Position numbers and translations under genes: made by a program. The notes below the pieces were generated by a model. That model was not told the origin of the DNA. It did not search any database and was given only the letters and a program-made list of their open reading frames with translations. Shown one piece after another: positions 1-64,000 of a stretch of DNA of 64,000 bases (position 1 is the first letter of the stretch; every line of letters begins with the position of its first letter). The stretch comes from Candidatus Shapirobacteria bacterium. Lineage in GTDB: Bacteria; Patescibacteriota; Microgenomatia; UBA12405. The stretch spans positions 16,676 through 80,675 of the forward strand of contig JBAZZE010000001.1 of NCBI GenBank assembly GCA_041658955.1. Reading direction: 5' to 3'.

Positions 1-76
1 GCTTGCGGAGTTGTTTAACTTTTTTGCCGAGTATTGTCCGAACGGCAGCGGAAAGTTGGGGATTTGTTTTTGTCAT
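1..76 (-). CDS. Probable ribosomal protein L25/Ctc, N-terminal fragment running off the left edge
   Basis: Reverse complement of 1-76 begins ATG (74-76) and reads MTKTNPQLSAAVRTILGKKVKQLRK. This fits the L25/Ctc N-terminal pattern (A-x-x-R-x-x-x-GK ... LR). Only 25 aa are visible. Confidence 0.4.
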   Translation of the reverse strand, partial: MTKTNPQLSAAVRTILGKKVKQLRK

Positions 77-151
77 TTTATCTTGGATGCCTTTACCCTC
101 TAACACGGGGCTACCTCATCCACAGTTAGGTCAGAGGCTATTTTATCATAA

Positions 152-367
152 CTACCTAGATTGAGGAGTATTGGCATCAAATGTTGTTATTGCAAGATGA
201 CCTTCTATCAATACAGTTCTATGTGATGAAGCGGCGAGTGCTTCATCCTCTCGTTGGTGAATCAGTGATCTAATCTTCCCTACCTCCTCCAGTTTTCCAT
301 TCTTGCCAATTATGTGTACTGGCACATCAGCGGTTAAGGGGTCTTCTGGTGTTTTGAAAAGTTTCAT
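152..367 (-). CDS. Hypothetical small protein (71 aa)
   Basis: Intact ORF with no recognisable motif. I considered a TRAP-like fold and rejected it. Confidence 0.35.
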   Translation of the reverse strand: MKLFKTPEDPLTADVPVHIIGKNGKLEEVGKIRSLIHQREDEALAASSHRTVLIEGHLAITTFDANTPQSR

Positions 368-432
368 ATTTTGTTAACGATATTACATAAACATTATACC
401 TAAAATACCGTAAAAAGTCAAGGTCTAATATG

Positions 433-666
433 TTAAAAAAACACTTCCAGGTTTTCGGCAATATACATTTCACGGGTATGTTTATCCATTGCCCAAATGT
501 CTACCTGTTTTTGATTATTGATGTCTTGTTTGGATCGGGCCACAACCTCAGATGTGTGTCTTAGCATATTCAATCGTTGACCCTCCGCTATTCTCAAGGC
601 TTCCATTCTATCTTCAGCGCGCATGCAATCTAACATATGCCCTATTTTATCATGTATTGTATCCAC
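433..666 (-). CDS. Hypothetical protein (77 aa)
   Basis: ORF only. Confidence 0.3.
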   Translation of the reverse strand: MDTIHDKIGHMLDCMRAEDRMEALRIAEGQRLNMLRHTSEVVARSKQDINNQKQVDIWAMDKHTREMYIAENLEVFF

Positions 667-678
667 TTTTCCAAAAAT

Positions 679-706
679 TTGACAAAAAAATAATCTAACC
701 TATAAT
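679..706 (+). promoter_or_regulatory. Sigma-70-like promoter (TTGACA -16 nt- TATAAT)
   Basis: TTGACA at 679-684 and TATAAT at 701-706 with a 16-nt AT-rich spacer. It sits in the intergenic region upstream of the leader ORF, tRNA-Trp and trpB. Confidence 0.45.
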
Positions 707-716
707 TACAACAATT

Positions 717-788
717 ATGAAATCATTCGTCTCTCAAGCTTGGTGGCAAGTCCAAAGCCCAACCGCGGGAGATATTGATCTGTCATAA
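717..788 (+). CDS. Putative trp leader peptide (23 aa, MKSFVSQAWWQVQSPTAGDIDLS) with tandem Trp codons
   Basis: ATG at 717 lies about 11 nt after the -10 box. Codons 9 and 10 are TGG TGG (741-746). Stop TAA at 786-788, 27 nt before the terminator hairpin. Confidence 0.4.
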   Translation: MKSFVSQAWWQVQSPTAGDIDLS

Positions 789-814
789 GCCATTCTTTTT
801 TCCAAAATATCACA

Positions 815-836
815 CCCGCGCGAGCGGGTTTTTTGT
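815..836 (+). terminator. Intrinsic terminator / attenuator hairpin
   Basis: CCCGC-GCGA-GCGGG is a 5-bp all-GC stem with a GNRA loop (815-828), followed by TTTTTTGTTTT. The upstream CGCGGG (764-769) can pair with the left arm CCCGCG as an alternative antiterminator. Confidence 0.5.
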
Positions 837-858
837 TTTCTGGCACCTTTTTAAAAAT

Positions 859-929
859 AGGAATGTAGTTCAATGGTAGAGCTCCTGTCTCCAAAACAGG
901 CGATGATGGTTCGATTCCGTCCGTTCCTG
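859..929 (+). tRNA. tRNA-Trp (anticodon CCA)
   Basis: Hand-folded cloverleaf. Acceptor AGGAATG/CGTTCCT, D-arm GTTC-AATGGTA-GAGC, anticodon stem CCTGT/ACAGG with loop CTCCAAA, T-arm GATGG-TTCGATT-CCGTC. CCA is not encoded. Confidence 0.8.
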
Positions 930-1034
930 CTATGACCTTTATACATAAAATATTAGTTATTACGGCACCTAGTCGGTGGCGGATGTTTTGGCGAAGTACT
1001 TATTTTTCCTTTATATCTTTAAATTTAAATTCTT

Positions 1035-2225
1035 ATGAAAAATTATCAAAAACTTATCAAAAACGGTTATTTTGGACAGTACGGTGGGCGTTTTGTTCCA
1101 CCTCAACTTGAAGATGTCTTGAAACATCTCGAAGTTGAGTACCATAAAGCGATCAAAGATCCCCAGTTCAAAAAGGAGTTGACTTATTGTTATCACCATT
1201 ACGCCGGTCGTCCTAGTCCACTTTATTTTGCCAAGAGGCTAACCAAAGTCTGCAACGGTGCCCAAATATATTTAAAACGAGAAGACCTCAATCATACCGG
1301 CGCTCACAAGATAAATAATGCTTTAGGCCAAGCACTTTTGGCTCGTAGAATGGGCAAAACCAAGTTAATTGCTGAAACCGGAGCTGGTCAGCATGGTGTG
1401 GCCACAGCTACTGTTGCTGCCATCTTTGGCATGAAATGTGATGTCTATATGGGTCAACGTGACATGGACAATCAAAACATTAATGTCTATCGCATGAAAC
1501 TTCTAGGTGCCAATGTTATTCCGGTAACTGGAGGACAGAAGACTCTCAAAGATGCGGTTGATGCGGCTCTTATGGCCTACATCAAAGAATCTGATGCTTA
1601 TTATCTATTAGGTTCAGCAGTTGGTCCTCACCCATACCCCTCTATGGTTCGTGATTTCCAAAAAATAATTGGTCAGGAAGCCAAAAGACAATTCCGAAAA
1701 ACTAATTCTTCGCTACCTGACTATTTAGTGGCCTGTATTGGCGGAGGTTCAAATGCTATTGGACTTTTTTATCCATTTATATTCAACAAAAGTGTCAGAA
1801 TGATTGGGGTGGAACCAGCTGGACTTGGTGCTAAAAGTGGTCGTCATGGCTTATCTTTAGGACAAGGAAAAGTCGGTCAAATCCATGGATATAACTGTCT
1901 TGTCCTTCAGGATAAGGATGGTCATATCGCTGAATCGTATTCAGCCGCTTCTGGACTTGATTATCCCGGTGTCGGGCCTGAACTTTGTTATCTAAGGGAT
2001 ATCGGCCGTCTGGAAACAACTGGTATCACCGATGCTATGGCTGTTAGCGCCTTCAAGGCCTTGTCTCAATTGGAGGGAATAATTCCTGCTCTTGAGTCAG
2101 CTCATGCAATAGCTTATGCCATTGAATTGGCCAAAACGTTATCAAAAGAAAAAACCATCATCGTCAACCTCTCTGGCCGAGGTGATAAAGATGTAGTTAA
2201 CGTTTATCAAAATTTAATGAAGTAG
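1035..2225 (+). CDS. trpB: Tryptophan synthase beta subunit (TrpB1-type)
   Basis: Carries the PLP-lysine motif LNHTGAHKINNALGQALLARRMGK. The 396-aa length and overall layout are typical of TrpB. Confidence 0.9.
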   Translation: MKNYQKLIKNGYFGQYGGRFVPPQLEDVLKHLEVEYHKAIKDPQFKKELTYCYHHYAGRPSPLYFAKRLTKVCNGAQIYLKREDLNHTGAHKINNALGQALLARRMGKTKLIAETGAGQHGVATATVAAIFGMKCDVYMGQRDMDNQNINVYRMKLLGANVIPVTGGQKTLKDAVDAALMAYIKESDAYYLLGSAVGPHPYPSMVRDFQKIIGQEAKRQFRKTNSSLPDYLVACIGGGSNAIGLFYPFIFNKSVRMIGVEPAGLGAKSGRHGLSLGQGKVGQIHGYNCLVLQDKDGHIAESYSAASGLDYPGVGPELCYLRDIGRLETTGITDAMAVSAFKALSQLEGIIPALESAHAIAYAIELAKTLSKEKTIIVNLSGRGDKDVVNVYQNLMK

Positions 2226-2268
2226 CAATTACTCCCCCTCCTCAATTGGGGAGGGGGAAAAAATATAA

Positions 2269-3747
2269 ATGTTAAACTCAAATATAAATATGGATCCATT
2301 AATACAAAAAAATAACGAAATCTTAGTCAAACTCGGTATCGAGTTTACATCAATCGAGCATCCTCCTTTTAAGGAGATCTTCGATTGTATGCGTCACCTT
2401 GGCTTACCCATTTCTGAAGGTTTTTCTACTTTAGTTATGAAAGCAGACGATCAGTATGTCGCTATTATTCGCCGGGATGATTGTCAGCTCGATCTTGATC
2501 GTGCTTGTCAACTTATTGGGTGTAAAAAATTAAGTCTAGCTTCACCTTCGGAATTTGAAGCCCTAACCCACACACCTTCTGGTGCCGCTTTTGTTGTTAA
2601 TCCGGTTACCGCCACCTACTTGGATCAAAAACTTTTTGAAAAAGAATTTCTTATGGGTGGTTCAGGTAGTCTTTCGATTACCAATCGATACCGTTCAGCT
2701 GATCTTAAAAAAATTCCTGGTAGTAAAGTTGTTGATATTGCGACCCTTAAAGCTCGCAAGCGCATCTTAACTGGGGATACCCCTAGTGGTCGCCTCCATC
2801 TCGGACATTATGTTGGTACTCTTGAAAACCGTGTTCGTCTTCAGGATGAATATGAGACTTTCATTCTTTTGGCCAATGTTCATGCTTATGCCAATAATTA
2901 TCGCGACTCAGAGACTATTAATAAAAACGTCTACGAAGTGTTTTTAGACAACTTAGCAGTGGGTATCGATCCCAATAAATCTACAATTTATCTAGAATCT
3001 GGTATCCCAGAGACCATGGAACTTTATAGTTATTTTCTAACTATGGTTACTCATGCCCGTGCACTCCGAAACCCGTCCGTCAAAGAAGAAATTAAATATA
3101 AAAAAATAGACCCATCCATCGGCTTTATCGTCTATCCCGTACTTCAAGCTGCCGATATTCTCGGTTTTAATGCCAACTTGGTCCCGGTCGGTGAAGACCA
3201 GTCTCCAGTCATCGAACAAACTAGAGAAATTGCCCGTGACTTCAATAAAGCTTTTGGGACTACTTTCAATATTCCCGATGCTATGATTGGCCGAGTTCCT
3301 CGTCTGGTTGGTACCGATGGTCTTACTAAGATGAGCAAAAGTGGTGGCAATGCCATCCTTCTCTCTGATGATGAAGCGACTCTTAAGAAGAAAATTCAAG
3401 CATGTTATACCGATCCTCAACGGGTTCACGCCACCGATCCAGGAAGAGTTGAAGGTAACCCTGTATTCGAATATCATCGTGCATTTAATCCCAATAAAGA
3501 AGAAGTAGCCGATTTGGAAGCTCGTTATCTGGTTGGTAAGGTGGGGGATAAAGAAGTTAAAGACAAACTCTTTATCGCCCTTAATACCTTTTTGGAACCT
3601 ATTCGCGCTAAAAGGAAATATTATGAAGACAATCCCGATATTGCCAAACAGATTCTTATCGAAGGCACCAAAAGAGCCAGAACCATCGTCGCTTCAGTAA
3701 CTAGTGAAGTCCGCGAAAAAATGGCATTTAACAAGCTTCTAAGTTGA
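2269..3747 (+). CDS. trpS: Tryptophanyl-tRNA synthetase with an N-terminal YbaK/ProX-like (tRNA_edit) domain
   Basis: C-terminal class I aaRS signatures: HLGHYVG (HIGH) and KMSKS. The N-terminal ~165 aa matches the YbaK/ProX deacylase pattern (LDLDRACQLIGCKKLSLASPSEFEALTHTPSGAAFVVNP ... GGSGSLSI). Confidence 0.85.
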   Translation: MLNSNINMDPLIQKNNEILVKLGIEFTSIEHPPFKEIFDCMRHLGLPISEGFSTLVMKADDQYVAIIRRDDCQLDLDRACQLIGCKKLSLASPSEFEALTHTPSGAAFVVNPVTATYLDQKLFEKEFLMGGSGSLSITNRYRSADLKKIPGSKVVDIATLKARKRILTGDTPSGRLHLGHYVGTLENRVRLQDEYETFILLANVHAYANNYRDSETINKNVYEVFLDNLAVGIDPNKSTIYLESGIPETMELYSYFLTMVTHARALRNPSVKEEIKYKKIDPSIGFIVYPVLQAADILGFNANLVPVGEDQSPVIEQTREIARDFNKAFGTTFNIPDAMIGRVPRLVGTDGLTKMSKSGGNAILLSDDEATLKKKIQACYTDPQRVHATDPGRVEGNPVFEYHRAFNPNKEEVADLEARYLVGKVGDKEVKDKLFIALNTFLEPIRAKRKYYEDNPDIAKQILIEGTKRARTIVASVTSEVREKMAFNKLLS

Positions 3748-3751
3748 TCAT

Positions 3752-4612
3752 ATGAGTTGGCTAGTACTAACTATCCTTGGTATGTTTGCAGTCGCTACTG
3801 CCGATGTTAGTCAAAAAATTACTCTCAAAGGCCAGTCACCACTTAGTAGTATTACCAATAACTTCCTTGTCTGGAATGGTATTGGTGTTTTGGCTTTGAT
3901 CTATTTTTTACTTTCAGGGCAAAAATTTCCGGTACTGACACCAACCTTTTATTATCAATTTGCCCCCATGACAGTTCTTTATTTTCTCGGGGGAACTTTT
4001 TATTATCAAAGTTTTAAAAGTAAAAGTGTTTCTATCTCGGCAGTTCTGGCCACCATATCTTCAGTTATGACCACTGTTTTGGGTATATTTCTCTATGGTG
4101 AGAGTACTCATCCTTTAAAATTTCTGGGTTCAGCTTTTATTATCGTGGCAATTTTCATGGTTAATTTTCATAAGAATTCTCATTTTGATAAATATAACCT
4201 TTATGCCCTCTTGGGTGGAATTTTTTATGGTTTTGCTTATGCTCTCGACAAACATTTTGTCCTCAACTCAACTCCTGACTTTTATCAAATTGTTCTCTGT
4301 TTTGCAGTTGGTATGGCTAGCCTTATCTTTAGCCCAGCCAGAATCGTTAAAGAACTTAAGCATTTTCACCGAGGACTTCTAATCTCAATAATATCTTCAA
4401 CCTTCTTTTTCTTTCTCTATCAGAAGTTTTACTTTCTGGCTTATACTCGCGGCGGGGAGGTGGGTCGGATTGATGTCCTTAATAACACCACCATCTTTAT
4501 CGTTATTTTACTTGAGTACTTTTTACTAAAAGACAGGACAAATCTCCGACAAAAGATTCTTTCGGCAATAATAGCAGTTATCGGAGCAACTTTACTTTCT
4601 ATCGCAAACTAA
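3752..4612 (+). CDS. Membrane protein, EamA/DMT-type transporter-like (about 10 TM)
   Basis: Hydrophobicity pattern with two repeated 5-TM halves. No sharper motif. Confidence 0.45.
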   Translation: MSWLVLTILGMFAVATADVSQKITLKGQSPLSSITNNFLVWNGIGVLALIYFLLSGQKFPVLTPTFYYQFAPMTVLYFLGGTFYYQSFKSKSVSISAVLATISSVMTTVLGIFLYGESTHPLKFLGSAFIIVAIFMVNFHKNSHFDKYNLYALLGGIFYGFAYALDKHFVLNSTPDFYQIVLCFAVGMASLIFSPARIVKELKHFHRGLLISIISSTFFFFLYQKFYFLAYTRGGEVGRIDVLNNTTIFIVILLEYFLLKDRTNLRQKILSAIIAVIGATLLSIAN

Positions 4613-4920
4613 AAAGGCACTTTTTCGAGGTTGATGTAGGTTCCAATTGAGTTGCCTAAGGCATAAGCAGTAATTACAAAGACATTATTTCCCATTCCAT
4701 TAGCGATCTGAGTGATGATGAACAAAGCAACTAAGGTCTCAAAAAATACTAAGAGGGCTGCAGCGATAGATTTGCCGTTTGAAATCCAATAGGTTCTTTG
4801 GGTGGCCAAAAACATCTCCAAAAACCCTACGCCAAAGTAGCCTAATATTTGACCTATTAAATGCCAATTCATAATTTTTTTGTTTAATTGTAGAGCTACG
4901 CCCGAGCGGGTCTGTCCCAC
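4609..4920 (-). CDS. Hypothetical small membrane protein
   Basis: ORF with 2-3 predicted TM segments. Confidence 0.3.
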   Translation of the reverse strand: MGQTRSGVALQLNKKIMNWHLIGQILGYFGVGFLEMFLATQRTYWISNGKSIAAALLVFFETLVALFIITQIANGMGNNVFVITAYALGNSIGTYINLEKVPF

Positions 4921-5147
4921 CAGGGTCGTTTATTTGATCTTTTTTCATTCATTTAGTGAACAAAACTATTAATTATATCCTATATTACGGAAATATTCAA
5001 TCACCAGCAAAATGGTCAGCATAATTTTAAAAAACCTACTATTTTAGGTTATAATTCCCATAGCTTTTGCAAGCTCGCCTTGCCGAAGCTAACGCACGCA
5101 GTTCTCTGGCAGGCTTGCCTTGCCGAAGTTCTGCAGAGCAGAACAAA

Positions 5148-5221
5148 GGCAGGATAGCTCAGTTGGTTAGAGCATCGCATTCATAACGCGAAGGTCGCGG
5201 GTTCAAGTCCCGCTCCTGCTA
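5148..5221 (+). tRNA. tRNA with anticodon CAU (elongator Met or lysidine-Ile2)
   Basis: Acceptor GGCAGGA/TCCTGCT (1:72 is G:U), D-arm GCTC-AGTTGGTTA-GAGC, anticodon loop TTCATAA, T-arm GCGGG-TTCAAGT-CCCGC. The anticodon stem is not three G-C pairs and 11:24 is Y:R, so it is not the initiator. Confidence 0.75.
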
Positions 5222-5224
5222 CTA

Positions 5225-5298
5225 GGGCATGTAGCTCAGTCGGTTAGAGCACCGATCTTATAAGTCGGGGGTCCATGGTTCGAGTCCATGCATGCCTA
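5225..5298 (+). tRNA. tRNA-Ile (anticodon UAU)
   Basis: Acceptor GGGCATG/CATGCCT, D-arm GCTC-AGTCGGTTA-GAGC, anticodon stem CCGAT/GTCGG with loop CTTATAA (U33, then TAT, then A37), 5-nt variable loop, T-arm CATGG-TTCGAGT-CCATG. Confidence 0.7.
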
Positions 5299-5301
5299 CT
5301 T

Positions 5302-5964
5302 GTGGAAAAACATATTCGAGCTAAGTCACTCAAACTTACTTCTACGGTCAAATGGTACGATCAAAATGCCAAAAAATTTGATTCTTTAATCTCATCTCTT
5401 GCCATCCCTGAACACATCAATACTTTTCGGGAACAATTGTTCCCGGGAGCCTTCGTACTTGATGCTGGTTGTGGTTCTGGACGTGATACCGCCCTTCTTG
5501 AAGCTAAAAAATTGATTTTAACTGGACTAGATCTTTCTACTGAGTTATTAAAAATTGCCCAAAAAAGGTGTCCCCAAGCCAAATTTGTTCAAGGTAATTT
5601 ACTCGATCTCCCTTTCAGAAACGAATCCTTTGATGGTGTTTGGGCCAATGCTTGTTTGGTTCACCTCAAAAATAATGTGGCAGTCAAAAAAGCCCTATCC
5701 GAATTCCACCGAGCACTAAAAAAAGACGGTGTTTTACATATATTTGTCAGAGCAAACCTCGGTGGTAAAAAGGTACTTTTTCATCAAGACGCTCAATCTC
5801 AATTCAAAAGACTCTTCCACAACTTTACCCTGTCTGAAGTCACCAGTTTACTATCCGAAGCTGGATTCAAAGAATTGTTTACTACCCAAACAAAAGAAAT
5901 AGACCAACACCCCCAAGGCCGAGCTGATGTCGAATGGATTCACTCAATTAGTCACAAAATCTAA
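5302..5964 (+). CDS. Class I SAM-dependent methyltransferase
   Basis: Motif I VLDAGCGSGRD, then a LDLS ... post-I acidic motif. The ORF-track start at 5275 lies inside the tRNA, so the true start is probably GTG 5302 or later. Confidence 0.65.
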   Translation: MEKHIRAKSLKLTSTVKWYDQNAKKFDSLISSLAIPEHINTFREQLFPGAFVLDAGCGSGRDTALLEAKKLILTGLDLSTELLKIAQKRCPQAKFVQGNLLDLPFRNESFDGVWANACLVHLKNNVAVKKALSEFHRALKKDGVLHIFVRANLGGKKVLFHQDAQSQFKRLFHNFTLSEVTSLLSEAGFKELFTTQTKEIDQHPQGRADVEWIHSISHKI

Positions 5965-6007
5965 TTAGTTAACAAAAAAGCCGTCAAGTTAATGACGACC
6001 TCTTTGT

Positions 6008-6080
6008 TGGTTGCGGGGCCGGGAGTTGAACCCGGCCTGTGAGATTATGAGCCTCACGTGCAGCCGTACACTACCCCGCA
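6008..6080 (-). tRNA. tRNA with anticodon CAU (Met or Ile2); CCA encoded
   Basis: The reverse complement folds with acceptor TGCGGGG/CCCCGCA, anticodon loop CTCATAA, T-arm CCGGG-TTCAACT-CCCGG, and a genomic ACCA at the 3' end. Confidence 0.7.
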
Positions 6081-6136
6081 TATCTTGTCACACGCTCAAA
6101 ATATATCATGAGCTTGTCGAATGACTGCTTATTCTA

Positions 6137-6550
6137 TCACAATAATCCTTTTGTAAACAGCTTCCACCATTTTATCAAATTTGGCTCAGTTTCCACTTCA
6201 TTTACTTCGCTAGTAATTCTCTCCTCTTTTGTAATCGACGGTAGGGCAATCCACCTATCATTCTCAGTACCTACACCAAAGTATTGCCTCTGATTCCGGC
6301 TTATTGTAGCGCTACTCGTCGATTCTTCTACTAATCGTTGGTACTTCTTTTTCTCTATTTCTAGCTCGTTCACTCTTCTTTCTAGAGTATCAACCCTATT
6401 CCTGGCTGCTTTTAAAGTTATAAATTGCCGGTAAATGTTAATTAGCGAAGAATAAATGATATATCCCAGTATTACGTAAAAAAGGATTTGTTTTGCCCGT
6501 TGCCACCGTTCTGATTGTGTTTTGTCCTTATTTGTGTTACTATAAGTCAT
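6137..6550 (-). CDS. FtsB/DivIC-like septum-formation initiator (one TM plus coiled coil)
   Basis: One N-terminal TM helix (ILFYVILGYIIYSSLINIY) followed by a heptad coiled coil (RVDTLERRVNELEIEKKKYQRL). Confidence 0.4.
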   Translation of the reverse strand: MTYSNTNKDKTQSERWQRAKQILFYVILGYIIYSSLINIYRQFITLKAARNRVDTLERRVNELEIEKKKYQRLVEESTSSATISRNQRQYFGVGTENDRWIALPSITKEERITSEVNEVETEPNLIKWWKLFTKGLL

Positions 6551-6573
6551 CTTTTCAAGTTAAATTAAATATC

Positions 6574-7440
6574 ATGAGTCAAATAACCATCGATGCTGCC
6601 CTCAATTTGTTTACTGGAGCGCTTGCCAAAAAAGGTAAGTCTACCAATACTATTGTAGCCTACAAGGGAGACATCAACCAGCTTATTAACTATCTTAAAA
6701 CCCAAGAGATCATTACCATAGATGGTATTTTGGCTAGCCACATTGAAGGCTTCAAAAAAGATTTAATTAATAACAACTATACTGCCAAATCAGTTTCTAG
6801 AAAATTAAATTCCATCAAAAACTTTTTCTCATTTTTAGTTTCTGAAGGTGTAATTACTAAGGATCCTTCCACCGAAGTTAAGCATCCAAAATACGAAAAT
6901 GATATTCCTAAGATTCTCAAACCATTAGAATATCGTTCACTTCGTGATGCTTGTCGCAATGATGTCCGTTCTACTGCTATTGTCGAACTCATGCTTCAAT
7001 CAGGACTTCGAATTAAAGAGATCGAAAACCTAAAATTAGAAAATATTCGCGAGAATGACATTTTCATCGAAAGCTATGAGAGTCACTCATCCCGTGTAGT
7101 TCCTTTAAACAATTCTGCTAAGACTGCTCTAAAAAAATACCTCGATGAAGGCCGTTACCAAACAAAAGCCAAGAACGTTTTTGTTACCAAGACTGGTCGT
7201 CATCTCTTAGCCCGTAATATCCGTAGTTTACTCAATCGTTACTTCGACAAAGCCGATATCAAAGGTGTCAAGGTCAACGACTTGAGAAATACCTTTATCG
7301 TTTTCCAACTAAAATCAGGCGTACCTATTGATGTCGTCTCTCAAGTTGTTGGACATAAGCGTATTTCCACTACCGAAAAATATCTTGAACTCATCGATTC
7401 CAAAGAAGAATCAAAGGGAATCAAGTTAAAAGAATTGTAA
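6574..7440 (+). CDS. Tyrosine recombinase, XerC/XerD/phage-integrase family
   Basis: N-terminal SAM-like domain. Catalytic residues present: R (GLRIKE), LRNTF, HKRISTTEKYLE (H-x-x-R ... Y). I placed the start at ATG 6574 (MSQITID) rather than 6493, which overlaps the upstream gene. Confidence 0.75.
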   Translation: MSQITIDAALNLFTGALAKKGKSTNTIVAYKGDINQLINYLKTQEIITIDGILASHIEGFKKDLINNNYTAKSVSRKLNSIKNFFSFLVSEGVITKDPSTEVKHPKYENDIPKILKPLEYRSLRDACRNDVRSTAIVELMLQSGLRIKEIENLKLENIRENDIFIESYESHSSRVVPLNNSAKTALKKYLDEGRYQTKAKNVFVTKTGRHLLARNIRSLLNRYFDKADIKGVKVNDLRNTFIVFQLKSGVPIDVVSQVVGHKRISTTEKYLELIDSKEESKGIKLKEL

Positions 7441-8144
7441 GTTAACTATGCCCCAGTGTTTTTCCGGAAAAATTTGCGAAGCTTTGTGCTGTGGTTCGTG
7501 TAATGTGTCCAATGACGCTGCCAGAGCCAAATTCCCTGCCGGAAAAGTTTTGTCTATTCGCACTTCTTGGGATTATCTTGAGTTAAGCATAACCCGTACT
7601 GACCCAACTCCTGTGGGAGAAATCAAAGAAATCATCGTCCGTAGAGGTATAATAAGTACCATTATTCAAAATAACAATTCATAATCATGACTTTAAGCAA
7701 AGATACAATCCAACGATCGTGTAGCCGCCCACCAGCAAGTGGAGTTGGTGCCCGAACAATTGAAGACTGTGGACACCCTATTCAGAAGTACTTACCACCT
7801 TCAGAACATTGTATTGCTTGTATTACTGCATCTATGAGGGGTGGTCAGGCTGTTGATGTTCCAGCGTCTAGAAATTCCCAACCAATTCCTCAGAAATAGT
7901 CAAATTATTCTCGGTGTTATAATCTGCTATGGCAGGACCGACAACTCTTCCTGAAAATATCCTTCGAGATATTCGTCTGGCGATTAGCACTGGTCTAATA
8001 ACTCCCCCTCTTTCTGCTCGCTCCACGGAGCCTGGAGCCATTAGAATCGGTGACGAAACTTTTGATCCATCCACTCTAAGTGACCTGATTACTCGTAAAA
8101 TTCAATCCACTCCTGTTACTGACCTAATGTTCGACATTGGCTAA

Positions 8145-10478
8145 CTAAAGCTTTGCTCTCTTTCCAATCTCACTTTCGACAATTTCTCTAGGTCGTCCAT
8201 ACTTAAGTCCAGACAATTTTTTGATCATAGCTGCCAATTCTTTGTTTCCAGGTTTCTTAATTTCATCAGCTGTCACATTCAGTGAAAATGGAGGTTGGGG
8301 GATACCGTTAACCATGGTTTTTAGATAAGTGTGTCCGATTGGTAAGTTTAGTAAGTCGTGTTCATTAAATTCTGGTTTAAATTGGTTTACCAAAAATGAT
8401 GCGTCGGAAATACCCACCCGGAATGAACAGATCGAACCAACATTTCCAAACACAGCGTTTTTGATCTCATCGTCCATCTGGCTGATGAACTGATTTCCCA
8501 CCGTCAAATTCAAATGGTATTTTCTAGCCTCGCTCATGATTACTGCAAAGTCTTGAGTGGCAAAGTTCTGAAACTCATCGACATATAAGTAAAAATCTTT
8601 CCGAAGTGGCTCTGGGGTATCCTGTCGGCTCATGGCGGCGATCAATATTTTTGGAATCAAAACTAGTCCTAAGAATGCCGAATTTTCTTCTCCAATCGAT
8701 CCCTTAGCTAAGTTGATGATCAAAATTTTACCTTCATCCATCGCCGTTCTAAAGTTAAATGAGCTGGTCGATTGTCCGATGATGTTTCTCATCATGGTGT
8801 TAGTAATAAACCGCCCAAACTTTGAAACAATGTAGTCCAAAACCTCTGATTTATGGAACTCATTGGTATTGGCAATCTGGTCAGTCCAATAGCGCTTAAC
8901 CATCGGATCACTCACTTTTGGTAACAGTTGTTGGACAAATGACGGGTCAGTTAAACATCGAACAATTTCAATAAAAGTTGCCCCTGGTTCCGCCATGACA
9001 GTCAACATGATGTTTCGGATAGCATGTTCAAACCTAGGTCCGACGATACCTGTTTTATAAGGATCGTACAGTTTGTACATCAGGTTGATGATCGATGAGG
9101 TTACAAAATCTTTTTGATCTTCTCTCTCGCATTCCATGACATTAAAACCCATTGGTCGATCTACCATTCCTGGATCAAAATAAATTACATCCTCAATCCG
9201 CTCTGGTGGTATCCGTTCCAAAATCATTTCAAAAGTGTCATGGGGGTCGATAAAACAAACTCCCTTACCTGCCTTGATATCTTGAAGTGCCATGTTTGCC
9301 AAAAGCCATGACTTACCCACACCAGTTTGTCCGACGATATAAAAATGTCTTTGGCGATCTTTGGTCGTTACATGAAATTTTTTCTTAATGCCACGATAAT
9401 GATTTTCTCCAATATAAATTCCTTCATTTGGACTATCTGATGGCGCTGGTGCTGCTTTGGCTTTTAGCCAATAAATATTTGGTGTCTCAATTGTTTTGTT
9501 GGGAAAATGAAAAATCGAAGCTATCTCATCGGACGATAAAATTGTCTTTCCTTTGTGCCAATAAATGATTGGATACTTATATATAAAATCGTCTAAGAAA
9601 AATTTCTTAATCCAAATTTTTCGGCTAGAAAGTTTGTTCCAAGGTGACTCGTATTGACCAAACGTCGCCTTAATGTTCGACAGGTTCATCTTAGCTGTTT
9701 CTTCATTTGGCGCAAAAGATACTATTCGAATTGCTGTCTCAAATCCAACTTTACTTGATTTAACATCGATCGCCTCTAGCTGTCTCGCATCTACTTTGTA
9801 ACTAGCTTTTTCTGGGTTAGCTTCTGATTTTTTGGTACTAGATACAAATCCCTTACCAGCTTTGGCCCAAGATCCATCGGTTGGCGACAGTACTAATTGG
9901 ATAGCCATGGTTTCATCTTTACCAAGCTTGGACATAGCTGAAGTGATAGTAGACAGGGGATCCGTAGGTATGTCTTTATATGTTTTAAGTGGAAAATAGG
10001 GTATCTTTTTTATTCCCATCCAGGCATATTCGGCTTTACCTTCTTCAGGATAGATATTTGGTTCTTCTGCCTCCTGGACATCAGCACCGGCGTAGACGCT
10101 ATAAATTTGTTTTTCAATAAAATCCTGTGTCTTACGAGGGATACAAATATAAAATTTTATATCCTCGCTAGTACCGATTAGTTCTAATGACACACTTGGT
10201 TGGGCTTGAAATCTTTGCAAAAACTTAAACTTAGCACTCTTGTATAAACTAGCTAAAGACCCAATAATTTGCTCCATCGCATCAACCTTTATTTCATTCT
10301 CTTCAGGAACTGCCACCAACAAAGTGACCATCTCCAGTGACTTTTCTTCCCTATCTTTCCACTTATACCACAGTACAAACGCTGCAGTTAAAGCCCACAA
10401 CAACACTAATACCATTACAGTGATCATCAGCATCAACATTGCGTTGGTTGCAAACGCGATCATTATATCAGGGGTCAT
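8145..10478 (-). CDS. Membrane-anchored VirB4/TraG-like P-loop ATPase (DUF87/HerA-FtsK superfamily)
   Basis: Two N-terminal TM helices, Walker A GQTGVGKSW and Walker B LYVDEFQNF. The 777-aa size matches type IV secretion and conjugation ATPases. Confidence 0.6.
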   Translation of the reverse strand: MTPDIMIAFATNAMLMLMITVMVLVLLWALTAAFVLWYKWKDREEKSLEMVTLLVAVPEENEIKVDAMEQIIGSLASLYKSAKFKFLQRFQAQPSVSLELIGTSEDIKFYICIPRKTQDFIEKQIYSVYAGADVQEAEEPNIYPEEGKAEYAWMGIKKIPYFPLKTYKDIPTDPLSTITSAMSKLGKDETMAIQLVLSPTDGSWAKAGKGFVSSTKKSEANPEKASYKVDARQLEAIDVKSSKVGFETAIRIVSFAPNEETAKMNLSNIKATFGQYESPWNKLSSRKIWIKKFFLDDFIYKYPIIYWHKGKTILSSDEIASIFHFPNKTIETPNIYWLKAKAAPAPSDSPNEGIYIGENHYRGIKKKFHVTTKDRQRHFYIVGQTGVGKSWLLANMALQDIKAGKGVCFIDPHDTFEMILERIPPERIEDVIYFDPGMVDRPMGFNVMECEREDQKDFVTSSIINLMYKLYDPYKTGIVGPRFEHAIRNIMLTVMAEPGATFIEIVRCLTDPSFVQQLLPKVSDPMVKRYWTDQIANTNEFHKSEVLDYIVSKFGRFITNTMMRNIIGQSTSSFNFRTAMDEGKILIINLAKGSIGEENSAFLGLVLIPKILIAAMSRQDTPEPLRKDFYLYVDEFQNFATQDFAVIMSEARKYHLNLTVGNQFISQMDDEIKNAVFGNVGSICSFRVGISDASFLVNQFKPEFNEHDLLNLPIGHTYLKTMVNGIPQPPFSLNVTADEIKKPGNKELAAMIKKLSGLKYGRPREIVESEIGKRAKL

Positions 10479-10867
10479 TCTTGTTTAAATTTTACATTAC
10501 CCTTCTTCTTTTTTATTAATTTTAGTAAGAATCCAGATAGCCATCGACTTGCTTCATTAACTGACTTTTTAAATCCTTCTACAAACTTTTCTCGGGTTAT
10601 GGGTAAAACTATTTTTGGATTTTGATTGGGTGTGGGGACCAGCACTGGTTGGCCACTATCATCATGGACTGTCTTCATTTGACCTGGATCTTCTTCGATT
10701 TTTTGCATCCAGCTTTTTACTTCATGAGGGACACGTGGAGTTGTCTCCCTAACATCGGTCATTACTACCTCCGGTGTCCGTCGTTCTGTCGTGGTTACTA
10801 CTTCAGCAGAAGTTGGCCTATTTTCTTGTTCAAACTGATTGTTAGTTTCCTTAATCTCTGGCATCAA
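10475..10867 (-). CDS. Hypothetical protein, first gene of the ATPase operon (ATGA start/stop overlap)
   Basis: ORF with a Pro/Thr-rich N-terminus and a basic C-terminus; its stop overlaps the start of the ATPase gene. Confidence 0.4.
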   Translation of the reverse strand: MMPEIKETNNQFEQENRPTSAEVVTTTERRTPEVVMTDVRETTPRVPHEVKSWMQKIEEDPGQMKTVHDDSGQPVLVPTPNQNPKIVLPITREKFVEGFKKSVNEASRWLSGFLLKLIKKKKGNVKFKQE

Positions 10868-10907
10868 AATAAGTATAAACTATAAAAATTTGTTATGATA
10901 ACCCAGT

Positions 10908-11708
10908 ATGTCCCAGGCGACAGGAAAACTCTTCTTAATAGATCACGACGGTACTCTTTGTCAGACAAATCCTTTTGCCTTTGAAAGCATCAAATACGCC
11001 GCTCTCGACGCTGTCAACAAGCTCGGTCACGAAAATAAAATAACTGCCAACGATTGGGACGATATTTTTTCTGAAACGTCAGGTACTACTGAAAAAAATC
11101 TAGCTCGTTTTATTTGCAACATGATTGGTGTTTCCCTCGAAGAGTTTGAAAAACATTTTTACAGTTCTCGGGCCAACTGGTTTTTGCAAATGAAAAAGAG
11201 TCAGGAATTTATTTTTGACACGTATTATCCAGATGCCGAATTTCTAATCAACAAAGTTGACGCTTCTTCCGACTACCACCTAATGATGGTCACTGGTAAT
11301 CCTGAAAATGTGATGGATGTCCGCCTCAGTACTCATTTGCGTAAACATTTTTGTAACGATGGTGACAGGATTTTAGGTGGCTTTGGTAATGAGTGTTTTA
11401 GCCGTCAGGATCTAATTAAAAATGCCATCGACGATGCCATAGAATTATTTCCTGACTTTGTTCCTTCCAAAAATAATTTTGGTTTTTATGACAATGTTTA
11501 TTACATTGGTGATGGATATAAAGACTTTAAGGCCGGCATCTATGCCAAAGTCAAAACCATTTGGATACCTTCCCGCTCCCTACCTATGGTAAAAGAAAAA
11601 TCTAGTGATGAGCAAATAAAACTCCTCATGGATGTTTTAGGAAGTAATGCCATTATCACCAACAATCTCGAATCCAAGCCAGTCCTCGACTTTATTGGCC
11701 TGAACTAG
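10908..11708 (+). CDS. HAD-superfamily hydrolase
   Basis: Motif I LIDHDGTL (DxDGT), then a later GDGYKD (motif IV-like). Confidence 0.55.
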   Translation: MSQATGKLFLIDHDGTLCQTNPFAFESIKYAALDAVNKLGHENKITANDWDDIFSETSGTTEKNLARFICNMIGVSLEEFEKHFYSSRANWFLQMKKSQEFIFDTYYPDAEFLINKVDASSDYHLMMVTGNPENVMDVRLSTHLRKHFCNDGDRILGGFGNECFSRQDLIKNAIDDAIELFPDFVPSKNNFGFYDNVYYIGDGYKDFKAGIYAKVKTIWIPSRSLPMVKEKSSDEQIKLLMDVLGSNAIITNNLESKPVLDFIGLN

Positions 11709-11740
11709 ACTTTATTTACTGTTGGTATACTACCTTAACT

Positions 11741-12925
11741 ATGTCTGCTGATTCGCCTTTATCCCAAATTCGTAAAATCGACACCAAGCGTTCTGCTCCT
11801 TTTGCCACGATTTTCATGATCGGCCTGACTCTGTTGATTTTTTATTGGTTTTTTAGAGGCGGTAGTTTTCGACTTTACGCTAGCATCTTTTTCGGTTTGT
11901 ACTTTATTACTCGTCAAATCTGGGTGTCAGTACTATTAATTGGTATTATCCAAAACATCGCTTTTCTTCCTCTCCACTTTATTTGGCTAAAAATGTCTAC
12001 TTCTATGCAGTCTTTTGAAGATGAAATAGATGCCATTAAAGCTCCAGAAGAACAATACATTGTATTTCAACAAAAAGTTAGCAAAGGGGACTTTGCCGCC
12101 TCATTTTATATCTTTAGTTTTATCGTCAATGCAATTGCTTTTTTCTCGGCCGGACGCGTCTTTCTTATTGATTTCTACACCAAAAACTTAGACCCAGCTC
12201 TTATTTATTCTTTTATTCCCTATCCCCAATACCCACTTCAGGGTGAATTGTTCAAATTTCCCTTTTACAAGGTTACTGGTACGACTGCCGTCAATTGGCA
12301 ATACATCTTCTTTTTTTGGCTATCGATCACTATTTTCTTTGCAGTTCTTAGACTACTTTGGCGTTTTCTCAAAATATTTCTTTCTACCAATCCTTCAGTT
12401 TTAAAATTTCGTATCGGTTACAATCGGATCTTATTGGCAGTTGGTGGAGTTGGTCTGACTATTCTAATTTTATCTACAATTTTGCTTCGTCATTTACCAA
12501 CCCAGTTCTCTTTTACTTGGTTGATAGTTGACTTGAGTCATCAGAATACACCAATGAACTTTATTACCGCCGTGGGAACTTTTCTCACCACTATTATGGC
12601 TGGTTATAAACACAATAGTATTGCCTCAACCAACTTGCGTCAGGGAGGAGTTTCCGAAGAAGTTATTGAAAAAATATTTAGAGACAAAATGAGACAAAGT
12701 TTGAGCAATGGTCTACTTCTCGGTGCCGGCGCTTTCTTTATTACCAATCAAATCCCTAGTGCTTTCGAATTATCTGTGGCGATGTTTGAACTGCTTTATA
12801 TTATTTCACCTTATACTTTTGACCGCTTCTTAGTTCAAGTCGCCAATAAATCATCCACCAAGACTGCTGTTGCCACCTCAGAAACAGCACCTGCAGTTAC
12901 CACCGAATCTTCCGAGAAAAAATAA
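11741..12925 (+). CDS. Polytopic membrane protein, function unknown
   Basis: Eight or more hydrophobic segments. Confidence 0.4.
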   Translation: MSADSPLSQIRKIDTKRSAPFATIFMIGLTLLIFYWFFRGGSFRLYASIFFGLYFITRQIWVSVLLIGIIQNIAFLPLHFIWLKMSTSMQSFEDEIDAIKAPEEQYIVFQQKVSKGDFAASFYIFSFIVNAIAFFSAGRVFLIDFYTKNLDPALIYSFIPYPQYPLQGELFKFPFYKVTGTTAVNWQYIFFFWLSITIFFAVLRLLWRFLKIFLSTNPSVLKFRIGYNRILLAVGGVGLTILILSTILLRHLPTQFSFTWLIVDLSHQNTPMNFITAVGTFLTTIMAGYKHNSIASTNLRQGGVSEEVIEKIFRDKMRQSLSNGLLLGAGAFFITNQIPSAFELSVAMFELLYIISPYTFDRFLVQVANKSSTKTAVATSETAPAVTTESSEKK

Positions 12926-13455
12926 TGACTATCACTACTGACCCTCTAAACGAAATATTTCCGATCGTCGATGCTGATGATAATGTCATCGGTCAAACTA
13001 CGCGCCAAAATGCCAATAGTAATCCATCTATTATCCACCGCTCCATAAATATTCTTATTTATAATTTACGAGGTGAGTTACTAATCCAACAGCGTAGCCC
13101 CACCAAAGATACTTACCCCAACACCTGGGCAGTCGGAGTAGGTGGCCATGTAGAATTTGGTGACGATTATCTTTCCACTGCAATCAGAGAAATCTCTGAA
13201 GAATTGGGACTGTCAGTTACTTCATCAGAACTCAGACCTCTTGGTAAAACCCTAATCCAGATGCCTTCTGAAAACGAATATTCACAAATCTACGAATATC
13301 ACGCCACTACCGAGTTGGTAATAAACCCTTCTCCTTCTGAAATCTCGAAGACAAAATTCGTAACTATTTCGGAAATGAAATCAATGTTGGCCGATCCAAG
13401 TATAAATTGGAATCCATTTTCGCTAGCGGTCCTCAAAGCTTTTCCTTTGGTTTAG
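12925..13455 (+). CDS. Nudix hydrolase
   Basis: Nudix box GGHVEFGDDYLSTAIREISEELGL, which matches Gx5Ex7REUxEExGU. Confidence 0.65.
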   Translation: MTITTDPLNEIFPIVDADDNVIGQTTRQNANSNPSIIHRSINILIYNLRGELLIQQRSPTKDTYPNTWAVGVGGHVEFGDDYLSTAIREISEELGLSVTSSELRPLGKTLIQMPSENEYSQIYEYHATTELVINPSPSEISKTKFVTISEMKSMLADPSINWNPFSLAVLKAFPLV

Positions 13456-14522
13456 ACATCGCGATCAACCATGTATTCAGCCACGCCCTGAATAAAGTCA
13501 ATTGCCTCCACATTTAGCCCTTCTATCTTTCTCAATTTTTCTGCAGTAGTCGCAGCTTTTCTAGCGAAGTCTCTTGAAATATTTCTCGAATACTCCAGCG
13601 AGCCACTGTCAATCAGCGCCTTCTTGGCTTTTTCGATATCATCTGGCTCAGCTTTTCTTTTTCCCCAGACTTTTTTCAAATCTTCAATTTGTTCTGGCGT
13701 ACCATCCTTAAAAGTTCGTAAAATTAGTAAGGTAACTTTTCCTTGCAGTAGGTCTGAGTTTGCCGACTTACCGGTTTTTTCCGGGTCACCAAACACACCT
13801 AAAATATCATCTTGAAGCTGGAACGCCACCCCACCATCCATTGAGTAGTCGGTCAAAACTTTAAATACTTCCCCACTAAGGCCGGCTAGTATTGCCCCGA
13901 TGTATAAAGGGTTTTCATATGTATAAATCGCTGTTTTTGCCTTATGTAGGACTATTACATCTTCCTCATCAACCTTATCCAATATCTTTTCCAGAGTCAC
14001 ATCGTACGCTTGTCCCCAGACAGTCTGAGTAATTCCCCTCAACATTTTTAGGGTGGCTCTTCTAACTGCTTCTGGTTCAAAATCAGCGGAGAGTAATAAC
14101 TCTTGACCTATTTCCAGAACTGCATCACCTGAGTTAACTGCCATGGTATCACCGTAGTGGCTATCACCATTTTCAAAAAACTTATGAGTTGTTGGCTTAC
14201 CTCTTCGAACATCATCCTGATCCATAAAATCATCGTGCATCAGTAGGGCAGTGTGAACGAGTTCTACTCCCAAAGCGGCGTTCCATATCCTCTCATCTCT
14301 ATCTTTTCCCAATAAATAGCCATAGTAAGTGAATGCTCCCCGTAGTCTCTTTGATGAACGAAGGCTATGCTCAGCTGCATGGGTCAACATTTTTTCTACC
14401 AATTCTTTTTGTTTACTATTAAAACCAAAATTCTTCTTCAGTTCAGTCTTCCAATACTCCTCTAGTTTTTTATCAATAATTGGGACAAATTGTTGTAGTA
14501 TTTCTTTTGCGTTCATATTCAC
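13452..14522 (-). CDS. trans-Polyprenyl diphosphate synthase (FPP/GGPP/long-chain type)
   Basis: First DDxxD motif LMHDDFMDQDD and second QLQDDILG. Confidence 0.85.
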   Translation of the reverse strand: MNMNAKEILQQFVPIIDKKLEEYWKTELKKNFGFNSKQKELVEKMLTHAAEHSLRSSKRLRGAFTYYGYLLGKDRDERIWNAALGVELVHTALLMHDDFMDQDDVRRGKPTTHKFFENGDSHYGDTMAVNSGDAVLEIGQELLLSADFEPEAVRRATLKMLRGITQTVWGQAYDVTLEKILDKVDEEDVIVLHKAKTAIYTYENPLYIGAILAGLSGEVFKVLTDYSMDGGVAFQLQDDILGVFGDPEKTGKSANSDLLQGKVTLLILRTFKDGTPEQIEDLKKVWGKRKAEPDDIEKAKKALIDSGSLEYSRNISRDFARKAATTAEKLRKIEGLNVEAIDFIQGVAEYMVDRDV

Positions 14523-14627
14523 TATTAGTCGCTAATAATTTAAATATCCTCCGTATTCTATCTTATTTCGCTCTAACGTACTTAAGTTCCAAAGTTCTAA
14601 CCTTCTAATTTTCTGCTAATCTTAATA

Positions 14628-15806
14628 ATGCCGAGTCCACAACCCAACTTTACCATCACCTTCGGCGGCTGGTACCAACGGACCACACTTCATCTTTCCG
14701 AAATTTATGATCTGTTCGCTCTTGGCCATTCTGGATTAAAACTAGATAAAACTATCCTTCAAAATCTTCATCGAAAACTTGATTTTGTATCTGTCACCCG
14801 AGAATGGGGTGAGCTCGAATATATCAAATGTCTCACTGGTAAAGGAATTGAAGTTCGCTATTACGAAGACGGACTCTATGTCCTGATATTTAATAGTACC
14901 CACATCGTTACCGGTCAAAAAATGCTTCGCGATTATTATGATGAATGTCTTTCCCCAGCAATATCGTACATTTTCTCTTTGGGAGCACCTACCCCCAAGG
15001 TGCTCGCCAACATCAAACAGGACCATCCTACCGTAGTTTCTGCGGTCACTTCCACTCCTAAAACATTTTTTGCCAAACTAAAATTTGGTCCTGTTTATAG
15101 CCAAATACTTTCACCCGATCTTTCGGTATATAAAACTCCAGCGCATATCGTCATTCTCAGTAAAAGTAGTTCTCAGGATGTCACTAAACTTATTGAGATG
15201 CAAATCTTTTTCCGTGAGTTTAAAGATCAACTCCACCGCTATTTAAATCTCCACCGAGAAATTTGGGAAGAAATCTCCGATATTAAAGAGCGTGGTTCTA
15301 TAGCTGGTAAAGAAGTTGAGACACTTCGGGCTCGTCTTGATTCTTATCAAAAAACTATCAATCTTATTAAAAGCCGTCTCAATCAAATGGGGACCTATGT
15401 CCGTACCCGGGCCTCAATTGCCAAGAAACTTGAGCTAGAAGATAAGCTCGCTTCAGTCTTTCAATATAAATTTGAAACTCTCAGTAATACTCACTCTTAT
15501 GTCCAAGACATTTGGAAAATGACTCAAGACTATGTCGACACTGCTATCCAAGTCATCAATGAAGTCAAATCTCTTAGTACCAGTAACGGTATCAACTCTC
15601 TCCGTCTAATCACTACCATTGGTGTACTTTCGGGAATTTTTACATACCTCAGCAAAGATCAGTTCCCCACCTTTACCCTCATCGGCCTTTGGTACTTTTT
15701 AGTCCTAGTCTTAGGCACTTGGATTATTAACCAGATAGTAACCACAGCCTTTAGGTCCATTCATTACCGTCTAAAATTCACCCAAAACATAGGGATTAAG
15801 TCATGA
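14628..15806 (+). CDS. Hypothetical protein with two C-terminal TM helices
   Basis: Large soluble N-terminal domain plus two TM. The layout resembles CorA but the GMN motif is absent. Confidence 0.35.
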   Translation: MPSPQPNFTITFGGWYQRTTLHLSEIYDLFALGHSGLKLDKTILQNLHRKLDFVSVTREWGELEYIKCLTGKGIEVRYYEDGLYVLIFNSTHIVTGQKMLRDYYDECLSPAISYIFSLGAPTPKVLANIKQDHPTVVSAVTSTPKTFFAKLKFGPVYSQILSPDLSVYKTPAHIVILSKSSSQDVTKLIEMQIFFREFKDQLHRYLNLHREIWEEISDIKERGSIAGKEVETLRARLDSYQKTINLIKSRLNQMGTYVRTRASIAKKLELEDKLASVFQYKFETLSNTHSYVQDIWKMTQDYVDTAIQVINEVKSLSTSNGINSLRLITTIGVLSGIFTYLSKDQFPTFTLIGLWYFLVLVLGTWIINQIVTTAFRSIHYRLKFTQNIGIKS

Positions 15807-16897
15807 GACACATTTTTATATCAGCAGTCTTTCTCCAATTCATGGGTACTGTCGGTTCTGGAATATTTGTATTACCTTATCTTTTTTATCATTCCAATTT
15901 TATTTTTTCTGTCTTTTTTTTGGTGGTCTTAGCGGTAGTTACTGGAGTACTAAATCATTTTTATGCCCACATTGTCACCAGCACCACCGGTGATCATCAG
16001 CTAGCTGGTTACTCTCGTATTTACTTAGGTAAAAGGTTTTCTAGTTTAGCTACCCTAAATTTAATATTGCTCTCGTTCGGGGCTATCGCTGCCTATTTAA
16101 AACTTTTTGTTAGTTTTACTAGTGTTCTTTTTTCTTCTCTTTCCCCAAGTATCGCTTCAATTATTTATATAGTAGTTCTTTTTATTGCCTACCGACTCTA
16201 TTTTCACCCCTCAAATATTCTTGATTATCTTATTCCCGTTTTTATGCTCCTAGTGCCAATTACTGTATTTGTAATTTCTTTTTTTTCTGGTTCTCCAACC
16301 AACAGTTTTTACTTGGTTTCTCCCAAGTTTTCATTTTTTGGTGCCACTATATATGCCCTATCTGGCTTCACTATTATTCCTGAAGTACAGGAAATTCTTC
16401 TCAAAGATAAAAAACATAAACACTCATTATCTTTGGCTGTCGCTCTGGGTATGGTCTTAGTAGTCATTTCCTACTTCTTGTTTTCTTATGGAGTCATTGT
16501 CATCAGCAATGGGGGAGTAACCATCGATACAGTTACTGGTCTTGCTCGATCATTACCTATACTTGCCAAGGTAATTTCAACTTTCGGAGCGGTCATTGTT
16601 TTGAGGGCTTCGTTTGGATTTTTACTCGTTTTACGAGAACTATTTTTCCGTGATCTTCAACTTCGAAAAAGAACTGCCGACTATCTCCCCTTGGCTTTTC
16701 CACTTGTCGCTATGACCCTCGGTTCCGTTTCTCTGATATCTCTAATTTCCCTAACCGGCAACATCACTATTTTTGTTTCAGCTCTGCTAATTTGTCTAAT
16801 TCGCCTTCGATTACCAACTACTTTTTGGACTCAGTTTTGGGTGATGTCTGTAATGATTAGTTTATTTCTTGGGTTAGCCATTAATACTATTTCCTAA
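15803..16897 (+). CDS. Polytopic membrane protein (transporter-like)
   Basis: About 10 TM segments; start overlaps the upstream stop. Confidence 0.4.
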   Translation: MRHIFISAVFLQFMGTVGSGIFVLPYLFYHSNFIFSVFFLVVLAVVTGVLNHFYAHIVTSTTGDHQLAGYSRIYLGKRFSSLATLNLILLSFGAIAAYLKLFVSFTSVLFSSLSPSIASIIYIVVLFIAYRLYFHPSNILDYLIPVFMLLVPITVFVISFFSGSPTNSFYLVSPKFSFFGATIYALSGFTIIPEVQEILLKDKKHKHSLSLAVALGMVLVVISYFLFSYGVIVISNGGVTIDTVTGLARSLPILAKVISTFGAVIVLRASFGFLLVLRELFFRDLQLRKRTADYLPLAFPLVAMTLGSVSLISLISLTGNITIFVSALLICLIRLRLPTTFWTQFWVMSVMISLFLGLAINTIS

Positions 16898-18153
16898 TGG
16901 CTCCGCTTCATCTCGTTTTGTCAGGTTCCGGTCAGCAAAAGAAGTCCACTAGACTTGTCTACACCGTCGCTCTTATGGCCTTTTTTTGGACAATTTTTGA
17001 TTTAATAATTTCCTTTATCGCTCCCATTCTTATTACTGAAAGAGGATTTTCAAATTCTCAAATGGGAATGATTATTGCTTTTTCTTCTATCTCCGGAGCC
17101 TTTTTTGATTTTATTTTGGCGCGACTTCTGCGTTCGACCAATTATCTAAAAACATTTTTCCTAGTTCTAGTGATTTCCTTCATCTTACCTTTTGTTCTCT
17201 GGACTTCGCATCACATTTTTGTCTATCTCTTGGCCATGGCCATATGGGGTTTGTACTACGATCTCTATACCTTCGCCTCGTATGATTTTGTTAGTCGAAA
17301 CGCTCTAACCGAAGGTCAGCATGCCCGCGACTTTGGCATTATCGAACTATTCCGATCTCTTGGTGGGTTGGTAGCTCCAATTATTACCACCATACTCATT
17401 GTCGATAAAGTTTACTTCGGGCATATGATGTGGCCCTTACTATTTTTAATTATCGCTTTTGGTTTTTATCTTTTACTCTTAAGTTTTTCTCCACTCCATC
17501 ATTTTCATTCTTCTGATCATCGTCACAAATCGGTCAGCATTCTCACTGAGGTTTTTCGCTGGAACGCTCTTGGTAAAAAGCTTCTGCCAGTTTTAGCATT
17601 TATGATTTCTATTTATATTTTTGATGCTACCTTCTGGACCGTTGGCCCACTGTTCTCGGAAAGTTTCCCGGATTTTAAACATTTCAGCGGATTTCTGATG
17701 ATCCTTTACAGTCTGCCATCAATGCTCACTGCTTGGAAAATAGAACCACTTACTCGCCGTTTTGGTAAGAAGAAAACTGCCTATATTACCTTTCTTCTAG
17801 CCAACATTCTATTAATTCCAATTGGATTTCTAAGCTCTCCTATTTTGGTGCTATTTTTTGTTTTCCTATCTTCAGTTGCCACTTCAATTACCTGGCCCTC
17901 GATTGAAGCTGCTTTTGCCGATTACACTTCCGAAGCCGGCAAACTTCAAACAGAAGTTGAGGGGATTACCGATCTAACTAGTAATATTGGTTATATCATC
18001 GGTCCCATATTCGCTGGTTTCTTCTCCGAAAAAATTAGTATCAGCTGGTCATTTGGTGCTCTCGGTTTTATTAATGTCTTTATAATCATCCTTTTGCTTT
18101 TAGTCACCCCCAAACAAATAAAAATCGCTTCACTGGCCAACAAGTTCACCTAA
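16897..18153 (+). CDS. MFS-type transporter-like membrane protein
   Basis: Twelve hydrophobic segments arranged as two 6-TM halves. Confidence 0.45.
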   Translation: MAPLHLVLSGSGQQKKSTRLVYTVALMAFFWTIFDLIISFIAPILITERGFSNSQMGMIIAFSSISGAFFDFILARLLRSTNYLKTFFLVLVISFILPFVLWTSHHIFVYLLAMAIWGLYYDLYTFASYDFVSRNALTEGQHARDFGIIELFRSLGGLVAPIITTILIVDKVYFGHMMWPLLFLIIAFGFYLLLLSFSPLHHFHSSDHRHKSVSILTEVFRWNALGKKLLPVLAFMISIYIFDATFWTVGPLFSESFPDFKHFSGFLMILYSLPSMLTAWKIEPLTRRFGKKKTAYITFLLANILLIPIGFLSSPILVLFFVFLSSVATSITWPSIEAAFADYTSEAGKLQTEVEGITDLTSNIGYIIGPIFAGFFSEKISISWSFGALGFINVFIIILLLLVTPKQIKIASLANKFT

Positions 18154-18183
18154 ATCACGGCTTTCTTAGTCCCCAGTTCAAAG

Positions 18184-19983
18184 ATGTTAAACTACCCTAT
18201 GGAGTCGCAGGTTCAGGAAATTAAACAAAAGCTGGATATTGTCGAAGTTATTGGCAAATACATCACCGTCAAAAAACGGGGACGTCACTATTTGGCCAAC
18301 TGTCCCTTTCATGGAGAAAAAACTCCATCATTTACCATTTCCCCAGAACTCCAGATTTTCAAATGTTTCGGTTGTGGCAAAGCCGGTGATGTTTTTTCTT
18401 TTGTCCAAGAATACGAGCATGTCGATTTTCGTGAAGCTCTTGAGGATATGGCCAAGATTGCCGGAGTGGTTCTCAAAAAAGACCCTCATCTTACTCAAGT
18501 TGAAAAATTGCATCGCCGTCTGGTCGAACTAAATCAAGAAGCTGCTAAGTTTTATCACTACATTCTAACTACCCATCCTCTTGGTAAACCCGCTCTCGAC
18601 TATTTGATCAATCGTCACATAACTCTTGAAACTATCAAACTTTTTCGACTCGGTTATTCACCTTCAAACCCTGAATTAGTCTCAAATTATCTTCTCAAAA
18701 AAGGTTTTACCAAACAAGAAATGCTAAGAAGTGGTACCTATGGCACTTCTCGTTATGGCAATAGTACTTACGACCGATTTTTAGGGAGAGTTATTTTCCC
18801 CCAATCAGATTTTCGAGACCGAATTCTTGGCTTTTCCGGTCGGATACTCCCATCTGATAAGTCCCAAAATCAGGCTAAATATATCAATTCGCCTGAAACC
18901 GATATTTATCACAAGAGCCAACTTTTGTTTGGATTAAATCTTGCTCGTGAAGAAATCAAAAAAAAGAAAACTGTCATTATTGTCGAAGGGGAATTTGACA
19001 TGATTTCTCCTTATCAAGAGGGGATAAAAAATATCGTGGCTATCAAAGGTACTGCTTTTACCATTGATCAACTCCAATTACTTCATCGTTACACTGAAAC
19101 CCTAATCCTCGGGCTCGATGCTGACCTAGCTGGTACCAATGCGGCCCTAAAAAGTATTGAGCTCGCTGACTCCATGGGATTTGATATCCATGTTATTGAC
19201 CTACAATCTCGATTCAAAGACCCGGACGAAGCCATTTCTGCCGACCCCCAGTTTTTTAAGACACAACTTTCTACTCCAGTTCCAATCTGGGACTTTATCA
19301 TCAATTCAGCCCTAAAAGCTAATGATTCAACCACGCCCAAAGGTAAACAAGACATTCTTCGTCAAGTCCTGCCGATGTTAGCCAAGATCAGTAACCTAGT
19401 TACTCGATCCGATTATTTGGCAAAGTTGGCCTCAACCATTGGTTCTGCTACCGAGGCTGTCGAAGCCGAAGCAAAAAAATACCTTGTTTCCGGTAAAATA
19501 GCTACTTCAGTTATCGCTTCGTCTACAATTCCTGTTATCCCCAAAATGGATATTCTCGAAGAACATCTTCTTAGTTTGATTTTTTCCGCCAAAAAGCCCT
19601 ACCTTCTGGCAGCCAAAATTTCCGAGAATTTCACTTTTATCACCCCACGTTATCAAAAAGTATTTAGTTTTCTCCTTAAACCCCGCAAGAATTTTGTGGC
19701 TGCTAAGTTTGCCTCCCGTCTTCCTCCGGAATTATCCTCGGTTTTTCAAGATATTTTTCTTCACTCCACTCAGTTTGAATTTGACTCCCACGCCCGCCTT
19801 TTAGAGATCAATAAAACTATTAATCAGATCCTCTCGATCACCTATAAAGACCAGCTGACCACCTTGAGTACAAAAATAGCTCAAGCCGAAAATATGGGTG
19901 AAGAAGAAATTGTCAAAAAACTCGAACAGGATTATAATCATATACTCTCAGAATTATCATCCATTCAATCGACAAAAAGGTAG
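18184..19983 (+). CDS. dnaG: DNA primase
   Basis: CHC2 zinc finger [11 protein letters not shown] ... CFGCG; TOPRIM motifs [10 protein letters not shown] and LGLDADLAG. Confidence 0.9.
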
Positions 19984-20017
19984 ATTTATCCCGTTCTTTC
20001 GTATACAATATAACCCA

Positions 20018-21103
20018 ATGCCAACTCCTCTAAACTTCCCTAAAATAAAACAGTCGTTAGTTGCCACCGCTAAAAAACTCCACTACCTTACCCAAGATGA
20101 AATACTGGCAGTCGTTGCCGAGCCAGAAAAATACGTCGATGAGATTGATAATCTGTTCGACTATTTATTCGACAAAGGTATAGATGTCTTCGATAAAGTC
20201 GAGTCCCAAGCCCTAGTCGATGTCAAAAAAGAGAAAGCCAACAATGCCGAATTATTGGCCATGCTCACTCAGAAAAACACCGTCGATTCTGTCCGCATGT
20301 ATCTTAAAGAGATCGGAAAGATTGATCTTTTAACCTTTGCCCAGGAAGTCGAATATGCCAAGGCCATCGAAAAAGGTTCTGATGAAGCCCGTGCCAATCT
20401 TATTAATGCTAACCTTCGTTTGGTCGTTTCCATTGCTAAAAAATATATTGGTCGTGGTCTCTCATTTTTAGATCTTGTCCAAGAGGGGAATCAGGGACTT
20501 ATGCGTGCTGTCGAAAAATTCGATTGGAAGCGCGGTTTCAAATTCAGTACCTATGCTACATGGTGGATTCGCCAAGCCATTACCCGTGCTATCGCCGATC
20601 AAGCCAAGACCATTCGTATTCCTGTCCACATGGTCGAGACCATCAATAAGGTTTACAAAGCTACTCGCGCCCTGACCCAACGTCTCGGCCATGAGCCATC
20701 CATCGAACAAATTGCCGATGAAGTCGGTATCACCATCGAAAAAGTCGAAGAAATTTATCGTATCTCTCAAGACACCACCTCACTGGCTACTCCAGTCGGT
20801 GACGATGAGGACTCATTTCTCGGTGATTTTATTGAAGACACCACTCAGCTCTCTCCTTATGAAGAGACTAGTATGGAGCTACTTCGCGAATCCATTGAAG
20901 AAGTTCTTGAAAGCCTCGACGAGCGCGAATCCAAAGTACTTTCCCTTCGTTTTGGTCTAATGGGTGAGACTCCTAAAACACTCGAAGAAGTCGGTAAGAT
21001 TTTTAATGTCACTCGTGAGCGCATTCGTCAAATCGAAGCTAAAGCATTGAGAAAACTCCGACACCCATCCCGTAGAAAGAAACTCCAAGACTACTTAGAA
21101 TAA
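20018..21103 (+). CDS. rpoD: RNA polymerase sigma-70 (primary sigma)
   Basis: Region 2 [37 protein letters not shown], region 3, and region 4 [28 protein letters not shown] placed the start at ATG 20018; the longer ORF from 19898 overlaps dnaG. Confidence 0.9.
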
Positions 21104-21155
21104 GCGACTGTCAATTTCTATCTTTTCAGACTTGTTTTAGTGTTAACATATCCCT

Positions 21156-21551
21156 ATGAGACAAGCTGTCACCGCCGTCATTCGCCAAGGCGATAAAATT
21201 TTACTTCATCAACGTAGTTTGGAGAGTCGTGGTCAGCCAGGTAAGTGGGAAAATGCCGGAGGTGAAATCGATGAAGGTGAGACTCCCGAAGTTGCTATTG
21301 TCCGTGAAATCAAGGAAGAACTTGGTGTCGACTTTACTATCGATAAACGAATTTACGAAGATGTTTTTAAAAGTGGTGAAGACGATTGGAAGGTAATAAT
21401 TTTTGGTGGCTCCATTGTTGGCACTCCAGAAGTTATGATCCCCGCTGAAACCATGGCTGTCAAATGGTTTGATCTTTCCGAATTAAAAGATGCTGATTTG
21501 GCCACCTATACTCGTGCCGATTTTGTAAAGTTTGGTTGGATAAAAGACTAG
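21156..21551 (+). CDS. Nudix hydrolase (MutT-like)
   Basis: Nudix box GGEIDEGETPEVAIVREIKEELGV. Confidence 0.7.
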   Translation: MRQAVTAVIRQGDKILLHQRSLESRGQPGKWENAGGEIDEGETPEVAIVREIKEELGVDFTIDKRIYEDVFKSGEDDWKVIIFGGSIVGTPEVMIPAETMAVKWFDLSELKDADLATYTRADFVKFGWIKD

Positions 21552-21570
21552 TCCTAAGCTACACTCTATT

Positions 21571-22797
21571 GTGTCCAAAAAAATATTTTTCTTTGGTCTT
21601 TTTCTTATTTCAGCAATTTATTTAATTCTTCGTCTTTGGGATCTATCCATTAAACTCGATTTTCGTGCTGATCAAGCCATTCATCTAAGTGAGGCCAAAA
21701 ATATGGTCGAGTCACGAACCATCCGACTTATTGGTCCCATGGTTACTTCACAATCTTTTGATGGACGCAATTTTTTTATCGGTGCCAACTATTATTATGT
21801 ATTAGCTCTCGCTGGTATACTCACGAATTGGGACCCGCTTTTAGTTACCGTATTTTTTATATTTATAGAACTTATATTTTATGTTGTTTTTGCATATTTT
21901 CTAAAGCAAAAATTCGGTACTTTTCTTTCTTTAATCTCTTTTTTCACTATCGCCGTTTCACCTTACTTTGTCGCCCATAGTCGCTTCTTTTGGAACCCTC
22001 ATCTACTTATACCACTGTCAATTATTGCCCTAATTAGCTTAGAAAAATATATTGATACTCGTAAATATAATTTTTTGGCGATGTCTGCATTTGCTTGGGG
22101 GTTCGCTTTCTCCGCTCATTACTCAGCTATTTTTTGGTTGCCAATTTTTATATTTTATTTAACTAAAAGTCGTCAACATTTTAATATAAAGTCACTATTG
22201 ATAATTGGCATTTCTTTTGTTGTTGGAGATCTTCCATTTTTTATCTTTGAACTTCGCCACAATTTTTACAATCTCAAAACATTTTTCTTGGTCTATTTTC
22301 ATCCCTCAGCCTCAACCGGTTTTACCTCACATTATCTAATCTTTCCCTTAATTATTTTTCTAATATATTTTTTACTCTCATTGTTCAAAAAATATAAATC
22401 AATCTTTGTAGGATTATTATTCTTGATCACCATTATTCAATTTTATATTTACCCACGTTACCCTTCTTTGGGTACTGTTCCTGGTTGGGACTATCCTACA
22501 CAATTAAAAATTACCGAATCAATTAGTCAAAACTGCCCACCAAACTTTAATGTCGCCGCTACCATGCAAGGGGATACTCGTTTTTATGATCTACGTTTTT
22601 TAGTAGAGAAAAATAATTGTCATCCCAACAGCGTCGAAAGTTATCCTACTTCCAAAACTTTATTTTTAGTTTCTTCTCACAATCGACTACCGGTTGATGA
22701 AACTGTATGGGAAGTCACTTCTATAAAACCTTTCACTGTCACCTCAACCACTCGTATAAATGATCTACTCGACCTTCACCGTATCGACCGGCTTTAA
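21571..22797 (+). CDS. Polytopic membrane protein, possibly ArnT/PMT-like (GT39/GT83) glycosyltransferase
   Basis: Aromatic-rich protein with 10 or more TM. Only the topology fits the family. Confidence 0.35.
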   Translation: MSKKIFFFGLFLISAIYLILRLWDLSIKLDFRADQAIHLSEAKNMVESRTIRLIGPMVTSQSFDGRNFFIGANYYYVLALAGILTNWDPLLVTVFFIFIELIFYVVFAYFLKQKFGTFLSLISFFTIAVSPYFVAHSRFFWNPHLLIPLSIIALISLEKYIDTRKYNFLAMSAFAWGFAFSAHYSAIFWLPIFIFYLTKSRQHFNIKSLLIIGISFVVGDLPFFIFELRHNFYNLKTFFLVYFHPSASTGFTSHYLIFPLIIFLIYFLLSLFKKYKSIFVGLLFLITIIQFYIYPRYPSLGTVPGWDYPTQLKITESISQNCPPNFNVAATMQGDTRFYDLRFLVEKNNCHPNSVESYPTSKTLFLVSSHNRLPVDETVWEVTSIKPFTVTSTTRINDLLDLHRIDRL

Positions 22798-23232
22798 CTC
22801 CACCTCCACCATCTGTCCATTTTCCAATCTTCTTTTATTATCAGTTTGTAAATAAGAAATCATTTCAATAGTAGTTAAGTGGCTAATAATCAGGATAGTA
22901 TCATCTGGTTTGTGATCAAATCGTAGGTCATCTAAAAATAGTTCAACTCGATCTTTTAGGTCCTCATAATTTTCAGATTTTTTCTTGTGGTTAACTAAGC
23001 TAGTCAAGTGGATTGGCATATCATCATCACGAACTCTCAAAATTTCATCCAATGTTTGAACACATCTTGGTTTTGGTGAGCAATAAATAGCATCAAATTT
23101 TTGATCCTTCAAATTCTCTGCCAGCTTTATAGCCTGGACAACTCCCACAGCAGTTAAGTTGTTTTCATCTCCAGCAACTTTATAACCCCGGTTATGAGCG
23201 GATTCTCCATGTCGGATTAGGATTAATTTCAT
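22765..23232 (-). CDS. Histidine phosphatase (phosphoglycerate mutase-like) family protein
   Basis: N-terminal LILIRHGESAHN (RHG motif). Confidence 0.7.
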   Translation of the reverse strand: MKLILIRHGESAHNRGYKVAGDENNLTAVGVVQAIKLAENLKDQKFDAIYCSPKPRCVQTLDEILRVRDDDMPIHLTSLVNHKKKSENYEDLKDRVELFLDDLRFDHKPDDTILIISHLTTIEMISYLQTDNKRRLENGQMVEVELKPVDTVKVE

Positions 23233-23247
23233 CGCCTATTTTACCAT

Positions 23248-23874
23248 TTAAATTTCTACACCTAACTTCTTAAGTTCTCCCATAAACTGGTCAAAATTTT
23301 CATAGACAAAAGTGTTTATCCCTAGTCCGTTTGCAGCTACCAATTTCTTTTCATCGTCGTCTGAAAATACGATTTCTTCTGGAAGCACCCCTGATTGATT
23401 AATTAGTTCTTGGTATATCATCGGCGAAGCTTTAGTGGCTCCGACTTCATAGGAGATGATCTTTACATCAAAATCATCCAAAAAACCAAATTTATCTTGC
23501 ATACCCTTGATTCTCGCTGGGAAATTATCAGTACAGATCATGGTTTTAAAACCTTTTTCTCTGAGCTCTCTGACAACCTTTACAACTTTATCATCAGTGC
23601 TACAGCCGTCAACGTAAATTTTCATAAACTCATCTGCTGTCATGTTTAGTCCCCACTTCTGCGCAGCCCAGTTCCAATATTCTGAATCACCCCACTTTCC
23701 GGTTTTATAAAACTCTTTCATTTCAGGAGAATCCAAAAAGACATACTTTGCCTGTTCTTCAGATATGCCCATTTCCACAATTTTCTTAATAAAATTAGCT
23801 TTACCGCTTACAAAATAAACACCTTCAAGGTCAAAAGTAATTGCTTTTATCATAGCTGATTCTAACATTATCAA
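23248..23874 (-). CDS. HAD-like hydrolase
   Basis: N-terminal ITFDLEGV (DxD/E-G-V motif I). Confidence 0.5.
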   Translation of the reverse strand: MIMLESAMIKAITFDLEGVYFVSGKANFIKKIVEMGISEEQAKYVFLDSPEMKEFYKTGKWGDSEYWNWAAQKWGLNMTADEFMKIYVDGCSTDDKVVKVVRELREKGFKTMICTDNFPARIKGMQDKFGFLDDFDVKIISYEVGATKASPMIYQELINQSGVLPEEIVFSDDDEKKLVAANGLGINTFVYENFDQFMGELKKLGVEI

Positions 23875-23877
23875 CTG

Positions 23878-24336
23878 TTACCCTTGTTCACTTATCATTT
23901 GCAAAGCACGTTGGATGTAGTTTTGTTGTCCAAAAGCCAGGTCCATATTTGCTGCCACTTCATTTTTCACCCAATGCCTATCCACGCTATGTCCGTGATC
24001 CATATCCAGAGCCTGCTGCGGATCTTCAACCAGCCCTATATACACTCCAATATTATTTTCAGTATCCACAAATCCTCGCCACAATTGAGCATCTATATGT
24101 CCAACACTGTGAGCTACTTCTCTAATTGCCGCTCGATCAGGTTTGTCAGGCATAGTGCTTAGAGGTCCTCTACCACTAATCATCGAGATTTCACGAACAC
24201 CATGTTCATTAGGATTCTTTTTCTTCTTTAAAAATACTTCGCCTTGTCGGTTAAATAGAACTACTACAATCGCTGAAAGTGGGCCTTTTTCAAAATCTGA
24301 TTGTGTGGGTGTTTCCGCGTGTCGAAATTCGATCAT
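23878..24336 (-). CDS. Hypothetical protein with a degenerate Nudix-like box
   Basis: The stretch ...DRAAIREVAHSVG resembles a partial REUxEExG. Confidence 0.3.
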   Translation of the reverse strand: MIEFRHAETPTQSDFEKGPLSAIVVVLFNRQGEVFLKKKKNPNEHGVREISMISGRGPLSTMPDKPDRAAIREVAHSVGHIDAQLWRGFVDTENNIGVYIGLVEDPQQALDMDHGHSVDRHWVKNEVAANMDLAFGQQNYIQRALQMISEQG

Positions 24337-24357
24337 TGTCCAAGTCTAGCATCTATA

Positions 24358-24624
24358 TTAGTGAATTTTTCGATCCCGTAAGACTATACCTGCTTCCATT
24401 TTGTTTCTTGCCTGGTCATAGGTTTCAAATTGATGGCTACTGCTATGTCGTAGTTCAATATGCATATTTATAGTGTTTACCAATACTATCTCATCAATTC
24501 TCGAATCTGCTCCATATTCTGCGGCTACCTCACGACATTCCGAACAGACTATTACTCTCTTTGTTGTACCTTCAATCTCTCTTATCTCTATCGTGGCACT
24601 AATTTTTGTACTATCTTCAGCCAT
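24358..24624 (-). CDS. Hypothetical small protein (CxxC)
   Basis: ORF only. Confidence 0.3.
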   Translation of the reverse strand: MAEDSTKISATIEIREIEGTTKRVIVCSECREVAAEYGADSRIDEIVLVNTINMHIELRHSSSHQFETYDQARNKMEAGIVLRDRKIH

Positions 24625-24726
24625 CGGGTATTATAGCCTGTATTTAGGCAACTATAAATATAAGCATAAATAATTAACTATACAGCTAAGCCTTGAAAAC
24701 TGTGGTTCGTTATTCTAACATTAGTC

Positions 24727-25413
24727 ATGGGTTACGCTGGAAAAATAGCCGAAAGAGAACTGGCAATTTCACTAAGAAAAAAAGGATATTCTTATAACCA
24801 AATTCAAAAATCTACTGGGTTGTCAAAAGATACTATATCTAGAACTTGTAGACAGGTTATTTTGACTAAAGATCAAATAAAAAATCTTGAAACACGAAGA
24901 ACTGCAGGTCAGATGTTGGCTTCAATTAAAGGTGCAAAGTCAAATCAGCTTAAGAAAGAGATCATACAAAAACAGTTATTAGAAGAAGGGGTCCGGCAGG
25001 TAGGTGAGTTAACTCGAAGGGATAAGTTCATATTTGGCATTTCACTTTATCTTGGTGAAGGCTCGAAAACAGGAAGCGCAGTTGAGTTTACTAATGCAGA
25101 CCCCATAGCTGTTAAGTTCATGCTCAATTGGTTCGTTGAATTCTGTGAAATACCTCAGGAAAGTATCAAGGCCAGTCTTTGGATTCATGACAACCTGAGC
25201 GAACCTGAAGCCAAAAAATATTGGTCAAATTTATTGGGCATCGAAATATCACAATTCGATAAGTCCTATATTGCAAAAAACAGGGTAGATAGTCGAAAAA
25301 TACGCAAAAATATTCACAAATATGGAATAATAAAGATTCGATACTATAGTGTAGCCAAATTACGCCTTATATTAGGTTGGATAAAGGGTGTACTTTCTAG
25401 TTACTCAGGATGA
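24727..25413 (+). CDS. HTH-domain protein with a LAGLIDADG-like segment (possible free-standing homing-endonuclease-like gene)
   Basis: N-terminal HTH (GYSYNQIQKSTGLSKDTISR). A central segment FIFGISLYLGEGSKTG resembles a single LAGLIDADG motif. The gene ends 40 bp upstream of the intron-containing tRNA. Confidence 0.35.
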   Translation: MGYAGKIAERELAISLRKKGYSYNQIQKSTGLSKDTISRTCRQVILTKDQIKNLETRRTAGQMLASIKGAKSNQLKKEIIQKQLLEEGVRQVGELTRRDKFIFGISLYLGEGSKTGSAVEFTNADPIAVKFMLNWFVEFCEIPQESIKASLWIHDNLSEPEAKKYWSNLLGIEISQFDKSYIAKNRVDSRKIRKNIHKYGIIKIRYYSVAKLRLILGWIKGVLSSYSG

Positions 25414-25452
25414 TATAATCATCAAGTCTTTCGCACATTCAACAATTTATCT

Positions 25453-25737
25453 TCCCCCTTAGCTCAGTGGTAGAGCGCTCGCCTGTTCCTATAGAGCAGC
25501 TTTCACGAGTAATCGTGATCGAAAATCGGGAGAATTGCGTGAAACCTAACCTGTCGCAAGACAATATGGCAACCCGCAGCCGAGCTCCAACTTTGGTTGG
25601 AGAAGGTTCAGAGACTAGGTGAGTACACCTTTAAGCACCCGAGTCCCATTTATGGGATATGATATAGTCCAAGCCTGTTAGAAATACAGGATTTACTTGT
25701 AAGCGATTGGTCCGAAGTTCGAATCTTCGAGGGGGAG
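25453..25737 (+). tRNA. tRNA gene interrupted by a 213-nt group I intron; exons give tRNA-Asn (GUU) on the most likely junctions
   Basis: 5' exon 25453-25486 (acceptor TCCCCCT, U8, A9, D-arm GCTC-AGTGGTA-GAGC, anticodon stem CTCGC, loop C-T-G-T). 3' exon 25700-25737 (T-A-A, GCGAT, variable TGGTC, T-arm CGAAG-TTCGAAT-CTTCG, acceptor AGGGGGA, discriminator G). The exon ends in U and the intron ends in G, as group I splicing requires. Confidence 0.7.
25487..25699 (+). ncRNA. Group I self-splicing intron (ORF-less) in the tRNA anticodon loop
   Basis: Conserved core elements are present: P AATTGCGTGAAA (25533-25544), Q AACCCGCAGC (25571-25580), R GTTCAGAGACTA (25606-25617, exact consensus), S GATATAGTCC (25661-25670). 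P1 pairing CUGU/GCAG with U.G at the 5' splice site; terminal G at 25699. Confidence 0.7.
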
Positions 25738-25842
25738 CATATTAAAAAAGTCCGTCAAAAAATGACGGATTTTTTAATATCTTCTTCCAAAAGTTCCAAT
25801 TCACTTTAGTGAGGGGAGTTTATCCACCGTGGCGGAAATCCT
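25735..25842 (+). repeat. Repeat copy A (tRNA 3' end plus about 100-bp trailer)
   Basis: GAGCATATTAAAAAAGTCCGTCAAAAAATGACGGATTTTTTAATATCTTCTTCCAAAAGTTCCAATTCACTTTAGTGAGGGGAGTT... This is near-identical to copies B and C. Confidence 0.8.
25744..25776. terminator. Bidirectional intrinsic terminator in the tRNA trailer
   Basis: AAAAAAG-TCCGTCA-AAAAAA-TGACGGA-TTTTTT: a 7-bp stem flanked by an A-run and a T-run. Confidence 0.5.
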
Positions 25843-25902
25843 CGAGGGGTGCTTAACAGAAAGATATGGTGCTAGAGTAAAAAACTAAGAACTAAAAAGA
25901 GG

Positions 25903-26052
25903 ATGTCTCAGCTGGAATTGGATCAAAAAGCCCAGCTAGATTTAACTACCATAAACGAAATTAAGAACGGTAATAGGGAGCCGATGCTAAGAATAATTTG
26001 GAGAATTTCCAACAATTTGGACATACCACTAAATAAGCTTTTTGAACTCTGA
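25903..26052 (+). CDS. XRE-family HTH regulator (49 aa; below the ORF-track size cutoff)
   Basis: MSQLELDQKAQLDLTTINEIKNGNREPMLRIIWRISNNLDIPLNKLFEL has the Cro/CI-type HTH pattern. It is the first gene after the repeat. Confidence 0.5.
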   Translation: MSQLELDQKAQLDLTTINEIKNGNREPMLRIIWRISNNLDIPLNKLFEL

Positions 26053-26129
26053 CTTCACAGAAAAGGATTTACTCTCACGTATTTTATACTATCCAGTATT
26101 GCTAGAGCTATAATCGGTTAGATATTAAC

Positions 26130-26708
26130 ATGAAAAAACAGGCAAAAAACTTAATACCAATAACTGAAGAAGATATTCAAGAATTTATTAGGCAAGCAGA
26201 GCTAATCTCTAAATGTAGCTATCTTAAAAACCCAGTTAAAAAGATAAACATCACCTATGACATGTCTAAAGGTCTAAATTTTGGCGGAGATATACCCCCA
26301 AGGGAGAGTGTTGACTCCTTTTTAATGATTTTAAGGCCTTTTATTGAATATAGAGAAAGACTTCATGTTGGACGCATAATTTCGTATCTTGAAGATACAC
26401 ACGGAAAGGCTGAAATGTTAAGTAAAGCGAGAACCTATCTTGATGCAAAAAGCCAGTTTCCTGTTGTTAAGATTGGAGAAAAGACTTATGGAGCAAATGA
26501 GATGATGTATTTGTACCTATATGGCAAATACTTCCATCTTGAAGAAGCTAAGCAGAAAGCATACCGATTAATAGAAGAAAATCTAGGCTACTACGGAGAA
26601 TTTACTGCCCTAAGCCAATTAGAGCGCTTTGCTGGAATAGTTTTAATGGTAGCGGGGGTTGTTAAAAGGTATGATAGAAATTTAAGTCAAAATGACAATT
26701 ATACATAA
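26130..26708 (+). CDS. Hypothetical protein (island 1 gene 1)
   Basis: ORF with no motif I recognise. It sits in a tightly packed same-strand operon. Confidence 0.4.
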   Translation: MKKQAKNLIPITEEDIQEFIRQAELISKCSYLKNPVKKINITYDMSKGLNFGGDIPPRESVDSFLMILRPFIEYRERLHVGRIISYLEDTHGKAEMLSKARTYLDAKSQFPVVKIGEKTYGANEMMYLYLYGKYFHLEEAKQKAYRLIEENLGYYGEFTALSQLERFAGIVLMVAGVVKRYDRNLSQNDNYT

Positions 26709-27390
26709 TCAAATTAATAGATTTTGGTCGAAGCCTACATATGAAAATTTTAAAAAACACGGCTTCGTAAAAAAAGTTTTTACTATAAATGACTCTGAAG
26801 AGTTTATTAAAACCGGAGCGTATCTCGTTGAAGAAGCTATAAAACAAATGAACTCTCACATTCCGTGGGATGAATCTAGAAAGTTTGAAATTTTATTGCA
26901 TCCAAGATTAGAAAATATTTTTTTGGCCTTAGGGACAGAATATTTCTTAAAGGGGATTTTATTAGCCAAGGGATATGCGATAAATAAGCCAAAGATGGGA
27001 ATTAGCCTCGCTCACCCAATCCCAGTTTCAAGTAATAAGACTAAATTGTTGAAAACAGAAGTTCAAGACCTTTCGTACATAAAAGACCAAATAATACGAA
27101 CGGTAGATTTTTCTGATTTCGATAAATCACAAGAATCAGAAAAAATAAAAGAAAAAAAAGTCAACAAAGGAAAGGGAGTTCGAGGAATAACCAGTCTTTC
27201 CGTACCCCATCCAACAGCAAAACAAATATTGGATTACCTGCATTTCAAAAGAAACTTCTCATTACACCGCCCTTTTATAATTTCAGAATTTAGCGGAATT
27301 GTCCAACAAGAGCTGAAAATACTAAATTATATTGCTCAAAAAGAAACGGGGGAGACAATTAAAAAACTATCTTCAATTATCCACGAGTGA
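26692..27390 (+). CDS. Hypothetical protein with a C-terminal HEPN-like RNxxxH motif (island 1 gene 2)
   Basis: C-terminal segment HFKRNFSLHRPF gives R187-x4-H192 (nt 27250-27267). Confidence 0.4.
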   Translation: MTIIHNQINRFWSKPTYENFKKHGFVKKVFTINDSEEFIKTGAYLVEEAIKQMNSHIPWDESRKFEILLHPRLENIFLALGTEYFLKGILLAKGYAINKPKMGISLAHPIPVSSNKTKLLKTEVQDLSYIKDQIIRTVDFSDFDKSQESEKIKEKKVNKGKGVRGITSLSVPHPTAKQILDYLHFKRNFSLHRPFIISEFSGIVQQELKILNYIAQKETGETIKKLSSIIHE

Positions 27391-27397
27391 ACAGCCA

Positions 27398-28528
27398 ATG
27401 AAAAAACACAACACCCTTGTCTTAATGCCGTATCTGCCACTTGAGGGACTTATTAAATTTGATGGCTTACAAATATGGTCATATCAAAAACTCGGAAATA
27501 CTTTGATAAAAAATACTGCATTAAAAAACCACATAGATAAATTAGTTGGTTGTTACCAGCTTCATAAGGGAAATAAAATACAAAATCCAGCAATAGTTTC
27601 AGGCAGTAAGATTTGCTTCACAAATCCAACACAGCTCACTATCTCAAAAATAGAAGTGTTGAAGAATATTCTTTTGTTTCTTGGAATTCTTGAAAACAAC
27701 AGTTGGTCATTTATTACCAGCGATAACTTTGAGGTTTTCTATCAACGATTTGTTGTTGGTGATTCTGGATTAGCTACACAGGCGGGCGCAATTCACCATA
27801 TTACTTCTGGAGGCTATTCAATTGATGAAATGATTTTTCTTAAACCAGAGTGCATCAACCTACCACTAAGGTTTAATCCAAACGGACCAATATTTAGAGC
27901 ACTAGAGGATTGTATGGTACAGTCACGCAGCAGCCAAGATAAAAGTCAAATTATTCAGTCATTGAACCCATTGTTTAACGCTTACAGAAATAGTCACGAA
28001 CATTCTTGGCAATCACGCATTTTGTTAATCGTAATGGCGTTTGAATTACTATTTGGCGAAACCGAAAGAAAAAATTTTCGCAAGAATATTCAAAAATACT
28101 CAACACTAGGATTAAATAAGTTGTCAAAAACTTACAAGTACCCAATTATGGACACAAGAAATGGAAAAGTGATCGGATATGAAGATCTTACCCTAAATCA
28201 AATATGGGCTGAAGAATTTTATAAATTACGACATAAAATAATTCACGGAGACACGATTTATAGTGACGACTCCATTTTCACAGATCTAGTCGTAAATAAA
28301 GTACCAAAAGAACCCCATTTTTATATAGCTATTAACTTTTTTGTTGTTTGCCTACTCAACAATTTGAGAGAATTAGGTTATCAAAACATAGAGCACTATG
28401 TAATAAATTCCGATTCATCAAAAGTAATATTCAACAAGGTTATTTCAGGTATTAAGGATGAGCTTTTTAAAATCGAAGATATTGGTTTATATGACGCAAT
28501 ATCCAACAACATTCCTGATGAACAATAA
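27398..28528 (+). CDS. Hypothetical protein with a HEPN-like Rx4HG motif (island 1 gene 3)
   Basis: YKLRHKIIHGD at about 28220-28252. I placed the start at ATG 27398, just after the upstream stop; the ORF-track start at 27332 overlaps the previous gene by 59 nt. Confidence 0.4.
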   Translation: MKKHNTLVLMPYLPLEGLIKFDGLQIWSYQKLGNTLIKNTALKNHIDKLVGCYQLHKGNKIQNPAIVSGSKICFTNPTQLTISKIEVLKNILLFLGILENNSWSFITSDNFEVFYQRFVVGDSGLATQAGAIHHITSGGYSIDEMIFLKPECINLPLRFNPNGPIFRALEDCMVQSRSSQDKSQIIQSLNPLFNAYRNSHEHSWQSRILLIVMAFELLFGETERKNFRKNIQKYSTLGLNKLSKTYKYPIMDTRNGKVIGYEDLTLNQIWAEEFYKLRHKIIHGDTIYSDDSIFTDLVVNKVPKEPHFYIAINFFVVCLLNNLRELGYQNIEHYVINSDSSKVIFNKVISGIKDELFKIEDIGLYDAISNNIPDEQ

Positions 28529-28577
28529 GATAATCGTTAGTTGTCAATAGGGTAGTAAATAGGGTTATAATTCCGAC

Positions 28578-28889
28578 ATGGATAAAAGTAAAAAGGTCGA
28601 ATTACTTGATACAAAAATAAGCTTTATTGAAGAATTGGCAGGCGAATACAACCCCAACAATCTTCGGCAGTGGCGAGAAGAAACACTTATGATTTTAGAC
28701 AATTTAATTACAGTTGAATCAAAATACTACACCAATTTCGAAGATATTAGATATGTGTCTGGTGTAATAACTCCTATGGATAGTGTTGGTAATTCGGAAA
28801 GAAACAAAAAGTCTTACTTTGCAGGTTTAGAGAGGGCAAAAAGTTCATTGAAGGCAATTGTTTTTGGCATTCAAAACGATTTAATCTAA
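28578..28889 (+). CDS. Hypothetical protein (island 1 gene 4)
   Basis: ORF only. Confidence 0.35.
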   Translation: MDKSKKVELLDTKISFIEELAGEYNPNNLRQWREETLMILDNLITVESKYYTNFEDIRYVSGVITPMDSVGNSERNKKSYFAGLERAKSSLKAIVFGIQNDLI

Positions 28890-28893
28890 AAAA

Positions 28894-29517
28894 ATGAATA
28901 CTGAAGACGATGTAAAAGAACTAATATTGAAATATCTTTATGACTACAATAAGAAAAAGGGGCTGTGGACCACTCCATTGAAAGTTGTTTCAGATATAAA
29001 GTCCCCGGAGGTAGATAAAGTGCAAATATTAAACAATATTTCATATTTGATTGGAGAAAAATATATAAATAAAAAAACAGTAAAGACAAAAGGTTGTGTT
29101 GGCGGTACGATAACCTTTGAGAAAATAATTATTTCAAATAAGGGAATTCAACATTTTGAAGACTCCAAGTTCTCAGTAAAACAGTTCTCCTCAATCAATA
29201 TTCAATCAGTACAAGGATCGAATAATGTCTTTATTTTGGGTGATCAAACCGGAACAATTAACCAAACGGTCGGAAATTCGATTGCGGAACTTGATAAATT
29301 GATTGATCAAATCAAGAGTCAAGAATTGTCAGTCGATAAAGAAAGAGAGTTGATTGGGGATGTTGAGACTATCAAAAGTCAGTTAATAAAGCCAAGTCCT
29401 TCTTCTCAAATAATAAAAATTGCATGGCTAGCATTAAATGGAGCCGCAACTTTATCTGGTTCACACGACCTGATGTTGAAAATTGGTATGTTGCTGCAAC
29501 AGTATCTGACACATTAA
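28894..29517 (+). CDS. Hypothetical protein, possible N-terminal winged-helix plus coiled coil (island 1 gene 5)
   Basis: ORF; the N-terminal ~70 aa resembles a wHTH by pattern only. Confidence 0.35.
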   Translation: MNTEDDVKELILKYLYDYNKKKGLWTTPLKVVSDIKSPEVDKVQILNNISYLIGEKYINKKTVKTKGCVGGTITFEKIIISNKGIQHFEDSKFSVKQFSSINIQSVQGSNNVFILGDQTGTINQTVGNSIAELDKLIDQIKSQELSVDKERELIGDVETIKSQLIKPSPSSQIIKIAWLALNGAATLSGSHDLMLKIGMLLQQYLTH

Positions 29518-29524
29518 GCCATAC

Positions 29525-29971
29525 ATGATTTACGTAATTGGAGTCGGTCACACTATCCAGCACGATAGCCTTCACTTTTTTGGTGAAACTCATGAATATA
29601 TAGCCAAGTTAAGGCAGTTGGTACATGATAATAATATTCAACTTATTGCTGAGGAGTACTCTAATGAAGCTGCCAGAATGGACCAAGTCACCGATTCAGT
29701 TACTAAAATAGTTGCTGATGAGCTAGGAGTTCCACACAGATATTGTGATCCCGATTCGGCTGAGCGAAGATCAATTGGATGTCATTCAAGTGACGATGAT
29801 CATTTAAGACTTGGCAATTGGTTTGATAAAATTTACGACAAGGCAAGAGAGCAAGTAATTTTTGTTTGCGGAGACAGTCATAAAACTGACTTTGCATCCT
29901 TAATTGCAGGAAATGGATTTGAAGTCATGATTGTGGAAAATAGTTTTATCACCAAAGTTGACAGGACATGA
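29525..29971 (+). CDS. Hypothetical protein (island 1 gene 6)
   Basis: ORF only. Confidence 0.35.
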   Translation: MIYVIGVGHTIQHDSLHFFGETHEYIAKLRQLVHDNNIQLIAEEYSNEAARMDQVTDSVTKIVADELGVPHRYCDPDSAERRSIGCHSSDDDHLRLGNWFDKIYDKAREQVIFVCGDSHKTDFASLIAGNGFEVMIVENSFITKVDRT

Positions 29972-30018
29972 TCTTTCCAAGCTTCCGAAAAAGGCGACTT
30001 TGCTAGAAAGTATCTATT

Positions 30019-30666
30019 TTGATATCATATGATATGAAAAAGAAAAGACTTATAACATCGAGTTCTAGAGATTATCAGGAACTTTACTCGTATTTACATG
30101 ATAACTATAAAGACACGAAGCTTGACTCATTATCTAAAGTATTTTTGTCCATGTTTATTGTTTCTACTGCTGTTATTTCGCTTTTCTTACTACCTGGAAA
30201 TAATAGATTATTTTCCTCAATATTGTTTCCGACTAGCACCACATTAAACGATATATCGAAGATATCAAAGTTGGAGGATTCCGTGAAAAAACTTAGTACT
30301 GCGGTTGAATCAATTAACAACAATTTAATAAAAGACCCAACAAATACAGATCTAAAAAAAATTAGCATTAGAATGTCAGGATTAGAATCGTCACAAGAAG
30401 CACTTACTGAGACGATTCTAGAAAACCCAGATAAGGCACTAACATCAAAGCTGATCAGAGAAAAACAGATAATGGTTGAAAATGGAGTCGCAGAGATAAA
30501 GTCAAATTTGTCAAAACTAAACGACCGACTAGATAATATCGTTACAGCGTTAGTAGCTATTCCTCTTGGCGGATTTGTTTTATCTTTGGTTAGTACACTA
30601 ATATATTTTTTAATAAACAAAGGCAAAACTCATTCAGCTAAAAACAAAATATTAAAGAAAAGGTAA
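30019..30666 (+). CDS. Hypothetical coiled-coil protein with an N-terminal TM and a C-terminal TM (island 1 gene 7)
   Basis: N-terminal hydrophobic segment (FLSMFIVSTAVISLFLL), C-terminal TM, central heptad repeats. Confidence 0.35.
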   Translation: MISYDMKKKRLITSSSRDYQELYSYLHDNYKDTKLDSLSKVFLSMFIVSTAVISLFLLPGNNRLFSSILFPTSTTLNDISKISKLEDSVKKLSTAVESINNNLIKDPTNTDLKKISIRMSGLESSQEALTETILENPDKALTSKLIREKQIMVENGVAEIKSNLSKLNDRLDNIVTALVAIPLGGFVLSLVSTLIYFLINKGKTHSAKNKILKKR

Positions 30667-30939
30667 GCCAAGACATAGGGTGCTATTTTTAGTCTCGTCA
30701 CGACTTAAAAGTCGATCCAGAATTTACTTTCTTGATCCTTTTACCTAAATACTCATTCAATAGGGTTGTAATAGGGTATTTACGGTGCTTGCAGACCACC
30801 CCATACTTTTTAGGCACAAAGTCACTGCAAGCCTCCTGATTTCCAGCCACCGTTGTTTCATTTCTCCAAAGTATTTTAGCTCTGTTGGCCCATCAATAAT
30901 TGCCTGATAATTCGAGGTTGTGTTAATCGAATGATTGGG

Positions 30940-31048
30940 GAGCATATTAAAAAAGTCCGCCAAAAAATGACGGATTTTTTAATATATTCTTCCAAAAGTT
31001 CCAACTCACTTTAGTAAGGGGAGTTTATCCGCCGTGGCGGAAATCCTC
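30940..31048 (+). repeat. Repeat copy B, preceded by a decayed tRNA 3' end
   Basis: ...TCGAATGATTGGGGAGCAT followed by the same trailer as copy A. The match to A runs to AAATCCTC, with 5 mismatches. Confidence 0.8.
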
Positions 31049-31119
31049 TGGGGGGGTGAGCCTACTATTCAGAAAACCTACAACCGTAGCCTTCTATCGT
31101 ATAATAAGCCAATAGTTAT

Positions 31120-32166
31120 ATGAATATAAAAAATTTTGTTGGTTTAAAATTTCTTCGTTGGGCCATTGGTCTCTTTTTTGCTTTAGGTGCACTTGTATAT
31201 ATCAAAGAGAGCATTATCACTTCCGCTAGTTTTTTTCTTTTGACAATTTTTACCCTGCCTCCTTTATCTGATATTCCATCTTCAATAATCAAAAGACCAA
31301 TTAATAAACCAATTAAATTAATAATTGGTTTTTTACTATTTCTCATAGCTGTCAAGTTCACTCCTCCGGTATCTGAATCAAAAAGTAGCACTACTCAAGA
31401 CTCGTCTTCCGCCATTGCACTCACATCTATTCCTACTATTACTTCCACCCTAACTACAATCCCATCAATATCACCTACCCCAACCACAAATCCTCATCTC
31501 GCCAGAATGGTCAGAGTAGTTGACGGCGATACAATAGTGGTTAAAATTAACAGCCAGGAAGAAACAGTCAGGTTAATTGGTATCGATACTCCGGAAGTAG
31601 TTGACCCCAGGAAACCAGTCCAATGTTTTGGAAAAGAAGCTTCAGAAAAGATCAAAGAATTAATTCAGGGTAAAAGCGTAATTCTAACTCCAGATCCTAC
31701 TCAGAATGATAAAGATAATTACGGTCGACTTTTAAGATATGTTTATCTTGAGGATAGTACTTTCATTAATAAAAAAATGATTGAAGAGGGTTATGCTTTT
31801 GAGTACACCTACAGTATTCCTTACAAATACCAGTTAGAGCTTAAAGAATCCCAAAGACAAGCAAAGACAAACAAACTCGGACTATGGGCTGACAACGCCT
31901 GTCCGACAAACACTCTAGTCCCTACCAAAAAACCCACTTCACTACCACAGTCGACCGCTGTCCCTCAAAAACCCTCATCATCAACGAATACTAATGTTGC
32001 ACCTGCAGACACTTCATCACCCGGTGGTTCTTGGGCTTGTGACTGTAGTAAAGCTTGTGGGGTGATGTCATCATGTGCTGAAGCTCAATATCAACTTAAT
32101 TCCTGCGGGTGTCAGGCAAGGGATGGGGATAAAGATGGAATAGCTTGCGATAGTGACTGTCAATGA
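31120..32166 (+). CDS. Secreted thermonuclease (SNase-like) with a C-terminal Excalibur Ca-binding domain
   Basis: N-terminal TM/signal, S/T/P-rich linker, SNase core VVDGDTIVV ... RLIGIDTPE ... YGRLL ... GLW. C-terminal CAEAQYQLNSCGCQARDGDKDGIACD is Excalibur-like (DxDxDG). Confidence 0.7.
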   Translation: MNIKNFVGLKFLRWAIGLFFALGALVYIKESIITSASFFLLTIFTLPPLSDIPSSIIKRPINKPIKLIIGFLLFLIAVKFTPPVSESKSSTTQDSSSAIALTSIPTITSTLTTIPSISPTPTTNPHLARMVRVVDGDTIVVKINSQEETVRLIGIDTPEVVDPRKPVQCFGKEASEKIKELIQGKSVILTPDPTQNDKDNYGRLLRYVYLEDSTFINKKMIEEGYAFEYTYSIPYKYQLELKESQRQAKTNKLGLWADNACPTNTLVPTKKPTSLPQSTAVPQKPSSSTNTNVAPADTSSPGGSWACDCSKACGVMSSCAEAQYQLNSCGCQARDGDKDGIACDSDCQ

Positions 32167-32333
32167 AAGACACAGTAATTGTGTTATCGTGACCGCACAC
32201 CACCTTCCAAATTTCTTCTAACGCTGGGAGCATTTGTACTACATACATATTAGGATAGAACGATTTTTGTACTTTTTAGCGGTAAATTGGTATAACAAAG
32301 TCTCGAGAAATTAGTGTTACCATATTTTAAAAT

Positions 32334-32750
32334 ATGGGCAAATTTAGAAAAGAGCCTCCAGTATTATCAACTAATATTGTAGGAAAAGTGGTAGCGACTG
32401 AAGAGGGAAATTTATTTAATGGTGAACCTATTCAGGTTGTTGATAAAGCTAGTATTCCCGTAGATATGGAAGAAGCTTTGCGTAAGAGTCAAGAATATGC
32501 TGAGGCGATTCGGTTGCTGTCTGCTAGATTAGGTGTTGATCCTTTAGATCCTGATGGTATTTTAGATCCTGATGAGTTTGAATTACCAATTTTTTATAAT
32601 TCTGTTGGCGATTCAGTAGTTATCAAAGACGGTGTGCAAAAAGTATTAGATGGGGTTTATGTACCTAAAGTTCATTCAGTCACGCAGTTACCAGTAATTA
32701 ATGGTGATTTGTTTGTTTACGTAAAAAAGGAAGTGGACTCAAAAGGTTAA
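32334..32750 (+). CDS. Hypothetical protein
   Basis: ORF only. Confidence 0.35.
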   Translation: MGKFRKEPPVLSTNIVGKVVATEEGNLFNGEPIQVVDKASIPVDMEEALRKSQEYAEAIRLLSARLGVDPLDPDGILDPDEFELPIFYNSVGDSVVIKDGVQKVLDGVYVPKVHSVTQLPVINGDLFVYVKKEVDSKG

Positions 32751-32809
32751 AACATTTTTTAACTATACGATACATCCGGTAAAGTAGTAGGAAGATCGTT
32801 CCATAGTTC

Positions 32810-32895
32810 GAGCATATTAAAAAAGTCCGTCAAAAAATGACGGATTTTTTAATATCTTCTTCCAAAAGTTCCAACTCACTTTAGTGAGGGGAGTT
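32810..32895 (+). repeat. Repeat copy C, preceded by a deleted tRNA 3' remnant
   Basis: GTTCGAGCATATTAAAAAAGTCCGTCAAAAAATGACGGATTTTTTAATATCTTCTTCCAAAAGTTCCAACTCACTTTAGTGAGGGGAGTT, then diverges. Confidence 0.8.
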
Positions 32896-32964
32896 CAGTC
32901 CGATCGTAGCATCGGACAATCTTCGAGGTGGAGCCAGATATTTTTATCTTGATACAATGTTTAA

Positions 32965-33561
32965 ATGAGAAAAATTATTGCAGTTGAATTTATTACCCTT
33001 GATGGTGTGATGCAAGCTCCAGGTGACTCTAAAGAAGATGCAAGTGAAGGCTTCAAATATGGAGGTTGGATGGGTCCTCATTTTGATGAAGTTGGAGGAC
33101 AAGAAATGGATAAACAGATGAAAGCGACACGTGGATTACTCCTGGGTCGAAAAACATACAACATCTTTGCCGAATATTGGCCTAAGAACACTGAAAAAGG
33201 TTGGCCCCAAATAAACAAAATTCCAAAATACGTAGTTTCCAATACTTTAAAGAATCCAACCTGGGAAAATACTGTCGTATTAAAAAATATAGACGAACTA
33301 AAAAAACTAAAAAACTCTAGTGGGGAAGACCTGCAGGTATACGGAAGCAGCAATCTTCTTCAGACATTAATGAAACATGACCTGGTAGATGAGTTTTGGC
33401 TTAAAATATTTCCTATTACTCTTGGTACAGGTAAAAAACTTTTTGAAGAAGGAACAATTCCTACTTCTTTTACTTTGATTGAAAGTAAAATAACTCCTTC
33501 CGGGGTTATCTTTGCATCTTACAGACGTGCAGGAAAAGTCAAAACTAGCTCAATGTTGTGA
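32965..33561 (+). CDS. Dihydrofolate reductase-like (RibD C-terminal domain) family protein
   Basis: MRKIIAVEFITLDGVMQAP ... LQVYGSSNLLQTL matches the RibD_C/YwjB pattern. Confidence 0.6.
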   Translation: MRKIIAVEFITLDGVMQAPGDSKEDASEGFKYGGWMGPHFDEVGGQEMDKQMKATRGLLLGRKTYNIFAEYWPKNTEKGWPQINKIPKYVVSNTLKNPTWENTVVLKNIDELKKLKNSSGEDLQVYGSSNLLQTLMKHDLVDEFWLKIFPITLGTGKKLFEEGTIPTSFTLIESKITPSGVIFASYRRAGKVKTSSML

Positions 33562-33698
33562 AATAAGTATTAATCTGGTCTATTGCGAAGCGTCCGGGGA
33601 GTTCTAAAATCGTACCACCTAGCGAGCAAATCAAAACAATGTGGTTCCGATAAGACATGATGATTGGAGACAATGGTCAAAAAGAGATATTATAAGGA

Positions 33699-34514
33699 AT
33701 GAACAAAATACCAAAAACCATAAAGCTTTATAATGGTGTGGAAATTCCCAGAATTGGTTTAGGAGTCTGGAAAATTGATAATTCCAAAGTAGATCAAGTA
33801 ATTTCATGGGCAATTGAAACTGGCTATCGTCATATCGATACCGCTTGCGCTTATAGAAACGAAAATGGCGTCGGTCTGGGTATCCGGCAAAGTAATTTAA
33901 ATCGGCAGGATATTTTTGTTACCACAAAACTTGCGATTCAAGATTTTTTTAAACCAGAAAAAGCCTTTTCTCAAAGTCTAGACAAATTAAAAACGGGTTA
34001 TATTGATTTATATTTGCTTCACTGGCCGTTTCTGAACTGGAAAAACGCTTGGAAATCATTGGAAAATATTTACAAAAACGGCCAAGCAAAAGCCATTGGC
34101 GTTAGTAATTTTAGTATTAAACAATTAGAGGAATTAAAAAAAATAGGCGGGATCAAACCAATGGTAAATCAAGTTGAATTGAGCCCTTTTTTATTTAGAG
34201 AAAAACTAATTGATTACTGTCAGTCAGAAAATATTGTTGTCGAGGCTTATAGTCCTCTCACCCGAGGAAAAAGAATCGATGACCAGACGTTAACTGAAAT
34301 AGCTAAAGGTTCCAGGAAGACTGTTGCTCAAATTATGATCCGTTGGGGATTGCAGCATAATTTAGTTGTCCTCCCTAAGTCGGAAACTAAAAGTCATATC
34401 CAGAGTAATTTTGATGTTTTTGATTTTGAAATAGATAAAAAAGACATGCAAAAATTGGACCTCCTCAATGAAAATTTCAGTGCCCTAATACCTGGCTGGA
34501 GTCGAAAGGACTGA
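33699..34514 (+). CDS. Aldo/keto reductase
   Basis: IPRIGLGVWK ... GYRHIDTACAYRNE ... LLHWP matches the AKR pattern. Confidence 0.8.
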   Translation: MNKIPKTIKLYNGVEIPRIGLGVWKIDNSKVDQVISWAIETGYRHIDTACAYRNENGVGLGIRQSNLNRQDIFVTTKLAIQDFFKPEKAFSQSLDKLKTGYIDLYLLHWPFLNWKNAWKSLENIYKNGQAKAIGVSNFSIKQLEELKKIGGIKPMVNQVELSPFLFREKLIDYCQSENIVVEAYSPLTRGKRIDDQTLTEIAKGSRKTVAQIMIRWGLQHNLVVLPKSETKSHIQSNFDVFDFEIDKKDMQKLDLLNENFSALIPGWSRKD

Positions 34515-34520
34515 TCACCA

Positions 34521-35012
34521 TCACTCCTCTTTTTCAGCAAAGTTCCAACTAGCTGGGTGGCAGATGATTTCTACTGATTCGATTTCAAATTTGAAGGCAT
34601 CAAACAACTTTTCAGCAATAGCGGCGTTTTGCGCCATATCAAGAATTCTAGACTCAGCGTCTTCTATTCTCATAGCCTCATCTTGTGCTGCCGAGTTTAC
34701 GAGAGACCTTTTAACATCGAGTTTCGCCCGTTCAAAAGCTTCTAATGGATTTACTGCATCATTGGTGGTTGTATGAGTCCCAAATTCGTTGTCATAAATA
34801 ATGACTTGAAAAATATATTGGTCTGGTTTGACTAATGTGCTCAATATTTCAGCTATTGGCTCGGCGATTAAGCTATCACTTGTTGGCACGGTCAGACTCA
34901 CACCATATAAGCCATCTTTTCGTTTCGGCATTAATGTTTTTATTTCCACGCCCATGTTCGCCAAGTCAGAATCTGGTTGATTTAGAGTGCTCCACAGTTC
35001 TTTGTTAACCAC
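34521..35012 (-). CDS. Hypothetical protein
   Basis: ORF only. Confidence 0.35.
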   Translation of the reverse strand: MVNKELWSTLNQPDSDLANMGVEIKTLMPKRKDGLYGVSLTVPTSDSLIAEPIAEILSTLVKPDQYIFQVIIYDNEFGTHTTTNDAVNPLEAFERAKLDVKRSLVNSAAQDEAMRIEDAESRILDMAQNAAIAEKLFDAFKFEIESVEIICHPASWNFAEKEE

Positions 35013-35113
35013 ACCTGTATTCTACATGAACAACACAACCCAATAATTTTGAAGAGTAATCAGTAAAAAACTACACTTATATCTTTTCGAAAATCGTTCC
35101 AGAGTTCGGGTAT

Positions 35114-35644
35114 CTATTTTCTTTCCGTTCCCTTGTTGGAATCGGTGCAGTATACATTCAAATGAGGTACATCCTCACCGGGGTATTTACTCCAATCATA
35201 TTTACAAACCAAGTTGTCTTTGCGGTATCCAACTTTGTGACTATCATCGCCCTTGGATTCATTAAATTTCATGTATATAAAATTATTTTCTTTGAAATAA
35301 TTTTCAACTTTCTTTTCGTCTTCTGGTTTAGGGTCTGAATAGCTTATCAAATATGAATTCCCAAAAAATGTTTTGCGGGTTGAGACGGTGTCTCCTTCAC
35401 TCCAAAAGATGTCAGCCTTCACTGGCGCTAAGAAAGGTATCTTCGTATTTTTAGTCAGTTCTACTAGAAAAGTGTAGGTCAGGTCTGTAGGCACCGCGAC
35501 TACTTCTGCTGTCGGTGTGGATTCAACTGGTTTTTCTGTCTCTATAACTATTTCCTTTTTTACATTACATCCGGCTAGTAAAAATGCAGATATTATCACT
35601 GTTATTAATACAAGTTTATTTTTCATATACACATCATAGCTCAT
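35114..35644 (-). CDS. Putative lipoprotein
   Basis: Signal peptide with a lipobox-like LLAGC. Confidence 0.4.
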   Translation of the reverse strand: MSYDVYMKNKLVLITVIISAFLLAGCNVKKEIVIETEKPVESTPTAEVVAVPTDLTYTFLVELTKNTKIPFLAPVKADIFWSEGDTVSTRKTFFGNSYLISYSDPKPEDEKKVENYFKENNFIYMKFNESKGDDSHKVGYRKDNLVCKYDWSKYPGEDVPHLNVYCTDSNKGTERK

Positions 35645-35712
35645 TTACGCCCAGCGATTATGATTGACTCTAGCCCACTTGTGTATAATGTAACTGAACT
35701 TAAAAATAACAC

Positions 35713-36618
35713 ATGTTTCCCATTACGAACGAATCCCCACTAGCCAACGAGCCAGCCTTTGGACTCAAATCCCATGAAATGGTTTTGGGTGTAAAAGTTG
35801 TTCCTCTTGTATTTGGTATGGCCAGATTTTCTGCAACCGGCCCACAAAATCCAGAGACCGGACTTTTCCCAGCAAGTCATGTAAATGACGCAGCTGAACA
35901 GGCATTGCTTCACGATGCTATTGCGCAGGGATATAATTTTTTTGACACAGCCCAAGCTTATGGTGACTCCGAGTTCATGTTAGGTCGAGTGCTAAAAGAC
36001 TACTCTCGTAAAAATTTTATAGTTGCTACCAAAGTTGGAATTAGACCGGACCCGGATATTAGAGGTTCTATTAGGCAAAGTGTAGACAGGTTGGGCACAG
36101 TCCCCGATATTTTATTTGTCCATAATCGCTGGCAAGGCCAAATGGAACAAGAAATGGACAATTGTCTCGCCGCGTTGGACGAAGCAGTTGACCAGGGTTA
36201 TGCTCGAGAGATTGGCATCAGTAACTTTCAACCCCACGAGTTAGAGATGGCTATTAGTAAGCTAAGGCATAAACCACTTTTTTACCAAGCTAAACTAAAT
36301 TTAGTCAATCCCCGAAAAGATGCCACTGATACACTGGCTATCTGTGAAAAAAACGGAGTGACCTTCATGGCATCATCAGCTCTTGATAGGGGAGGTGTAA
36401 CCGGTGACACCCTGAATCCAGTCGTTTTAGATGTGGCTAAAAAATACAACATGTCTCCTGCTCAAGTCGCCATTTTTGCGGTTAGATCTTTAGGATCTTT
36501 ACCTCTTGTCCAAACACATAACCTTACTCACCTGAAAGAAAATCTTGACACGCTTTCCTTTTCCATGAAACAAACTGATATTGATAATTTAAAAAATATC
36601 TTGTTAAGAAAAGTTTGA
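35713..36618 (+). CDS. Aldo/keto reductase family protein
   Basis: GYNFFDTAQAYGDSE ... weaker AKR pattern. Confidence 0.6.
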   Translation: MFPITNESPLANEPAFGLKSHEMVLGVKVVPLVFGMARFSATGPQNPETGLFPASHVNDAAEQALLHDAIAQGYNFFDTAQAYGDSEFMLGRVLKDYSRKNFIVATKVGIRPDPDIRGSIRQSVDRLGTVPDILFVHNRWQGQMEQEMDNCLAALDEAVDQGYAREIGISNFQPHELEMAISKLRHKPLFYQAKLNLVNPRKDATDTLAICEKNGVTFMASSALDRGGVTGDTLNPVVLDVAKKYNMSPAQVAIFAVRSLGSLPLVQTHNLTHLKENLDTLSFSMKQTDIDNLKNILLRKV

Positions 36619-36679
36619 TCTTTCAGGTAAATATTGTGTTTTAAAATACTTTTAAAATCTAACTTGGTATAATATCTCA

Positions 36680-36985
36680 ATGACCAAAAACCCCCTGATC
36701 AATGCCCTAAGTGCTTCCGCCTATATTATTCTGGGTGTCACTATCATGTCTTTTGTGACAAAACCATTACAAAATAAACCCGATACTTTTTTTGCTCCGG
36801 TCGTATTCCTATCTCTTTTGACTCTATCAGTCGCCGTCATGGCATTTCTATTTTTCTACCAACCAATTGTTCTTTTAATCGATGGTAAGAAAAAACAAGC
36901 CGTCGACCATTTTTTTAAAACAGTCGGTATCTTTGCAGCCATCACTGGACTCTCTCTCGTCCTTCTTTTTTCCGGTCTGATTTAA
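36680..36985 (+). CDS. Small membrane protein
   Basis: Three TM segments. Confidence 0.3.
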   Translation: MTKNPLINALSASAYIILGVTIMSFVTKPLQNKPDTFFAPVVFLSLLTLSVAVMAFLFFYQPIVLLIDGKKKQAVDHFFKTVGIFAAITGLSLVLLFSGLI

Positions 36986-37001
36986 TAAAGCCCACTAAGT
37001 T

Positions 37002-37280
37002 ATGTGTCGTAGTATCAAACCACTTTTCAATTTTGATCCACCAGCCACAACCGATGAGATCAACCATGCCTCGCAGCAGTTTGTCAAAAAAATTTCCGGA
37101 CTAAGTAAACCCTCAAAAATCAATGTAGAAGTTTTTGACAAAGCTGTCCTAGAAATTTCTAAAATATCTCAAGAACTTCTAGAAACTTTAGTAACCAATG
37201 CAAAGCCAAAGAATCGAGAAAAAGAAAGCCAAAAAGCCAAAGAAAAATCACTTAAGCGATTTGGAATTTCCTCAGCTTAA
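37002..37280 (+). CDS. Hypothetical small protein
   Basis: ORF only. Confidence 0.3.
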   Translation: MCRSIKPLFNFDPPATTDEINHASQQFVKKISGLSKPSKINVEVFDKAVLEISKISQELLETLVTNAKPKNREKESQKAKEKSLKRFGISSA

Positions 37281-37330
37281 CTCATACTATATAAGTAGAC
37301 GATCCATTCAAAGGACTGTAAAATTGTTCT

Positions 37331-37942
37331 ATGAATAACCAAAAAGTCACTTGTAGTATAGCCATATCTGTTGATGGTTTTACCGCCGGACAAAATCAAA
37401 GTTTTGAAAAACCATTTGGCGACAACTTCGATGTCGATCTTCTCCGTCGCTGGATGTTTGTTGAGTCGGAAAAGAAAAATCACCAAAAAGAAATCGATGC
37501 TATTCTCGACGCCGGTGCCTTCATCATGGGAAGTAATATGTTTGGTCCAAAAGACCGCCGGGACACAGTTGAGTGGCGAGGTTGGTGGGGAGACGAGCCA
37601 CCATATCATGCTCCAGTTTTTGTACTATCTCACCAACCACGTGAATCATTTAATATGGCCGGTGGTACTTCTTTTACCTTTGTTACAGATGGTATAGAAT
37701 CTGCCCTGGCACAGGCCAAGAAAGCAGCAGGGGAGCGCAATGTGGCCATCTCAGGTGGTGCTAGTACTATCAATCAATTTTTATCCGCTGGCCTTATCGA
37801 TGAACTCTGGCTTCACATAGTCCCAGTAACTATCGGTGTTGGTACTAAGCTTTTTGAAGATGTCCCTCCATTAAAACTCGAGCCAATGGAAGTCAGTGGC
37901 AATGCTCTCGTTACCCACATCAGATATAAAATTCTTAAATAA
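37331..37942 (+). CDS. Dihydrofolate reductase-like (RibD_C) family protein, paralog 2
   Basis: VTCSIAISVDGFTAG ... AISGGASTINQF pattern. Confidence 0.6.
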   Translation: MNNQKVTCSIAISVDGFTAGQNQSFEKPFGDNFDVDLLRRWMFVESEKKNHQKEIDAILDAGAFIMGSNMFGPKDRRDTVEWRGWWGDEPPYHAPVFVLSHQPRESFNMAGGTSFTFVTDGIESALAQAKKAAGERNVAISGGASTINQFLSAGLIDELWLHIVPVTIGVGTKLFEDVPPLKLEPMEVSGNALVTHIRYKILK

Positions 37943-37966
37943 TTTTTTAAAAATTAATCAAAAAAT

Positions 37967-38347
37967 ATGTCCAAATATGTCGATGGATTTGTCCTAGTCG
38001 TTCCCAGTAATAAAACCGAAGAGTACAAAAAAATAGCCGAGATCGGTCGTGATTCTTGGATGAAGCATGGCGCTCTTAACTATTTTGAATGTCGTGGTGA
38101 TGACATGAAACAGCAAGAAATGGGAGATGAAAAAACCCGATTTTTCCCCGAAATGGTCGGTGCTAGTAGTGAGGAAACTGTTTGGTTTTCTTTTATAACA
38201 TTTAAATCCAAAGCCCATCGCGATGAGGTTAACGCTTTGGTCATGGCAGAGATGGCACAGGAGATGAGCAAAATGAAAGACATGGAAATGCCAGTAAACA
38301 TGAACCGTATGGCTTACGGTGGTTTTGAGGTGGAAGTGGAAGGATAA
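37967..38347 (+). CDS. DUF1428-like protein
   Basis: MSKYVDGFVLVVP ... GALNYFEC pattern. Confidence 0.45.
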   Translation: MSKYVDGFVLVVPSNKTEEYKKIAEIGRDSWMKHGALNYFECRGDDMKQQEMGDEKTRFFPEMVGASSEETVWFSFITFKSKAHRDEVNALVMAEMAQEMSKMKDMEMPVNMNRMAYGGFEVEVEG

Positions 38348-38374
38348 AGAACCAAAACAAGACTATAATTAGTA

Positions 38375-38944
38375 ATGAATATAACTCAAATTGATGTCTT
38401 AATTCATCCTGATTTTTATCAGATGAAAAATCCATCAATGCCTCTACATCAAATTCAAAAAGATCTGAGAAGCTTGTGGGATGAAAGAGTCAACGAGTTA
38501 AGGAATAGTGGAGATGGAGTATTGATATATTTTTCAAATATGCCAAAAGATGAGTTGGCAATGGGGATGAGGAATAAAAACTCGCTTGATAATGATATTA
38601 AACGAGGGGATATTGATAGAATAAAACGCTATCAAAGGGAGTTAGGTGACCGATTTATTTTATTTAGCGAGTTGGAGCAGCCAAGCGCAGAACAGTTAAA
38701 AGATATTTTTAGCAGCCGAGGATTTTCTTACGAACCAGATGAAACAAAACTGTGTCCATATGGTGAAGCGTTTGATGCTTGTGTCACTGCTTGGGGTTAT
38801 CACATCAAGACAGTTCTCCAAATTCCTAATTCTAATTATGATTTCTATACCGAAGGTATGTCTTTAACGTTTGAAGACACTAAAGTGATCGACAGCTGGA
38901 GGCGTGGGGTAGAAGGTGATCATAAACAAGTAAGAAGAAAATAA
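38375..38944 (+). CDS. Hypothetical protein
   Basis: ORF only. Confidence 0.35.
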   Translation: MNITQIDVLIHPDFYQMKNPSMPLHQIQKDLRSLWDERVNELRNSGDGVLIYFSNMPKDELAMGMRNKNSLDNDIKRGDIDRIKRYQRELGDRFILFSELEQPSAEQLKDIFSSRGFSYEPDETKLCPYGEAFDACVTAWGYHIKTVLQIPNSNYDFYTEGMSLTFEDTKVIDSWRRGVEGDHKQVRRK

Positions 38945-38973
38945 ATAATTGCCACCCCTGCTAAAATCAACAT

Positions 38974-39699
38974 ATGAAAAATATACTTGTCACTGGTGCA
39001 CTTCGGGGAATTGGTAAATCAGTTTTACAAGTTCTTCATGATGAAAGCTTCAATATCATTGGTATCTACAACTCCACCGAGTCTGAAGTTGAAAAAATAT
39101 CCAAAGATTTTCCCAACACTCAACTCCACAAAGTCGATCTCTCGTCTCGATTACAAATTAATGAATTTGTAACCAAATTAGGTGACACCAAACTTTTTGC
39201 GATTATCAATGTCGCCGGTATTGCTCTGGGAGACTCTGTTGGTTTATTCAGTCTCGACCAGTGGGACCAAACTATGGAAGTTAATTTAACTGCTCCACTA
39301 ATGCTGTCTACTTTGCTGGCCAACAATCTCGAAAACGGGGGATCAATAGTCAATGTTACTAGCGTTTATGGTTCACAATATGGAATGAATATGAGTCTAT
39401 CGTATTCATCTTCTAAGGCTGCTCTAAGTAATCTAACCAAATCATTGTCCTACCAATTAAGAGATAAAAACATTAGAGTCAACGCTGTTTCTCCCAGTAT
39501 TGTCGATACTGATATGACCTCTCAAGATACCAAGGAAATGTTAGACGAGGTCGCTCGCCGAACTCCGGTTGGGCGGATTGCCAAATCAGTGGAGATTGCC
39601 AATGTTGTTAGTTTTTTAATCTCTGAAAAAGCTAGCTACATCAATGGCCAGACAATTATTGCCGATGGGGGATACTCCTCTTGGGACGGAATCTACTAA
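38974..39699 (+). CDS. SDR-family oxidoreductase
   Basis: Nucleotide-binding TGALRGIGKS and catalytic YSSSK. Confidence 0.8.
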   Translation: MKNILVTGALRGIGKSVLQVLHDESFNIIGIYNSTESEVEKISKDFPNTQLHKVDLSSRLQINEFVTKLGDTKLFAIINVAGIALGDSVGLFSLDQWDQTMEVNLTAPLMLSTLLANNLENGGSIVNVTSVYGSQYGMNMSLSYSSSKAALSNLTKSLSYQLRDKNIRVNAVSPSIVDTDMTSQDTKEMLDEVARRTPVGRIAKSVEIANVVSFLISEKASYINGQTIIADGGYSSWDGIY

Positions 39700-39753
39700 A
39701 TTTTTAAAATAATCCTATTCATATTTCTCGGTCACAATCGGGTAAAATATACT

Positions 39754-39972
39754 ATGAAGAAATATGTTGTCGCTCTGATTGGTATTCTCTCCGCCTTCTA
39801 TCTTCTCAATCCCGGCTTTGGACTTTTCGAGTTTATCCCTGACAATATTCCCATCATTGGAAATTTGGACGAGGGGACTGCTATGTATCTACTTATCTCA
39901 TCACTTGCTTATTTTGGTATAGACATCAAAGGGATATTTAAGAATTGGTGGACTCGCCAAGATAAAAAATGA
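39754..39972 (+). CDS. DUF1232 (YkvA-like) small membrane protein
   Basis: IPDNIPIIGNLDEG motif. Confidence 0.4.
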   Translation: MKKYVVALIGILSAFYLLNPGFGLFEFIPDNIPIIGNLDEGTAMYLLISSLAYFGIDIKGIFKNWWTRQDKK

Positions 39973-40418
39973 ATCTTGCTCAAACCCTTTTCATAACAAT
40001 TTATGGTTTTGTTTCTCTGCTAGTTTTTGTTAAAGGGTTTTATGAAGTAGCCAAAAAACACAACCCATTTGGCGAAAGTTTTGTTCTTTTTTGGATGGGA
40101 GTATTTGTTTGGGGTGATGCACTGGTCCTTGGTCTGTTCTGGTTTCTAGTATCAATCTTCATTTTTATATTAAAAGATTGGATTCTGTTTCTATTAATCT
40201 TTTCAGTATTTTGGGTAGTGAGAAGCCTGGGTGAAGTTGTATATTGGTTCAGTCATCAGTTTTCCACAGTGGTCCGCAATCCTCCCGAAACATTACTAGG
40301 ATACCGGCTTTTTAAAAATGATTCTATTTGGTTTGTTTACCAAATTGTCTGGCAATGTATATTAACTATTTCAATAGTCACCACCATTTTTCTAATAAAT
40401 TTGTGGAGATTAAGTTAA
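39969..40418 (+). CDS. Membrane protein
   Basis: Four TM segments. Confidence 0.3.
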   Translation: MNLAQTLFITIYGFVSLLVFVKGFYEVAKKHNPFGESFVLFWMGVFVWGDALVLGLFWFLVSIFIFILKDWILFLLIFSVFWVVRSLGEVVYWFSHQFSTVVRNPPETLLGYRLFKNDSIWFVYQIVWQCILTISIVTTIFLINLWRLS

Positions 40419-40534
40419 ATACACTTTCTGAGGTATTAAAGTTTTTTCATACTATAAACTTGGATTAAGAAATATTTGTAAAAAGATCTACAAAAATCAA
40501 TTGACATTTTCGTAGAAATATCTATAGTTAGCCT

Positions 40535-41080
40535 ATGTTCAATCTTACAGTTAGTAACGCCCGTACCAATTTCCCCCTTAGCCCCAAAAAAATTATTAAA
40601 AAGACCATCTCAAAGGCGATGGCCTTACCTTGGATATATCTTTTCTTAGGTGCATTTTTTGCCCCGGCTTACCCATTATTACGCAATATCTTTGGTACTA
40701 GCACTATTCCCATCATTATAATTTTTATTATCATTTTATTTCTCCTAAACGTTCTTTGGACTTATATCTACGAAGGTTGGTACTTTAATACTTATTTTTA
40801 CGAACTCACTGAGAGTTTTATAGTAATTCGCAAAGGTGTTTTCTCAAATCAGGAGATAACAATTCCTTACGACAGAATTCAGGATGTCTATGTAGATCAA
40901 GATATCATCGATCGTATTTTTGGTCTTTATGATGTCCACTTATCGAGCGCAACTATGTCATCTTCTTGGTTGGCTCATATTGATGGTGTTGAACAAGCTG
41001 CTGCTGATGGACTAAAGCAAGCCTTACTTTCGAAATTACAACGTGGTCAAACCAGTAATGGAAACAAAATCACTCAATAA
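40535..41080 (+). CDS. Bacterial PH-domain (bPH_2/DUF304, YdbS-like) membrane protein
   Basis: TM hairpin plus RKGVFSNQEITIPYDRIQDVYVDQDIIDRIFGLYDV. Confidence 0.5.
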   Translation: MFNLTVSNARTNFPLSPKKIIKKTISKAMALPWIYLFLGAFFAPAYPLLRNIFGTSTIPIIIIFIIILFLLNVLWTYIYEGWYFNTYFYELTESFIVIRKGVFSNQEITIPYDRIQDVYVDQDIIDRIFGLYDVHLSSATMSSSWLAHIDGVEQAAADGLKQALLSKLQRGQTSNGNKITQ

Positions 41081-41654
41081 ACAAACCACGTTTACCATAA
41101 ATAAATTGTGGAAAATATTTCCTATATTTTCCCCCACTTTGCTCAGTCTGATTAATCTGATAATCAGCTTGTCTCTACTAGGATTCTATGGCAGATCTAA
41201 TATTTCCCCGGAAAGTATCGGACCATTATTCGTCTTTACTGCCGTCGGATTACTTTTCACCTTGGTATACTTTTTCTTAGGGACGGCTAGCCTTTACAGT
41301 ATTATTTATCGTCATTTATATATAAACAGTTTCCAGGTCACCGTCGGTGATGATCACCTGGTTGTCCAAAGTGGCATTCTCAATAAAAGTGAACGAACCA
41401 TTCCTTTTTCAGTTATCCAAAACATTGTCCTGTCCCACAGTCTAACTGATTATTATTTTGGACTTGCCTCTATATTTATTGAAAACGCCTCAAACTCTGG
41501 AATGGCTTTTGCACCATCTCGCCAGTCAGGAGCTGGTTTTAGTAACATGGTTTTTGTTCCTTGTTTATCGTCAGCTGCTGCTTTGGATTTGCGTAATCAA
41601 TTGCTGGATAAAGTAAAACTGTTTAATAGTTTGGCACCTGGCCAAGGTATCTAG
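41043..41654 (+). CDS. Second bPH_2-like (YdbT-like) membrane protein; overlaps the upstream gene by 38 nt
   Basis: TM hairpin plus SERTIPFSVIQNIVLSHSLTDYYFGLASI. Confidence 0.45.
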   Translation: MVKPVMETKSLNKQTTFTINKLWKIFPIFSPTLLSLINLIISLSLLGFYGRSNISPESIGPLFVFTAVGLLFTLVYFFLGTASLYSIIYRHLYINSFQVTVGDDHLVVQSGILNKSERTIPFSVIQNIVLSHSLTDYYFGLASIFIENASNSGMAFAPSRQSGAGFSNMVFVPCLSSAAALDLRNQLLDKVKLFNSLAPGQGI

Positions 41655-42347
41655 ATGACAACTTATATTTCCGATCCGACCTACACTCCAAATCAAAACG
41701 AAAACGACGGTCAAAAACATGGTTTGATCATAGCCCTTATAGCCATTCAATTATTTTCAGTCGTTGCTACACTAGTCGTCTACGTTCTGATAATAACTAA
41801 AAACAGGTCACGTTTTGGCAACTTTACCATCGATAATACTACTTCAAAATCGGGCTACACTGCCAAAGTGGCTCCGCCTTCCACTACTTTTATTTCTAAG
41901 TCAAATCAAATCAAACTTGATTATAGTCAAGGAAATTACGATAAAGCCGATTCTGCGGCAACACAGCTATTGGCTTTTGCCAAAACTGATGATGAGCGAG
42001 CCATTGCCTATTATTGGCAAGGATTGACTTCTTACAGTTTAAAAAAATATAACGATTCTGAAATTTATTTAAACCAAGCCCTGGCTCTAAATCCCAAGTA
42101 CGCTGCTCCTTATGTCACCTTAGGTTCAATATCTCAACTAAGACAGGATGGTCAAAAAATGTTGGAATACTCAACAAAATGTATAAGTATTGATCCAAAA
42201 TACGCTTGGTGTCATAACAATCTTGGAATAGGTTACATGATGACCAATCAAAAAGAAAAAGGAATTGAAGAATTTCGTGAAGCAGTCAAACTGGACCCCA
42301 CTCAATATGTCTTTAATGAAAATCTAAAGCGAGCCTTGTCCCAATAA
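41655..42347 (+). CDS. TPR-repeat protein with an N-terminal TM
   Basis: AYYWQGL ... LNQALALNPKYAAPY ... TPR-like 34-aa repeats. Confidence 0.55.
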   Translation: MTTYISDPTYTPNQNENDGQKHGLIIALIAIQLFSVVATLVVYVLIITKNRSRFGNFTIDNTTSKSGYTAKVAPPSTTFISKSNQIKLDYSQGNYDKADSAATQLLAFAKTDDERAIAYYWQGLTSYSLKKYNDSEIYLNQALALNPKYAAPYVTLGSISQLRQDGQKMLEYSTKCISIDPKYAWCHNNLGIGYMMTNQKEKGIEEFREAVKLDPTQYVFNENLKRALSQ

Positions 42348-42672
42348 AATTATTTGCCTAAATGTCTACAGTCCGAAGCTAGGGAGTGGTCAATATAGTT
42401 CAAATTTCCACCTGGCCAGTTGTTCGATTAGTGAATTTACTTTTTAAAACCTATAACATGACAAATATCACTTATAATGATATAATTGTCCCGTAGTAAT
42501 ATCTAACGCCAAGCAATAGCAGCCTGGCTTTTTAGGTATTGCAGTACATTAAAAGCTTGACTATGACCAGCAACTTGTCGATCTTTATAGGTCGATAAAT
42601 TGCTGGTCATACTGTGCTGAAAACACCCGTCGTAAGTAAAAATCATCAAGAAAATACTCAAGGAGAATACGC

Positions 42673-43728
42673 ATGAACATAACCATTGGAACTGGATGGG
42701 CAATCACTTATGCCATCCTCGGTCTCATCGGAATCATCGGTGGAGCCATCTGGCTGATCTATAATGCCAGAGAACGTGAATCTGTACTTGGTCCGCTTGC
42801 CGTGCTCGTTGTTGGAATTGCCTCCGCCTACCTCTGGTCCTATGCGGCGACGCACTTCCGTGTTCCGGTCAATAAGCAAGCCCTGCTCATCAACACCATT
42901 GACCAGAAAGTCATCGGTACCCGCCAGTCAGGTATCCAAACCCGACCCATCTTCGGCGTCAAAGTGGAGCTGTGGCCCGCCAATACCCAGTACGACCTTC
43001 TCGTTGATATGGGTCCTGGAGTTGAGAGCGCAACCACGAAGAATGGCACCTCCATCTATGCTGACACCAAAGTCTATCTTGATCTGAGCCATATGGACAT
43101 CGAAGCGGCTTTTCGTGCATCCAATGGCAATTGGGACACCTTCTACGAAAAGAACCTTCGCCCTGGTCTAATGGATGTCACTCGAAACGTCTCGGATGGC
43201 TATGGAACAAGCGACCACACCTTCAAACGTGGCGAATGGGTCACAGATTACGAAGCCGCCCTGCAGGTGTACTTTGCCACTGCTGGAAAAGGATATGGTA
43301 TCGTTCTGGTTCCTGGTCGAACCACCATGTCATGGGACTTCGTAAACGAGCAGGATGCAAAGGCATACGATGATGCCAACCGCGCCGGTTACCTGACTCA
43401 ACAGCGTGAGAACGAAAAGGCGGCGCTGTTAATTGAAGCGGAAATGGCGAAGATTCGTTCAGAAATGCTCTCCTCAACGGCTGATGGAAGCATCACTGGT
43501 CTTCAGAAGATTTCCGATTTCATCGCTTCTCAGCCCGCAGAACTTCGCCCCTATCTGATGGAGTATTTGAAGACCATGGTTGATTTGGAATATTTGCGCC
43601 TTGTTGGTGAACAGCGTCCTGAGCAGTTCCTCCCTCCAAACAGTGGCACTGTTCCCACCTACAACTTCAACCAGCCCTTGGTAATCCCGACCAGTTTGCC
43701 ATCGGCAACACCTGCACCAACTCAGTAA
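42673..43728 (+). CDS. Membrane-anchored hypothetical protein with atypical (higher) GC
   Basis: Two N-terminal TM helices. Local GC is clearly above its surroundings. It has its own long terminator. Confidence 0.4.
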   Translation: MNITIGTGWAITYAILGLIGIIGGAIWLIYNARERESVLGPLAVLVVGIASAYLWSYAATHFRVPVNKQALLINTIDQKVIGTRQSGIQTRPIFGVKVELWPANTQYDLLVDMGPGVESATTKNGTSIYADTKVYLDLSHMDIEAAFRASNGNWDTFYEKNLRPGLMDVTRNVSDGYGTSDHTFKRGEWVTDYEAALQVYFATAGKGYGIVLVPGRTTMSWDFVNEQDAKAYDDANRAGYLTQQRENEKAALLIEAEMAKIRSEMLSSTADGSITGLQKISDFIASQPAELRPYLMEYLKTMVDLEYLRLVGEQRPEQFLPPNSGTVPTYNFNQPLVIPTSLPSATPAPTQ

Positions 43729-43762
43729 AAGTTTTCAACCAGCACAGTATCAAGTCGGCTAT

Positions 43763-43834
43763 GGCCGCTCCTGCAATGTTGTTTGCGCCTGGGGATTTCC
43801 CCGGGCGCAACACATTGGGAGCGGCTTTTTTTTG
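43763..43834 (+). terminator. Long imperfect hairpin plus T8 intrinsic terminator
   Basis: GGCCGCTCC ... GGAGCGGC outer stem with inner TTGCGCC/GGCGCAA, followed by TTTTTTTT. Confidence 0.6.
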
Positions 43835-43944
43835 GTCAAATTACTATCAAATAAATTCTCTCGTCAAAAATAAAAATATTGTCACGGTCATTGGTTCATT
43901 TTTGTCATCAGAGTTGAGTCCTAATCTTTGAGTTATACTTTCCT

Positions 43945-44484
43945 ATGTCGGCCAAAAAACTAATCGTTTGCGTCTGTCGAGGAAATATACTTCGCTCGGC
44001 CATCGCCGAAAAATTAATCAATAATCAACTTGATATTAATGGTTTGGGCGATAAGTACGAAGTCATCTCCAGAAGTATTCAGGGGACCACACTCGACACC
44101 AAACAGGTTAGATATCCAAACTTAACCTATTATTCGGAAGTTTATCAACGAGTAAAACCAATTCTGGACGAACTAAATGTTGATCTCAGCCAGCACGTTT
44201 CCACCGCAATTAATAATCAAACTGCGACAAACGCTACCCACATCTTCGCCATGGATAAACTAACTAAGTCTGCTCTTCAAACTCTTTTTCCAGACCATGC
44301 CAATAAAATATTATTATTTTCTGATTTAGTCGAACATATTGATGAAGTGGTAGATGTGCCTTATTACACCAAGCCAACATATAGTATTAAAACAATTCAA
44401 GAAATCAAAGGTATTTTAGATAAAGGAATTGGCAATCTACTTACTTTAGTTGAAACTGGAAATCTACCCGAAAAGTCTGTTTAG
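43945..44484 (+). CDS. Low-molecular-weight protein-tyrosine phosphatase / ArsC-like
   Basis: P-loop VCVCRGNILRS, matching the Cx5R(S/T) active-site motif near the N-terminus. Confidence 0.55.
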   Translation: MSAKKLIVCVCRGNILRSAIAEKLINNQLDINGLGDKYEVISRSIQGTTLDTKQVRYPNLTYYSEVYQRVKPILDELNVDLSQHVSTAINNQTATNATHIFAMDKLTKSALQTLFPDHANKILLFSDLVEHIDEVVDVPYYTKPTYSIKTIQEIKGILDKGIGNLLTLVETGNLPEKSV

Positions 44485-44506
44485 AATTTCTTGATAAAAT
44501 CAATCA

Positions 44507-45121
44507 ATGAAATTTGTTTTTGTTTCCCACGGTATTAACCAACTTGCTCGTAAAAAGTTGTTATCTCTAGCTGGTAAAAATACTAAGTTACTTTTAATCG
44601 ACACTCCGGCTAAAACATATATTCCAACTCCACCATGGTTGATTGAATCTATTGATGAACTAAAAGAAATTGGATTCAATGTCGATCAGTTTGACATTGA
44701 AGACGCTTACTATAACAAAGTTGACCTTGCCACTAAATTCAAAGAATATGGAGTTGTCGCCGTCAGCGGTGGTAATGTTTTTTATTTTCTATATTGGGCA
44801 GAAAAAGTTGGACTCAAAAAAATACTAGCGGACTATCTAAACAATGATGGAATTTATTTGGGTGAAAGTGCCGGTGCGGTCTGCCATCACCACGACCTCG
44901 AGCCTCTTAAGCTCGCCGATAAACCAGAGTTAGCACCTGCAATAGTTACTCATGGACTAGAGCTAACCGGCATCATAGTTATTCCTCACTGGGATAATGT
45001 CAAATATCACGAAGTTATGGAAAAAATTAGAAACATGTATATATCCCAAAATCTCACTACCTATCCACTCAATGACGGTCAAGTTATGTTTGTGGATGGT
45101 GATCAAATTGAAATTATCTAA
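44507..45121 (+). CDS. Peptidase S51 (dipeptidase E/cyanophycinase-like) family protein
   Basis: VAVSGGNVFYFL ... YLGESAGAV pattern. Confidence 0.5.
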   Translation: MKFVFVSHGINQLARKKLLSLAGKNTKLLLIDTPAKTYIPTPPWLIESIDELKEIGFNVDQFDIEDAYYNKVDLATKFKEYGVVAVSGGNVFYFLYWAEKVGLKKILADYLNNDGIYLGESAGAVCHHHDLEPLKLADKPELAPAIVTHGLELTGIIVIPHWDNVKYHEVMEKIRNMYISQNLTTYPLNDGQVMFVDGDQIEII

Positions 45122-45167
45122 GTCTGGTCTTCACAACTATTACTTATTCGTTTGTTAAAATCAGGTT

Positions 45168-46034
45168 ATGAATAAAATCCTTATAATCGGCGGATCCCGT
45201 TTTGTCGGTCCATATCTAGTTGATCTAGTACTTAAAGACGGTAACGACTTAACAATCTTTAATCGGGGTAACTTTTCATCTGAATATCCAAACGTAAAAT
45301 TCATAAAAGGTGACCGCAACAATGGTTTTGCCACTCTTAAAGATCAGCATTTTGATATAGTCTTCGATACCTGCGCCTACAATGGGGTACAGACTCAACA
45401 GGTACTTGACCAAATAGATTTTGATTTCTTGGTTCATTTTGGGACTATGGCTTCCTATGCGGAAACTCATATTTTCCCCATTAAGGAAACTTCCCCAATC
45501 GGCATTTGGCCCACCATGGGGGATTATGGCAAAGGAAAAGCTGAGTGTGAAAAAGTTCTCGCCAATTCCCATAAAAAATATGCTTCACTTAGACCAACTT
45601 ATGTTTTAGGTCCAAATAATTATTGTGATCGGGAGAATTTTATCTATAACAAATTAGTCAAAGGTGAAGCAATAAAAATCCCCGGCAAAGGTACGTGTCT
45701 AAACCAATTTGTCTTTGCCAATGAGGTGGCTTATTGCCTTTATCTGCTTGGTAAAAATAAAATCGAAGGAGAGTACAACTGTGGCGGTGACGAATATATT
45801 TCACTCCTCGATCTGGTCAAAGAGATGGCTAGCATCAGTGGAACGGTACCGAAAATTGAATTCGATATGGACCACGATGGCAGCAATCAAGACGAATCTC
45901 TTTTCCCGTTTTCTAATGAAAATTTCCTTATCGATAATCAATTGATCAAAAAAACATTAAATATTGCCTTTGAGCCATTAGTTCCCAGACTCAAAAAAGA
46001 TTGGGAAGAATATTATAAAAATAATTTGAAATAA
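45168..46034 (+). CDS. NAD-dependent epimerase/dehydratase family protein
   Basis: N-terminal ILIIGGSRFVGPYL Rossmann motif. Confidence 0.7.
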   Translation: MNKILIIGGSRFVGPYLVDLVLKDGNDLTIFNRGNFSSEYPNVKFIKGDRNNGFATLKDQHFDIVFDTCAYNGVQTQQVLDQIDFDFLVHFGTMASYAETHIFPIKETSPIGIWPTMGDYGKGKAECEKVLANSHKKYASLRPTYVLGPNNYCDRENFIYNKLVKGEAIKIPGKGTCLNQFVFANEVAYCLYLLGKNKIEGEYNCGGDEYISLLDLVKEMASISGTVPKIEFDMDHDGSNQDESLFPFSNENFLIDNQLIKKTLNIAFEPLVPRLKKDWEEYYKNNLK

Positions 46035-46922
46035 GTGGATAAATTCAAAAAAATCGCCACCATCAATGTTCTAAATATTCCCAAGAATATTGAAGAACAA
46101 ATTCAAAAATATTCAGAAGAAAAGGTGATGTTTTACTCCGATGACAGTCAATCAGAAGATGAGACAATCAGCCGGATTGGCGACGCCGACGCAGTTTTGG
46201 GTTCTTGGAACTCCACTATTACTAAAAAAGTTTTAGATAGTTGTCCAAATATAAAATACATTGGCATTTGTGGAACTAGCTTAACCAAGGTAGATGTCGA
46301 AGAAGTTAAAAAACACAATATTATTCTCAAAAACGTCACTGACTATGGTGATGAAGCTACTGCCGAATTTATTTTTGCCCAATTGTTAAACCTATACCGT
46401 GGCTTCGGAAAATATCATCTTGAAGAGGTACCGTCAGAATTAAACGGAAAAACTATTGGCATAATCGGTCTTGGTGCGGTCGGAAGGCAAGTTGCCGGTA
46501 TTGCTCTGGGGTTCAATATGAAGGTTACTTATTTTTCCAGAACCAGAAATTCTGAATTTGAAAATAAGGATTTGGTTTTTCAAGAGCTCGAAACTTTATT
46601 GGCTACTTCTGACATAATTTCACTTTGTGTTCCTAGAAATCTAAACATTATCGGTCAACATGAGTTTTCTCTGATTAAACCAAACGCTATTTTAGTAAAT
46701 ACTGCTATAGGCAATGTCTTTGACTTACCTAGTTTTATCGAGTGGATTAGTAAAGGACAAAACTTTTTTATAGTCGATAACCAAGAATATATCGACCAAA
46801 TTAAAAATCTTAAAAACGTTATTGCTCTATCTATTACCGCCGGTAAAACTAAAGAATCAATCGATCGTTTATCCAAAAAGATAATTTCGAATATCGAAAA
46901 ATATTTATCCGAAATAAACTAA
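46035..46922 (+). CDS. D-isomer-specific 2-hydroxyacid dehydrogenase family protein
   Basis: GIIGLGAVGRQVA NAD-binding motif. GTG start directly after the upstream stop. Confidence 0.65.
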   Translation: MDKFKKIATINVLNIPKNIEEQIQKYSEEKVMFYSDDSQSEDETISRIGDADAVLGSWNSTITKKVLDSCPNIKYIGICGTSLTKVDVEEVKKHNIILKNVTDYGDEATAEFIFAQLLNLYRGFGKYHLEEVPSELNGKTIGIIGLGAVGRQVAGIALGFNMKVTYFSRTRNSEFENKDLVFQELETLLATSDIISLCVPRNLNIIGQHEFSLIKPNAILVNTAIGNVFDLPSFIEWISKGQNFFIVDNQEYIDQIKNLKNVIALSITAGKTKESIDRLSKKIISNIEKYLSEIN

Positions 46923-46971
46923 ATCTGTCCTCCTCATAGTTCACCAGAAATTCAAAGAGTTACAATTATTA

Positions 46972-47199
46972 ATGGCCAAAAAAAAGTTTTCCGAAAATCT
47001 TACTCGATCGATAATCAAATCAATTACTTTTCGGATATTAATAATTTGTTCAGATAGTATTATTATCTATTCCATTAGCCATCGGCTCGACTTAACCTTA
47101 GGAGTAATTTTTTTCTCAAACTTAGCTAGTACAATACTTTACTTTATTCACGAGAGAACCTGGAATTCAGTTCATTGGGGTAGAAATCATCTAGTGTAA
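46972..47199 (+). CDS. DUF2061-like small membrane protein
   Basis: RSIIKSITFRIL ... pattern. Confidence 0.3.
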   Translation: MAKKKFSENLTRSIIKSITFRILIICSDSIIIYSISHRLDLTLGVIFFSNLASTILYFIHERTWNSVHWGRNHLV

Positions 47200-47233
47200 A
47201 ATTACCATACTACTATTTTATTAGTATGAGTCT

Positions 47234-47794
47234 ATGACCAAAAAAACATTATCTTCTTCTCAAAGCGAACAACTACTTAAAACATTAAAATCCCGCTTCG
47301 ATAAAAACTTAGTACGACATTCCAGTCTAGACTGGTCCAAAATTCAGAAAAAATTAGAATCTAATCCGGAAAAACTTTGGTCATTAAATGAAATGGAACG
47401 GACAGGTGGCGAACCAGATGTGGTAGGTCTAGATAATAAAACTGGTGAATATTTATTTTTTGACTGCTCACCGGAAACACCCAAAGATAGGCGTAGTTTT
47501 TGCTATGACCGCGCCGCCCTAGACTCCCGAAAATCTTTTAAACCTAAAGATACGGCTATTGATATGTGTCAGTCTATGGGTATCGAATTGTTATCTGAAG
47601 AACAATACCGCCAGTTGCAGGAACAAGGTAAGTTTGACCTTAAAACCTCAAGTTGGCTACTAACCCCATCCCCTATACGTAAACTTGGTGGAGCTATCTT
47701 TGCCGATCGCCGATATGATCATGTGTTTATCTATCACAATGGCGCCGATTCTTATTATGCAGTTAGAGGTTTTCGTGGTGTTTTGAGAGTCTAA
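47234..47794 (+). CDS. DUF4256 family protein
   Basis: LLKTLKSRFDKN ... WSLNEMERTGGEPDVVG pattern. Confidence 0.5.
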   Translation: MTKKTLSSSQSEQLLKTLKSRFDKNLVRHSSLDWSKIQKKLESNPEKLWSLNEMERTGGEPDVVGLDNKTGEYLFFDCSPETPKDRRSFCYDRAALDSRKSFKPKDTAIDMCQSMGIELLSEEQYRQLQEQGKFDLKTSSWLLTPSPIRKLGGAIFADRRYDHVFIYHNGADSYYAVRGFRGVLRV

Positions 47795-47801
47795 CTATTC
47801 T

Positions 47802-48335
47802 ATGACCAGAAAAATTATTCTCAGCTTAGCCATGAGTCTTGATGGATATATTGCCACTAAAGATGACAAGTTTGATTGGATTTTGGGTGATGGTGATAAT
47901 TCGCTAAATACCAAAGAGTTTTGGAATTTTCCAGAGTTTCTCAAAACGGTTGATACTATTGTAATGGGCTCGCGTTGTTATGATCTCGGCCAGCATAAAG
48001 ATTTTACTGACAAGGAAGTCTTTATAGCCACTTTCAAAAAGCTGGAAGATAAGGATAATCTTCATTTTATTAATGGCAACATCGTCGAGGCTGTCTTAGA
48101 AAATAATCATCAATCAGATAAAAATATTTTTATTTGGGGAGGTGGGGGACTAGTTCATAATTTTCTAGAGTCCTCTGAAATAGATGAATTTTATATTGGT
48201 ATAGTCCCGGTAATTTTGGGTGATGGAATCCCTCTCTTTCGAGGAAAGACTCCTTCTATCAGACTCCACTTAGAAAAAATTATGTCAGAGAATGGAATTG
48301 TAGTTCTAAAGTATTCTAAAAAGTCACCAGTCTGA
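47802..48335 (+). CDS. Dihydrofolate reductase-like (RibD_C) family protein, paralog 3
   Basis: MTRKIILSLAMSLDGYIAT ... IWGGGGLV pattern. Confidence 0.6.
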   Translation: MTRKIILSLAMSLDGYIATKDDKFDWILGDGDNSLNTKEFWNFPEFLKTVDTIVMGSRCYDLGQHKDFTDKEVFIATFKKLEDKDNLHFINGNIVEAVLENNHQSDKNIFIWGGGGLVHNFLESSEIDEFYIGIVPVILGDGIPLFRGKTPSIRLHLEKIMSENGIVVLKYSKKSPV

Positions 48336-48391
48336 ACGTCTTGATGACATGTGGTTTAAAATCATTATTTATAAATTGATAATATATTTAT

Positions 48392-49003
48392 ATGTGTGGC
48401 CGATTTGCCCTAGAACCAGGAGACGATTTTTATGACCGATTTGATATTACCAATCAACTAAGTAAGCTACCTCAAAAAATAGATGCAGTTCCCGGAAAAG
48501 ACATTCCTGTAATTTTAAAAGAAAAAACAAACATAGTTCGACTAATGCGCTGGGGACTTGTTCCGTTTTGGGCCAAAGATGAAAAAATTGGTTTTAAAAT
48601 GTTCAACGCCAGAGCCGAAACTATTTTAGAAAAGCCATCTTTTCAAAAAGCTTTTAAAACACAGCGTTGCTTAGTCCCTGCCAGCGGCTTTTATGAGTGG
48701 AAGGTAGATGGAGATAAAAAAACTCCTTATTTTTTTGAAATAGGTTCCCGACCACTCATTTCTCTCGCCGGTCTTTTTGACATTTGGATAGAGCCTTTCC
48801 ACCAAAAACAAATCTACTCATTTACCATTATCACCACCCAACCTAATAGTGTTGTCAAACCTATCCATGACCGGATGCCAGTGATTTTGAAAGAAAAAGA
48901 AGAAAAAATGTGGCTCGACGAGTCAAAATCACCAGAAGAATTACTATCACTTCTAATTCCGTCTACTGAATCATTAGACTCGCGTTTACACAACTTTGCT
49001 TAA
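48392..49003 (+). CDS. SOS-response-associated peptidase (SRAP/YedK)
   Basis: N-terminal catalytic MCGRFAL, then WGLVPFWAKD. Confidence 0.8.
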   Translation: MCGRFALEPGDDFYDRFDITNQLSKLPQKIDAVPGKDIPVILKEKTNIVRLMRWGLVPFWAKDEKIGFKMFNARAETILEKPSFQKAFKTQRCLVPASGFYEWKVDGDKKTPYFFEIGSRPLISLAGLFDIWIEPFHQKQIYSFTIITTQPNSVVKPIHDRMPVILKEKEEKMWLDESKSPEELLSLLIPSTESLDSRLHNFA

Positions 49004-49007
49004 GTTG

Positions 49008-49583
49008 TTATTTTAGTTCTACACCTTCTATCCGGTCACTAAAATGCCACTTACCATCGATATAAAAATAGGCGTCGATCCTGTATTTTCCCGGGACTAA
49101 TACTTGCTGGGTACTATGCATGTGAGTCACCCTTGCCGATATTTTTTCACCCGATTCTGGTATTTTTTCCCAAGTCGTACTGTACCATTGTGGGGTTTGG
49201 TTTTTATCGTTACACATCTCCATTACTACTTTTGATCCGGTGACATAATTTTGAGGAAAAACATCACGTTGGACACGATAATAAATACTATCCGTATCTT
49301 TTTTATCTGCTAATTTACTAAGTTCAAATGTCCGAGTGTTTGTAGTCGTGGCCTCGTTGTCGCTTGACTTGTCTTCTAGTTTTGCCGCATAAAGTTTTGT
49401 CGACCAGTCAGAGTATTTTTGGGGATTGTCGCTGATCTTACTAGTACAATCTACCCATTTTACTGTCGATGAATTGGAAGTAATCGGAGGCTTAGTTCGA
49501 AATCTAATGAAAAGAAACAAGAATACAATAATAAGACAAATTAGAATTGCAATTGTTTTTTTATTCACAAAATAATATAACAC
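49008..49583 (-). CDS. Hypothetical secreted/membrane-anchored protein
   Basis: N-terminal TM/signal. Confidence 0.35.
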   Translation of the reverse strand: MLYYFVNKKTIAILICLIIVFLFLFIRFRTKPPITSNSSTVKWVDCTSKISDNPQKYSDWSTKLYAAKLEDKSSDNEATTTNTRTFELSKLADKKDTDSIYYRVQRDVFPQNYVTGSKVVMEMCNDKNQTPQWYSTTWEKIPESGEKISARVTHMHSTQQVLVPGKYRIDAYFYIDGKWHFSDRIEGVELK

Positions 49584-49665
49584 AAAGGGTAACCATCATC
49601 ACATTAATCCGTATTTTTTATATTCAGCAATTGCTTAATGTAGTAGATTAAGATTAAATTAATCA

Positions 49666-51591
49666 ATGCGTAAATATTTGATTGCAGTCCTGATTTGTCT
49701 AACTGCAATTCTATTGTTTAATATCCGCTCAATTCTTGCTTGGGATATTGCTACTCCGCCTATCAGCGGGGGAACTTTCACTACTGTAAATAATTATGGA
49801 CAACTCGCCGTTGGAGCTAGTGGTTTTGTTTATGTCACGGGTGTTGGTATTTCCGGTCACGATGTCGCCAAATACGATGCCAATGGCAATTTTGTTATGT
49901 CCTTTGGTCCTTCTGGTTCACCAGGTGTAACAGTTGACAGTGATGGCAATATCCTAGTGACCAACTGGAATTCGCAAGTTGGCGTCAATCCCGGAGTCTA
50001 CAAATTTGATAGTAGCGGCACTCCAATAGATATTTCTGGTACCGATTTGGGTGCTTCAACTTTTATTTTTTCATTCGGCATCGCCTCCGATAGTCTAGGA
50101 AATGTTTATGTTTCCGATATCCAAGGGAATGGCGACTCTGATATGGTACGAAAATACGATTCCACTGGAACATTGGTTGCCACCATAACCGGTAATGGCA
50201 CGCCTTTTAATCAGCCTCAAGCTGTGGCTGTAGATGGATCAGATAATCTTTATGTTCTTGATTCAGGTAATAATCGCGTCCAAAAATTTAATTCCGCCGG
50301 GACATTTGTTTTAGAGATAACTGACGGTGTTCAAGCCATGAGTTATCCTGAGGGTTTTACTGTCGACACTAGTGGCAATCTTTATATTTCTGACTCGGGT
50401 AACAATAAAGTAAAAATATTTAATACTGCGGGAGTTCTCCAACAATCATTAGTTCCTGCCGATTTTGGATTAGGCGCTTTTAATTACCTGGTCGGCCAAG
50501 CTATTACCACTGATGGGATTTTGTATTCCGGCGACTCAAATAAAATTTTGAAGGCAACCTTTGATCGCACTCCTGCTAGTCTTTCCGTCAATAGTTTACC
50601 GAGTGACACCTCTAGTTCAGCCACACCATCTTTTACTGGTACTGCTACCGATTCACAATCGACTATTACTTCTGTTGAATACGCAGTTGATGCTAGTGCC
50701 TACTCCGCCTGCGTTGCTGATGATGGGGCTTTTGATGAATTATCCGAAGCCTACACTTGTACTGTTTCTCCTGCCCTTAGTGAAGGATCACATACCTTAA
50801 GTGTCCGTTCAACTGATAGTAAAGGCAATACTAATACCGGGCTTACCCTCTTTGATTATGGTTTTACTGTCAATACAGTAGTTCCCACCGCCACACCTAC
50901 TCCGACTAGTGCGGTAACTCCCACTCCCACTCCTACGGCCACTCCCACCTCAGTTCCCCAAAATAATTCTAACAATAACAATTCAAATTCATCACAAGGA
51001 AGTAATTCAGCTCCTTCATGCTCTGATTCTCCAACTCTGTTTACTCCTGATTTATTTGAAATTCGTACCACCAAAAATACTGCCAAATTACAATTTACTC
51101 CACTTCCTGATACCAATAAGTACTACATTAGTTTTTCGGTTAAACCGTCAGCAGAAGAAAATGGTGAAGAAGTCGTCCTAACTCGTGAAGGAATTCAGAG
51201 CCACACGGTCTATCAGCTAAAACCATATACTTTTTATTATTTTAAGGTCCGTGGCCATAATGGATGTATGCCTGGAAAATGGAGTAATATCGTCAAGGTA
51301 AGAACCAGTTCACAAGTTTTTTATAAAAACAGTTTGCCTATTAGCAACCTTTCCTCTAGTCGCACTACTAAAACAATAATTCCAGCCAAAAACAAAGCCA
51401 AAGACAGGATTATTCCCAGTAATAGTACAACTACTGAAACTCAAATTATTTTGCCACCTTCGGTTGCAATTACTGACGCACCTCAACCAACTCAAGTAAC
51501 TAATATTGCTCCAGTCCAAAAAAACTCAGAGGCACCAGCATCTGCTCCTGTAGAAAAACCGAAACGTTGTTTCCTCTGGTGGTGTTTTTAG
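49666..51591 (+). CDS. Secreted NHL-repeat beta-propeller protein with Ig/Fn3-like domains
   Basis: Signal peptide, then repeated ...YV.D.GNNR..KF.. NHL-like blades, a T/P-rich linker, poly-N, and C-terminal CFLWWCF. Confidence 0.55.
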   Translation: MRKYLIAVLICLTAILLFNIRSILAWDIATPPISGGTFTTVNNYGQLAVGASGFVYVTGVGISGHDVAKYDANGNFVMSFGPSGSPGVTVDSDGNILVTNWNSQVGVNPGVYKFDSSGTPIDISGTDLGASTFIFSFGIASDSLGNVYVSDIQGNGDSDMVRKYDSTGTLVATITGNGTPFNQPQAVAVDGSDNLYVLDSGNNRVQKFNSAGTFVLEITDGVQAMSYPEGFTVDTSGNLYISDSGNNKVKIFNTAGVLQQSLVPADFGLGAFNYLVGQAITTDGILYSGDSNKILKATFDRTPASLSVNSLPSDTSSSATPSFTGTATDSQSTITSVEYAVDASAYSACVADDGAFDELSEAYTCTVSPALSEGSHTLSVRSTDSKGNTNTGLTLFDYGFTVNTVVPTATPTPTSAVTPTPTPTATPTSVPQNNSNNNNSNSSQGSNSAPSCSDSPTLFTPDLFEIRTTKNTAKLQFTPLPDTNKYYISFSVKPSAEENGEEVVLTREGIQSHTVYQLKPYTFYYFKVRGHNGCMPGKWSNIVKVRTSSQVFYKNSLPISNLSSSRTTKTIIPAKNKAKDRIIPSNSTTTETQIILPPSVAITDAPQPTQVTNIAPVQKNSEAPASAPVEKPKRCFLWWCF

Positions 51592-51655
51592 CCTAAAATT
51601 CCAAATATTCAAAATAAGGTATAATATAGTATTAGTTTATTCACCCTGATTTTGT

Positions 51656-52003
51656 ATGTTAAGCCTAATTTTAATTTTGTTAGTAGGTAGCGGATTAGTT
51701 TATATATCTCGTTTTAATTACACGCCAGTTGATGTCAACTTGGGTGTTTATGCTTTTTATGGGGTGCCACTTTTTTACGTCATCGTCGCAGCTATTCTAA
51801 TCGGCTTAACTATCTCTTATATTGTTCTGATCATCAACTCGATTTCTTATGCTTTGACTATCCGTAAAAAAGATATTCAACTCAAAAAAGATCAGGAGGA
51901 AATTCTTGAACTCACCAAGAGAGTTCACCAGCTCGAGCTCGATGCTGAAAAACTAAAAAATGGCGACATCACACCTGTTCCCTCTGATCCAAACGCCTTG
52001 TGA
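51656..52003 (+). CDS. Membrane protein with a C-terminal coiled coil
   Basis: Two TM segments plus heptads. Confidence 0.3.
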   Translation: MLSLILILLVGSGLVYISRFNYTPVDVNLGVYAFYGVPLFYVIVAAILIGLTISYIVLIINSISYALTIRKKDIQLKKDQEEILELTKRVHQLELDAEKLKNGDITPVPSDPNAL

Positions 52004-52464
52004 AAAACCTACTAGGAAACATCTACCGGTCCCTACATATGCCAAAAAACCTCCAGTTATTTATCATGCGTCTTTTGCATGACAAATTTCTAGTCGGGGT
52101 CACTGGCATTATTCTCAATGATAAAAATGAAATCCTGGTGTTTAAACATACCTACCGTTCCCACCCTTGGAGTTTGCCTGGCGGATATCTAAACGGTGGC
52201 GAACACCCTCAAGAGGCTTTGGAAAGAGAAATCAAAGAAGAATCAGGTTTTACTATCTGTATTGACGAAGCCCTTAAAATTCGTACCGACCGGGAGACTC
52301 CTAGACTTGATCTTTGTTATGTTGGTACATACATTGGCGGTGAGTTTACTCCTACCAAAGAGGTATTAGAATACGGCTTCTTTTCAATGGACAATTTGCC
52401 ATTACTTAGGAAAAATCAACTGTTTCTCATAAATGAAGTTCTCAAAGATCATATGGACAAGTAG
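52000..52464 (+). CDS. Nudix hydrolase
   Basis: GGYLNGGEHPQEALEREIKEESG Nudix box. Confidence 0.7.
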   Translation: MKNLLGNIYRSLHMPKNLQLFIMRLLHDKFLVGVTGIILNDKNEILVFKHTYRSHPWSLPGGYLNGGEHPQEALEREIKEESGFTICIDEALKIRTDRETPRLDLCYVGTYIGGEFTPTKEVLEYGFFSMDNLPLLRKNQLFLINEVLKDHMDK

Positions 52465-52489
52465 TTGAACTAGTTGTAGTATATGATAT

Positions 52490-52666
52490 ATGGCAACTAC
52501 TTCAAGTACATCAAAGCAAAGAGTAACCCTATTTCTTAATCCAAAACTTCTTATTCATGCCAAGGCCCAAGCCGCCATCAACAATCTAACTCTAACTGTA
52601 TTAGTCGAAAAAGCCCTGGTAGCTTATTTACCAGACGAGATAATCACCAAGAAACCACGCCTTTAG
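52490..52666 (+). CDS. Ribbon-helix-helix (CopG/Arc-like) small protein, 58 aa (not in the ORF track)
   Basis: MATTSSTSKQRVTLFLNPKLLIHAKAQAAINNLTLTVLVEKALVAYL fits the RHH pattern (basic beta-strand followed by two helices). Confidence 0.3.
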   Translation: MATTSSTSKQRVTLFLNPKLLIHAKAQAAINNLTLTVLVEKALVAYLPDEIITKKPRL

Positions 52667-52702
52667 AGAATCGTTAACCGTTTAAATAGTGAGGGTAAGT
52701 GT

Positions 52703-52909
52703 ATGACGACTGTTGTAAGTAGTCCTGTCCAAAAAGAAGGTAGTAGTGGAGCTGTTGTTGGCGTATTTGCCATCCTCGTTCTCGCTCTACTATTTATTTA
52801 TTTCGGTATTCCCGCTCTTCGGAGTATGGGCAATCCACAAATAAATGTTCCAGCTCCGGTGATCAATATGCCGGATAAAGTCGATGTGAATGTCAAGCAA
52901 GCGCCGTAG
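52703..52909 (+). CDS. Small membrane protein
   Basis: One TM segment. Confidence 0.3.
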   Translation: MTTVVSSPVQKEGSSGAVVGVFAILVLALLFIYFGIPALRSMGNPQINVPAPVINMPDKVDVNVKQAP

Positions 52910-52951
52910 TTTATAGGAATTTATTTATTAGTTTTTTTAGGAGTATTTAAT

Positions 52952-53206
52952 ATGGGAATTTTACTTTGGATCATCTTTGGAGCCCTCGCTGGTTGGATCG
53001 CTTCGGTTATCATGAAAACCAACTATTCACAGGGGACTGCTACTGACATAGTCCTAGGTATTGTCGGTTCAGTTGTTGGTGGATTTTTACTTGGTACTGT
53101 TGGTCAGTCCGGAGTTACCGGATTTAATGTCCAAAGTTTACTAGTCGCCATTTTTGGAGCCGTAGTGGTTATCTATGTCGGCCGAGCTATTAGAAATAGA
53201 AATTAA
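52952..53206 (+). CDS. GlsB/YeaQ/YmgE-family transglycosylase-associated membrane protein
   Basis: MGILLWIIFGALAGWIAS ... pattern. Confidence 0.65.
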   Translation: MGILLWIIFGALAGWIASVIMKTNYSQGTATDIVLGIVGSVVGGFLLGTVGQSGVTGFNVQSLLVAIFGAVVVIYVGRAIRNRN

Positions 53207-53225
53207 TAATTTAAAAAATAAAAAT

Positions 53226-53483
53226 ATGACAGATAAAAATATAAAAACTCAAAACGATACTAGTGTTAATCCGGTAATCGCTGCCGTCGCCGGAGCCGTC
53301 GTCGCTGGTGCTGCTGTTGCTAGTGCTTTTGTCTTATCAAATAAAGACAATCAAGAAAAAATTAAAGCAGCCGCTTCTAATATTAAAACAAATATCCAAG
53401 ACAAAAATGCCCAAGTTATGGGTAAAGCCAAGAAACTTGGAGAGATCACCAAGAACGCAGTTAATGATGTAAAAAATATATGA
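53226..53483 (+). CDS. Hypothetical small membrane protein
   Basis: I placed the start at MTDKN; the longer ORF overlaps the upstream gene. Confidence 0.3.
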   Translation: MTDKNIKTQNDTSVNPVIAAVAGAVVAGAAVASAFVLSNKDNQEKIKAAASNIKTNIQDKNAQVMGKAKKLGEITKNAVNDVKNI

Positions 53484-53860
53484 AAGAAATAATTGTCACA
53501 CCTGTTACCACCACTCCAATCGTGGAAACACCAGTCAAAGTTGGTGCCACCGATAATGAAACCATCGAATACTTTGTCTATTACTTCTTCGGTTTTGTCG
53601 AAGTCTTATTGGCTATCCGCTTAATTCTTAAGATCGCCGGAGCTAGTGTAACTAGTGGTTTTGTCCGTCTAATCTACGCCATAGCCGGATTCTTTACCAT
53701 GCCCTTCGATGGTATTTTCCGACGCTCCTACGCTGAAGGTTCCGGTTCTTCCTCGATTTTTGAGCCGGCCGTCATCGTTGCCATCGGTTTTTATTTATTA
53801 CTCGCTTGGGGAATAGTCAAACTAATTCGTATTTCCTCTGGTGAGAAGCAAGCTGAATAA
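53480..53860 (+). CDS. Membrane protein (YGGT-like?)
   Basis: Two to three TM segments. Confidence 0.3.
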   Translation: MKEIIVTPVTTTPIVETPVKVGATDNETIEYFVYYFFGFVEVLLAIRLILKIAGASVTSGFVRLIYAIAGFFTMPFDGIFRRSYAEGSGSSSIFEPAVIVAIGFYLLLAWGIVKLIRISSGEKQAE

Positions 53861-53861
53861 T

Positions 53862-54004
53862 ATGAATATTTCCATAAATGGACTAACACCGTTTGTCTCT
53901 CTCGTTTTTGGTGTTTTGGTATTACTGTTTCCCAAAATAGTGAACTACCTTATCGCCGCTTACCTGATCGTCAACGGACTTATTGGACTTGGATTATTAA
54001 AATA
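53862..54004 (+). CDS. DUF3096-like small membrane protein, 47 aa (not in the ORF track)
   Basis: MNISINGLTPFVSLVFGVLVLLFPKIVNYLIAAYLIVNGLIGLGLLK. Confidence 0.3.
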
Positions 54005-54091
54005 AAAGTAAGCTAGGGTACCAAATTTGACTCTAGTCTCTTATAGGACTATAAATTAGTTGTACGCATTAAATATTTACTCCAGCGAAAT

Positions 54092-55081
54092 ATGAAAAAG
54101 ATTTTTTCAATGTTTATCGCCGCAGCCGCTTTGGTGCTTACCACCAGCCCTGCTTTCGCGGTAACTTCCTCTGTTTATGATGCTCTACCTAGCGTGTCTC
54201 CATCTACAAATTATCCCAGTCTTGGCTACCAAGCTACTCAAACCAAAGAGTTTGGAGATTATATTCATCTCGGTGGAACAGATAGAGTTTTAAAAAATAT
54301 CACCGTGTCTATGAGTGATTGGGCATTGTTCTCTGATTATTCTGCAGACCCAAGATATATGGGGAACTCCTCAACTTGGACTCATCCTATAACCATAAAG
54401 GTTTACAGTAATCATTTAGATGCTCAAGGTGTGCCAGATACTTTACTTGCTACTAAAACAGCAGATATAAATATTCCTTGGCGCCCAGTTGCTGACCCGA
54501 CCTGTACTACTCCAACAGCATGGAGAGCTACAAATGGTCAATGTTATAACGGTTTCGCATTTAACGCCAATTTTGATCTGAGTGACTTAAACGTCACCTT
54601 ACCAAATGATCTAATTGTTAGTGTCAAATACAATACTCAAACTTATGGTGACTCACCTCTAGGTGTAAATGGACCATACAACTCACTTAATGTCTCTGTC
54701 CCAGATAATCAACTGGTTGCAGTAGGTACTGACGACAGCGCTAATAAAGTATTCTGGAACACCATCACTGCTGGTTGGTATGCTGATGGTGGCGCTGCTG
54801 GAGTTGGTGTACTTCGTGAAGATAGTAATTGGACACCTAATGGTACAGTTGCACTTAAAATCGAAGCCGGTCCTGTTCTCGTCGCACCTCCTACAAACAA
54901 AGATCAGTGTAAAAAAGATGGATGGAAAATATTTAACAATCCATCATTCAAAAATCAGGGTGACTGTGTGAGTTTTGTTGAAAAAAACAAAAAAGAGGAT
55001 AGCGATGAAAAAGAAGAAAAAAACCGAGAAAAAGAAAATAAAAACAAAGAAAGTGAACACGACGATAAAAAAGATAACTAA
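54092..55081 (+). CDS. Secreted hypothetical protein with a KE-rich C-terminus
   Basis: Signal peptide AFAV; C-terminal poly-K/E. Confidence 0.4.
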   Translation: MKKIFSMFIAAAALVLTTSPAFAVTSSVYDALPSVSPSTNYPSLGYQATQTKEFGDYIHLGGTDRVLKNITVSMSDWALFSDYSADPRYMGNSSTWTHPITIKVYSNHLDAQGVPDTLLATKTADINIPWRPVADPTCTTPTAWRATNGQCYNGFAFNANFDLSDLNVTLPNDLIVSVKYNTQTYGDSPLGVNGPYNSLNVSVPDNQLVAVGTDDSANKVFWNTITAGWYADGGAAGVGVLREDSNWTPNGTVALKIEAGPVLVAPPTNKDQCKKDGWKIFNNPSFKNQGDCVSFVEKNKKEDSDEKEEKNREKENKNKESEHDDKKDN

Positions 55082-55148
55082 AGTTATTTTGTAATTCACT
55101 TTAACAGCCCACTAAAAAGTGGGCTGTTTGTTTTGGTAAAATGCAGCT

Positions 55149-56123
55149 ATGAATAATCGTGTTGGACTAGGTACCTTTCCACTTGCTGGTGTCTTTACCC
55201 CGACCAGTTCAGATGATGCTCAAAAAATAATCCATAAATTTATCGATCTTGGTGGATATTATTTTGATACCGCTCCGGTCTATGGCAATGGTGAAATTGA
55301 AAAACTATTGGGGCACTCATTAAAGGGTATTCCTCGAGAAAAGTATTATTTGGGAACTAAAACTATCAAGCATGTCGATGTTGATGGTCGTGTTTTCAAA
55401 AGCGGACGTTATGCTGATGTAGTCAAACAAATAGATAACTCACTTTCCCGACTAAATACCAACTATGTCGATCTTTTGATGGTTCACCTTCCCGACGAAG
55501 AAACGCCAATAGATGAAACACTCCGGGCTATGGAAGATCTCCAAAAAGCCGGCAAAGTCAAAGAGTTGGCGGTTTCCAATGTTAGTCTGGACGAACTCGT
55601 AGCCTACAACACTACAGGAAAAATTAAATATGTTCAAAATCGTTTTAGCCTAATTAGCCGGAGTTTATCAACAGAATTTCAAAACTATCTTTTAGAAAAT
55701 AATATTTATCTTCTTCCTTATCATCTTCTTGAGATTGGTCTACTAACCAACTTGGCTCTAGAAGAGTTTCATCTCCGGGAAGGGGATTTGCGCGAAAAGC
55801 TTCCCTATTGGAATAATGAAAACCAAGCAGTCATTTTTGAATGGGTTAAAAATAATCTTGGGCCTATCGCAACTGAGCTGGGAATAACTATCGGTCAACT
55901 AACCATTGCCTGGACCTTAGCCCAACCATTTGTTGATTATGTCGTCGTTGGCACTACTAACCCCGAATATCTGGCACTCAACTTAAAAGCCAACGATATC
56001 AAACTTGATAAGAATATAATTTCTAAAATCGAAAAAGCTTATTCTGACCTAGAATTATTCATTAAGAATAAATACGGCCAAACCATGAGACAATTCAGAG
56101 GTCTAAATGCCAGATTCTATTAA
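55149..56123 (+). CDS. Aldo/keto reductase
   Basis: GLGTFPL ... GGYYFDTAPVYGNGE ... LLMVH pattern. Confidence 0.7.
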   Translation: MNNRVGLGTFPLAGVFTPTSSDDAQKIIHKFIDLGGYYFDTAPVYGNGEIEKLLGHSLKGIPREKYYLGTKTIKHVDVDGRVFKSGRYADVVKQIDNSLSRLNTNYVDLLMVHLPDEETPIDETLRAMEDLQKAGKVKELAVSNVSLDELVAYNTTGKIKYVQNRFSLISRSLSTEFQNYLLENNIYLLPYHLLEIGLLTNLALEEFHLREGDLREKLPYWNNENQAVIFEWVKNNLGPIATELGITIGQLTIAWTLAQPFVDYVVVGTTNPEYLALNLKANDIKLDKNIISKIEKAYSDLELFIKNKYGQTMRQFRGLNARFY

Positions 56124-56125
56124 CT

Positions 56126-56638
56126 ATGAACAATAAACTTTACATTCTCTGTGGAATTCCCTTTTCCGGTAAAACTACCTTAGCAAAGAAAATGGAAGAC
56201 AAACTCAATACCCTTTCGATCGATCTTGATGCTATCAAATTTGAATTCTTTGGTAACGATGCCACAGATGCTCTGATTGGTAAGGAAGGTTGGAACCGTA
56301 TTTATCAGGAAATGTATCAAAGAATCAAAGACGCACTGTCATCAGGTCGAACTGTTGTTCACGATACTGGAAACTTTACCAAATATGAGCGAGACTTAGT
56401 CCGAAAAATTGCTGAGGAACAAAAACTAGAGTCAACCACCATTTTTGTCGATATCCCCACTGCTGAGGCTTATAAAAGATTGGTCGCCAATCGTCAAACC
56501 AAAGCCAGATTTGATGTTCCTGATGATGATTTTTATGGTGTCGTCGAAGAGATGGAAATTCCCGATGCGAATGAAAAGCCGTTGGTATTAAAGTGGAACG
56601 ATTCTTTTGATAATTGGATTGACAAAAATTTAGTTTAG
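56126..56638 (+). CDS. P-loop kinase/AAA_33-like ATP-binding protein
   Basis: Walker A CGIPFSGKTT. Confidence 0.55.
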   Translation: MNNKLYILCGIPFSGKTTLAKKMEDKLNTLSIDLDAIKFEFFGNDATDALIGKEGWNRIYQEMYQRIKDALSSGRTVVHDTGNFTKYERDLVRKIAEEQKLESTTIFVDIPTAEAYKRLVANRQTKARFDVPDDDFYGVVEEMEIPDANEKPLVLKWNDSFDNWIDKNLV

Positions 56639-57708
56639 TTCCTCAAACTTGTTTTTATATCAACCAAAGCACTTTTGAGCAACTTCCCTTTACTGGTTAT
56701 TTGGTTATTCCAGTCAAAAAGTCCCATGCGAGACAAGTTATCTATCGTATGCACTACAAATCCCAGCTTTGCATATTTGAAACTACTAATATAACTACTA
56801 ACACAATCCAAGTCTTTATAAGATCCAAAATCATCCGTGTAAGTACCTCCAAATTCTCCAACTATCAATGGTACTTTACCAAAATATTGAGTTGGCAGAA
56901 TACATTTACTGGAATCAACATCTTTGGCAGTTGACCCGACATATTGATGGATATCATACAAGATATTCTTTTGTTCAGGTGGGTTTGCAATGTAAATATC
57001 TAAATAATGTCCATACTCCATCCCGTTAATTACTCCCACTGCATCAGGACTATTTTTTCTGACTGTGTCGAGCATGTCTAGCTGTCTTTTGTACAAGTCA
57101 GTTTGGGATACACCATGGGACTCTGCTCCCATTCCATACATTACCCCCACATTGTTTTTTAATTTTTTTGATAATGTTTCCAATATTTTTTCAGTATTTT
57201 TTCCCAGTGGACTGTAGTAAACATCTTCTCGTTTTTTTTGCCTATCATTTAATGGAATAAAATCGGTCTCGTGAACTACTGGAAAAATTAAGGTATACAT
57301 TTTGTTTTCAGTTGCCCAGTTGGCCAGCTCGACAATTTCATCAACCCGTTTGTTTACTTTCAGTGGCTGTTGTAAATATAGGACAACTAAATTGACTCCC
57401 CAGCTTTTTACTTCCAAAATATTTTGCTTCAATGTTTCTATATTTTTGTGCATCGGATTAAATCTAAACTCGTCAGTTGTTATTCCTACCAACATCACGT
57501 CATTTCCATCCGTATCAATAACACGGGTACCTACTATTGACAAAGGTTTTATTTTATCTGTCCTTGTAGCCGCTTCTTTTACGGGTTCGGTATCGGTGGC
57601 TACCAGAGTGGATATTTTACGATATTGTTTATGAATCACTGTTCCACCTACTACCACCACTAATACCAATATAATCCACCTTAACCATTTCATTAAAAAG
57701 TATAACAA
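56635..57708 (-). CDS. Glycoside hydrolase family 5-like protein (membrane-anchored)
   Basis: N-terminal TM; pattern similar to a GH5 (beta/alpha)8 barrel. Weak call. Confidence 0.4.
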   Translation of the reverse strand: MLYFLMKWLRWIILVLVVVVGGTVIHKQYRKISTLVATDTEPVKEAATRTDKIKPLSIVGTRVIDTDGNDVMLVGITTDEFRFNPMHKNIETLKQNILEVKSWGVNLVVLYLQQPLKVNKRVDEIVELANWATENKMYTLIFPVVHETDFIPLNDRQKKREDVYYSPLGKNTEKILETLSKKLKNNVGVMYGMGAESHGVSQTDLYKRQLDMLDTVRKNSPDAVGVINGMEYGHYLDIYIANPPEQKNILYDIHQYVGSTAKDVDSSKCILPTQYFGKVPLIVGEFGGTYTDDFGSYKDLDCVSSYISSFKYAKLGFVVHTIDNLSRMGLFDWNNQITSKGKLLKSALVDIKTSLRN

Positions 57709-57945
57709 TCAGAACATCATTCGGTCAGAACTAATCTCAAAAACTTTTTGCTTCGATTTTGCTCCACGAATCAAAGACACCAATGACTTTTTAGTTTTGA
57801 AATACTTAGCCAAAGTATCAACGATTACCTCGTTAGCTCTACCATCTATTGGCGGTGCGTTTACATAAACGTGTAGTGCACCCATTTTGTCTGTCTCAAC
57901 TCTCGGATTTCTGGAATTTGTATGGGCCACAATCGTCACTTTCAT
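57709..57945 (-). CDS. DUF167 (YggU-like) protein
   Basis: HVYVNAPPIDGRANEVIVDTLAKYF pattern. Confidence 0.55.
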   Translation of the reverse strand: MKVTIVAHTNSRNPRVETDKMGALHVYVNAPPIDGRANEVIVDTLAKYFKTKKSLVSLIRGAKSKQKVFEISSDRMMF

Positions 57946-58014
57946 AACTAAGTAATTATACCTTTAACCAACAAAACCCCCTCAAACATAAGGGGGTTTT
58001 GTAAATAAAGTCTG

Positions 58015-58392
58015 TTATCTGCTATTGTTTTGATTACCCATTCCCATACCACGACCTTGTCCGTTTCCCTGTCGCATACCCAAACCGTATTTTGCTCTAA
58101 AAGCATTTAATAAAGTTGAGTCACCTTTCAAAGATGCTAGGTGAGCGGCGGCAAATTCTTTAAAATTTGATTCGTTGACGAATCGGGTAGCCCCACGTCC
58201 AGACATATTTGTAGTCCAGGCTTTGTAGTCACCTTTTTCGAACGCAGCTAAGTTGGCATTGTGTCTTTCTTCAGAATAATTTGGTCCTTTGACTGTAGCG
58301 TCCCCTCGATAAGCGAAAACTGGAGTCAAAGTATTAATAGCCACTAAACCGAGTGCCAATGCGGCTACTCCTAATGCAATTTTTGTTTTCAT
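58015..58392 (-). CDS. Secreted hypothetical protein
   Basis: Signal peptide. Confidence 0.35.
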   Translation of the reverse strand: MKTKIALGVAALALGLVAINTLTPVFAYRGDATVKGPNYSEERHNANLAAFEKGDYKAWTTNMSGRGATRFVNESNFKEFAAAHLASLKGDSTLLNAFRAKYGLGMRQGNGQGRGMGMGNQNNSR

Positions 58393-58445
58393 AGAATTTA
58401 TGAATTATTAATAGACTTGCGCAGTCTATTAGTAATACAAACCTT

Positions 58446-59126
58446 CTATTGGTTTTCTTTCATCATGTTTTGGCCCATCCCATTCCAAGGTCTGATTTCA
58501 TCAACCTTAAAAATGTCGCTACTTTCCTGTGTCCCGATAAGTTTTATCTCTTCTCCTATCTCCATTTGTACTCGTCCCCGGACGATAGGTGATTCACCAT
58601 TTATATTCCATCGCTTTCCACTAAAATCTTTAATCACAAAATCATTTGCACTATTTATGCTGACTATTTCTCCTGAAAGATATCCAGACTGGGGGTTGCT
58701 CCATACCATCATTCTCATTGGCACCATTTGTCTATACAAGGAATATCTCGATTCCAAGCCACGGTCAATTCGGCTAGCAACGCCAATTCTAAACAGAATG
58801 CCTCCCATTAACATTCCAGTTAAAACTATTGCCAATCCTACTTGCCATTTGATAAATCGATATGATTTTTTAGTTTTTTGGAACAACAAAAAAGACGTAG
58901 ATAGAAAAATAATGGACATGGCTATCCACAAGTTCGGAGTTATGATGCTATCAATCAGACCAAACCAAGAAACTGAAACACCAAGTATTAATAAAATTAA
59001 GCTAACTACAAAACCAAGCCAGAGTAACCAGTTTTTAGCAACAAATTCCCACTTCGGTATTGGGCTCATTTGTTTTTGATGGATAAGTTTAAGTGTCTTA
59101 TCACTAATATTTGTTTTCTGTTTCAT
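58446..59126 (-). CDS. Putative anti-sigma factor (membrane)
   Basis: Sits directly downstream of the ECF sigma and overlaps it; four TM segments. I placed the start at the second Met; the ORF-track start at 59228 overlaps the sigma gene more deeply. Confidence 0.35.
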   Translation of the reverse strand: MKQKTNISDKTLKLIHQKQMSPIPKWEFVAKNWLLWLGFVVSLILLILGVSVSWFGLIDSIITPNLWIAMSIIFLSTSFLLFQKTKKSYRFIKWQVGLAIVLTGMLMGGILFRIGVASRIDRGLESRYSLYRQMVPMRMMVWSNPQSGYLSGEIVSINSANDFVIKDFSGKRWNINGESPIVRGRVQMEIGEEIKLIGTQESSDIFKVDEIRPWNGMGQNMMKENQ

Positions 59127-59691
59127 ATATTTGTTTAAATTGTATTTTTGCTCTGGAAAGTAGGGTAGCCACCGTCCCCATTGGCTTCTGGAGAATGTCG
59201 CTAATTTCTTTATAATCCTTTTCTTCAAAAAATTTTAAGGCGATTACTTCTTTATATTCTGGTTTTAACTTATCTAAGACAGTTTTTATGTATTCATTAA
59301 AATGTTTGGTTACCGTCTCTTTCTCAATGTTTGTATCGGCTACTAGCCAGTCTACAAATTCGTCATCAGTTTCGTCGACTTCAATTCGCAATGATTGCTT
59401 ATGCTTTTTAATAAAATTAATGGCACTATTGTGAACAATTCGGTACATCCAGCTACTAAACTTCAAATCACAATCGCAGTCGTTTAAGTGGAGATAGGCA
59501 TTTACAAAGGAATCTTCGACTATATCAGCAATATCATCATCTGGAAGATAGGTAAACCGGTGTACATAACTAGTTAGTTTATCTTCATATCTTTTCATCA
59601 GACAATAAAAATATTGACTATCTTTTATAGATAGTGCCACCAGCTCATTATCCTCATAGTTTTGGCATTTTTGATCAATCATTGCTTCCAC
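59104..59691 (-). CDS. ECF-type RNA polymerase sigma-70 family factor
   Basis: Region 2 (DIVEDSFVNAYLHL ... FSSWMYRIVHNSAINFIKK) and region 4 (YKEVIALKFFEEKDYKEISDILQKPMGTVATLLSRAK). Confidence 0.75.
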   Translation of the reverse strand: MEAMIDQKCQNYEDNELVALSIKDSQYFYCLMKRYEDKLTSYVHRFTYLPDDDIADIVEDSFVNAYLHLNDCDCDLKFSSWMYRIVHNSAINFIKKHKQSLRIEVDETDDEFVDWLVADTNIEKETVTKHFNEYIKTVLDKLKPEYKEVIALKFFEEKDYKEISDILQKPMGTVATLLSRAKIQFKQIYETENKY

Positions 59692-59747
59692 CTATATTAT
59701 ATACAGTATATTTTTAACATTTCTTTCAAATATGCTAATATTTTTGT

Positions 59748-60683
59748 ATGAATAAAAACTCCTACCTTTTTACTTACCTAGTTATTGCTTCACTTTTAAC
59801 CCCAATTAGTGCATCTGCGTACTATATGTCAATGGATATTGGTACAGCTGGTAATGTCAGTTATTCTTATCCCTCAGTCTTAGGAGATGAAGATAAACCA
59901 GAAGAGAAAAAAGAGGAAAAGAAAGAAGAGAAAAAAGAAGATCAAAAACCAGAACCAAAAAAAGAAGAACCTAAAAAAGAAGACAAGCCCTCCCGTGTAG
60001 AAAACAAACCTGAAAAAATCGAAATAAAAAAAATCGAAAACAAAACTAGGGTGAATCTTATTAAGCAAGACAAGGTCAAACAGGAGCTAGAACCAGAGAA
60101 AGTCAGCATCAAATTCTCAGCTGTTCCCAAATTAACTCCTACTCGTACCCCAGAAAAAAATAATGAAGATAAGAATAAAATCGAAAATGAAGTAGAAACT
60201 GAGACTAAGACTGAAGCCGAGAAAGAAATGGACAAGACTGTCAAAGAGCGTGCTGAAAGAAAAGATGAGAAAGTAGAAATTCAGTCTGAAACTCATGATG
60301 ATGGCACTGTCGAAATGCAAATCGAGTCCCGTGATGTCAAAGCAAAAATCAAAGATAATGAAATTGAAGTAGACGTTAAAAACAACAGTGTTGGTACTAC
60401 CAACCAAGCTGGTGGTGATATCAAACTCATCCATCTGCCAGACCAAGCTATGCAAAAATTCATTGATAGGGGATTATCAACCGTCCCCGATACTATGGAA
60501 GTGGGCCAGTCAGGTGACAGTTTTGAATACACCATCGATGCCACTAAAAAGGAAAAACTGTTTGGCATCATTCCTCGTGAAGCCAAATACAAATTGAAGT
60601 TGGACGATCAAAATGGGGTCGTATCCGAGCAGAAAGTCGACAATAATATTGTTGAAAGATTACTAAACATTTTCTCTTTCTAG
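59748..60683 (+). CDS. Secreted KE-rich repeat protein
   Basis: Signal peptide; EEKKEEKK low-complexity run. Confidence 0.4.
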   Translation: MNKNSYLFTYLVIASLLTPISASAYYMSMDIGTAGNVSYSYPSVLGDEDKPEEKKEEKKEEKKEDQKPEPKKEEPKKEDKPSRVENKPEKIEIKKIENKTRVNLIKQDKVKQELEPEKVSIKFSAVPKLTPTRTPEKNNEDKNKIENEVETETKTEAEKEMDKTVKERAERKDEKVEIQSETHDDGTVEMQIESRDVKAKIKDNEIEVDVKNNSVGTTNQAGGDIKLIHLPDQAMQKFIDRGLSTVPDTMEVGQSGDSFEYTIDATKKEKLFGIIPREAKYKLKLDDQNGVVSEQKVDNNIVERLLNIFSF

Positions 60684-60704
60684 CCACTAAAACTGTATAA
60701 TCAG

Positions 60705-61004
60705 TTGATGACTGATATTCAGAATTTACAGCAAAAAATTGCGAATTTAGAAGAAAGACTTAAAGTAGTTGAGGCTAGACTTGGTGCTACTTCTTCAAAT
60801 CAAGATTCCCAATTGATGGATGAACTCTACCAAAAATCTCGTTTTTTAGTAGTTCGTTATCAAAAAGCTTCAGCTATATTTCTGCAGAAAAAACTATTAA
60901 TCGACTATCCCCGAGCTAGTCAATTAATCATCCGTCTCGAAGAAGAAGGGGTGATAAGTTCTCCTAAATCTGATCATAGTCGGGATATTTTAGTAACCAA
61001 GTAA
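60705..61004 (+). CDS. Stand-alone FtsK-gamma (winged-helix) domain protein with an N-terminal coiled coil
   Basis: DELYQKSRFLVVRYQKASAIFLQKKLLIDYPRASQLIIRLEEEGVISSPKSDHSRDILV fits the FtsK C-terminal gamma-domain pattern (ASTSLLQRRLRIGYNRAARLID.LE..GIV ... REVLV). Confidence 0.5.
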   Translation: MMTDIQNLQQKIANLEERLKVVEARLGATSSNQDSQLMDELYQKSRFLVVRYQKASAIFLQKKLLIDYPRASQLIIRLEEEGVISSPKSDHSRDILVTK

Positions 61005-61048
61005 TCAAACTCCTACCATAATAGTATGAGTTATGTTTATAATACTTC

Positions 61049-61876
61049 ATGTTTCCAACATTCTTAATAACTTTTCGTGAGGTTTTAGAGGCCTTGGTCA
61101 TCGTCTCCATCATTATTGGATATCTAAAAAAATCCCAACGGACAGATTCTATTCGCATCGTCTGGCTAGCTACTTTTATAGCTTTTGCCTTAAGTTTCTT
61201 TTTGTTAGTTTTTGGAAGCTTTTTAGGATTTCAGCTTTCAAATTTTCATTCCAGCTATGAAGAATACATCGAAGGTACTTTGATGTTTATAACCGTCATC
61301 TTCATAACTTGGGCCATCTTTTTTCTTCATAATAATCTTGCCTCTACTCAAAGAAAGCTCACCGGTCATACGGTCAGAACAATAGATAATCAAAATAACT
61401 GGGGGATATTTGCGCTTATATTTACTTCAGTTTTTCGTGAAGGCATGGAGATAGTTCTATTCTTGTCCACACTTTTTATTAGTACCACCACTCAAAACAT
61501 TATTGGGGGATTTTTATTAGGTTTGTTTATTGGTGTGCTTACTGCGGCGACTTTCTATGGGGTTACTCAAAAATTTGAACTTCGTCGGATAACTGGATAC
61601 ATAAATATTTTTCTAATATTATTTGCCGGTGGTTTGCTAATGAGGGCGATACATGAGTTTACCGACGCCGGTTTAATTCCCAACATTGGTCAATTCTCAC
61701 TTAACTTTATTCCACCTGCATCAACTTTCATTGGCGGTGTATTTAAGAGTATTCTTGGTATAACCCAAAAATTAAACTTGATTCAGATCTCTGTTTATTT
61801 TGTATATATTCTGTTAATTAGCCAAAAAGCTTCAATTTTCCACAATTCTTCAAACAAAAATCTGCCTAAAGCTTAA
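61049..61876 (+). CDS. FTR1/EfeU-family iron permease-like
   Basis: Two RExxE motifs, FREVLEAL and FREGMEIV, within TM segments. Confidence 0.55.
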   Translation: MFPTFLITFREVLEALVIVSIIIGYLKKSQRTDSIRIVWLATFIAFALSFFLLVFGSFLGFQLSNFHSSYEEYIEGTLMFITVIFITWAIFFLHNNLASTQRKLTGHTVRTIDNQNNWGIFALIFTSVFREGMEIVLFLSTLFISTTTQNIIGGFLLGLFIGVLTAATFYGVTQKFELRRITGYINIFLILFAGGLLMRAIHEFTDAGLIPNIGQFSLNFIPPASTFIGGVFKSILGITQKLNLIQISVYFVYILLISQKASIFHNSSNKNLPKA

Positions 61877-61917
61877 AAAATTTAATTTTGATTTGGATCT
61901 TTTGTGAATTCTAATAC

Positions 61918-62637
61918 ATGTTAAAATTCGTCATGTCCACCAATTTGGACCAGCAAAACAATAAATATTGGCAAAATTATCTTCCTGGCCAGGTTCCCTC
62001 AATCCCCCAATCAGTTCCTCTCAAGCTCCTCGACAATCTAAATGGTCCTATTCTCGATGTTGGAACAGGGGATGGGTTATTAGCTGAAAATCTCTCCCGT
62101 AAAGGACTAACAGTTTTTGCTATTGATATTGCCAAAAACATAATTGAAGAAAACCAGAAAAGAACTAGTCGTGTTGACTACTCCATTCAAAATATCACTG
62201 CAAAAACGAGTTTTCCATCCGAATATTTTGATCTAATAATTTTCAAATTTACCCTCACCAATATTCACAAAGAATCATGGAACAAACTAGGCAACGAGAT
62301 TTATCGTATTTTAAAACCAGGGGGCAAAATGTGGATTCTCGAACCGCTAGTCTCCGAGTCTTACCAAGATCGCTATCAATTAGCTACTAATTTTATAAAA
62401 GACCCACATTGTGTTTATGTATTTAACGACAAAGATCTTGCCGCAAAAATTAACACCGTATCAGACTTGAAAACTGCTATCAAAAACGACCAAGTTAGTC
62501 GAATTATTAAGCACTATACCCAAGAAGAATTAAAATCAATATTCCCCAAATTCAAACTCATTGACTCGCGAACTTTGGACATTCCATCTCCTTCTGGATT
62601 TCCTATAAAAACCTTTGAAGGAATATTTTCAAAATAA
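61918..62637 (+). CDS. Class I SAM-dependent methyltransferase
   Basis: Motif I ILDVGTGDGLLA. Confidence 0.65.
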   Translation: MLKFVMSTNLDQQNNKYWQNYLPGQVPSIPQSVPLKLLDNLNGPILDVGTGDGLLAENLSRKGLTVFAIDIAKNIIEENQKRTSRVDYSIQNITAKTSFPSEYFDLIIFKFTLTNIHKESWNKLGNEIYRILKPGGKMWILEPLVSESYQDRYQLATNFIKDPHCVYVFNDKDLAAKINTVSDLKTAIKNDQVSRIIKHYTQEELKSIFPKFKLIDSRTLDIPSPSGFPIKTFEGIFSK

Positions 62638-62664
62638 TTTTCTTAAAAAATTAGTTAGTCTTAT

Positions 62665-63165
62665 TTATTCCACAGTTTTGTCACTTTTTCTTTTGCCCTC
62701 AACTGCTTCACGTAGTTGACCAACATCGTTCATGAGTTTCATTAGGTCGGTGCTGATCTTATCAAGACCTGATATTTTTTCCATCCATAAATCGTCCTCA
62801 CTATCTTCTTCTAAATCTTTTTTCTGAATCTCTTCGATATCTTCAGTCATTTCACCGACATCGTCTTCAATCCCCTCGACATCTTTTTGGATTTCATCAA
62901 TGTCTTCTTCTACATCTTCCAAACTTTCGGCATGCTTATTTACTGTCATTTGAATAAATAGTGATAAATATATGGCTTCAAGAGAGACTGCAGTCGTCAA
63001 AATCAGCATAACCTGATCAATACTAAATCCGATCGGAACTAATAGAAATATTCCTCCAAACAAAACTGTATGCACCACAATTGACCCGGTAGTTCCCATC
63101 ATTTGTGGAATTTTCTCAGATAATATAGCTACAAAATTAATTTTATTTTTATTTCTCTTGGTCAT
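62665..63165 (-). CDS. DUF1003-like membrane protein with an acidic coiled-coil tail
   Basis: Two TM segments followed by a D/E-rich heptad region. Confidence 0.3.
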   Translation of the reverse strand: MTKRNKNKINFVAILSEKIPQMMGTTGSIVVHTVLFGGIFLLVPIGFSIDQVMLILTTAVSLEAIYLSLFIQMTVNKHAESLEDVEEDIDEIQKDVEGIEDDVGEMTEDIEEIQKKDLEEDSEDDLWMEKISGLDKISTDLMKLMNDVGQLREAVEGKRKSDKTVE

Positions 63166-63303
63166 AGCTGTTTCACTTTTAAGACTGTCTATTCTCCTAC
63201 CATCGGAGTATTAAAACAACCCCCATATTTAAACTAAAAATTTATTGATGCTATACTGGTGCTGATCTAAAAAATCTTCATATTCTGTCCTATTTCAAAA
63301 TTG

Positions 63304-64000
63304 TTGCAACAAATAGATAGATATACTTACACCGTAACAGCACCCGAACAAACAGGTTTTGCAGTCGCTTCATGTACAGACTCAGTCACTGGGATTGTTG
63401 TTCGTACCCCCCTTGCCTCTCCTGAAAGAAGTTTCCCGGCTTTTATTGCTTATGTTGGCGCTCGTTTTTCTCGTGACCGAGATGGCATGGTTACTCTTAT
63501 GAGTAAAGTTGAAGCTGCGTACCAACAAGGAAGGTCTACCCCAGATGCTCGGCTTGCCAATATAGTTTCTGGATTAAAACATCAATCTCCAGGTGGGATG
63601 GCTCATGTAGCCGTTTCTATAGAAAATGTTCCCATTCTCACTGCAGCCTCACTATTTAGAAGGACAACTTTACATGATGGCCAAGAGTCATCAACCCGCT
63701 ACATCGATTTTGCATCGGGAAACGATTTACCGGCTTTAGAAACATTGTTGCCTCCAGGGACGAAAATTTCTCCAGAACTTATTAAAAAGTATCAGTCTCT
63801 CCAGACCAAATCTCTGGAAATGTATTTAGGCTGGTTCCCTAAGATTTTCGAAGCATACAAAAATCATTTCAAAGTTAACGAGTCAGAAAAATCGGAAGTT
63901 GATGCCCTTACTGCCCGGGCTTATGATACCGTTCGCGGTTTTCTATTATCTGGTTTTAGAACTTCGATGGTTTATGTCACCAATGCTACTACTATGCAGC
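63304..64000 (+). CDS. thyX: Flavin-dependent thymidylate synthase ThyX-like (partial; runs off the right edge; probable TTG start)
   Basis: VAVSIENVPILTAASLFRRTTLHDGQESSTRY aligns to the ThyX core (..[31 protein letters not shown]). ARAYDTVRGFLLSGFRTSMVYVTNATT resembles EARYVLP ... VVTMNAR. There is no ATG near the 5' end and an in-frame stop at 63268. Confidence 0.5.
   Translation, partial: MQQIDRYTYTVTAPEQTGFAVASCTDSVTGIVVRTPLASPERSFPAFIAYVGARFSRDRDGMVTLMSKVEAAYQQGRSTPDARLANIVSGLKHQSPGGMAHVAVSIENVPILTAASLFRRTTLHDGQESSTRYIDFASGNDLPALETLLPPGTKISPELIKKYQSLQTKSLEMYLGWFPKIFEAYKNHFKVNESEKSEVDALTARAYDTVRGFLLSGFRTSMVYVTNATTMQ

Follow-up and report, generated by a model that had tools for sequence, protein, structure and literature searches.

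The short leader that precedes the genes for tRNA-Trp, trpB and trpS in the window (the whole 64,000-nt stretch of a Candidatus Shapirobacteria contig that was analyzed) likely acts by ribosome-mediated (leader-peptide) transcription attenuation, with charged tRNA-Trp as the signal. With less assurance, we lean toward the broader view that it belongs to an undescribed, widespread family of leaderless Trp-codon attenuators in Microgenomates/Patescibacteria. In this family, the first attenuated gene would encode a tRNA, and tRNA-Trp would control how much of itself, of TrpRS and of an indole-salvaging TrpB is made, through decoding of its cognate codons in the leader. The evidence computed here comprises the elements of the leader, their conservation among relatives, covariation in the anti-antiterminator (1:2) helix and the terminator, and a thermodynamic switch between alternative folds.

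Layout of the leader and the genes behind it

The features of the unit, in window coordinates, are as follows.

679..706, + strand: promoter; -35 TTGACA at 679-684, 16-nt spacer, -10 TATAAT at 701-706
717..788, + strand: leader ORF of 23 codons, MKSFVSQAWWQVQSPTAGDIDLS; ATG start, no Shine-Dalgarno
729..747, + strand: region 1, forming the 5' side of the anti-antiterminator helix and including the Trp codons (MFE folds; covariation)
741..746, + strand: putative sensor Trp codons TGG TGG, in frame in the leader ORF
757..773, + strand: region 2, with region 1 and the left arm of the terminator as alternative partners (MFE folds)
764-771, + strand: conserved box CGCGGGAG within region 2
771..776, + strand: antiterminator extension GAUAUU, pairing with AAUAUC at 806-811 (stalled-state MFE)
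806..811, + strand: AAUAUC, pairing from the 3' side with the extension at 771-776 (stalled-state MFE)
814..829, + strand: terminator hairpin, regions 3 and 4, ACCCGC-GCGA-GCGGGU (stem ACCCGC/GCGGGT, GCGA loop)
830..840, + strand: terminator U-tract TTTTTTGTTTT, ending at about 840
859..930, + strand: tRNA-Trp (CCA) with discriminator G73 and no encoded CCA (ARAGORN; Rfam tRNA, 63.2 bits)
1035..2225, + strand: trpB, tryptophan synthase beta (PF00291; TIGR00263, 569 bits against a cut-off of 392)
2269..3747, + strand: trpS, an N-terminal YbaK/tRNA_edit domain fused to TrpRS (PF04073 and PF00579; TIGR00233, 269 bits)
3752..4612, + strand: EamA-family transporter, 5 nt after trpS (PF00892)

A preliminary description of this DNA, made from the letters alone, had recognized a near-consensus promoter, and the site at 679-706 indeed matches the sigma-70 consensus at 12/12 positions, the only such match in the 6.5 kb scanned. 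Transcription would start near 713, approximately 4 nt upstream of the ATG at 717. The -10 box lies 10 nt from this ATG, a gap shared by L093 and L121, which have promoters identical to that of the window; in twelve other relatives, a TGnTAnAAT element ends 6-7 nt before the ATG. Altogether, the -10 box ends 6-10 nt 5' of the ATG in 15 of the 16 related leaders described below (6-7 nt in 12, 10 nt in 3), and no recognizable promoter was found for the L087b leader. None of the 16 leaders contains a Shine-Dalgarno-like sequence. Together, the position of the -10 box and the lack of a Shine-Dalgarno point to leaderless (or near-leaderless) translation and imply, as far as sequence can indicate, that the window mRNA is leaderless or nearly so—a property that the preliminary description had overlooked. 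A counterpoint is that the gap in the window is 10 nt rather than 6-7 nt, and a 5' UTR of 3-4 nt with no Shine-Dalgarno may initiate poorly.

The 23-codon ORF and its two consecutive Trp codons were present at the positions originally reported, as were tRNA-Trp, trpB and trpS downstream of the leader. Details of the terminator required correction: although the hairpin and U-tract placed at 815-836 exist, the stem spans 814-829, the earlier span having taken in part of the U-tract, and the gap from stop codon to stem measures 25 nt rather than 27. By itself, the hairpin has a folding energy of -11.4 kcal/mol. Its left arm, CCCGCG at 815-820, is the exact complement of CGCGGG at 764-769 in the box. 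The anti-antiterminator helix between regions 1 and 2 (729-747 with 757-773) was absent from the preliminary description; RNAalifold pairs 729-735 with 767-773.

The U-tract ends 19 nt before tRNA-Trp in the window, and the corresponding gap is 5-24 nt across the window, L099, L114 and L121, too short for the tRNA to have a promoter of its own. No promoter-like site was found on the + strand between 707 and 2869, and readthrough appears to be the only evident route to the tRNA. Searching the 64-kb window with TrpA (tblastn) recovered no trpA; a stand-alone TrpB would make tryptophan from indole and serine only. The YbaK fusion of the synthetase, also overlooked originally, has many similar counterparts in relatives. 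That the A73 and G73 types of tRNA-Trp match the two TrpRS paralogues was considered but is not claimed, as L099 has an A73 tRNA and only YbaK-TrpRS in the locus retrieved. The EamA transporter gene is possibly the last gene of the unit, with which it would be co-transcribed: trpS and EamA are also adjacent in L121 and the P0009 contig (Pfam matches), and a 290-aa ORF after trpS in L090 resembles, by eye, the EamA protein of the window.

Conservation and covariation among relatives

We recovered sixteen distinct homologous leaders, the window included, among related Shapirobacteria/Microgenomates contigs (window, L093, L121, L090, L092, L099, L105, L108, L085, L081, L087a, L087b, L118, L114, L122, and L002). 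In-frame Trp codons, a GCGGGAG-type box and a terminator are kept in all 16. The box reads GCGGGAG in 15 leaders and ACGGGGG in one; WW or WWW occurs in frame in 14, and L002 and L087b each carry two separate single W codons with no tandem. The next gene is tRNA-Trp in 12 of the 16, trpS or a trpS operon in three (L118, L002, and L122), and an unknown 78-aa ORF in one (L092). Thus, the comparative check on WW that had been proposed came out in favor of the tandem codons, with 15 of the 16 leaders preceding tRNA-Trp or trpS. Independent-looking WW or W leaders also lie 5' of trpS or tRNA-Trp in L025, L030, and L035.

The Trp codons are in frame with the ATG in every leader and ORF indels are multiples of three, which favors coding by this predicted ORF. 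The preliminary description had also judged tandem Trp codons in so short an ORF very unlikely by chance. Taken alone, WW is not rare: among the 817 ORFs of the window that start with ATG and have 10-40 codons, 6 contain it (a Trp frequency of 1.14% gives P ~0.003 for WW in a 22-codon ORF). A short ATG ORF with WW that is followed by a terminator no more than 130 nt away, however, occurs only five times outside the family (four distinct loci) in 1.24 Mb searched on both strands, and the element itself is conserved in relatives.

Most long-ORF members show apparent peptide conservation past WW (P-x-A-G-D-I-N/D-x-S). In L114 (MFNIFKTWWHFN, then stop) and L122 (MTQLKNSQIWWQNC, then stop), however, the peptides have 12-14 residues, ending two or three residues after WW, and the ORF ends 5' of the box; GCGGGAG is still present and the 'AGDI' nucleotides are retained as non-coding RNA. 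As these two leaders keep the box outside the ORF, it is an RNA element and not a peptide motif.

RNAalifold on a MAFFT alignment missed the terminator owing to register shifts, and realignment to a covariance model recovered it. In that model-derived alignment, which was itself fitted to the structure under test, 89% of cells in the 1:2 helix and terminator are paired, as opposed to 33-63% in slid registers, with none of 500 shuffles as high; both-side changes affect eight pairs. The 1:2 helix alone is 90% paired with both-side changes in three pairs, and the terminator stem has them in 5/6 pairs across relatives. The compensatory changes anticipated for the hairpins were therefore found in these two helices but not in the flanks of the antiterminator: tested in fixed columns, the whole antiterminator showed no significant covariation (62.3% paired versus a shuffle mean of 62.0%). 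Its 5-bp core, GCGGG/CCCGC, is nearly invariant and consequently does not covary, and the flanking helices shift register among lineages, with extension-like, register-shifted pairings visible by eye in L085, L099, L105, and L108.

Given the outcome of the fixed-column test, we relied on per-sequence constrained folding with shuffles and on a left-arm complementarity control. Left arms of the terminator vary by lineage (CCCGCG, CTCCCG(C), or TCCCGC), and in L121 the stem is re-registered to ACTCCCG/CGGGAGT even though the peptide is almost that of the window. Perfect complementarity to the box over at least 6 nt was nonetheless found for 11 of 15 leader terminators, compared with 2 of 24 other terminators from the same loci.

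Folding switch and proposed circuit

Free window RNA folds into the 1:2 helix plus terminator at -29.1 kcal/mol, with the antiterminator alternative at -26.5. When a stalled ribosome was modeled by masking position 1 to the Trp A-site + 12, the order reversed, the antiterminator reaching -21.7/-19.4 and the terminator -17.6 kcal/mol. The mutually exclusive structures predicted in the preliminary description were thus borne out: the terminator forms in free RNA, and pairing of CGCGGG at 764-769 with the left arm, for which complementarity is exact, wins once the footprint over the Trp codons masks region 1.

Masking of the Trp codons flips the fold from terminator to box/left-arm pairing in 10 of the 16 leaders and likewise in three analogous, more distant ones (L035, L030, and L025). 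Among switching leaders, dinucleotide shuffles of the intervening segment switch in 0-2.3% of cases (11 leaders were shuffle-tested). Six of the 16 do not switch by MFE, with L105, L118 and L087b always forming the terminator and L092, L081 and L002 always the antiterminator. Both L114 and L122 display textbook three-state behavior in the folds. The window has the long-ORF form, its stop codon lying downstream of the box, and its fold with a ribosome at the stop is ambiguous, ranging from -20.2 to -25.4 for the terminator versus -21.1 to -21.7 kcal/mol for the antiterminator, depending on footprint size.

On this model, transcription would start approximately 4 nt short of the ATG (717), and translation, presumably coupled to transcription, would begin on the leaderless or near-leaderless AUG. 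When Trp-tRNA(Trp) is scarce, the ribosome would stall at UGG UGG (741-746) and occupy region 1 (729-747), freeing region 2 (757-773, with the box) to pair with the left arm CCCGCG at 815-820, a pairing that GAUAUU at 771-776 would lengthen with AAUAUC at 806-811. With the terminator blocked, RNA polymerase would continue into tRNA-Trp, trpB, ybaK-trpS and, probably, the EamA transporter gene. With ample Trp-tRNA(Trp), or on a leader that is not translated, region 2 would instead lie under the ribosome or return to its pairing with region 1, and the hairpin at 814-829 with its U-tract would terminate transcription. The circuit would amount to direct negative feedback on Trp-tRNA(Trp) supply, since the sensor codons are read by the first product, whereas the second and third produce tryptophan from indole and aminoacylate the tRNA. 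A point against the model is that an essential tRNA located behind a terminator needs substantial basal readthrough.

If this reading is correct, the leader would be a leaderless Trp attenuator of CPR bacteria, and the gene immediately behind it would supply the very tRNA needed to read the sensor codons, forming a very short feedback loop; the supply of Trp-tRNA(Trp) through tRNA, synthetase and stand-alone TrpB would be a regulated bottleneck in reduced genomes. A conserved attenuator would also imply, indirectly, coupled transcription-translation and leaderless (70S) initiation in CPR bacteria. To our knowledge, cis-regulation in CPR/Patescibacteria is little characterized, as these organisms are uncultivated; the covariance model and sequence signature could be used to annotate such unannotated short ORFs in metagenomes.

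Alternative readings and known systems

It is unlikely, in our estimation, that the leader instead acts in cis as a regulatory RNA without being translated, or as a constitutive terminator with some leakage, and binds a protein, tRNA or metabolite, with UGGUGG and the box as RNA contacts and the ORF incidental. The clear RNA-level selection on the box in L114 and L122 and the lack of Shine-Dalgarno sequences would suit such an RNA, as would the more distant L112 and L116, which have a different structured leader at the same place and no WW ORF. Against this, an ATG 6-10 nt past the -10 box in 15/16 leaders is what leaderless mRNAs would be expected to show, the reading frame is preserved from ATG to Trp codons and across indels, and the structure flips on masking exactly the footprint of those codons; in addition, the RNA is only ~120 nt, below the size of a T-box, and no Rfam match to a T-box or any riboswitch was obtained.

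We consider it still less probable that translation of the ORF gates the terminator in response to general translation capacity or coupling (ribosome availability, ppGpp) and not to Trp-tRNA. Any slowing of the leader ribosome 5' of the box would favor the antiterminator, and two family members have single Trp codons only. Trp is nevertheless enriched over its background, with tandem or triple codons in most members, and the codons are placed such that stalling there exposes region 2; moreover, 15/16 leaders precede Trp-specific genes (tRNA-Trp, trpS, trpB), and the independent-looking W/WW leaders of L025, L030 and L035 do the same.

Very improbable is an arrest peptide of the TnaC type, responding to free tryptophan in the ribosomal exit tunnel such that high tryptophan induces the operon. 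Peptide conservation in most long-ORF members initially seems to suggest this, but the truncated peptides of L114 and L122, with their retained 'AGDI' nucleotides, place that conservation at the RNA level, and its reading as an arrest motif was rejected on these grounds; furthermore, the terminator is intrinsic and not Rho-dependent, and inducing tRNA-Trp, TrpB and TrpRS under excess tryptophan makes little physiological sense. Chance juxtaposition of an ordinary promoter, a spurious short ORF and a terminator, for which the occurrence of WW in other short ORFs of the window might speak, is effectively refuted by conservation of the whole unit across the 16 distinct leaders, together with the covariation and the structural switch, and no upstream + strand gene requires the terminator at 814-829.

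Among known systems, the proposed attenuator resembles trpL of E. coli, where a short ORF with tandem UGG precedes a 1:2 helix, a 2:3 antiterminator and a 3:4 intrinsic terminator, and a ribosome stalled at the Trp codons leaves segment 2 free. It differs in that the window leader is predicted to be leaderless and has no Shine-Dalgarno, its ORF runs past segment 2 before the stop codon (the order is E. coli-like in L114 and L122), it precedes tRNA-Trp, trpB and trpS and not trpEDCBA, and its host belongs to Patescibacteria and not Proteobacteria. The Rfam model RF00513 (Trp_leader) aligns the WW codons and terminator of the window at 19.7 bits, below its gathering score of 41 (E = 2.4 over 6.5 kb, 0.07 over 191 nt), a weak resemblance, so that the leader is not a member by that threshold.

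Leader-peptide attenuators before aminoacyl-tRNA synthetase genes are predicted or known for trpS and leuS in Streptomyces and for pheST (PMC1262725). Compared by layout, these share a cognate-codon leader peptide and terminator before a synthetase gene, with the level of charged tRNA setting charging capacity; here, the tRNA gene comes first, the synthetase is fused to YbaK, trpB is also part of the unit, and the host belongs to another phylum. Of the preliminary view that a tRNA gene and trpS under a Trp-codon attenuator are unusual, the part concerning the tRNA gene and the phylum stands, whereas trpS is not unusual in light of these precedents. Literature searches found no attenuators in Patescibacteria and no leader-peptide attenuators before tRNA genes, an absence that is not proof of novelty.

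T-boxes at trpS and trp genes of Firmicutes are alike in their input (charged versus uncharged tRNA-Trp), output (terminator versus antiterminator) and similar targets, but a T-box binds the tRNA directly without translation and extends over at least ~200 nt with Stem I and a specifier loop. The T-box model had no match in the window (E up to 10) or in the relatives searched. For L112 and L116, where GGUGGCA motifs and two terminators are visible by eye, a T-box was considered and rejected, as no Rfam T-box match reached the gathering threshold or appeared when E values up to 5 were allowed.

TnaC of the tna operon senses free tryptophan via its nascent peptide and blocks Rho. The leader described here has in common with it a short Trp-containing peptide that would control downstream transcription, but its terminator is intrinsic and the C-terminus of the peptide appears dispensable: no dependence on a conserved nascent-peptide sequence was found, L114 and L122 being truncated two or three residues after WW. 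Finally, the mycobacterial leaderless polycysteine short-ORF attenuators reportedly likewise place a cognate-codon sensor ORF at the 5' end of a leaderless mRNA with the operon downstream, and differ in amino acid and phylum and in that a canonical intrinsic terminator/antiterminator pair is evident here (bioRxiv 10.1101/834739).

The leader locus and its predicted switch

The preliminary description had placed a promoter, a short ORF with tandem Trp codons (TGG TGG, hereafter WW) and a terminator ahead of tRNA-Trp, trpB and trpS, and every one of these elements was found in the window, a stretch of low GC content (38%) whose TrpRS has its nearest relatives in MAGs labelled Candidatus Shapirobacteria, Microgenomates or Patescibacteria.

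Features of the leader locus (window positions)
5-76 (start of L25), 152-367 and 433-666, minus strand: upstream genes
679-684 and 701-706, plus strand: promoter, TTGACA, 16-nt spacer, TATAAT; sole 12/12 match within the first 6.5 kb
717-788, plus strand: leader ORF with ATG start, MKSFVSQAWWQVQSPTAGDIDLS; TGG TGG at 741-746
814-829, plus strand: terminator stem ACCCGC/GCGGGT, GCGA loop, U-tract to ~840; hairpin -11.4 kcal/mol
859-930, plus strand: tRNA-Trp(CCA), starting 19 nt past the U-tract
1035-2225, plus strand: trpB (TIGR00263, 569 bits)
2269-3747, plus strand: trpS (TIGR00233, 269 bits), product with an N-terminal YbaK/tRNA_edit (PF04073) domain
3752-4612, plus strand: EamA/DMT transporter gene, beginning 5 nt after trpS

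Because the upstream genes all lie on the minus strand, the leader terminator ends no plus-strand gene upstream; and since no plus-strand promoter-like site was found between 707 and 2869 and the tRNA follows the U-tract so closely, no way of expressing tRNA-Trp other than terminator readthrough is apparent.

Folding of the leader gave mutually exclusive structures. The unconstrained fold (z = -2.5) combines the terminator with a long helix in which region 1 (729-747), the segment with the Trp codons, pairs with region 2 (757-773), the segment with the box CGCGGGAG. When a stalled-ribosome footprint was imposed by masking from position 1 to 12 nt past a Trp codon in the A site, the minimum-energy structure became an antiterminator of three pairings—764-769/815-820, 771-776/806-811, and one joining 754-760 to the right arm plus U-tract. 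The terminator form wins in free RNA (-29.1 against -26.5 kcal/mol) and the antiterminator form with the ribosome stalled at the Trp codons (-21.7 / -19.4 against -17.6 kcal/mol). For a ribosome that has reached the stop codon, the window leader gives an ambiguous result, as the energies (terminator -20.2 to -25.4, antiterminator -21.1 to -21.7 kcal/mol) depend on the assumed footprint size.

We consider it highly probable that scarce Trp-tRNA(Trp) would stall a ribosome at UGG UGG, freeing the GCGGGAG box to sequester the terminator left arm, and that transcription would then proceed into tRNA-Trp, trpB and ybaK-trpS, perhaps as far as the EamA transporter gene. The supply of Trp-tRNA(Trp) would in this way feed back on itself through a short loop. 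This earlier reading as ribosome-mediated Trp attenuation gains support from homologous leaders, the fold switch, and covariation in the terminator and the helix between regions 1 and 2 (the 1:2 helix). Its main interest lies in the phylum, the probably leaderless sensor ORF, and a tRNA gene as the first regulated product.

Homologous leaders and their conservation

A TrpRS search of the genome collection yielded locus L001 (Shapirobacteria CG06; L numbers denote loci fetched from relatives), where the peptide upstream of a partly masked tRNA-Trp, MLSKTVSQIWWW..., is homologous. Unmasked leader copies and new variants came from contigs coding for related YbaK-TrpRS proteins, and scanning metagenomes for the pattern TCTNNANNNTGGTGG-N12-CC-N4-GCGGGAG brought up 23 loci, 14 of them true leaders and the remainder GC-rich chance matches plus one CRISPR array. 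The family comprises 16 distinct members, window included, and most have tRNA-Trp or trpS downstream.

Leader peptides of family members (L087a and L087b are two leaders in one locus) and of analogues
Window: MKSFVSQAWWQVQSPTAGDIDLS
L093: ..QVTNP.., strain variant of the window's
L121: MKLFVSQTWWQVLSPTAGDIDLS
L090: MTKLIVSQAWWCASNPTAGDINRS
L092: MTKNISLSWWRNLNPTAGDVDRS
L099: MKLLVSRSWWCNSNPTAGDVNLS
L105: MLINVSQSWWRSNQPNAGDINR
L108: MTNLLISTTWWRNHCPTAGDINLA
L085: MKLNISTIWWRESSPSAGDINLS
L081 and L087a: ML SK(T/I)(V/I)SQIWWWNNKPQAGGMVTA
L118: MLSKTVSQIWWQFWSEAGEVLVA
L114: MFNIFKTWWHFN
L122: MTQLKNSQIWWQNC
L002: MTSKFSGNSWQYLQPEAGVFCWR
L087b: MTKLIIFQTWRHTTNLSTGDIFWR
L035 (Daviesbacteria) analogue: METLKIISKYWYYANN, then terminator, then tRNA-Trp
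L030 analogue: MAVDLKSLQNFWFFDFFTR, upstream of trpS operon
L025 analogue: MKLKNNFWWCKTN, upstream of trpS operon

The gene next after the leader is tRNA-Trp in 12 of the 16 and trpS in L118 and L002; in L122 a racemase-like gene intervenes before trpS, and L092 is the sole leader preceding a 78-aa ORF without assigned function. Synteny runs from ribosomal protein L25 (minus strand) through leader, tRNA-Trp and variable gene(s) to TrpRS, the variable gene in the window being trpB, which is unusual among relatives. More distant Microgenomates (L035, L030, L025) show the same design in unrelated sequence.

The terminator forms when free and is lost when stalled in 10 of the 16 members and in these three analogues; among the switching leaders of the 11 that were shuffle-tested, dinucleotide shuffles of the footprint-terminator segment gave a switch in 0-2.3%. 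Full textbook three-state behaviour, including terminator formation once the ribosome has reached the stop codon, was seen in the short-ORF leaders L114 and L122 and likewise in L121, L035, L030 and L025. L105, L118 and L087b always fold as terminator, and L092, L081 and L002 always as antiterminator. A sub-type with two separated single Trp codons ending W-R-stop (L002 5858-5970, MTSKFSGNSWQYLQPEAGVFCWR; L087 9463-9583, MTKLIIFQTWRHTTNLSTGDIFWR) showed no stall-dependent switch by MFE, and may be degenerate or work differently.

A covariance model of the 1:2 helix and terminator, built from 14 leaders, recovered every member (E 1e-10 to 1e-19) and no other convincing match in 0.93 Mb. In the alignment derived from this model, and so fitted to the structure under test, 89% of cells were paired (33-63% with slid partners), compensatory changes on both sides occurred in 8 of 15 pairs, and 0 of 500 shuffles reached the observed values. 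Tested in fixed columns, the antiterminator showed no significant covariation, its 62% pairing matching the mean of the shuffles; the 5-bp core (GCGGG/CCCGC) hardly varies, and the flanks shift register between lineages. A register-free control, which counted terminators whose left arm holds or adjoins a stretch of 6 nt or more perfectly complementary to CGCGGGAGAT, supports the predicted antiterminator: such complementarity was present in 11/15 leader terminators versus 2/24 other terminators of the same loci. Close relatives can carry different stems that are both box-complementary (ACCCGC/GCGGGT in the window, ACTCCCG/CGGGAGT in L121).

The apparent conservation of a P-x-A-G-D-I peptide acts, as judged from sequence, at the RNA level, the conserved "codons" reflecting conservation of box nucleotides. 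A TnaC-like arrest peptide is argued against by L114 and L122, where the ORF ends 2-3 codons past WW, just 5' of the box, yet GCGGGAG(AUAUUAA) is still kept. Indels within the leader ORF are multiples of three. None of the 16 members has an SD-like sequence within 16 nt upstream of the ATG, and we infer that leader translation is leaderless. In 12 members the ATG follows 6-7 nt after the end of an extended -10 box (TGnTAnAAT), which would put the transcription start on or adjoining the A of AUG; a full -35/-10 promoter is present in the window, L093 and L121, with a 10-nt gap that implies a 3-4 nt 5' UTR. L087b lies directly behind an upstream ORF, with no recognisable promoter.

Chance expectation and known systems

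The earlier claim that WW before Trp genes is unlikely by chance held for its combination with a terminator and not for WW alone. WW by itself is not rare: of the 817 ATG ORFs in the window that span 10-40 codons, 6 contain it, and the Trp frequency of 1.14% gives P ~0.003 for a 22-codon ORF. When 1.24 Mb of fetched loci were scanned on both strands for ATG ORFs of at most 40 codons with WW and a terminator starting 20-130 nt past the WW codons, only five matches, at four distinct loci (L009, L025, L029, and L085/L086 on the minus strand), fell outside the leader family, that in L025 sitting 300 nt upstream of trpS.

The leader shares the logic of the classical trp attenuator. Its UGGUGG and terminator aligned to the Rfam Trp_leader model at 19.7 bits, below the gathering score of 41, so it is no member of that family, and neither T-box nor any other Rfam family matched it. 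The target set had been called unusual; within incomplete literature coverage this stands for the tRNA gene, as no paper was found on a leader-peptide attenuator directly gating one (nor on attenuators in Patescibacteria), but not for trpS. Among aminoacyl-tRNA synthetase genes, an upstream leader-peptide attenuator is known for pheST and predicted for trpS and leuS in Streptomyces (PMC1262725), and leaderless short-ORF attenuators for Cys are described in mycobacteria (10.1101/834739).

Neighbouring genes and other RNA elements

The N-terminal YbaK/tRNA_edit domain of the window TrpRS is of trans-editing type; to our knowledge, TrpRS lacks any known editing domain. Such a fusion recurs in ~50 of the 120 clusters (90% identity) that were listed when TrpRS was searched, and some of these add a B3_4 domain. 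Relatives also encode a second, 388-aa TrpRS paralogue (L081 3788-4954; L085 7692-8858; L087 8300-9466; TIGR00233, 203 bits) that best matches the PRK12285 group, which we take to be archaeal-type TrpRS. L087 has two tRNA-Trp genes (7269-7344 and 9601-9672), each behind its own leader, one 76 nt with A73 and encoded CCA, the other 72 nt with G73. These tRNAs and synthetases might conceivably make up separate pairs, but L099 has an A73 tRNA with YbaK-TrpRS alone in the fetched locus.

The window trpB occupies the place of a 319-aa ORF and the 388-aa paralogue of relatives. It stands alone, with no trpA anywhere in the 64-kb window, which suggests that tryptophan is made only via salvage, from indole plus serine. 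Between the trpB stop and trpS ATG, an 11-bp GC hairpin without U-tract (2233-2258; CUCCCCCUCCU/GGGGAGGGGGA; -23.4 kcal/mol, z = -3.8) may control trpS translation, since its 3' arm holds the sole SD-like GGAGG upstream of trpS, or may serve as a processing or stability element. An EamA/DMT gene directly follows trpS in the window, L121 and a relative's contig (P0009), and in L090 a 290-aa ORF there resembles it by eye; speculatively, its product is a tryptophan or indole transporter encoded in the same operon as trpS. Several Microgenomates carry a 437-474 aa ORF between tRNA-Trp and TrpRS (L099 3394-4707; L108 1239-1808; L112 6676-7989; L114 6560-7984; L035 2906-4276), presumably part of the same Trp-regulated unit. 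The L099 protein, when scanned, gave no Pfam match, and none is on record for L112 and L114; by eye, the proteins of L099, L108 and L035 resemble one another at their N-termini.

In L112 (6250-6600) and L116 (5090-5390), more distant relatives by TrpRS (55-66% identical), the equivalent position upstream of an ORF and YbaK-TrpRS is taken by another type of leader, ~300 nt long, conserved and structured, that bears GGUGGCA motifs and two terminator-like hairpins; it has no WW ORF and no Rfam match, T-box included, and is possibly an undescribed RNA element. At 5148-5299 of the window, tRNA-Met(CAU) is followed 2 nt on by a tRNA-Ile with anticodon UAU, which is uncommon in bacteria; most of the related loci that were examined (L085-L088, L118-L121) have this pair too. 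A group I intron match (Rfam RF00028, 78.6 bits) lies in a gap between called genes at 15250-15482 of L085, from a related Microgenomates genome.

Follow-up and report, generated by a model that had tools for sequence, protein, structure and literature searches.

An editing-type YbaK/ProX domain without the canonical lysine, fused to tryptophanyl-tRNA synthetase in Patescibacteria

In the window (the whole stretch of DNA analysed, 64 kb of genome) the tryptophanyl-tRNA synthetase (TrpRS) carries an N-terminal editing-type domain of the YbaK/ProX (INS) superfamily, in which serine occupies the position of the canonical lysine (Table 1). The fusion is genuine and common to many relatives. It is apparently undescribed so far, as literature searches for a TrpRS-YbaK/INS fusion, for synthetase editing in CPR and for DTD in CPR returned no description of it. 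Textbooks treat TrpRS as a synthetase that needs no editing. Editing has been described for 10 of 23 synthetases, TrpRS not included (PMC7373986). About an even chance is given to the reading in which this lysine-less INS domain carries out post-transfer editing in cis on TrpRS, with D-Trp-tRNATrp or Trp-analogue-tRNATrp as the likely substrates.

A preliminary description of this DNA had recognized a tRNA_edit (YbaK/ProX) domain, followed by a class I TrpRS core with HIGH and KMSKS, and both assignments hold. The profile search it called for, PF04073 against the N-terminus, gives 55.2 bits (53.0 bits with the full protein; cutoff 25.5) and spans profile positions 1-122 of 123. The domain has the YbaK/ProX α/β fold, and genuine members of the editing family are its best matches in both structure and sequence. 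Scores with the YbaK equivalog TIGR00011 (19.7-22.9 bits, cutoff 153.25) and with NF007951 (15.6 bits, cutoff 243) fall below the cutoffs. The core follows in frame, is complete and matches TIGR00233 (trpS) over residues 163-486 with 269.3 bits (cutoff 176.75), and all its best structural matches are TrpRS. Its signature residues H177, G179, H180, G308, D310, Q311, K354, M355, K357, and S358 are invariant in 49 homologues, and S356 of KMSKS is kept in at least 90% of them. The nearest solved structure is Deinococcus radiodurans TrpRS II (1yi8; 49% identity, TM 0.93 on target), an enzyme that reportedly charges 4-nitro- and 5-hydroxy-Trp. Relaxed specificity was considered for the fused enzymes and rejected: in a column-by-column comparison no active-site position separates 57 fused from 64 unfused cores, and only the junction residues 160-162 differ. 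There is therefore no sign of a relaxed specificity that would demand editing. As would suit a housekeeping TrpRS, the gene lies at a locus that unfused TrpRS occupies in syntenic order in relatives (L25 ... TrpRS ... DivIC-XerD), with a G73 tRNA-Trp adjacent; three relatives (L002, L007, L012), however, have a second, archaeal-type TrpRS beside the fused gene.

Table 1. Features of the fused gene and of the surrounding tryptophan module (positions in the window).
Feature	Position (nt)	Strand	Basis or remark
Predicted sigma-70-type promoter, TTGACA-16 nt-TATAAT	679..706	+	Consensus scan, 12/12 consensus positions; pattern match only
Leader peptide ORF MKSFVSQAWWQVQSPTAGDIDLS*, W9-W10	717..788	+	Sequence; TGGTGG at 741-746
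Attenuator RNA, candidate antiterminator versus intrinsic terminator	764..839	+	Terminator scan, folding
tRNA-Trp, anticodon CCA, bacterial type (A1:U72, G73)	859..930	+	ARAGORN; Rfam tRNA 63.2 bits
trpB, tryptophan synthase beta subunit	1035..2225	+	TIGR00263 569 bits (cutoff 392); PF00291
Stable G+C hairpin, CUCCCCCUCC / GGGGAGGGGG, trpB-trpS spacer	2232..2258	+	RNA fold
Fused INS-like editing domain + TrpRS gene, 492 aa	2269..3747	+	Alternative start ATG 2290
YbaK/ProX-fold N-terminal domain, aa 1-162	2269..2754	+	Pfam match aa 31-148 = nt 2359-2712
S53 (canonical Lys position)	2425-2427	+	Alignments
R68-R69-D70-D71	2470-2481	+	Alignments
G105-A-A-F-V, degenerate GXXXP	2581-2595	+	Sequence
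Other key edit-domain positions: K58, D119, G130-G-S-G-S134	within 2269..2754	+	Alignments
TrpRS catalytic core + anticodon-binding helices, aa 163-492	2755..3744	+	Profile, motif and structure matches
HLGH (HIGH motif), aa 177-180	2797-2808	+	Sequence
GEDQ (GxDQ motif of Trp pocket), aa 308-311	3190-3201	+	Sequence
KMSKS, aa 354-358	3328-3342	+	Sequence
EamA/DMT-family transporter, begins 5 nt after trpS	3752..4612	+	PF00892 E=4e-22

Alignment to the conserved catalytic lysine of YbaK/ProX, which the preliminary description had also proposed, did not recover that residue. Ser53 aligns with the lysine of the K-T-L motif in all pairwise and profile alignments (YbaK, ProX, ProRS-INS; 2dxa, 1dbu, 1wdv, 5znj, 3op6), and across 49 fused homologues this position holds serine (31), alanine (13) or proline (5). 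This lysine (Ec ProRS K279, Hi YbaK K46) has been described as strictly conserved, every characterised INS member making use of it (PMC11286415). The GXXXP loop keeps its glycine in 48 of the 49 fused homologues; its proline is lost in the window protein (G105-A-A-F-V109) and is found only in deeper-branching fused members, e.g., P0098 and P0101 (G-I-V-P-P). With serine at the lysine position and a degenerate GXXXP loop, the domain is therefore not a canonical YbaK or ProXp-ala, and deacylase activity is not to be assumed. Both losses count against editing, and the domain could be inactive. The earlier account, in which YbaK-type domains normally act on Cys- or Ala-tRNAPro, was too narrow, since Ser-, Thr-, and Abu-tRNAs are further substrates of INS members (PMC11295145).

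The loss of both lysine and proline also speaks for a non-catalytic appendage, an account that is possible but on balance doubtful. Here a degenerate edit fold would bind or hand off the tRNA acceptor end, or serve in dimerisation or interaction, with better capture of tRNATrp as the outcome. The edit domain is readily lost, and in one relative (L008) a Trbp111-type tRNA_bind gene after the fused TrpRS hints at selection for tRNA capture. According to later work, the AlaX-like domain of Plasmodium TrpRS is said to bind tRNA and to be without editing activity. This editing-like domain on a TrpRS provides a precedent for such an appendage (PMC3240968).

The pattern of conservation is harder to reconcile with a mere appendage. 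In 49 full-length fused homologues (54-81% identity) no variation is seen at R69, D71, D119, G131, and G133, and at least 90% of the sequences keep T54, R68, and G105. These residues group in the pocket-forming motifs (T54, R68/R69, D71, G105, D119, G131-x-G133) and not across the surface. The mean column identity of the domain across the same homologues is 44%, and a pocket that stays invariant against this average indicates, at the level of sequence, that the fusion is under selection.

Moreover, the positive charge appears to have moved in lysine-less members rather than to have been lost, which again speaks against a non-catalytic role. Across the top 150 family representatives, drawn from 1.84 billion proteins, position 68 is basic in 0 of 79 sequences with the canonical Lys53, compared with 44 of 68 without the lysine (Fisher p=2e-20, phylogeny being ignored). 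Strands 51-59 and 62-69 form a hairpin in both models, and residue 68 is therefore placed opposite residue 53 (DSSP strand pairing). Arg/Lys68 may thus act as a stand-in for the missing lysine. K58 was rejected as a replacement: position 58 is just as often basic in members that keep the lysine (46/79) as in those that lack it (44/68). Arg68 tracks the loss of the lysine, and the glycines of the pocket do not vary; a deacylase that is active but rewired is therefore more likely than a dead domain.

The survey of how far the fusion has spread, another of the checks first suggested, found dozens of homologues of 485-495 aa with 54-81% identity and the same architecture in Shapirobacteria, Microgenomates, and WS6. 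Several relatives elaborate on this arrangement, with tandem edit-edit-TrpRS (P0030, P0050, P0132), a B3/4 domain (the PheRS editing fold) preceding edit and TrpRS (P0048, P0079, P0198), a C-terminal edit domain on TrpRS (P0143), an RRDD-type edit domain on TyrRS (P0167, P0281-P0284), and an edit-domain fusion on AspRS (P0237). The tandem, B3/4-added and TyrRS architectures favour editing, in whose terms they would make sense, and the tandem copies and the B3/4 addition are more easily read as catalytic diversification than as the elaboration of a non-catalytic appendage. The proofreading role first suggested for the domain can thus be retained in part: the invariant pocket, the basic residue 68 that tracks lysine loss and the elaborated architectures speak for it, and the absence of the canonical lysine and of the GXXXP proline speaks against it.

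The domain might instead be a general trans-editing factor that rides on TrpRS and clears Ala-, Cys-, Ser-, Thr- or Abu-tRNAs of other synthetases, the fusion serving co-expression or localisation. Free-standing members of the lysine-less clade (150-160 aa) are common (P0003, P0005, P0136, P0138, P0139, and others), and known INS factors work in trans on a broad range of tRNAs (PMC11295145). Close relatives, in addition, can do without the fused domain. Fused and unfused forms interleave on a rough neighbour-joining tree of the core (no bootstrap), so that the fusion as a single clade was rejected. The interleaving fits repeated loss, in which the edit domain would have disappeared many times among very close TrpRS relatives and would therefore be dispensable. 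In a GTDB scan with the full-length alignment, most of the TrpRS recovered were unfused forms of other phyla; L011 and L012 were the only fused ones, and the apparent N-terminal extensions of L028, L032, L043, and L079 show no homology to the edit domain. A trans-editing factor is nevertheless unlikely. The partner of the edit domain is almost always TrpRS (at least 14 clusters at 50% identity, in three domain orders) and otherwise the paralogue TyrRS, and this near-exclusive choice speaks for a tie to the charging of aromatic amino acids by class Ic synthetases. In WS6, an INS-bearing ProRS is already encoded within a few kb of the fused TrpRS. In the model the last edit-domain strand (aa 158-160) is followed by the first TrpRS strand (aa 165-170) and then by the HIGH motif; the predicted linker is very short, about five residues before the first Rossmann strand, and its apparent rigidity suits action in cis.

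A small-molecule sensor is quite improbable. In that reading the YbaK fold, comparable to YbaK-like domains in non-tRNA proteins, would have free tryptophan, an analogue or a nucleotide as its ligand and would exert allosteric control over TrpRS; the closest matches of the domain, however, lie among editing-family proteins, and the variants with B3/4 or TyrRS suggest aminoacyl-tRNA chemistry. A frameshift, a mis-assembly or the merging of two adjacent genes, foreseen as the artefact that would undo the fusion, has a negligible probability: in one related locus (L006) the two parts are split into different ORFs (191 aa and 272 aa), where a frameshift or sequencing error is the probable cause, but the window and independent assemblies show an unbroken reading frame, the fusion recurs in more than 50 diverged full-length homologues, and the AlphaFold model is confident (pLDDT >90) across the domain junction.

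The fused gene belongs to a tryptophan module ordered as predicted promoter, Trp-Trp leader attenuator, tRNA-Trp, trpB, edit-trpS, and EamA transporter. The attenuator has the design of a ribosome-mediated trp attenuator, with consecutive Trp codons in the leader ORF and alternative hairpins. A candidate antiterminator (CGCGGG.AGATAT, 764-780) pairs with 807-821, giving an alternative helix of -13.9 kcal/mol when the fold excludes the 3' arm of the terminator; the terminator itself (ACCCGC-GCGA-GCGGGT, 814-829, T-run to 839) is kept with compensatory changes in five related loci. Homologous Trp-rich leader peptides precede tRNA-Trp or TrpRS in L002, L012, L007 (two copies), and L004. The element scores below the gathering threshold of Rfam Trp_leader RF00513 (19.7 bits, threshold 41, E=0.66), and it is predicted to act like a trp attenuator although it lies outside this curated enterobacterial family. 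In both L004 and L010, ARAGORN reports a 97-nt 'tRNA-Asn(att)' 5' of the unfused TrpRS; this stretch overlaps the leader-attenuator, and the call is probably spurious. The hairpin of the trpB-trpS spacer (MFE -23.8 kcal/mol, z = -2.75) holds in its 3' arm the sole Shine-Dalgarno-like GGAGG 5' of trpS, and a role in translational coupling or occlusion, or in RNA stability, is inferred for it. The EamA transporter is probably co-transcribed with trpS. No trpA was seen in the stretch inspected, 1-7.4 kb of the window.

The surroundings vary among relatives. An MFS transporter replaces the EamA transporter in L002, and the position of trpB is held by an amino-acid racemase or by TrpB2. Both L091 and L009 have tRNA-Trp first, then an amino-acid racemase (TIGR00035, 131-158 bits) and after it edit(s)-TrpRS, and L091 has a SerK-like gene and TrpB2 as well; this association with a racemase concerns two independent lineages only. 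The free-standing P0003 lies two genes 3' of a homologous racemase, which has a TrpR-like HTH gene just 5' of it. Adjacency to trpB was rejected as a signature of the fusion, since unfused TrpRS of the same subtype in Chloroflexi also lies near trpB. A tblastn search with an E. coli DTD sequence, confined to the window and about 90 loci, matched no dtd gene there, a negative that says nothing about the genomes as a whole.

From the observed architecture, fold, conservation, 53/68 covariation and operon context, the best explanation infers catalysis, a cis mechanism and the identity of the substrate. The N-domain would be a cis-acting aminoacyl-tRNA deacylase of a lysine-less INS branch, with tRNATrp specificity supplied by the housekeeping-type TrpRS body. 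After aminoacylation, the CCA end would move out of the synthetic site to the editing pocket beside it, and there the non-cognate aminoacyl ester would be hydrolysed. Arg68, on the β-strand neighbouring Ser53 and opposite to it, would provide the cation in place of the K-T-L lysine, and the glycine-rich loops (G105, G131, G133) together with D71 and D119 would maintain the pocket. The substrates would come from an impure, salvaged tryptophan pool, as D-Trp-tRNATrp or as tRNATrp charged with indole-derived Trp analogues; this source is proposed because a Trp-codon attenuator would govern the gene jointly with tRNATrp and the enzymes that supply Trp. The genomic context points to D-Trp or salvaged Trp analogues at least as much as to the Tyr, Phe or indole analogues named at first. 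D-Tyr-, D-Trp-, and D-Asp-tRNAs are the classical substrates of D-aminoacyl-tRNA deacylase (PMC1807948), and the edit-domain fusions fall on exactly the matching synthetases, TrpRS, TyrRS, and AspRS (P0237). A wider version of the proposal is put forward only tentatively: TrpRS of Patescibacteria (and TyrRS in some lineages) would have a dedicated chiral or analogue proofreading domain with a relocated arginine, a synthetase-tethered substitute for, or supplement to, DTD.

An editing fold on TrpRS across a large radiation suggests either unrecognised fidelity problems at Trp codons in amino-acid scavengers or a new, non-catalytic use of the INS fold. Editing, if true, would be without a described precedent among class Ic synthetases, and the need for proofreading would arise because these organisms with reduced genomes would obtain Trp by salvage (racemase, TrpB or TrpB2 from indole) instead of making it de novo. 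The lysine-less clade, with its covarying Arg/Lys68, bears on the statement that all characterised INS members use the lysine and the GXXXP loop and offers a natural experiment on the rewiring of an INS active site. The tandem, B3/4+INS, C-terminal and TyrRS architectures form a panel for biochemical comparison. The operon would represent classic ribosome-mediated Trp attenuation in Patescibacteria, exerted over tRNATrp and TrpRS.

Compared with the INS superfamily, the window domain has Ser/Ala/Pro instead of lysine, a basic residue 68 and no GXXXP proline. Its fusion partner is TrpRS, whereas a 2024 review describes all INS members except those linked to ProRS as consisting of a single domain (PMC11295145). 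From YbaK it is set apart by its profile score, about 20 bits against an equivalog cutoff of 153. APE2540 (Aeropyrum pernix, 1wdv) and TTHA1699/ProXp-x (Thermus thermophilus, 2cx5) are free-standing, share about 20% identity with it and, in contrast to it, keep the K-T-L lysine and the G-x-x-P-P loop. Parallels in architecture are ProXp-ala-ProRS (Plasmodium, Trypanosoma) and the INS insertion of bacterial ProRS, in which an INS-type domain is likewise joined covalently to the synthetase whose tRNA is proofread; in the eukaryotic fusions the editing domain is N-terminal, as it is here (PMC11286415, PMC11295145). The partner in those cases is a class II enzyme with a known editing need (Ala, Cys), while here it is a class Ic TrpRS without described editing.

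The sole editing-type N-terminal domain found described on a TrpRS is that of Plasmodium falciparum (PMC3240968). That appendage has the AlaX/second additional domain fold, sits on a eukaryotic cytosolic-type TrpRS and is limited to alveolates, while the window domain is of YbaK type and matched no AlaX-type family or structure in the family and structure searches. D. radiodurans TrpRS II (1yi8) shares the subtype signature around HIGH, but it lacks an appended editing domain and serves its host as an auxiliary, second TrpRS, whereas the window enzyme occupies the syntenic, presumably housekeeping locus. DTD1/2/3 may be functional analogues: they clear D-Trp-, D-Tyr-, and D-Asp-tRNAs (PMC1807948), a set that recalls the edit fusions on TrpRS, TyrRS, and AspRS, and racemase genes near several edit-domain proteins fit such an analogy. 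The DTD fold is unrelated to INS, and enantioselectivity of an INS member is a hypothesis only. Finally, the attenuator shares with the E. coli trpL type (RF00513) the design of promoter, tandem-Trp leader, mutually exclusive hairpins and T-run. It occurs in Patescibacteria, scores below the Rfam threshold of that family and governs tRNATrp, trpB, trpS, and a transporter, whereas the E. coli trpL type governs the full trp biosynthetic operon.

The fused trpS encodes a protein of the INS superfamily type at its N-terminus (the edit domain, aa 1-162), followed by a TrpRS core (aa 163-492). PF04073 (tRNA_edit) matches aa 31-148 over almost the full profile (E=4.5e-14, 53 bits against a gathering score of 25.5), PF00579 matches aa 163-443 (E=2e-65), and the NCBIfam equivalog TIGR00233 (trpS) reaches 269 bits (cutoff 177). 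None of the core motifs is missing (HLGH at aa 177-180, GEDQ at 308-311, KMSKS at 354-358), and the architecture given in the preliminary description, a YbaK/ProX-like domain fused to the N-terminus of TrpRS, is therefore correct; both outcomes that it named as refuting, a missing PF04073 match and an artefactual fusion, are ruled out. In the AlphaFold2 model, built on a 49-sequence alignment (pLDDT 91.3, pTM 0.76), the junction is still high-confidence and the linker is very short: the final edit-domain strand spans aa 158-160, and the Rossmann fold opens with a strand at aa 165-170. Translation may begin at Met8 (ATG 2290), the start that NCBI assigns to the identical P0013, or further upstream; the 'ML..N..M' extension is kept in several homologues.

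The fusion is no artefact of frameshift or assembly: the reading frame is unbroken, and among 5.8 billion clustered proteins searched, identical fused proteins occur in assemblies made independently, as P0012 (ENA) and P0013 (NCBI/JGI). Nor is it rare inside its own lineage. Among the best 120 matches, 56 proteins reach at least 440 aa, and PF04073 and PF00579 are precomputed on 56/56. Their identity to the window protein extends down to 54%, and taxonomically they span Shapirobacteria, the Microgenomates group, WS6/Dojkabacteria and unclassified Patescibacteria. An exhaustive search of the N-domain alignment profile against 1.84 billion 50%-identity representatives gives 5559 matches at E<1e-3, and at least 14 clusters within the top 150 of these are TrpRS fusions. 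When one genome from each GTDB species was scanned, no fused protein was found among same-subtype TrpRS of Chloroflexi, Spirochaetes, Actinobacteria and other phyla, the only fused cases being two Patescibacteria loci (L011 and L012).

By fold and by Pfam family the domain is securely an INS superfamily member, since the family profile retrieves APE2540 and S. aureus ProRS-INS (E about 5e-17). YbaK proper is ruled out as the identity of the domain (about 20 bits, cutoff 153), and the conserved catalytic Lys of YbaK/ProX is absent: in every alignment Ser53 (S-T-L-V-M-K) stands opposite the K of the K-T-L strand, and 49 fused homologues carry Ser, Ala or Pro there (S31/A13/P5). The substrate-positioning GXXXP loop reads G105-A-A-F-V in the window protein and G-I-V-P-P in deeper-branching fused members. 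The Lys is likewise missing from the nearest free-standing relatives (150-160 aa; x-P/S/A-T-L), and relatives that possess it start only at E about 1e-25 and weaker. Judged by these alignments, the domain belongs to a lysine-less INS clade with both fused and free-standing members.

Conservation in the fused set points to strong constraint on the domain despite the loss of Lys. R69, D71, D119, G131 and G133 are invariant, T54, R68 and G105 are kept in at least 90% of sequences, K58 is Lys in 42/49 (86%), and mean column identity over the whole N-domain is 44%. Position 68 was compared across 147 scorable alignments of the domain, drawn from the window protein and 150 listed representatives; it is basic in 0/79 domains with Lys53 vs 44/68 lysine-less ones (Fisher p=2e-20, a value that ignores phylogeny). 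K58 was rejected as a compensating cation, showing no such Lys53-dependent pattern in the same alignments. Both models pair strands 51-59 and 62-69 in a tight hairpin, so that residue 68 is predicted to lie directly opposite residue 53. The cation would thus have shifted to the neighbouring strand (53 to 68).

The fused trpS sits in a compact plus-strand module. Its locus is syntenic with the unfused TrpRS locus of relatives (L25 ... TrpRS ... DivIC-XerD), which places the fused enzyme in a housekeeping position. The segment 679-858 is a predicted trp-type ribosome-mediated attenuator, comprising promoter, leader peptide and alternative antiterminator/terminator hairpins, and scores under the Rfam Trp_leader threshold. 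The helix competing with the terminator lies upstream, with its 5' half within the conserved 'GCGGGAGAT' (codons A-G-D). Leader peptides homologous to this one and likewise rich in Trp, together with homologous terminators that show compensatory changes, are found 5' of tRNA-Trp or TrpRS in L002, L012, L007 (two copies) and L004, where TrpRS is unfused and the leader peptide is MLMLSKTVSQIWWQFWSEAGEVLVA. No published description of such an attenuator in Patescibacteria was found. The 97-nt 'tRNA-Asn (att)' called by ARAGORN 5' of unfused TrpRS (L004 5799-5895, L010 9805-9901) is most likely false, as it overlaps the Trp leader peptide and terminator. The hairpin between trpB and trpS sequesters the sole Shine-Dalgarno-like GGAGG (MFE -23.8 kcal/mol, z = -2.75); with no T-run downstream, it is not a typical terminator.

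Features of the trp module and of other parts of the window
Feature	Position	Strand	Details
Promoter	679-706	+	TTGACA-16-TATAAT, perfect consensus
Leader ORF	717-788	+	MKSFVSQAWWQVQSPTAGDIDLS, 23 codons, tandem Trp codons
Intrinsic terminator	814-839	+	
tRNA-Trp	859-930	+	A1:U72, G73
trpB	1035-2225	+	TIGR00263, 569 bits
All-G/C hairpin	2232-2258	+	10-11 bp (CUCCCCCUCC...GGGGAGGGGG), between trpB stop and trpS start
Fused trpS	2269-3747	+	492 aa
EamA transporter		+	starts 5 nt past fused trpS
tRNA cluster	5148-5299, 6008-6080		Met(CAT) adjoining Ile(TAT), and another Met(CAT)
Methyltransferase-like ORF	5275-5964		overlaps tRNA-Ile end
LAGLIDADG-type homing endonuclease (putative)	24727-25413		228 aa, immediately 5' of intron
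Group I intron	25477-25691		Rfam, 63.8 bits, gathering score 50

The tRNA cluster beside the TrpRS locus recurs in L002, L004, L007, L010, L011 and L012; bacterial genomes do not usually encode a tRNA-Ile that has a UAU anticodon. Because of its overlap with this tRNA, the methyltransferase-like ORF probably starts further downstream. As for a host gene of the intron, no rRNA gene was detected in the window.

Scanning the long members of the family against Pfam and NCBIfam reveals further arrangements: edit-edit-TrpRS (P0030, 652 aa; P0050, P0052, P0132), B3/4-edit-TrpRS (P0048, P0079, P0198; 724-744 aa), in which B3/4 is the PheRS-beta/CtdA editing fold, and TrpRS with a C-terminal edit domain (P0143). 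The same RRDD-type lysine-less domain occurs on bacterial TyrRS (P0167 and four more clusters, P0281-P0284), and lysine-bearing YbaK-like domains are found at the N-terminus of an archaeal-type TyrRS (P0182, 527 aa) and the C-terminus of AspRS (P0237, 744 aa). The last two are additional synthetase-INS fusions outside ProRS, and no published description of them was found. On a neighbour-joining tree of TrpRS cores, fused and unfused proteins are thoroughly mixed (the sisters P0022 and P0051 are fused and unfused, respectively), and no edit-domain remnant was found upstream of the unfused P0054. From this interleaving and missing remnant, the fusion looks old in this radiation and repeatedly lost, a pattern typical of accessory fidelity factors. 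Fused and unfused cores differ systematically at no position.

Several side observations concern the neighbourhoods of relatives. Three Microgenomates/Shapirobacteria genomes carry a cassette directly 5' of the fused bacterial-type TrpRS (L002 2658-4858, L007 2269-4466, L012 5272-7460), consisting of a second tRNA-Trp whose identity elements are of the archaeal/eukaryal type (G1:C72, A73), a conserved 320-aa protein matching no family, and an archaeal-type TrpRS (388 aa; NF008927, 260 bits). Both tRNA-Trp types are present in L007, and the cassette appears to supply a tiny genome with a second TrpRS/tRNATrp pair that is potentially orthogonal. In L008 the fused TrpRS is flanked by an AstE/AspA-like hydrolase (5') and a free-standing Trbp111-type tRNA_bind protein (3', 6468-6827, 119 aa). 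WS6 encodes a ProRS that has an INS domain of its own (L003 1-1040) at a distance of about 5 kb from the fused TrpRS, so two INS-type domains coexist there. L006 holds a split copy of edit/TrpRS after an aromatic amino-acid biosynthesis operon.

The preferred reading, at about even odds, is that the N-domain is an active cis-editing domain hydrolysing non-cognate aminoacyl-tRNATrp. Activity is favoured by the conserved pocket residues, by a positive charge that appears moved rather than lost, by the short rigid linker that puts the domain beside the synthetic site, by the repeated addition of further editing folds, and by partners that are nearly always TrpRS and TyrRS. Counting against catalysis are the missing Lys and Pro, the fact that the domain is dispensable, and the unchanged TrpRS pocket.

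One candidate substrate would be D-Trp on tRNATrp. DTD classically acts on D-Trp-, D-Tyr- and D-Asp-tRNAs (PMC1807948), and D-Trp is proposed because the fusions occur on the synthetases for these three amino acids and racemases adjoin them. In another fused lineage a TIGR00035 amino-acid racemase stands between tRNA-Trp and an edit-edit- or B3/4-edit-TrpRS (L091 5101-9909, L009 4090-7229), followed in L091 by a SerK-like ORF (fragment) and TrpB2 (NF009057, 692 bits). A homologous racemase also lies two genes upstream of the free-standing P0003 (L005 3-2458), with a TrpR-like HTH gene three upstream. The other candidate would be Trp analogues produced from indole analogues by TrpB or TrpB2; the core resembles D. 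radiodurans TrpRS II (49% identity), which reportedly charges nitro- and hydroxy-Trp.

Full-text literature searches found no paper describing a TrpRS-INS/YbaK fusion or TrpRS editing in bacteria, and the fused proteins are already public, annotated merely as tryptophan--tRNA ligase (for P0013, 'MAG: tryptophan--tRNA ligase [Candidatus Shapirobacteria bacterium]'). The finding would matter more to synthetase specialists if deacylase activity were shown, especially chiral or analogue proofreading. According to a 2024 review, INS members are single-domain except for those linked to ProRS (PMC11295145). The fold and the principle of an editing module tethered to a synthetase are already known; the partner (TrpRS), the active-site configuration and the lineage are new.

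Follow-up and report, generated by a model that had tools for sequence, protein, structure and literature searches.

A 213-nt ORF-less group I intron between positions 35 and 36 of a predicted tRNA-Asn(GUU) gene in a Shapirobacteria-type bacterium, and a candidate partner gene upstream

Group I introns of subgroup IC3 interrupt the anticodon loops of several bacterial tRNAs, namely, tRNA-Leu(UAA) at 34/35 and tRNA-fMet at 33/34 in cyanobacteria such as Anabaena, and tRNA-Arg(CCU) and tRNA-Ile(CAU) at 36/37 in proteobacteria such as Azoarcus. A different host tRNA and position are occupied by the introns found between positions 35 and 36 of tRNA-Asn in Patescibacteria, which form the "Asn.4Ug" class of Williams 2020 (bioRxiv 10.1101/2020.01.27.920355, as cited in PMC13011429). 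These introns are the main subject of Nakagawa et al., who proved their self-splicing in vitro (bioRxiv 10.1101/2025.07.03.662931; mSystems 2026, PMC13011429). The intron of GCA_016700035.1 splices itself precisely at 35/36 in vitro, and mutation of its omegaG to C blocks the reaction; 15 tRNA-Asn cases were found among 95 complete genomes, introns ranged from 184 to 894 nt, and 25 of the 28 introns at 35/36 were classed as IA, with those of Patescibacteria never in IC (PMC13011429). According to the published view, most of these introns are without endonucleases and hence essentially immobile (PMC13011429).

The window analyzed here, a 64-kb stretch of DNA, carries at 25453-25737 a locus that we read, with a probability of roughly nine in ten, as the tRNA-Asn(GUU) gene of an uncultured Shapirobacteria-type bacterium (Patescibacteria, Microgenomates lineage), interrupted between U35 and U36 by a 213-nt ORF-less group I ribozyme. 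Its parts are as follows.

25411-25419, forward strand: probable extended -10 element TGATATAAT for the tRNA, as read from the sequence
25453-25737, forward strand: predicted split tRNA-Asn(GUU) gene, with the intron between anticodon positions 35 and 36
25453-25486, forward strand: 5' exon of tRNA-Asn(GUU), 34 nt, from splice simulation; identical to positions 4103-4136 of the intron-less orthologue in the relative L124
25487-25699, forward strand: group I intron, 213 nt, ORF-less, last base omegaG25699, from the Rfam model RF00028 and presence/absence against L124
25700-25737, forward strand: 3' exon of tRNA-Asn, 38 nt, from splice simulation and comparison with L124
25745-25781, forward strand: intrinsic terminator, 13-bp stem and T-run, a few bases 3' of the tRNA

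The 5' exon contributes the 5' strand of the acceptor (from U1), the D-arm, the 5' strand of the anticodon stem and loop positions 32-35 (C-U-G-U), its last base being U35 (U25486), the U-1 of the intron. The 3' exon contributes U36, A37, A38, the 3' strand of the anticodon stem, the variable loop, the T-arm, the 3' strand of the acceptor and the discriminator G73, with no encoded CCA. The extended -10 element overlaps the TGA stop of the upstream gene, and a similar TATAAT occupies the same place in relatives; a strict promoter scan gave no match because there is no -35. The first-pass annotation had proposed two tRNA halves separated by 213 nt, an ORF-less intron with the P, Q, R and S core elements, a U.G pair at the 5' splice site in P1 and a terminal G, and all of these are borne out. 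The motifs AATTGCGTGAAA (P, at 25533), AACCCGCAGC (Q, at 25571), GTTCAGAGACTA (R, at 25606) and GATATAGTCC (S, at 25661) lie where they had been placed, each occurring once in the 64 kb; the splice-site pair is U25486.G25496, the last base is G25699, and a search for a credible ORF inside the 213 nt found none.

The host lineage is indicated by an exact protein match that carries the NCBI name Candidatus Shapirobacteria, within Patescibacteria, by an RpoD that is 90% identical to, and syntenic with, that of a Shapirobacteria MAG, and by synteny of the locus with the Shapirobacteria MAGs L023 and L125. A phage origin of the window was rejected, as the gene context is chromosomal (dnaG, rpoD) and megablast of 12 kb against phage records returned one irrelevant 110-bp match.

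Among all junctions tried, 25486/25700 alone unites U-1, omegaG and a canonical cloverleaf, and it yields Asn(GUU). The close relative L124 fixes this boundary independently. Its orthologous locus, in the same gene order and with flanks about 85% identical, carries an uninterrupted tRNA-Asn(gtt) with a tRNA score of 67.9 bits. This gene, which reads ...CGCCTGTTAAGCG..., agrees at every base of the mature tRNA with the ligated product predicted for the window locus (...CGCCUGUUAAGCG...). The two loci thus differ by a clean 213-bp presence/absence, which sets the boundary to within one T; in most relatives the first intron base is other than U, and position 35/36 is therefore unambiguous in those. 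An intact, intronless copy of the tRNA had been named in the first-pass annotation both as a thing to look for in relatives and, if found elsewhere, as a mark of a pseudogene. The copy found belongs to the orthologous locus of a different organism and does not duplicate the gene within this genome; it therefore confirms the junction and is no sign of a pseudogene.

The same evidence bears on the identity of the host tRNA. In intron mode ARAGORN calls tRNA-Thr(tgt) with a 213-nt intron, which would place the insertion at 33/34 of a tRNA-Thr(UGU), with the 5' exon ending at U25484 and the 3' exon starting at U25698, and the product of such splicing can also be folded into a cloverleaf. That intron, however, would end in U25697 instead of G, an objection already raised when GUU and 35/36 were first proposed; the guide base G25496 pairs with U35, not with U33; the tRNA body carries U1-A72 and G73, as in all 102 Asn relatives described below; and the intron-less orthologue in L124 reads CCTGTTAAGCG, Asn(gtt), not CCTTGTAAGCG. 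The same two-base miscall by ARAGORN/tFind has been documented and was disproved by the sequenced spliced product of a homologue (PMC13011429). A threonine identity is thus almost certainly wrong, and the anticodon is taken as GUU in what follows.

The intron is matched by RF00028 at 25477-25691 over the full length of the model (positions 1-253), with a score of 63.8 bits (E = 7e-14, well outside chance) that exceeds the gathering score of 50 bits by just 14 bits. Its helical elements are as follows.

25483-25499, forward strand: P1, exon C-U-G-U and intron U-C (25483-25488) with the internal guide GAGCAG (25494-25499)
25504-25517, forward strand: P2 hairpin, 5 bp, GUAA loop
25526-25530, forward strand: P3 5' strand UCGGG, pairing with 25638-25642 CCCGA
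25536-25578, forward strand: P4 (25536-39 / 25575-78), enclosing P5 and P5a
25545-46 / 25568-69, forward strand: P5, within P4
25552-55 / 25560-63, forward strand: P5a, GCAA loop, within P4
25580-25606, forward strand: P6 (25580-81 / 25605-06) and P6a (25585-91 / 25596-602), from pair counts in relatives
25613-25617, forward strand: P7 5' strand GACUA, pairing with 25665-25669 UAGUC, part of the Rfam R/S core
25618-25629, forward strand: small hairpin GGUG-AGUA-CACC between P7 and P3', from alignments and recovered by the centroid fold
25638-25642, forward strand: P3 3' strand CCCGA, from its crossing with P7 and pair counts
25644-25657, forward strand: P8 hairpin UCCCA / UGGGA, from pair counts in relatives
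25665-25669, forward strand: P7 3' strand UAGUC, with J8/7 before it, from the Rfam match and pair counts
25670-25699, forward strand: P9 hairpin (25674-78 / 25686-90) in a P9.0-like pairing CAAG (25670-73) / CUUG (25696-99)

P1 comprises 6 bp, with the wobble U25486.G25496 marking the 5' splice site and a C-C mismatch (C25482/C25500) at the base. Pairs were counted directly on an alignment of 53 relatives that MAFFT had built without fitting to a structure. In this alignment the four exon pairs of P1 are invariant, the splice-site UG pair being present in all 44 relatives that have letters at that column, and the +1 pair covaries through all four Watson-Crick combinations (GC 20, AU 9, CG 6, GU 3, UA 2, UG 1). 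Compensatory changes occur in P2, P3, P4, P6, P6a, P8 and P9.0: all five pairs of P2 are changed on both sides, with 96% of cells paired; four of the five P3 pairs are compensatory; and in P4 100% of cells are paired, each pair showing 10-25 double changes. The P9.0-like pairing extends to omegaG25699, and the two pairs beside C-omegaG covary as well (AU 47, GU 4, GC 2; and CG 33, UA 10, AU 6, UG 3). P3 and P7 cross to form the P3/P7 pseudoknot. P7, which we take to be the guanosine-binding site, is unchanged in 53 of 53 relatives and therefore carries no covariation information.

Taken over the whole alignment, the paired fraction of cells is 85%, compared with 33-46% when partners are slid, a control that somewhat favors the structure because the latter was derived from one aligned sequence. 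Cells changed on both sides number 543 against 191 in shuffles, and the covariation score is 0.415 against 0.137, a value attained by none of 500 shuffles. A fold of the window intron as a single sequence recovers most helices, including the P6/P6a region, with z = -3.4. For P10 a single possible pair was found (U25700-A25495), and it is not conserved among the relatives. The Rfam search, suggested as a check in the first pass, comes out on the side of a group I intron, and the P1-P9 fold, whose failure was named there as a refutation, is backed by strong covariation.

In the segment between P7 and the 3' strand of P3, the window intron has one 4-bp hairpin where most relatives have two, P7.1 and P7.2. 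Michel and Westhof in 1990 are said to have made the presence of both a trait of subgroup IA. In a review, P7.1 and P7.2 are class-defining peripheral elements that are not assigned to IA (PMC3984707).

The splicing chemistry is likely that of group I introns in general and of the homologues studied in vitro; the anatomy is present at the locus itself. Transcription would probably run from the extended -10 element to the terminator, and the intron would fold into P1-P9 with the P3/P7 pseudoknot. The guide GAGCAG would pair with C32-U33-G34-U35 and thereby set U25486.G25496 at the active site, where free guanosine bound in P7 would attack after U25486. The terminal G25699 would next occupy the same pocket, and the freed 5' exon would attack after G25699, joining ...CCUGU to UAAGCG... 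and restoring the anticodon GUU; RNase P trimming and CCA addition would then produce a 72-nt tRNA-Asn. Since the guide reads only C-U-G-U, such an intron would be possible at 35/36 of any tRNA with a GUN anticodon. Asp and Tyr cases in the literature are consistent with this reach.

The window intron belongs to the short, reduced subset of its family, so that unaided splicing could be inefficient. Outright decay is another matter. Every position that is invariant in the 53 relatives is intact, the exons are identical to the functional-looking intron-less tRNA of L124, and the locus is kept in three independent metagenome contigs, the sole difference of the strain variants L001 and L002 being a change from CCCAUUUAUGGG to CCCGAUAAUAUCGGG that is compensated within P8 and keeps the helix. 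The locus is flanked by a promoter-like element and a terminator, and no second tRNA-Asn was found within the 64-kb window, itself only part of the genome. All this speaks against a decaying pseudogene that has lost splicing while another tRNA-Asn gene serves the cell, a reading that could appeal to the reduced intron (without P7.2, with a weak P10 and a modest Rfam score) and to the 64 kb in view, and that we regard as very improbable. A tRNA-Asn gene whose intron is spliced out remains the preferred reading.

A family scan returned at least 120 loci, with 18 scan loci and 17 viral loci left unresolved by exon reconstruction. Among those listed, 102 of 120 rebuild into a split tRNA-Asn(GUU), mostly in Patescibacteria, and all 102 have U1-A72, G73, U-1 and omegaG, the last by construction of the scan. 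The species-level genomes that carry the class number at least about a hundred, well above the 15 tRNA-Asn cases of PMC13011429, and the class extends to Omnitrophota, Nitrospirota, Gammaproteobacteria and some predicted viral contigs.

With the Asn.4Ug class the window intron shares host tRNA, insertion site, phylum, the U-1/omegaG rule and the GCAGC guide, as well as the annotation failure in which ARAGORN reports Thr(UGU) at 33/34. Its 213 nt lie within the published length range, and it can be aligned from one end to the other with the sequences given in Table S3 for GCA_016700035.1 and GCA_016700135.1, a homology over the whole intron to an experimentally spliced example. It differs in coming from a Shapirobacteria-type MAG, outside the 95 complete genomes of PMC13011429, and in its reduction to one short hairpin in place of the P7.1 and P7.2 of most members. 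Judged by its sequence, it is a further example of the published class and not new in kind; the first-pass suggestion that this host tRNA and position were undescribed does not stand, as Asn 35/36 in Patescibacteria is already the Asn.4Ug class (Williams 2020; PMC13011429). With the IC3 tRNA introns it has in common a small ORF-less ribozyme, predicted to be self-splicing, in the anticodon loop, a P1 formed from loop bases, and a P1-P9 core and presumed chemistry that are alike overall. It departs from them in host tRNA and position, Asn(GUU) 35/36 not being an IC3 insertion site, and the Asn 35/36 family has an IA-type insertion between P7 and P3'.

Directly upstream lies a gene that may be a partner of the intron, either as a free-standing homing endonuclease or as a maturase or splicing helper.

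24727-25413, forward strand: gene for a 228-aa protein with an N-terminal HTH, a long helix and a C-terminal LAGLIDADG-like domain with the motif FIFGISLYLGEGSKTG

The gene ends 39 nt before tRNA-Asn and about 73 bp from the intron insertion site. In all 13 lineages checked, a homologue of its product is encoded immediately 5' of a tRNA-Asn split by an intron; the intron-less relative L124 does not have the gene. It was found nearby in 3 of 120 intron-bearing loci among those listed, and the close relative L020 is without it. Within the family, the shortest introns are those with the associated gene (median 213 vs 243 nt, p = 3e-4), and several score below the Rfam threshold. The link between this gene and tRNA-Asn introns may be new; only intron-encoded endonucleases (HNH) are considered in PMC13011429, where no conserved upstream gene is reported.

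Within 30 members of the protein family, the motif G-x3-Y-x-G-[ED]-G-x-K at aa 104-114 has invariant G104, Y108, G112 and K114 and an acidic residue in 29 of 30. It aligns to the second motif of I-DmoI, with a marginal PDB profile match (E = 0.018), and we read it as of LAGLIDADG type. No Pfam LAGLIDADG family matched the protein, even at E <= 10, nor, at E <= 1, was one present in the 25 families most often matched by the 30 members. Searches of Pfam, NCBIfam and PHROGs gave HTH-type matches only, and Foldseek against the PDB returned non-specific OmpA-like and IspF-like matches with TM at most 0.3. A weak IS630-like match (E = 8e-5, 22 bits vs a cutoff of 100) covers the HTH only and was therefore rejected as evidence for a transposase.

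To our knowledge, and in the literature searched, collaborative homing is known only from phages. There, F-CphI of cyanophage S-PM2 acts with the psbA intron, and mobE of T4 with the nrdB intron (PMC3984707; PMC2790892; PMC6083498). As in those systems, an ORF-less intron is accompanied here by an endonuclease-like gene, some 73 bp away from where the intron is inserted, and a related genome has neither. A further likeness is that the gene was never met apart from the intron, whose presence would protect the host's own target. In contrast to the phage cases, the carrier is a cellular, genome-reduced bacterium and the interrupted gene encodes a tRNA, not a phage protein; the 228-aa protein would combine an HTH with a LAGLIDADG-like domain and be neither HNH nor Endo VII-like; its endonuclease role and target site are putative; and its family looks long-lived and length-conserved, which also fits a domesticated role. 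We tentatively propose, at somewhat less than even odds, a two-part element in which the ORF-less tRNA-Asn intron and the gene of a candidate free-standing endonuclease, built of an HTH and one LAGLIDADG-like domain, spread by co-conversion ("collaborative homing"). The enzyme would act on the anticodon stem-loop DNA of a tRNA-Asn gene that is uninterrupted, and the intron, by splitting that target, would shield the carrier's own gene. In a variant of this proposal, the 228-aa protein would have been domesticated as a splicing helper for minimal introns.

WhiA, I-AniI and the Thermotoga 23S intron protein show that a LAGLIDADG fold, with or without an HTH, can serve non-nuclease roles. In WhiA two degenerate LAGLIDADG domains precede a C-terminal HTH, whereas in the 228-aa protein an N-terminal HTH precedes a single domain that retains the acidic motif residue; the known maturases (I-AniI, Thermotoga 23S) are encoded within their introns, whereas the 228-aa gene lies outside. 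The protein could nonetheless act as a maturase for a true group I intron that needs a helper in the cell, a reading compatible with the main explanation, as it concerns the autonomy of the ribozyme only. LAGLIDADG proteins that serve group I introns as maturases have been described, one of them for a bacterial 23S intron (review PMC3984707), and the gene's place upstream in all 13 lineages, the lack of it in the relative without the intron and its association with the shortest introns, several of them under the Rfam threshold, would all suit such a role. Yet related introns splice protein-free in vitro (PMC13011429), most intron-bearing loci are without such a gene nearby, L020 among them, and the acidic residue, presumed to bind metal and kept in 29 of 30 members, would fit a nuclease better than a pure maturase. 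A helper role for the 228-aa protein seems unlikely to us.

The practical weight of the window intron lies in annotation. Default ARAGORN calls no tRNA at 25453-25737; its intron mode, which gives Thr at the window, gives Val, Asp, His or Thr in relatives; and the Rfam threshold misses the introns of several relatives. Because tRNA finders miss or mislabel the gene, such genomes appear to be without tRNA-Asn, and completeness estimates suffer. If the two-part element is real, collaborative homing in genome-reduced Patescibacteria would have an essential tRNA gene as its site, and the published view of most such introns as endonuclease-less and essentially immobile would be revised. If the upstream gene encodes an endonuclease or a maturase, it would offer a testable mechanism both for the persistence and movement of ORF-less introns in the smallest bacterial genomes and for their retention despite genome reduction.

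A tRNA-Asn(GUU) gene at 25453-25737 of the window is split by a group I intron, a structural interpretation that we hold with high confidence, and a gene for a 228-aa protein lies directly upstream. The elements of the locus, all on the forward strand, are the following.

Features of the split tRNA-Asn(GUU) locus
24727-25413 (+): 228-aa gene; 39 nt separate its end from the tRNA, and its TGA stop overlaps the probable -10 element
34 nt upstream of the tRNA (+): probable extended -10 element TGATATAAT, from sequence
up to U25486 (+): 5' exon of tRNA-Asn(GUU), from in silico splicing
25487-25699 (+): group I intron, from RF00028 and in silico splicing
from U25700 (+): 3' exon of tRNA-Asn(GUU), from in silico splicing
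after the tRNA (+): strong terminator, from sequence

As the first-pass annotation had described, two tRNA halves can be read from the sequence with 213 nt between them, and no credible ORF was found in 25487-25699; the P, Q, R, and S core motifs that it named each have a single occurrence in the window (25533, 25571, 25606, and 25661). The Rfam group I intron model RF00028, which it proposed as a check, matches over its full length at 25477-25691 (+) with 63.8 bits (E = 7e-14), against a gathering score of 50 bits. Neither ARAGORN with default settings nor the tRNA model of Rfam reports a tRNA at 25453-25737. In silico splicing covered every pairing of 12 candidate donors with 16 candidate acceptors; only 25486/25700 gave a cloverleaf of canonical form together with a terminal U on the 5' exon and a terminal G on the intron, and this junction yields tRNA-Asn(GUU). 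CCA is absent from the gene sequence. The anticodon stem (25479-25483 with 25703-25707) carries a C27/U43 mismatch, which two relatives' loci, L023 and the intron-less L124, share and which is thus a lineage feature rather than damage.

The junction is further defined by L124, the one contig returned by a metagenome scan with the predicted ligated exon sequence as query, from a JGI sample that also contains the intron-bearing contig L002. Its flanks are ~85% identical to those of the window, with shared gene content and order, and at the corresponding site lies an uninterrupted tRNA-Asn(gtt) (67.9 bits), the intact counterpart that the first reading had suggested seeking among relatives, identical in sequence to the window exons joined at 35/36. 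The two loci differ by a clean 213-bp block with a boundary ambiguous by one T, which is resolved by the U.G pair, the omegaG (terminal intron G) rule, and relatives whose introns start with a base other than U. At the level of sequence, L124 proves the 35/36 junction, and the proposed GUU anticodon and intron position hold, together with the U.G pair at the 5' splice site (U25486.G25496) and the terminal G25699. A Thr(UGU) reading, previously listed as the lesser alternative and returned by ARAGORN intron mode for this locus, is excluded by the tRNA-Asn(gtt) of L124.

The suggestion that this host tRNA and position were undescribed did not survive. Williams 2020 (bioRxiv 10.1101/2020.01.27.920355) extended the tRNA/intron settings from 4 to 21, with 'Asn.4Ug' among them according to the account in Nakagawa et al. 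(2025 preprint; mSystems 2026, PMC13011429). The latter study located 35/36 introns in 15 tRNA-Asn and 3 tRNA-Asp genes of 95 complete Patescibacteria genomes, proved self-splicing, classed 25 of 28 introns at this position as subgroup IA, and noted that annotation tools report such genes erroneously as Thr, with the intron at 33/34. The tRNA-Asn intron of GCA_016700035.1, which self-splices precisely at 35/36 and stalls upon mutation of omegaG to C (PMC13011429), aligns end to end with the window intron, a direct link to experiment. Because the Asn, 35/36 setting is already published, the window intron is a further member of an experimentally validated class, distinct from the classical IC3 tRNA introns (Leu, fMet, Arg, Ile). 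From the anatomy observed at the window locus, we infer a splicing chemistry in which the guide GAGCAG would pair with anticodon-loop bases C32-U35 and present the U25486.G25496 pair, exogenous guanosine would attack there, and G25699 would then occupy the guanosine site as the exons are joined and GUU is restored. P10 is nearly absent, and the anticodon stem of the tRNA itself probably helps hold the 3' exon.

A scan of one genome per species for the pattern S element, G|UAA, T-loop revealed at least 120 loci, mostly in Patescibacteria and also in Omnitrophota, Nitrospirota, Gammaproteobacteria, and others, 102 of which rebuild as split tRNA-Asn(GUU) with U1-A72, G73, U-1 (the last 5' exon base), and omegaG, with introns of 180-723 nt; about 25 of 30 long introns encode a ~100-aa HNH-type protein. 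A structure was written by hand for the window intron, comprising P1, P2, P3, P4, P5/5a, P6/6a, P7, a small post-P7 hairpin, P8, P9.0, and P9, with P3 and P7 crossing as a pseudoknot. When 53 ORF-less relatives were aligned with MAFFT, with no fitting to any structure, 85% of cells held standard pairs versus 33-46% with partners slid 1-3 columns, a control in which deriving the structure from one aligned sequence somewhat favours that structure. Both sides had changed in 543 cells versus 191 in shuffles, and the covariation score was 0.415 versus 0.137 in the control, with 0 of 500 shuffles reaching 0.415. Compensatory changes fall in P2, P3, P4, P6, P6a, P8, and P9.0; P7, being invariant, is uninformative about covariation. 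The four P1 pairs that involve exon bases do not vary among the 53 relatives, and position +1 of the intron covaries with the nucleotide on the 5' side of the guide G, all four Watson-Crick combinations being represented. Folded alone, the window sequence retains most helices in its centroid structure (z = -3.4). Across three copies, L001 and L002, metagenome contigs of the window's organism, differ from the window in P8 only (25644-25657), where CCCAUUUAUGGG becomes CCCGAUAAUAUCGGG and the helix is kept and lengthened.

At the position of the IA-type insertion, occupied by P7.1 and P7.2 in most relatives, the window intron has a single 4-bp hairpin, and by sequence it is a reduced member of the 35/36 class. 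In L023 (~7704-7741), and at the matching place in the relative L135, a ~38-nt structured insertion (…UCCUGAAAAGGAGUCCGUAUCUCGCAAGAGCAUCGGAC…) interrupts the P4 5' strand between UUG and CG, an unusual site for a peripheral element. The close relative L020 (rpoD 81% identical) carries a 458-nt tRNA-Asn intron with no ORF above 36 codons and no 228-aa gene; its extra intron sequence may be what remains of an endonuclease gene. Seven of 24 viral-collection matches also rebuild as tRNA-Asn(GUU) split at 35/36 (L137, L150, and L160, IMG/VR contigs of 76-163 kb, with L138, L144, L145, and L159), three of the seven having a G1-C72 acceptor stem where the bacterial genes have U1-A72. Phage genomes may also harbour the class, and some 'viral' contigs, such as one of 543 kb, may be CPR genomes that were misclassified.

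The window (G+C ~38%) is chromosomal; dnaG and rpoD lie a short way upstream of the locus. Gene order matches Shapirobacteria MAGs, with RpoD 90% and the 228-aa neighbour 68-77% identical, which places the host among Microgenomates-type Patescibacteria (CPR); an exact match of the 228-aa protein is annotated by NCBI as hypothetical, from a Candidatus Shapirobacteria MAG. Elsewhere in the window, tRNA-Met(CAU) at 5148-5222 (+) is followed after 3 nt by a tRNA-Ile with anticodon UAU at 5225-5299 (+), which is uncommon in bacteria, where AUA is usually read by a lysidine-modified CAU tRNA.

Homologues of the 228-aa protein (~225 aa, with a helix-turn-helix and a LAGLIDADG-like domain) occur in L023, L125-L136, L007, and L065. 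The N-terminal HTH is well supported (HTH_23 in 22 of 30 family members, best E 5e-7); a long helix and a C-terminal alpha/beta domain with a conserved G-x3-Y-x-G-[ED]-G-x-K follow. The AF2 model is confident (pLDDT 91), and the best PDB matches of the family profile are all I-DmoI, motif aligned to motif, at E only about 0.02; Foldseek and Pfam searches did not support a LAGLIDADG-like assignment, which we hold with moderate confidence. The linkage pattern is stronger evidence than the fold. An intron-split tRNA-Asn(GUU) begins no more than ~45 nt after the homologue in each of the independent lineages inspected (13 of 13), Shapirobacteria, Roizmanbacteria, Portnoybacteria, and Wildermuthbacteria among them, even though the genes around the pair differ. 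In the intron-less L124 the gene is missing, owing to a clean indel of ~690 bp that lies only ~73 bp from the intron site. The converse fails, as most intron-bearing loci, L020 included, have no homologue nearby. The protein could be a free-standing homing endonuclease that persists only in genomes whose intron splits its target, as in the phage phenomenon of 'collaborative homing' (review PMC3984707), or it could be a maturase for an ORF-less intron, useless without it. Ordinary synteny in lineages where the intron happens to be universal could produce the same picture. Gene-linked introns are shorter (median 213 versus 243 nt, p = 3e-4) and contain an internal HNH ORF in 0 of 13 cases versus 30 of 99 others (p = 0.02), both tests ignoring the shared ancestry of the loci. 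Directly downstream on the opposite strand, 4 of the 13 loci carry a large serine recombinase gene with Resolvase, Recombinase, and Zn_ribbon_recom domains (L132 3447-5033, L133 1291-2766, L134 2420-3687, L135 2533-3681); integration could target this tRNA-Asn locus, or the gene/tRNA pair may lie at a mobile-element edge.

Several clear family members escape RF00028 at its gathering score, and ARAGORN intron mode calls such split tRNA-Asn genes Val, Asp, His, or Thr (L126, L127, L065, L130, L134, L135, and L136 between them), an annotation blind spot wider than the published Thr miscall. No paper describing the 228-aa gene was found in the literature searched; the intron itself is of modest interest, and the linked gene is the part worth follow-up.
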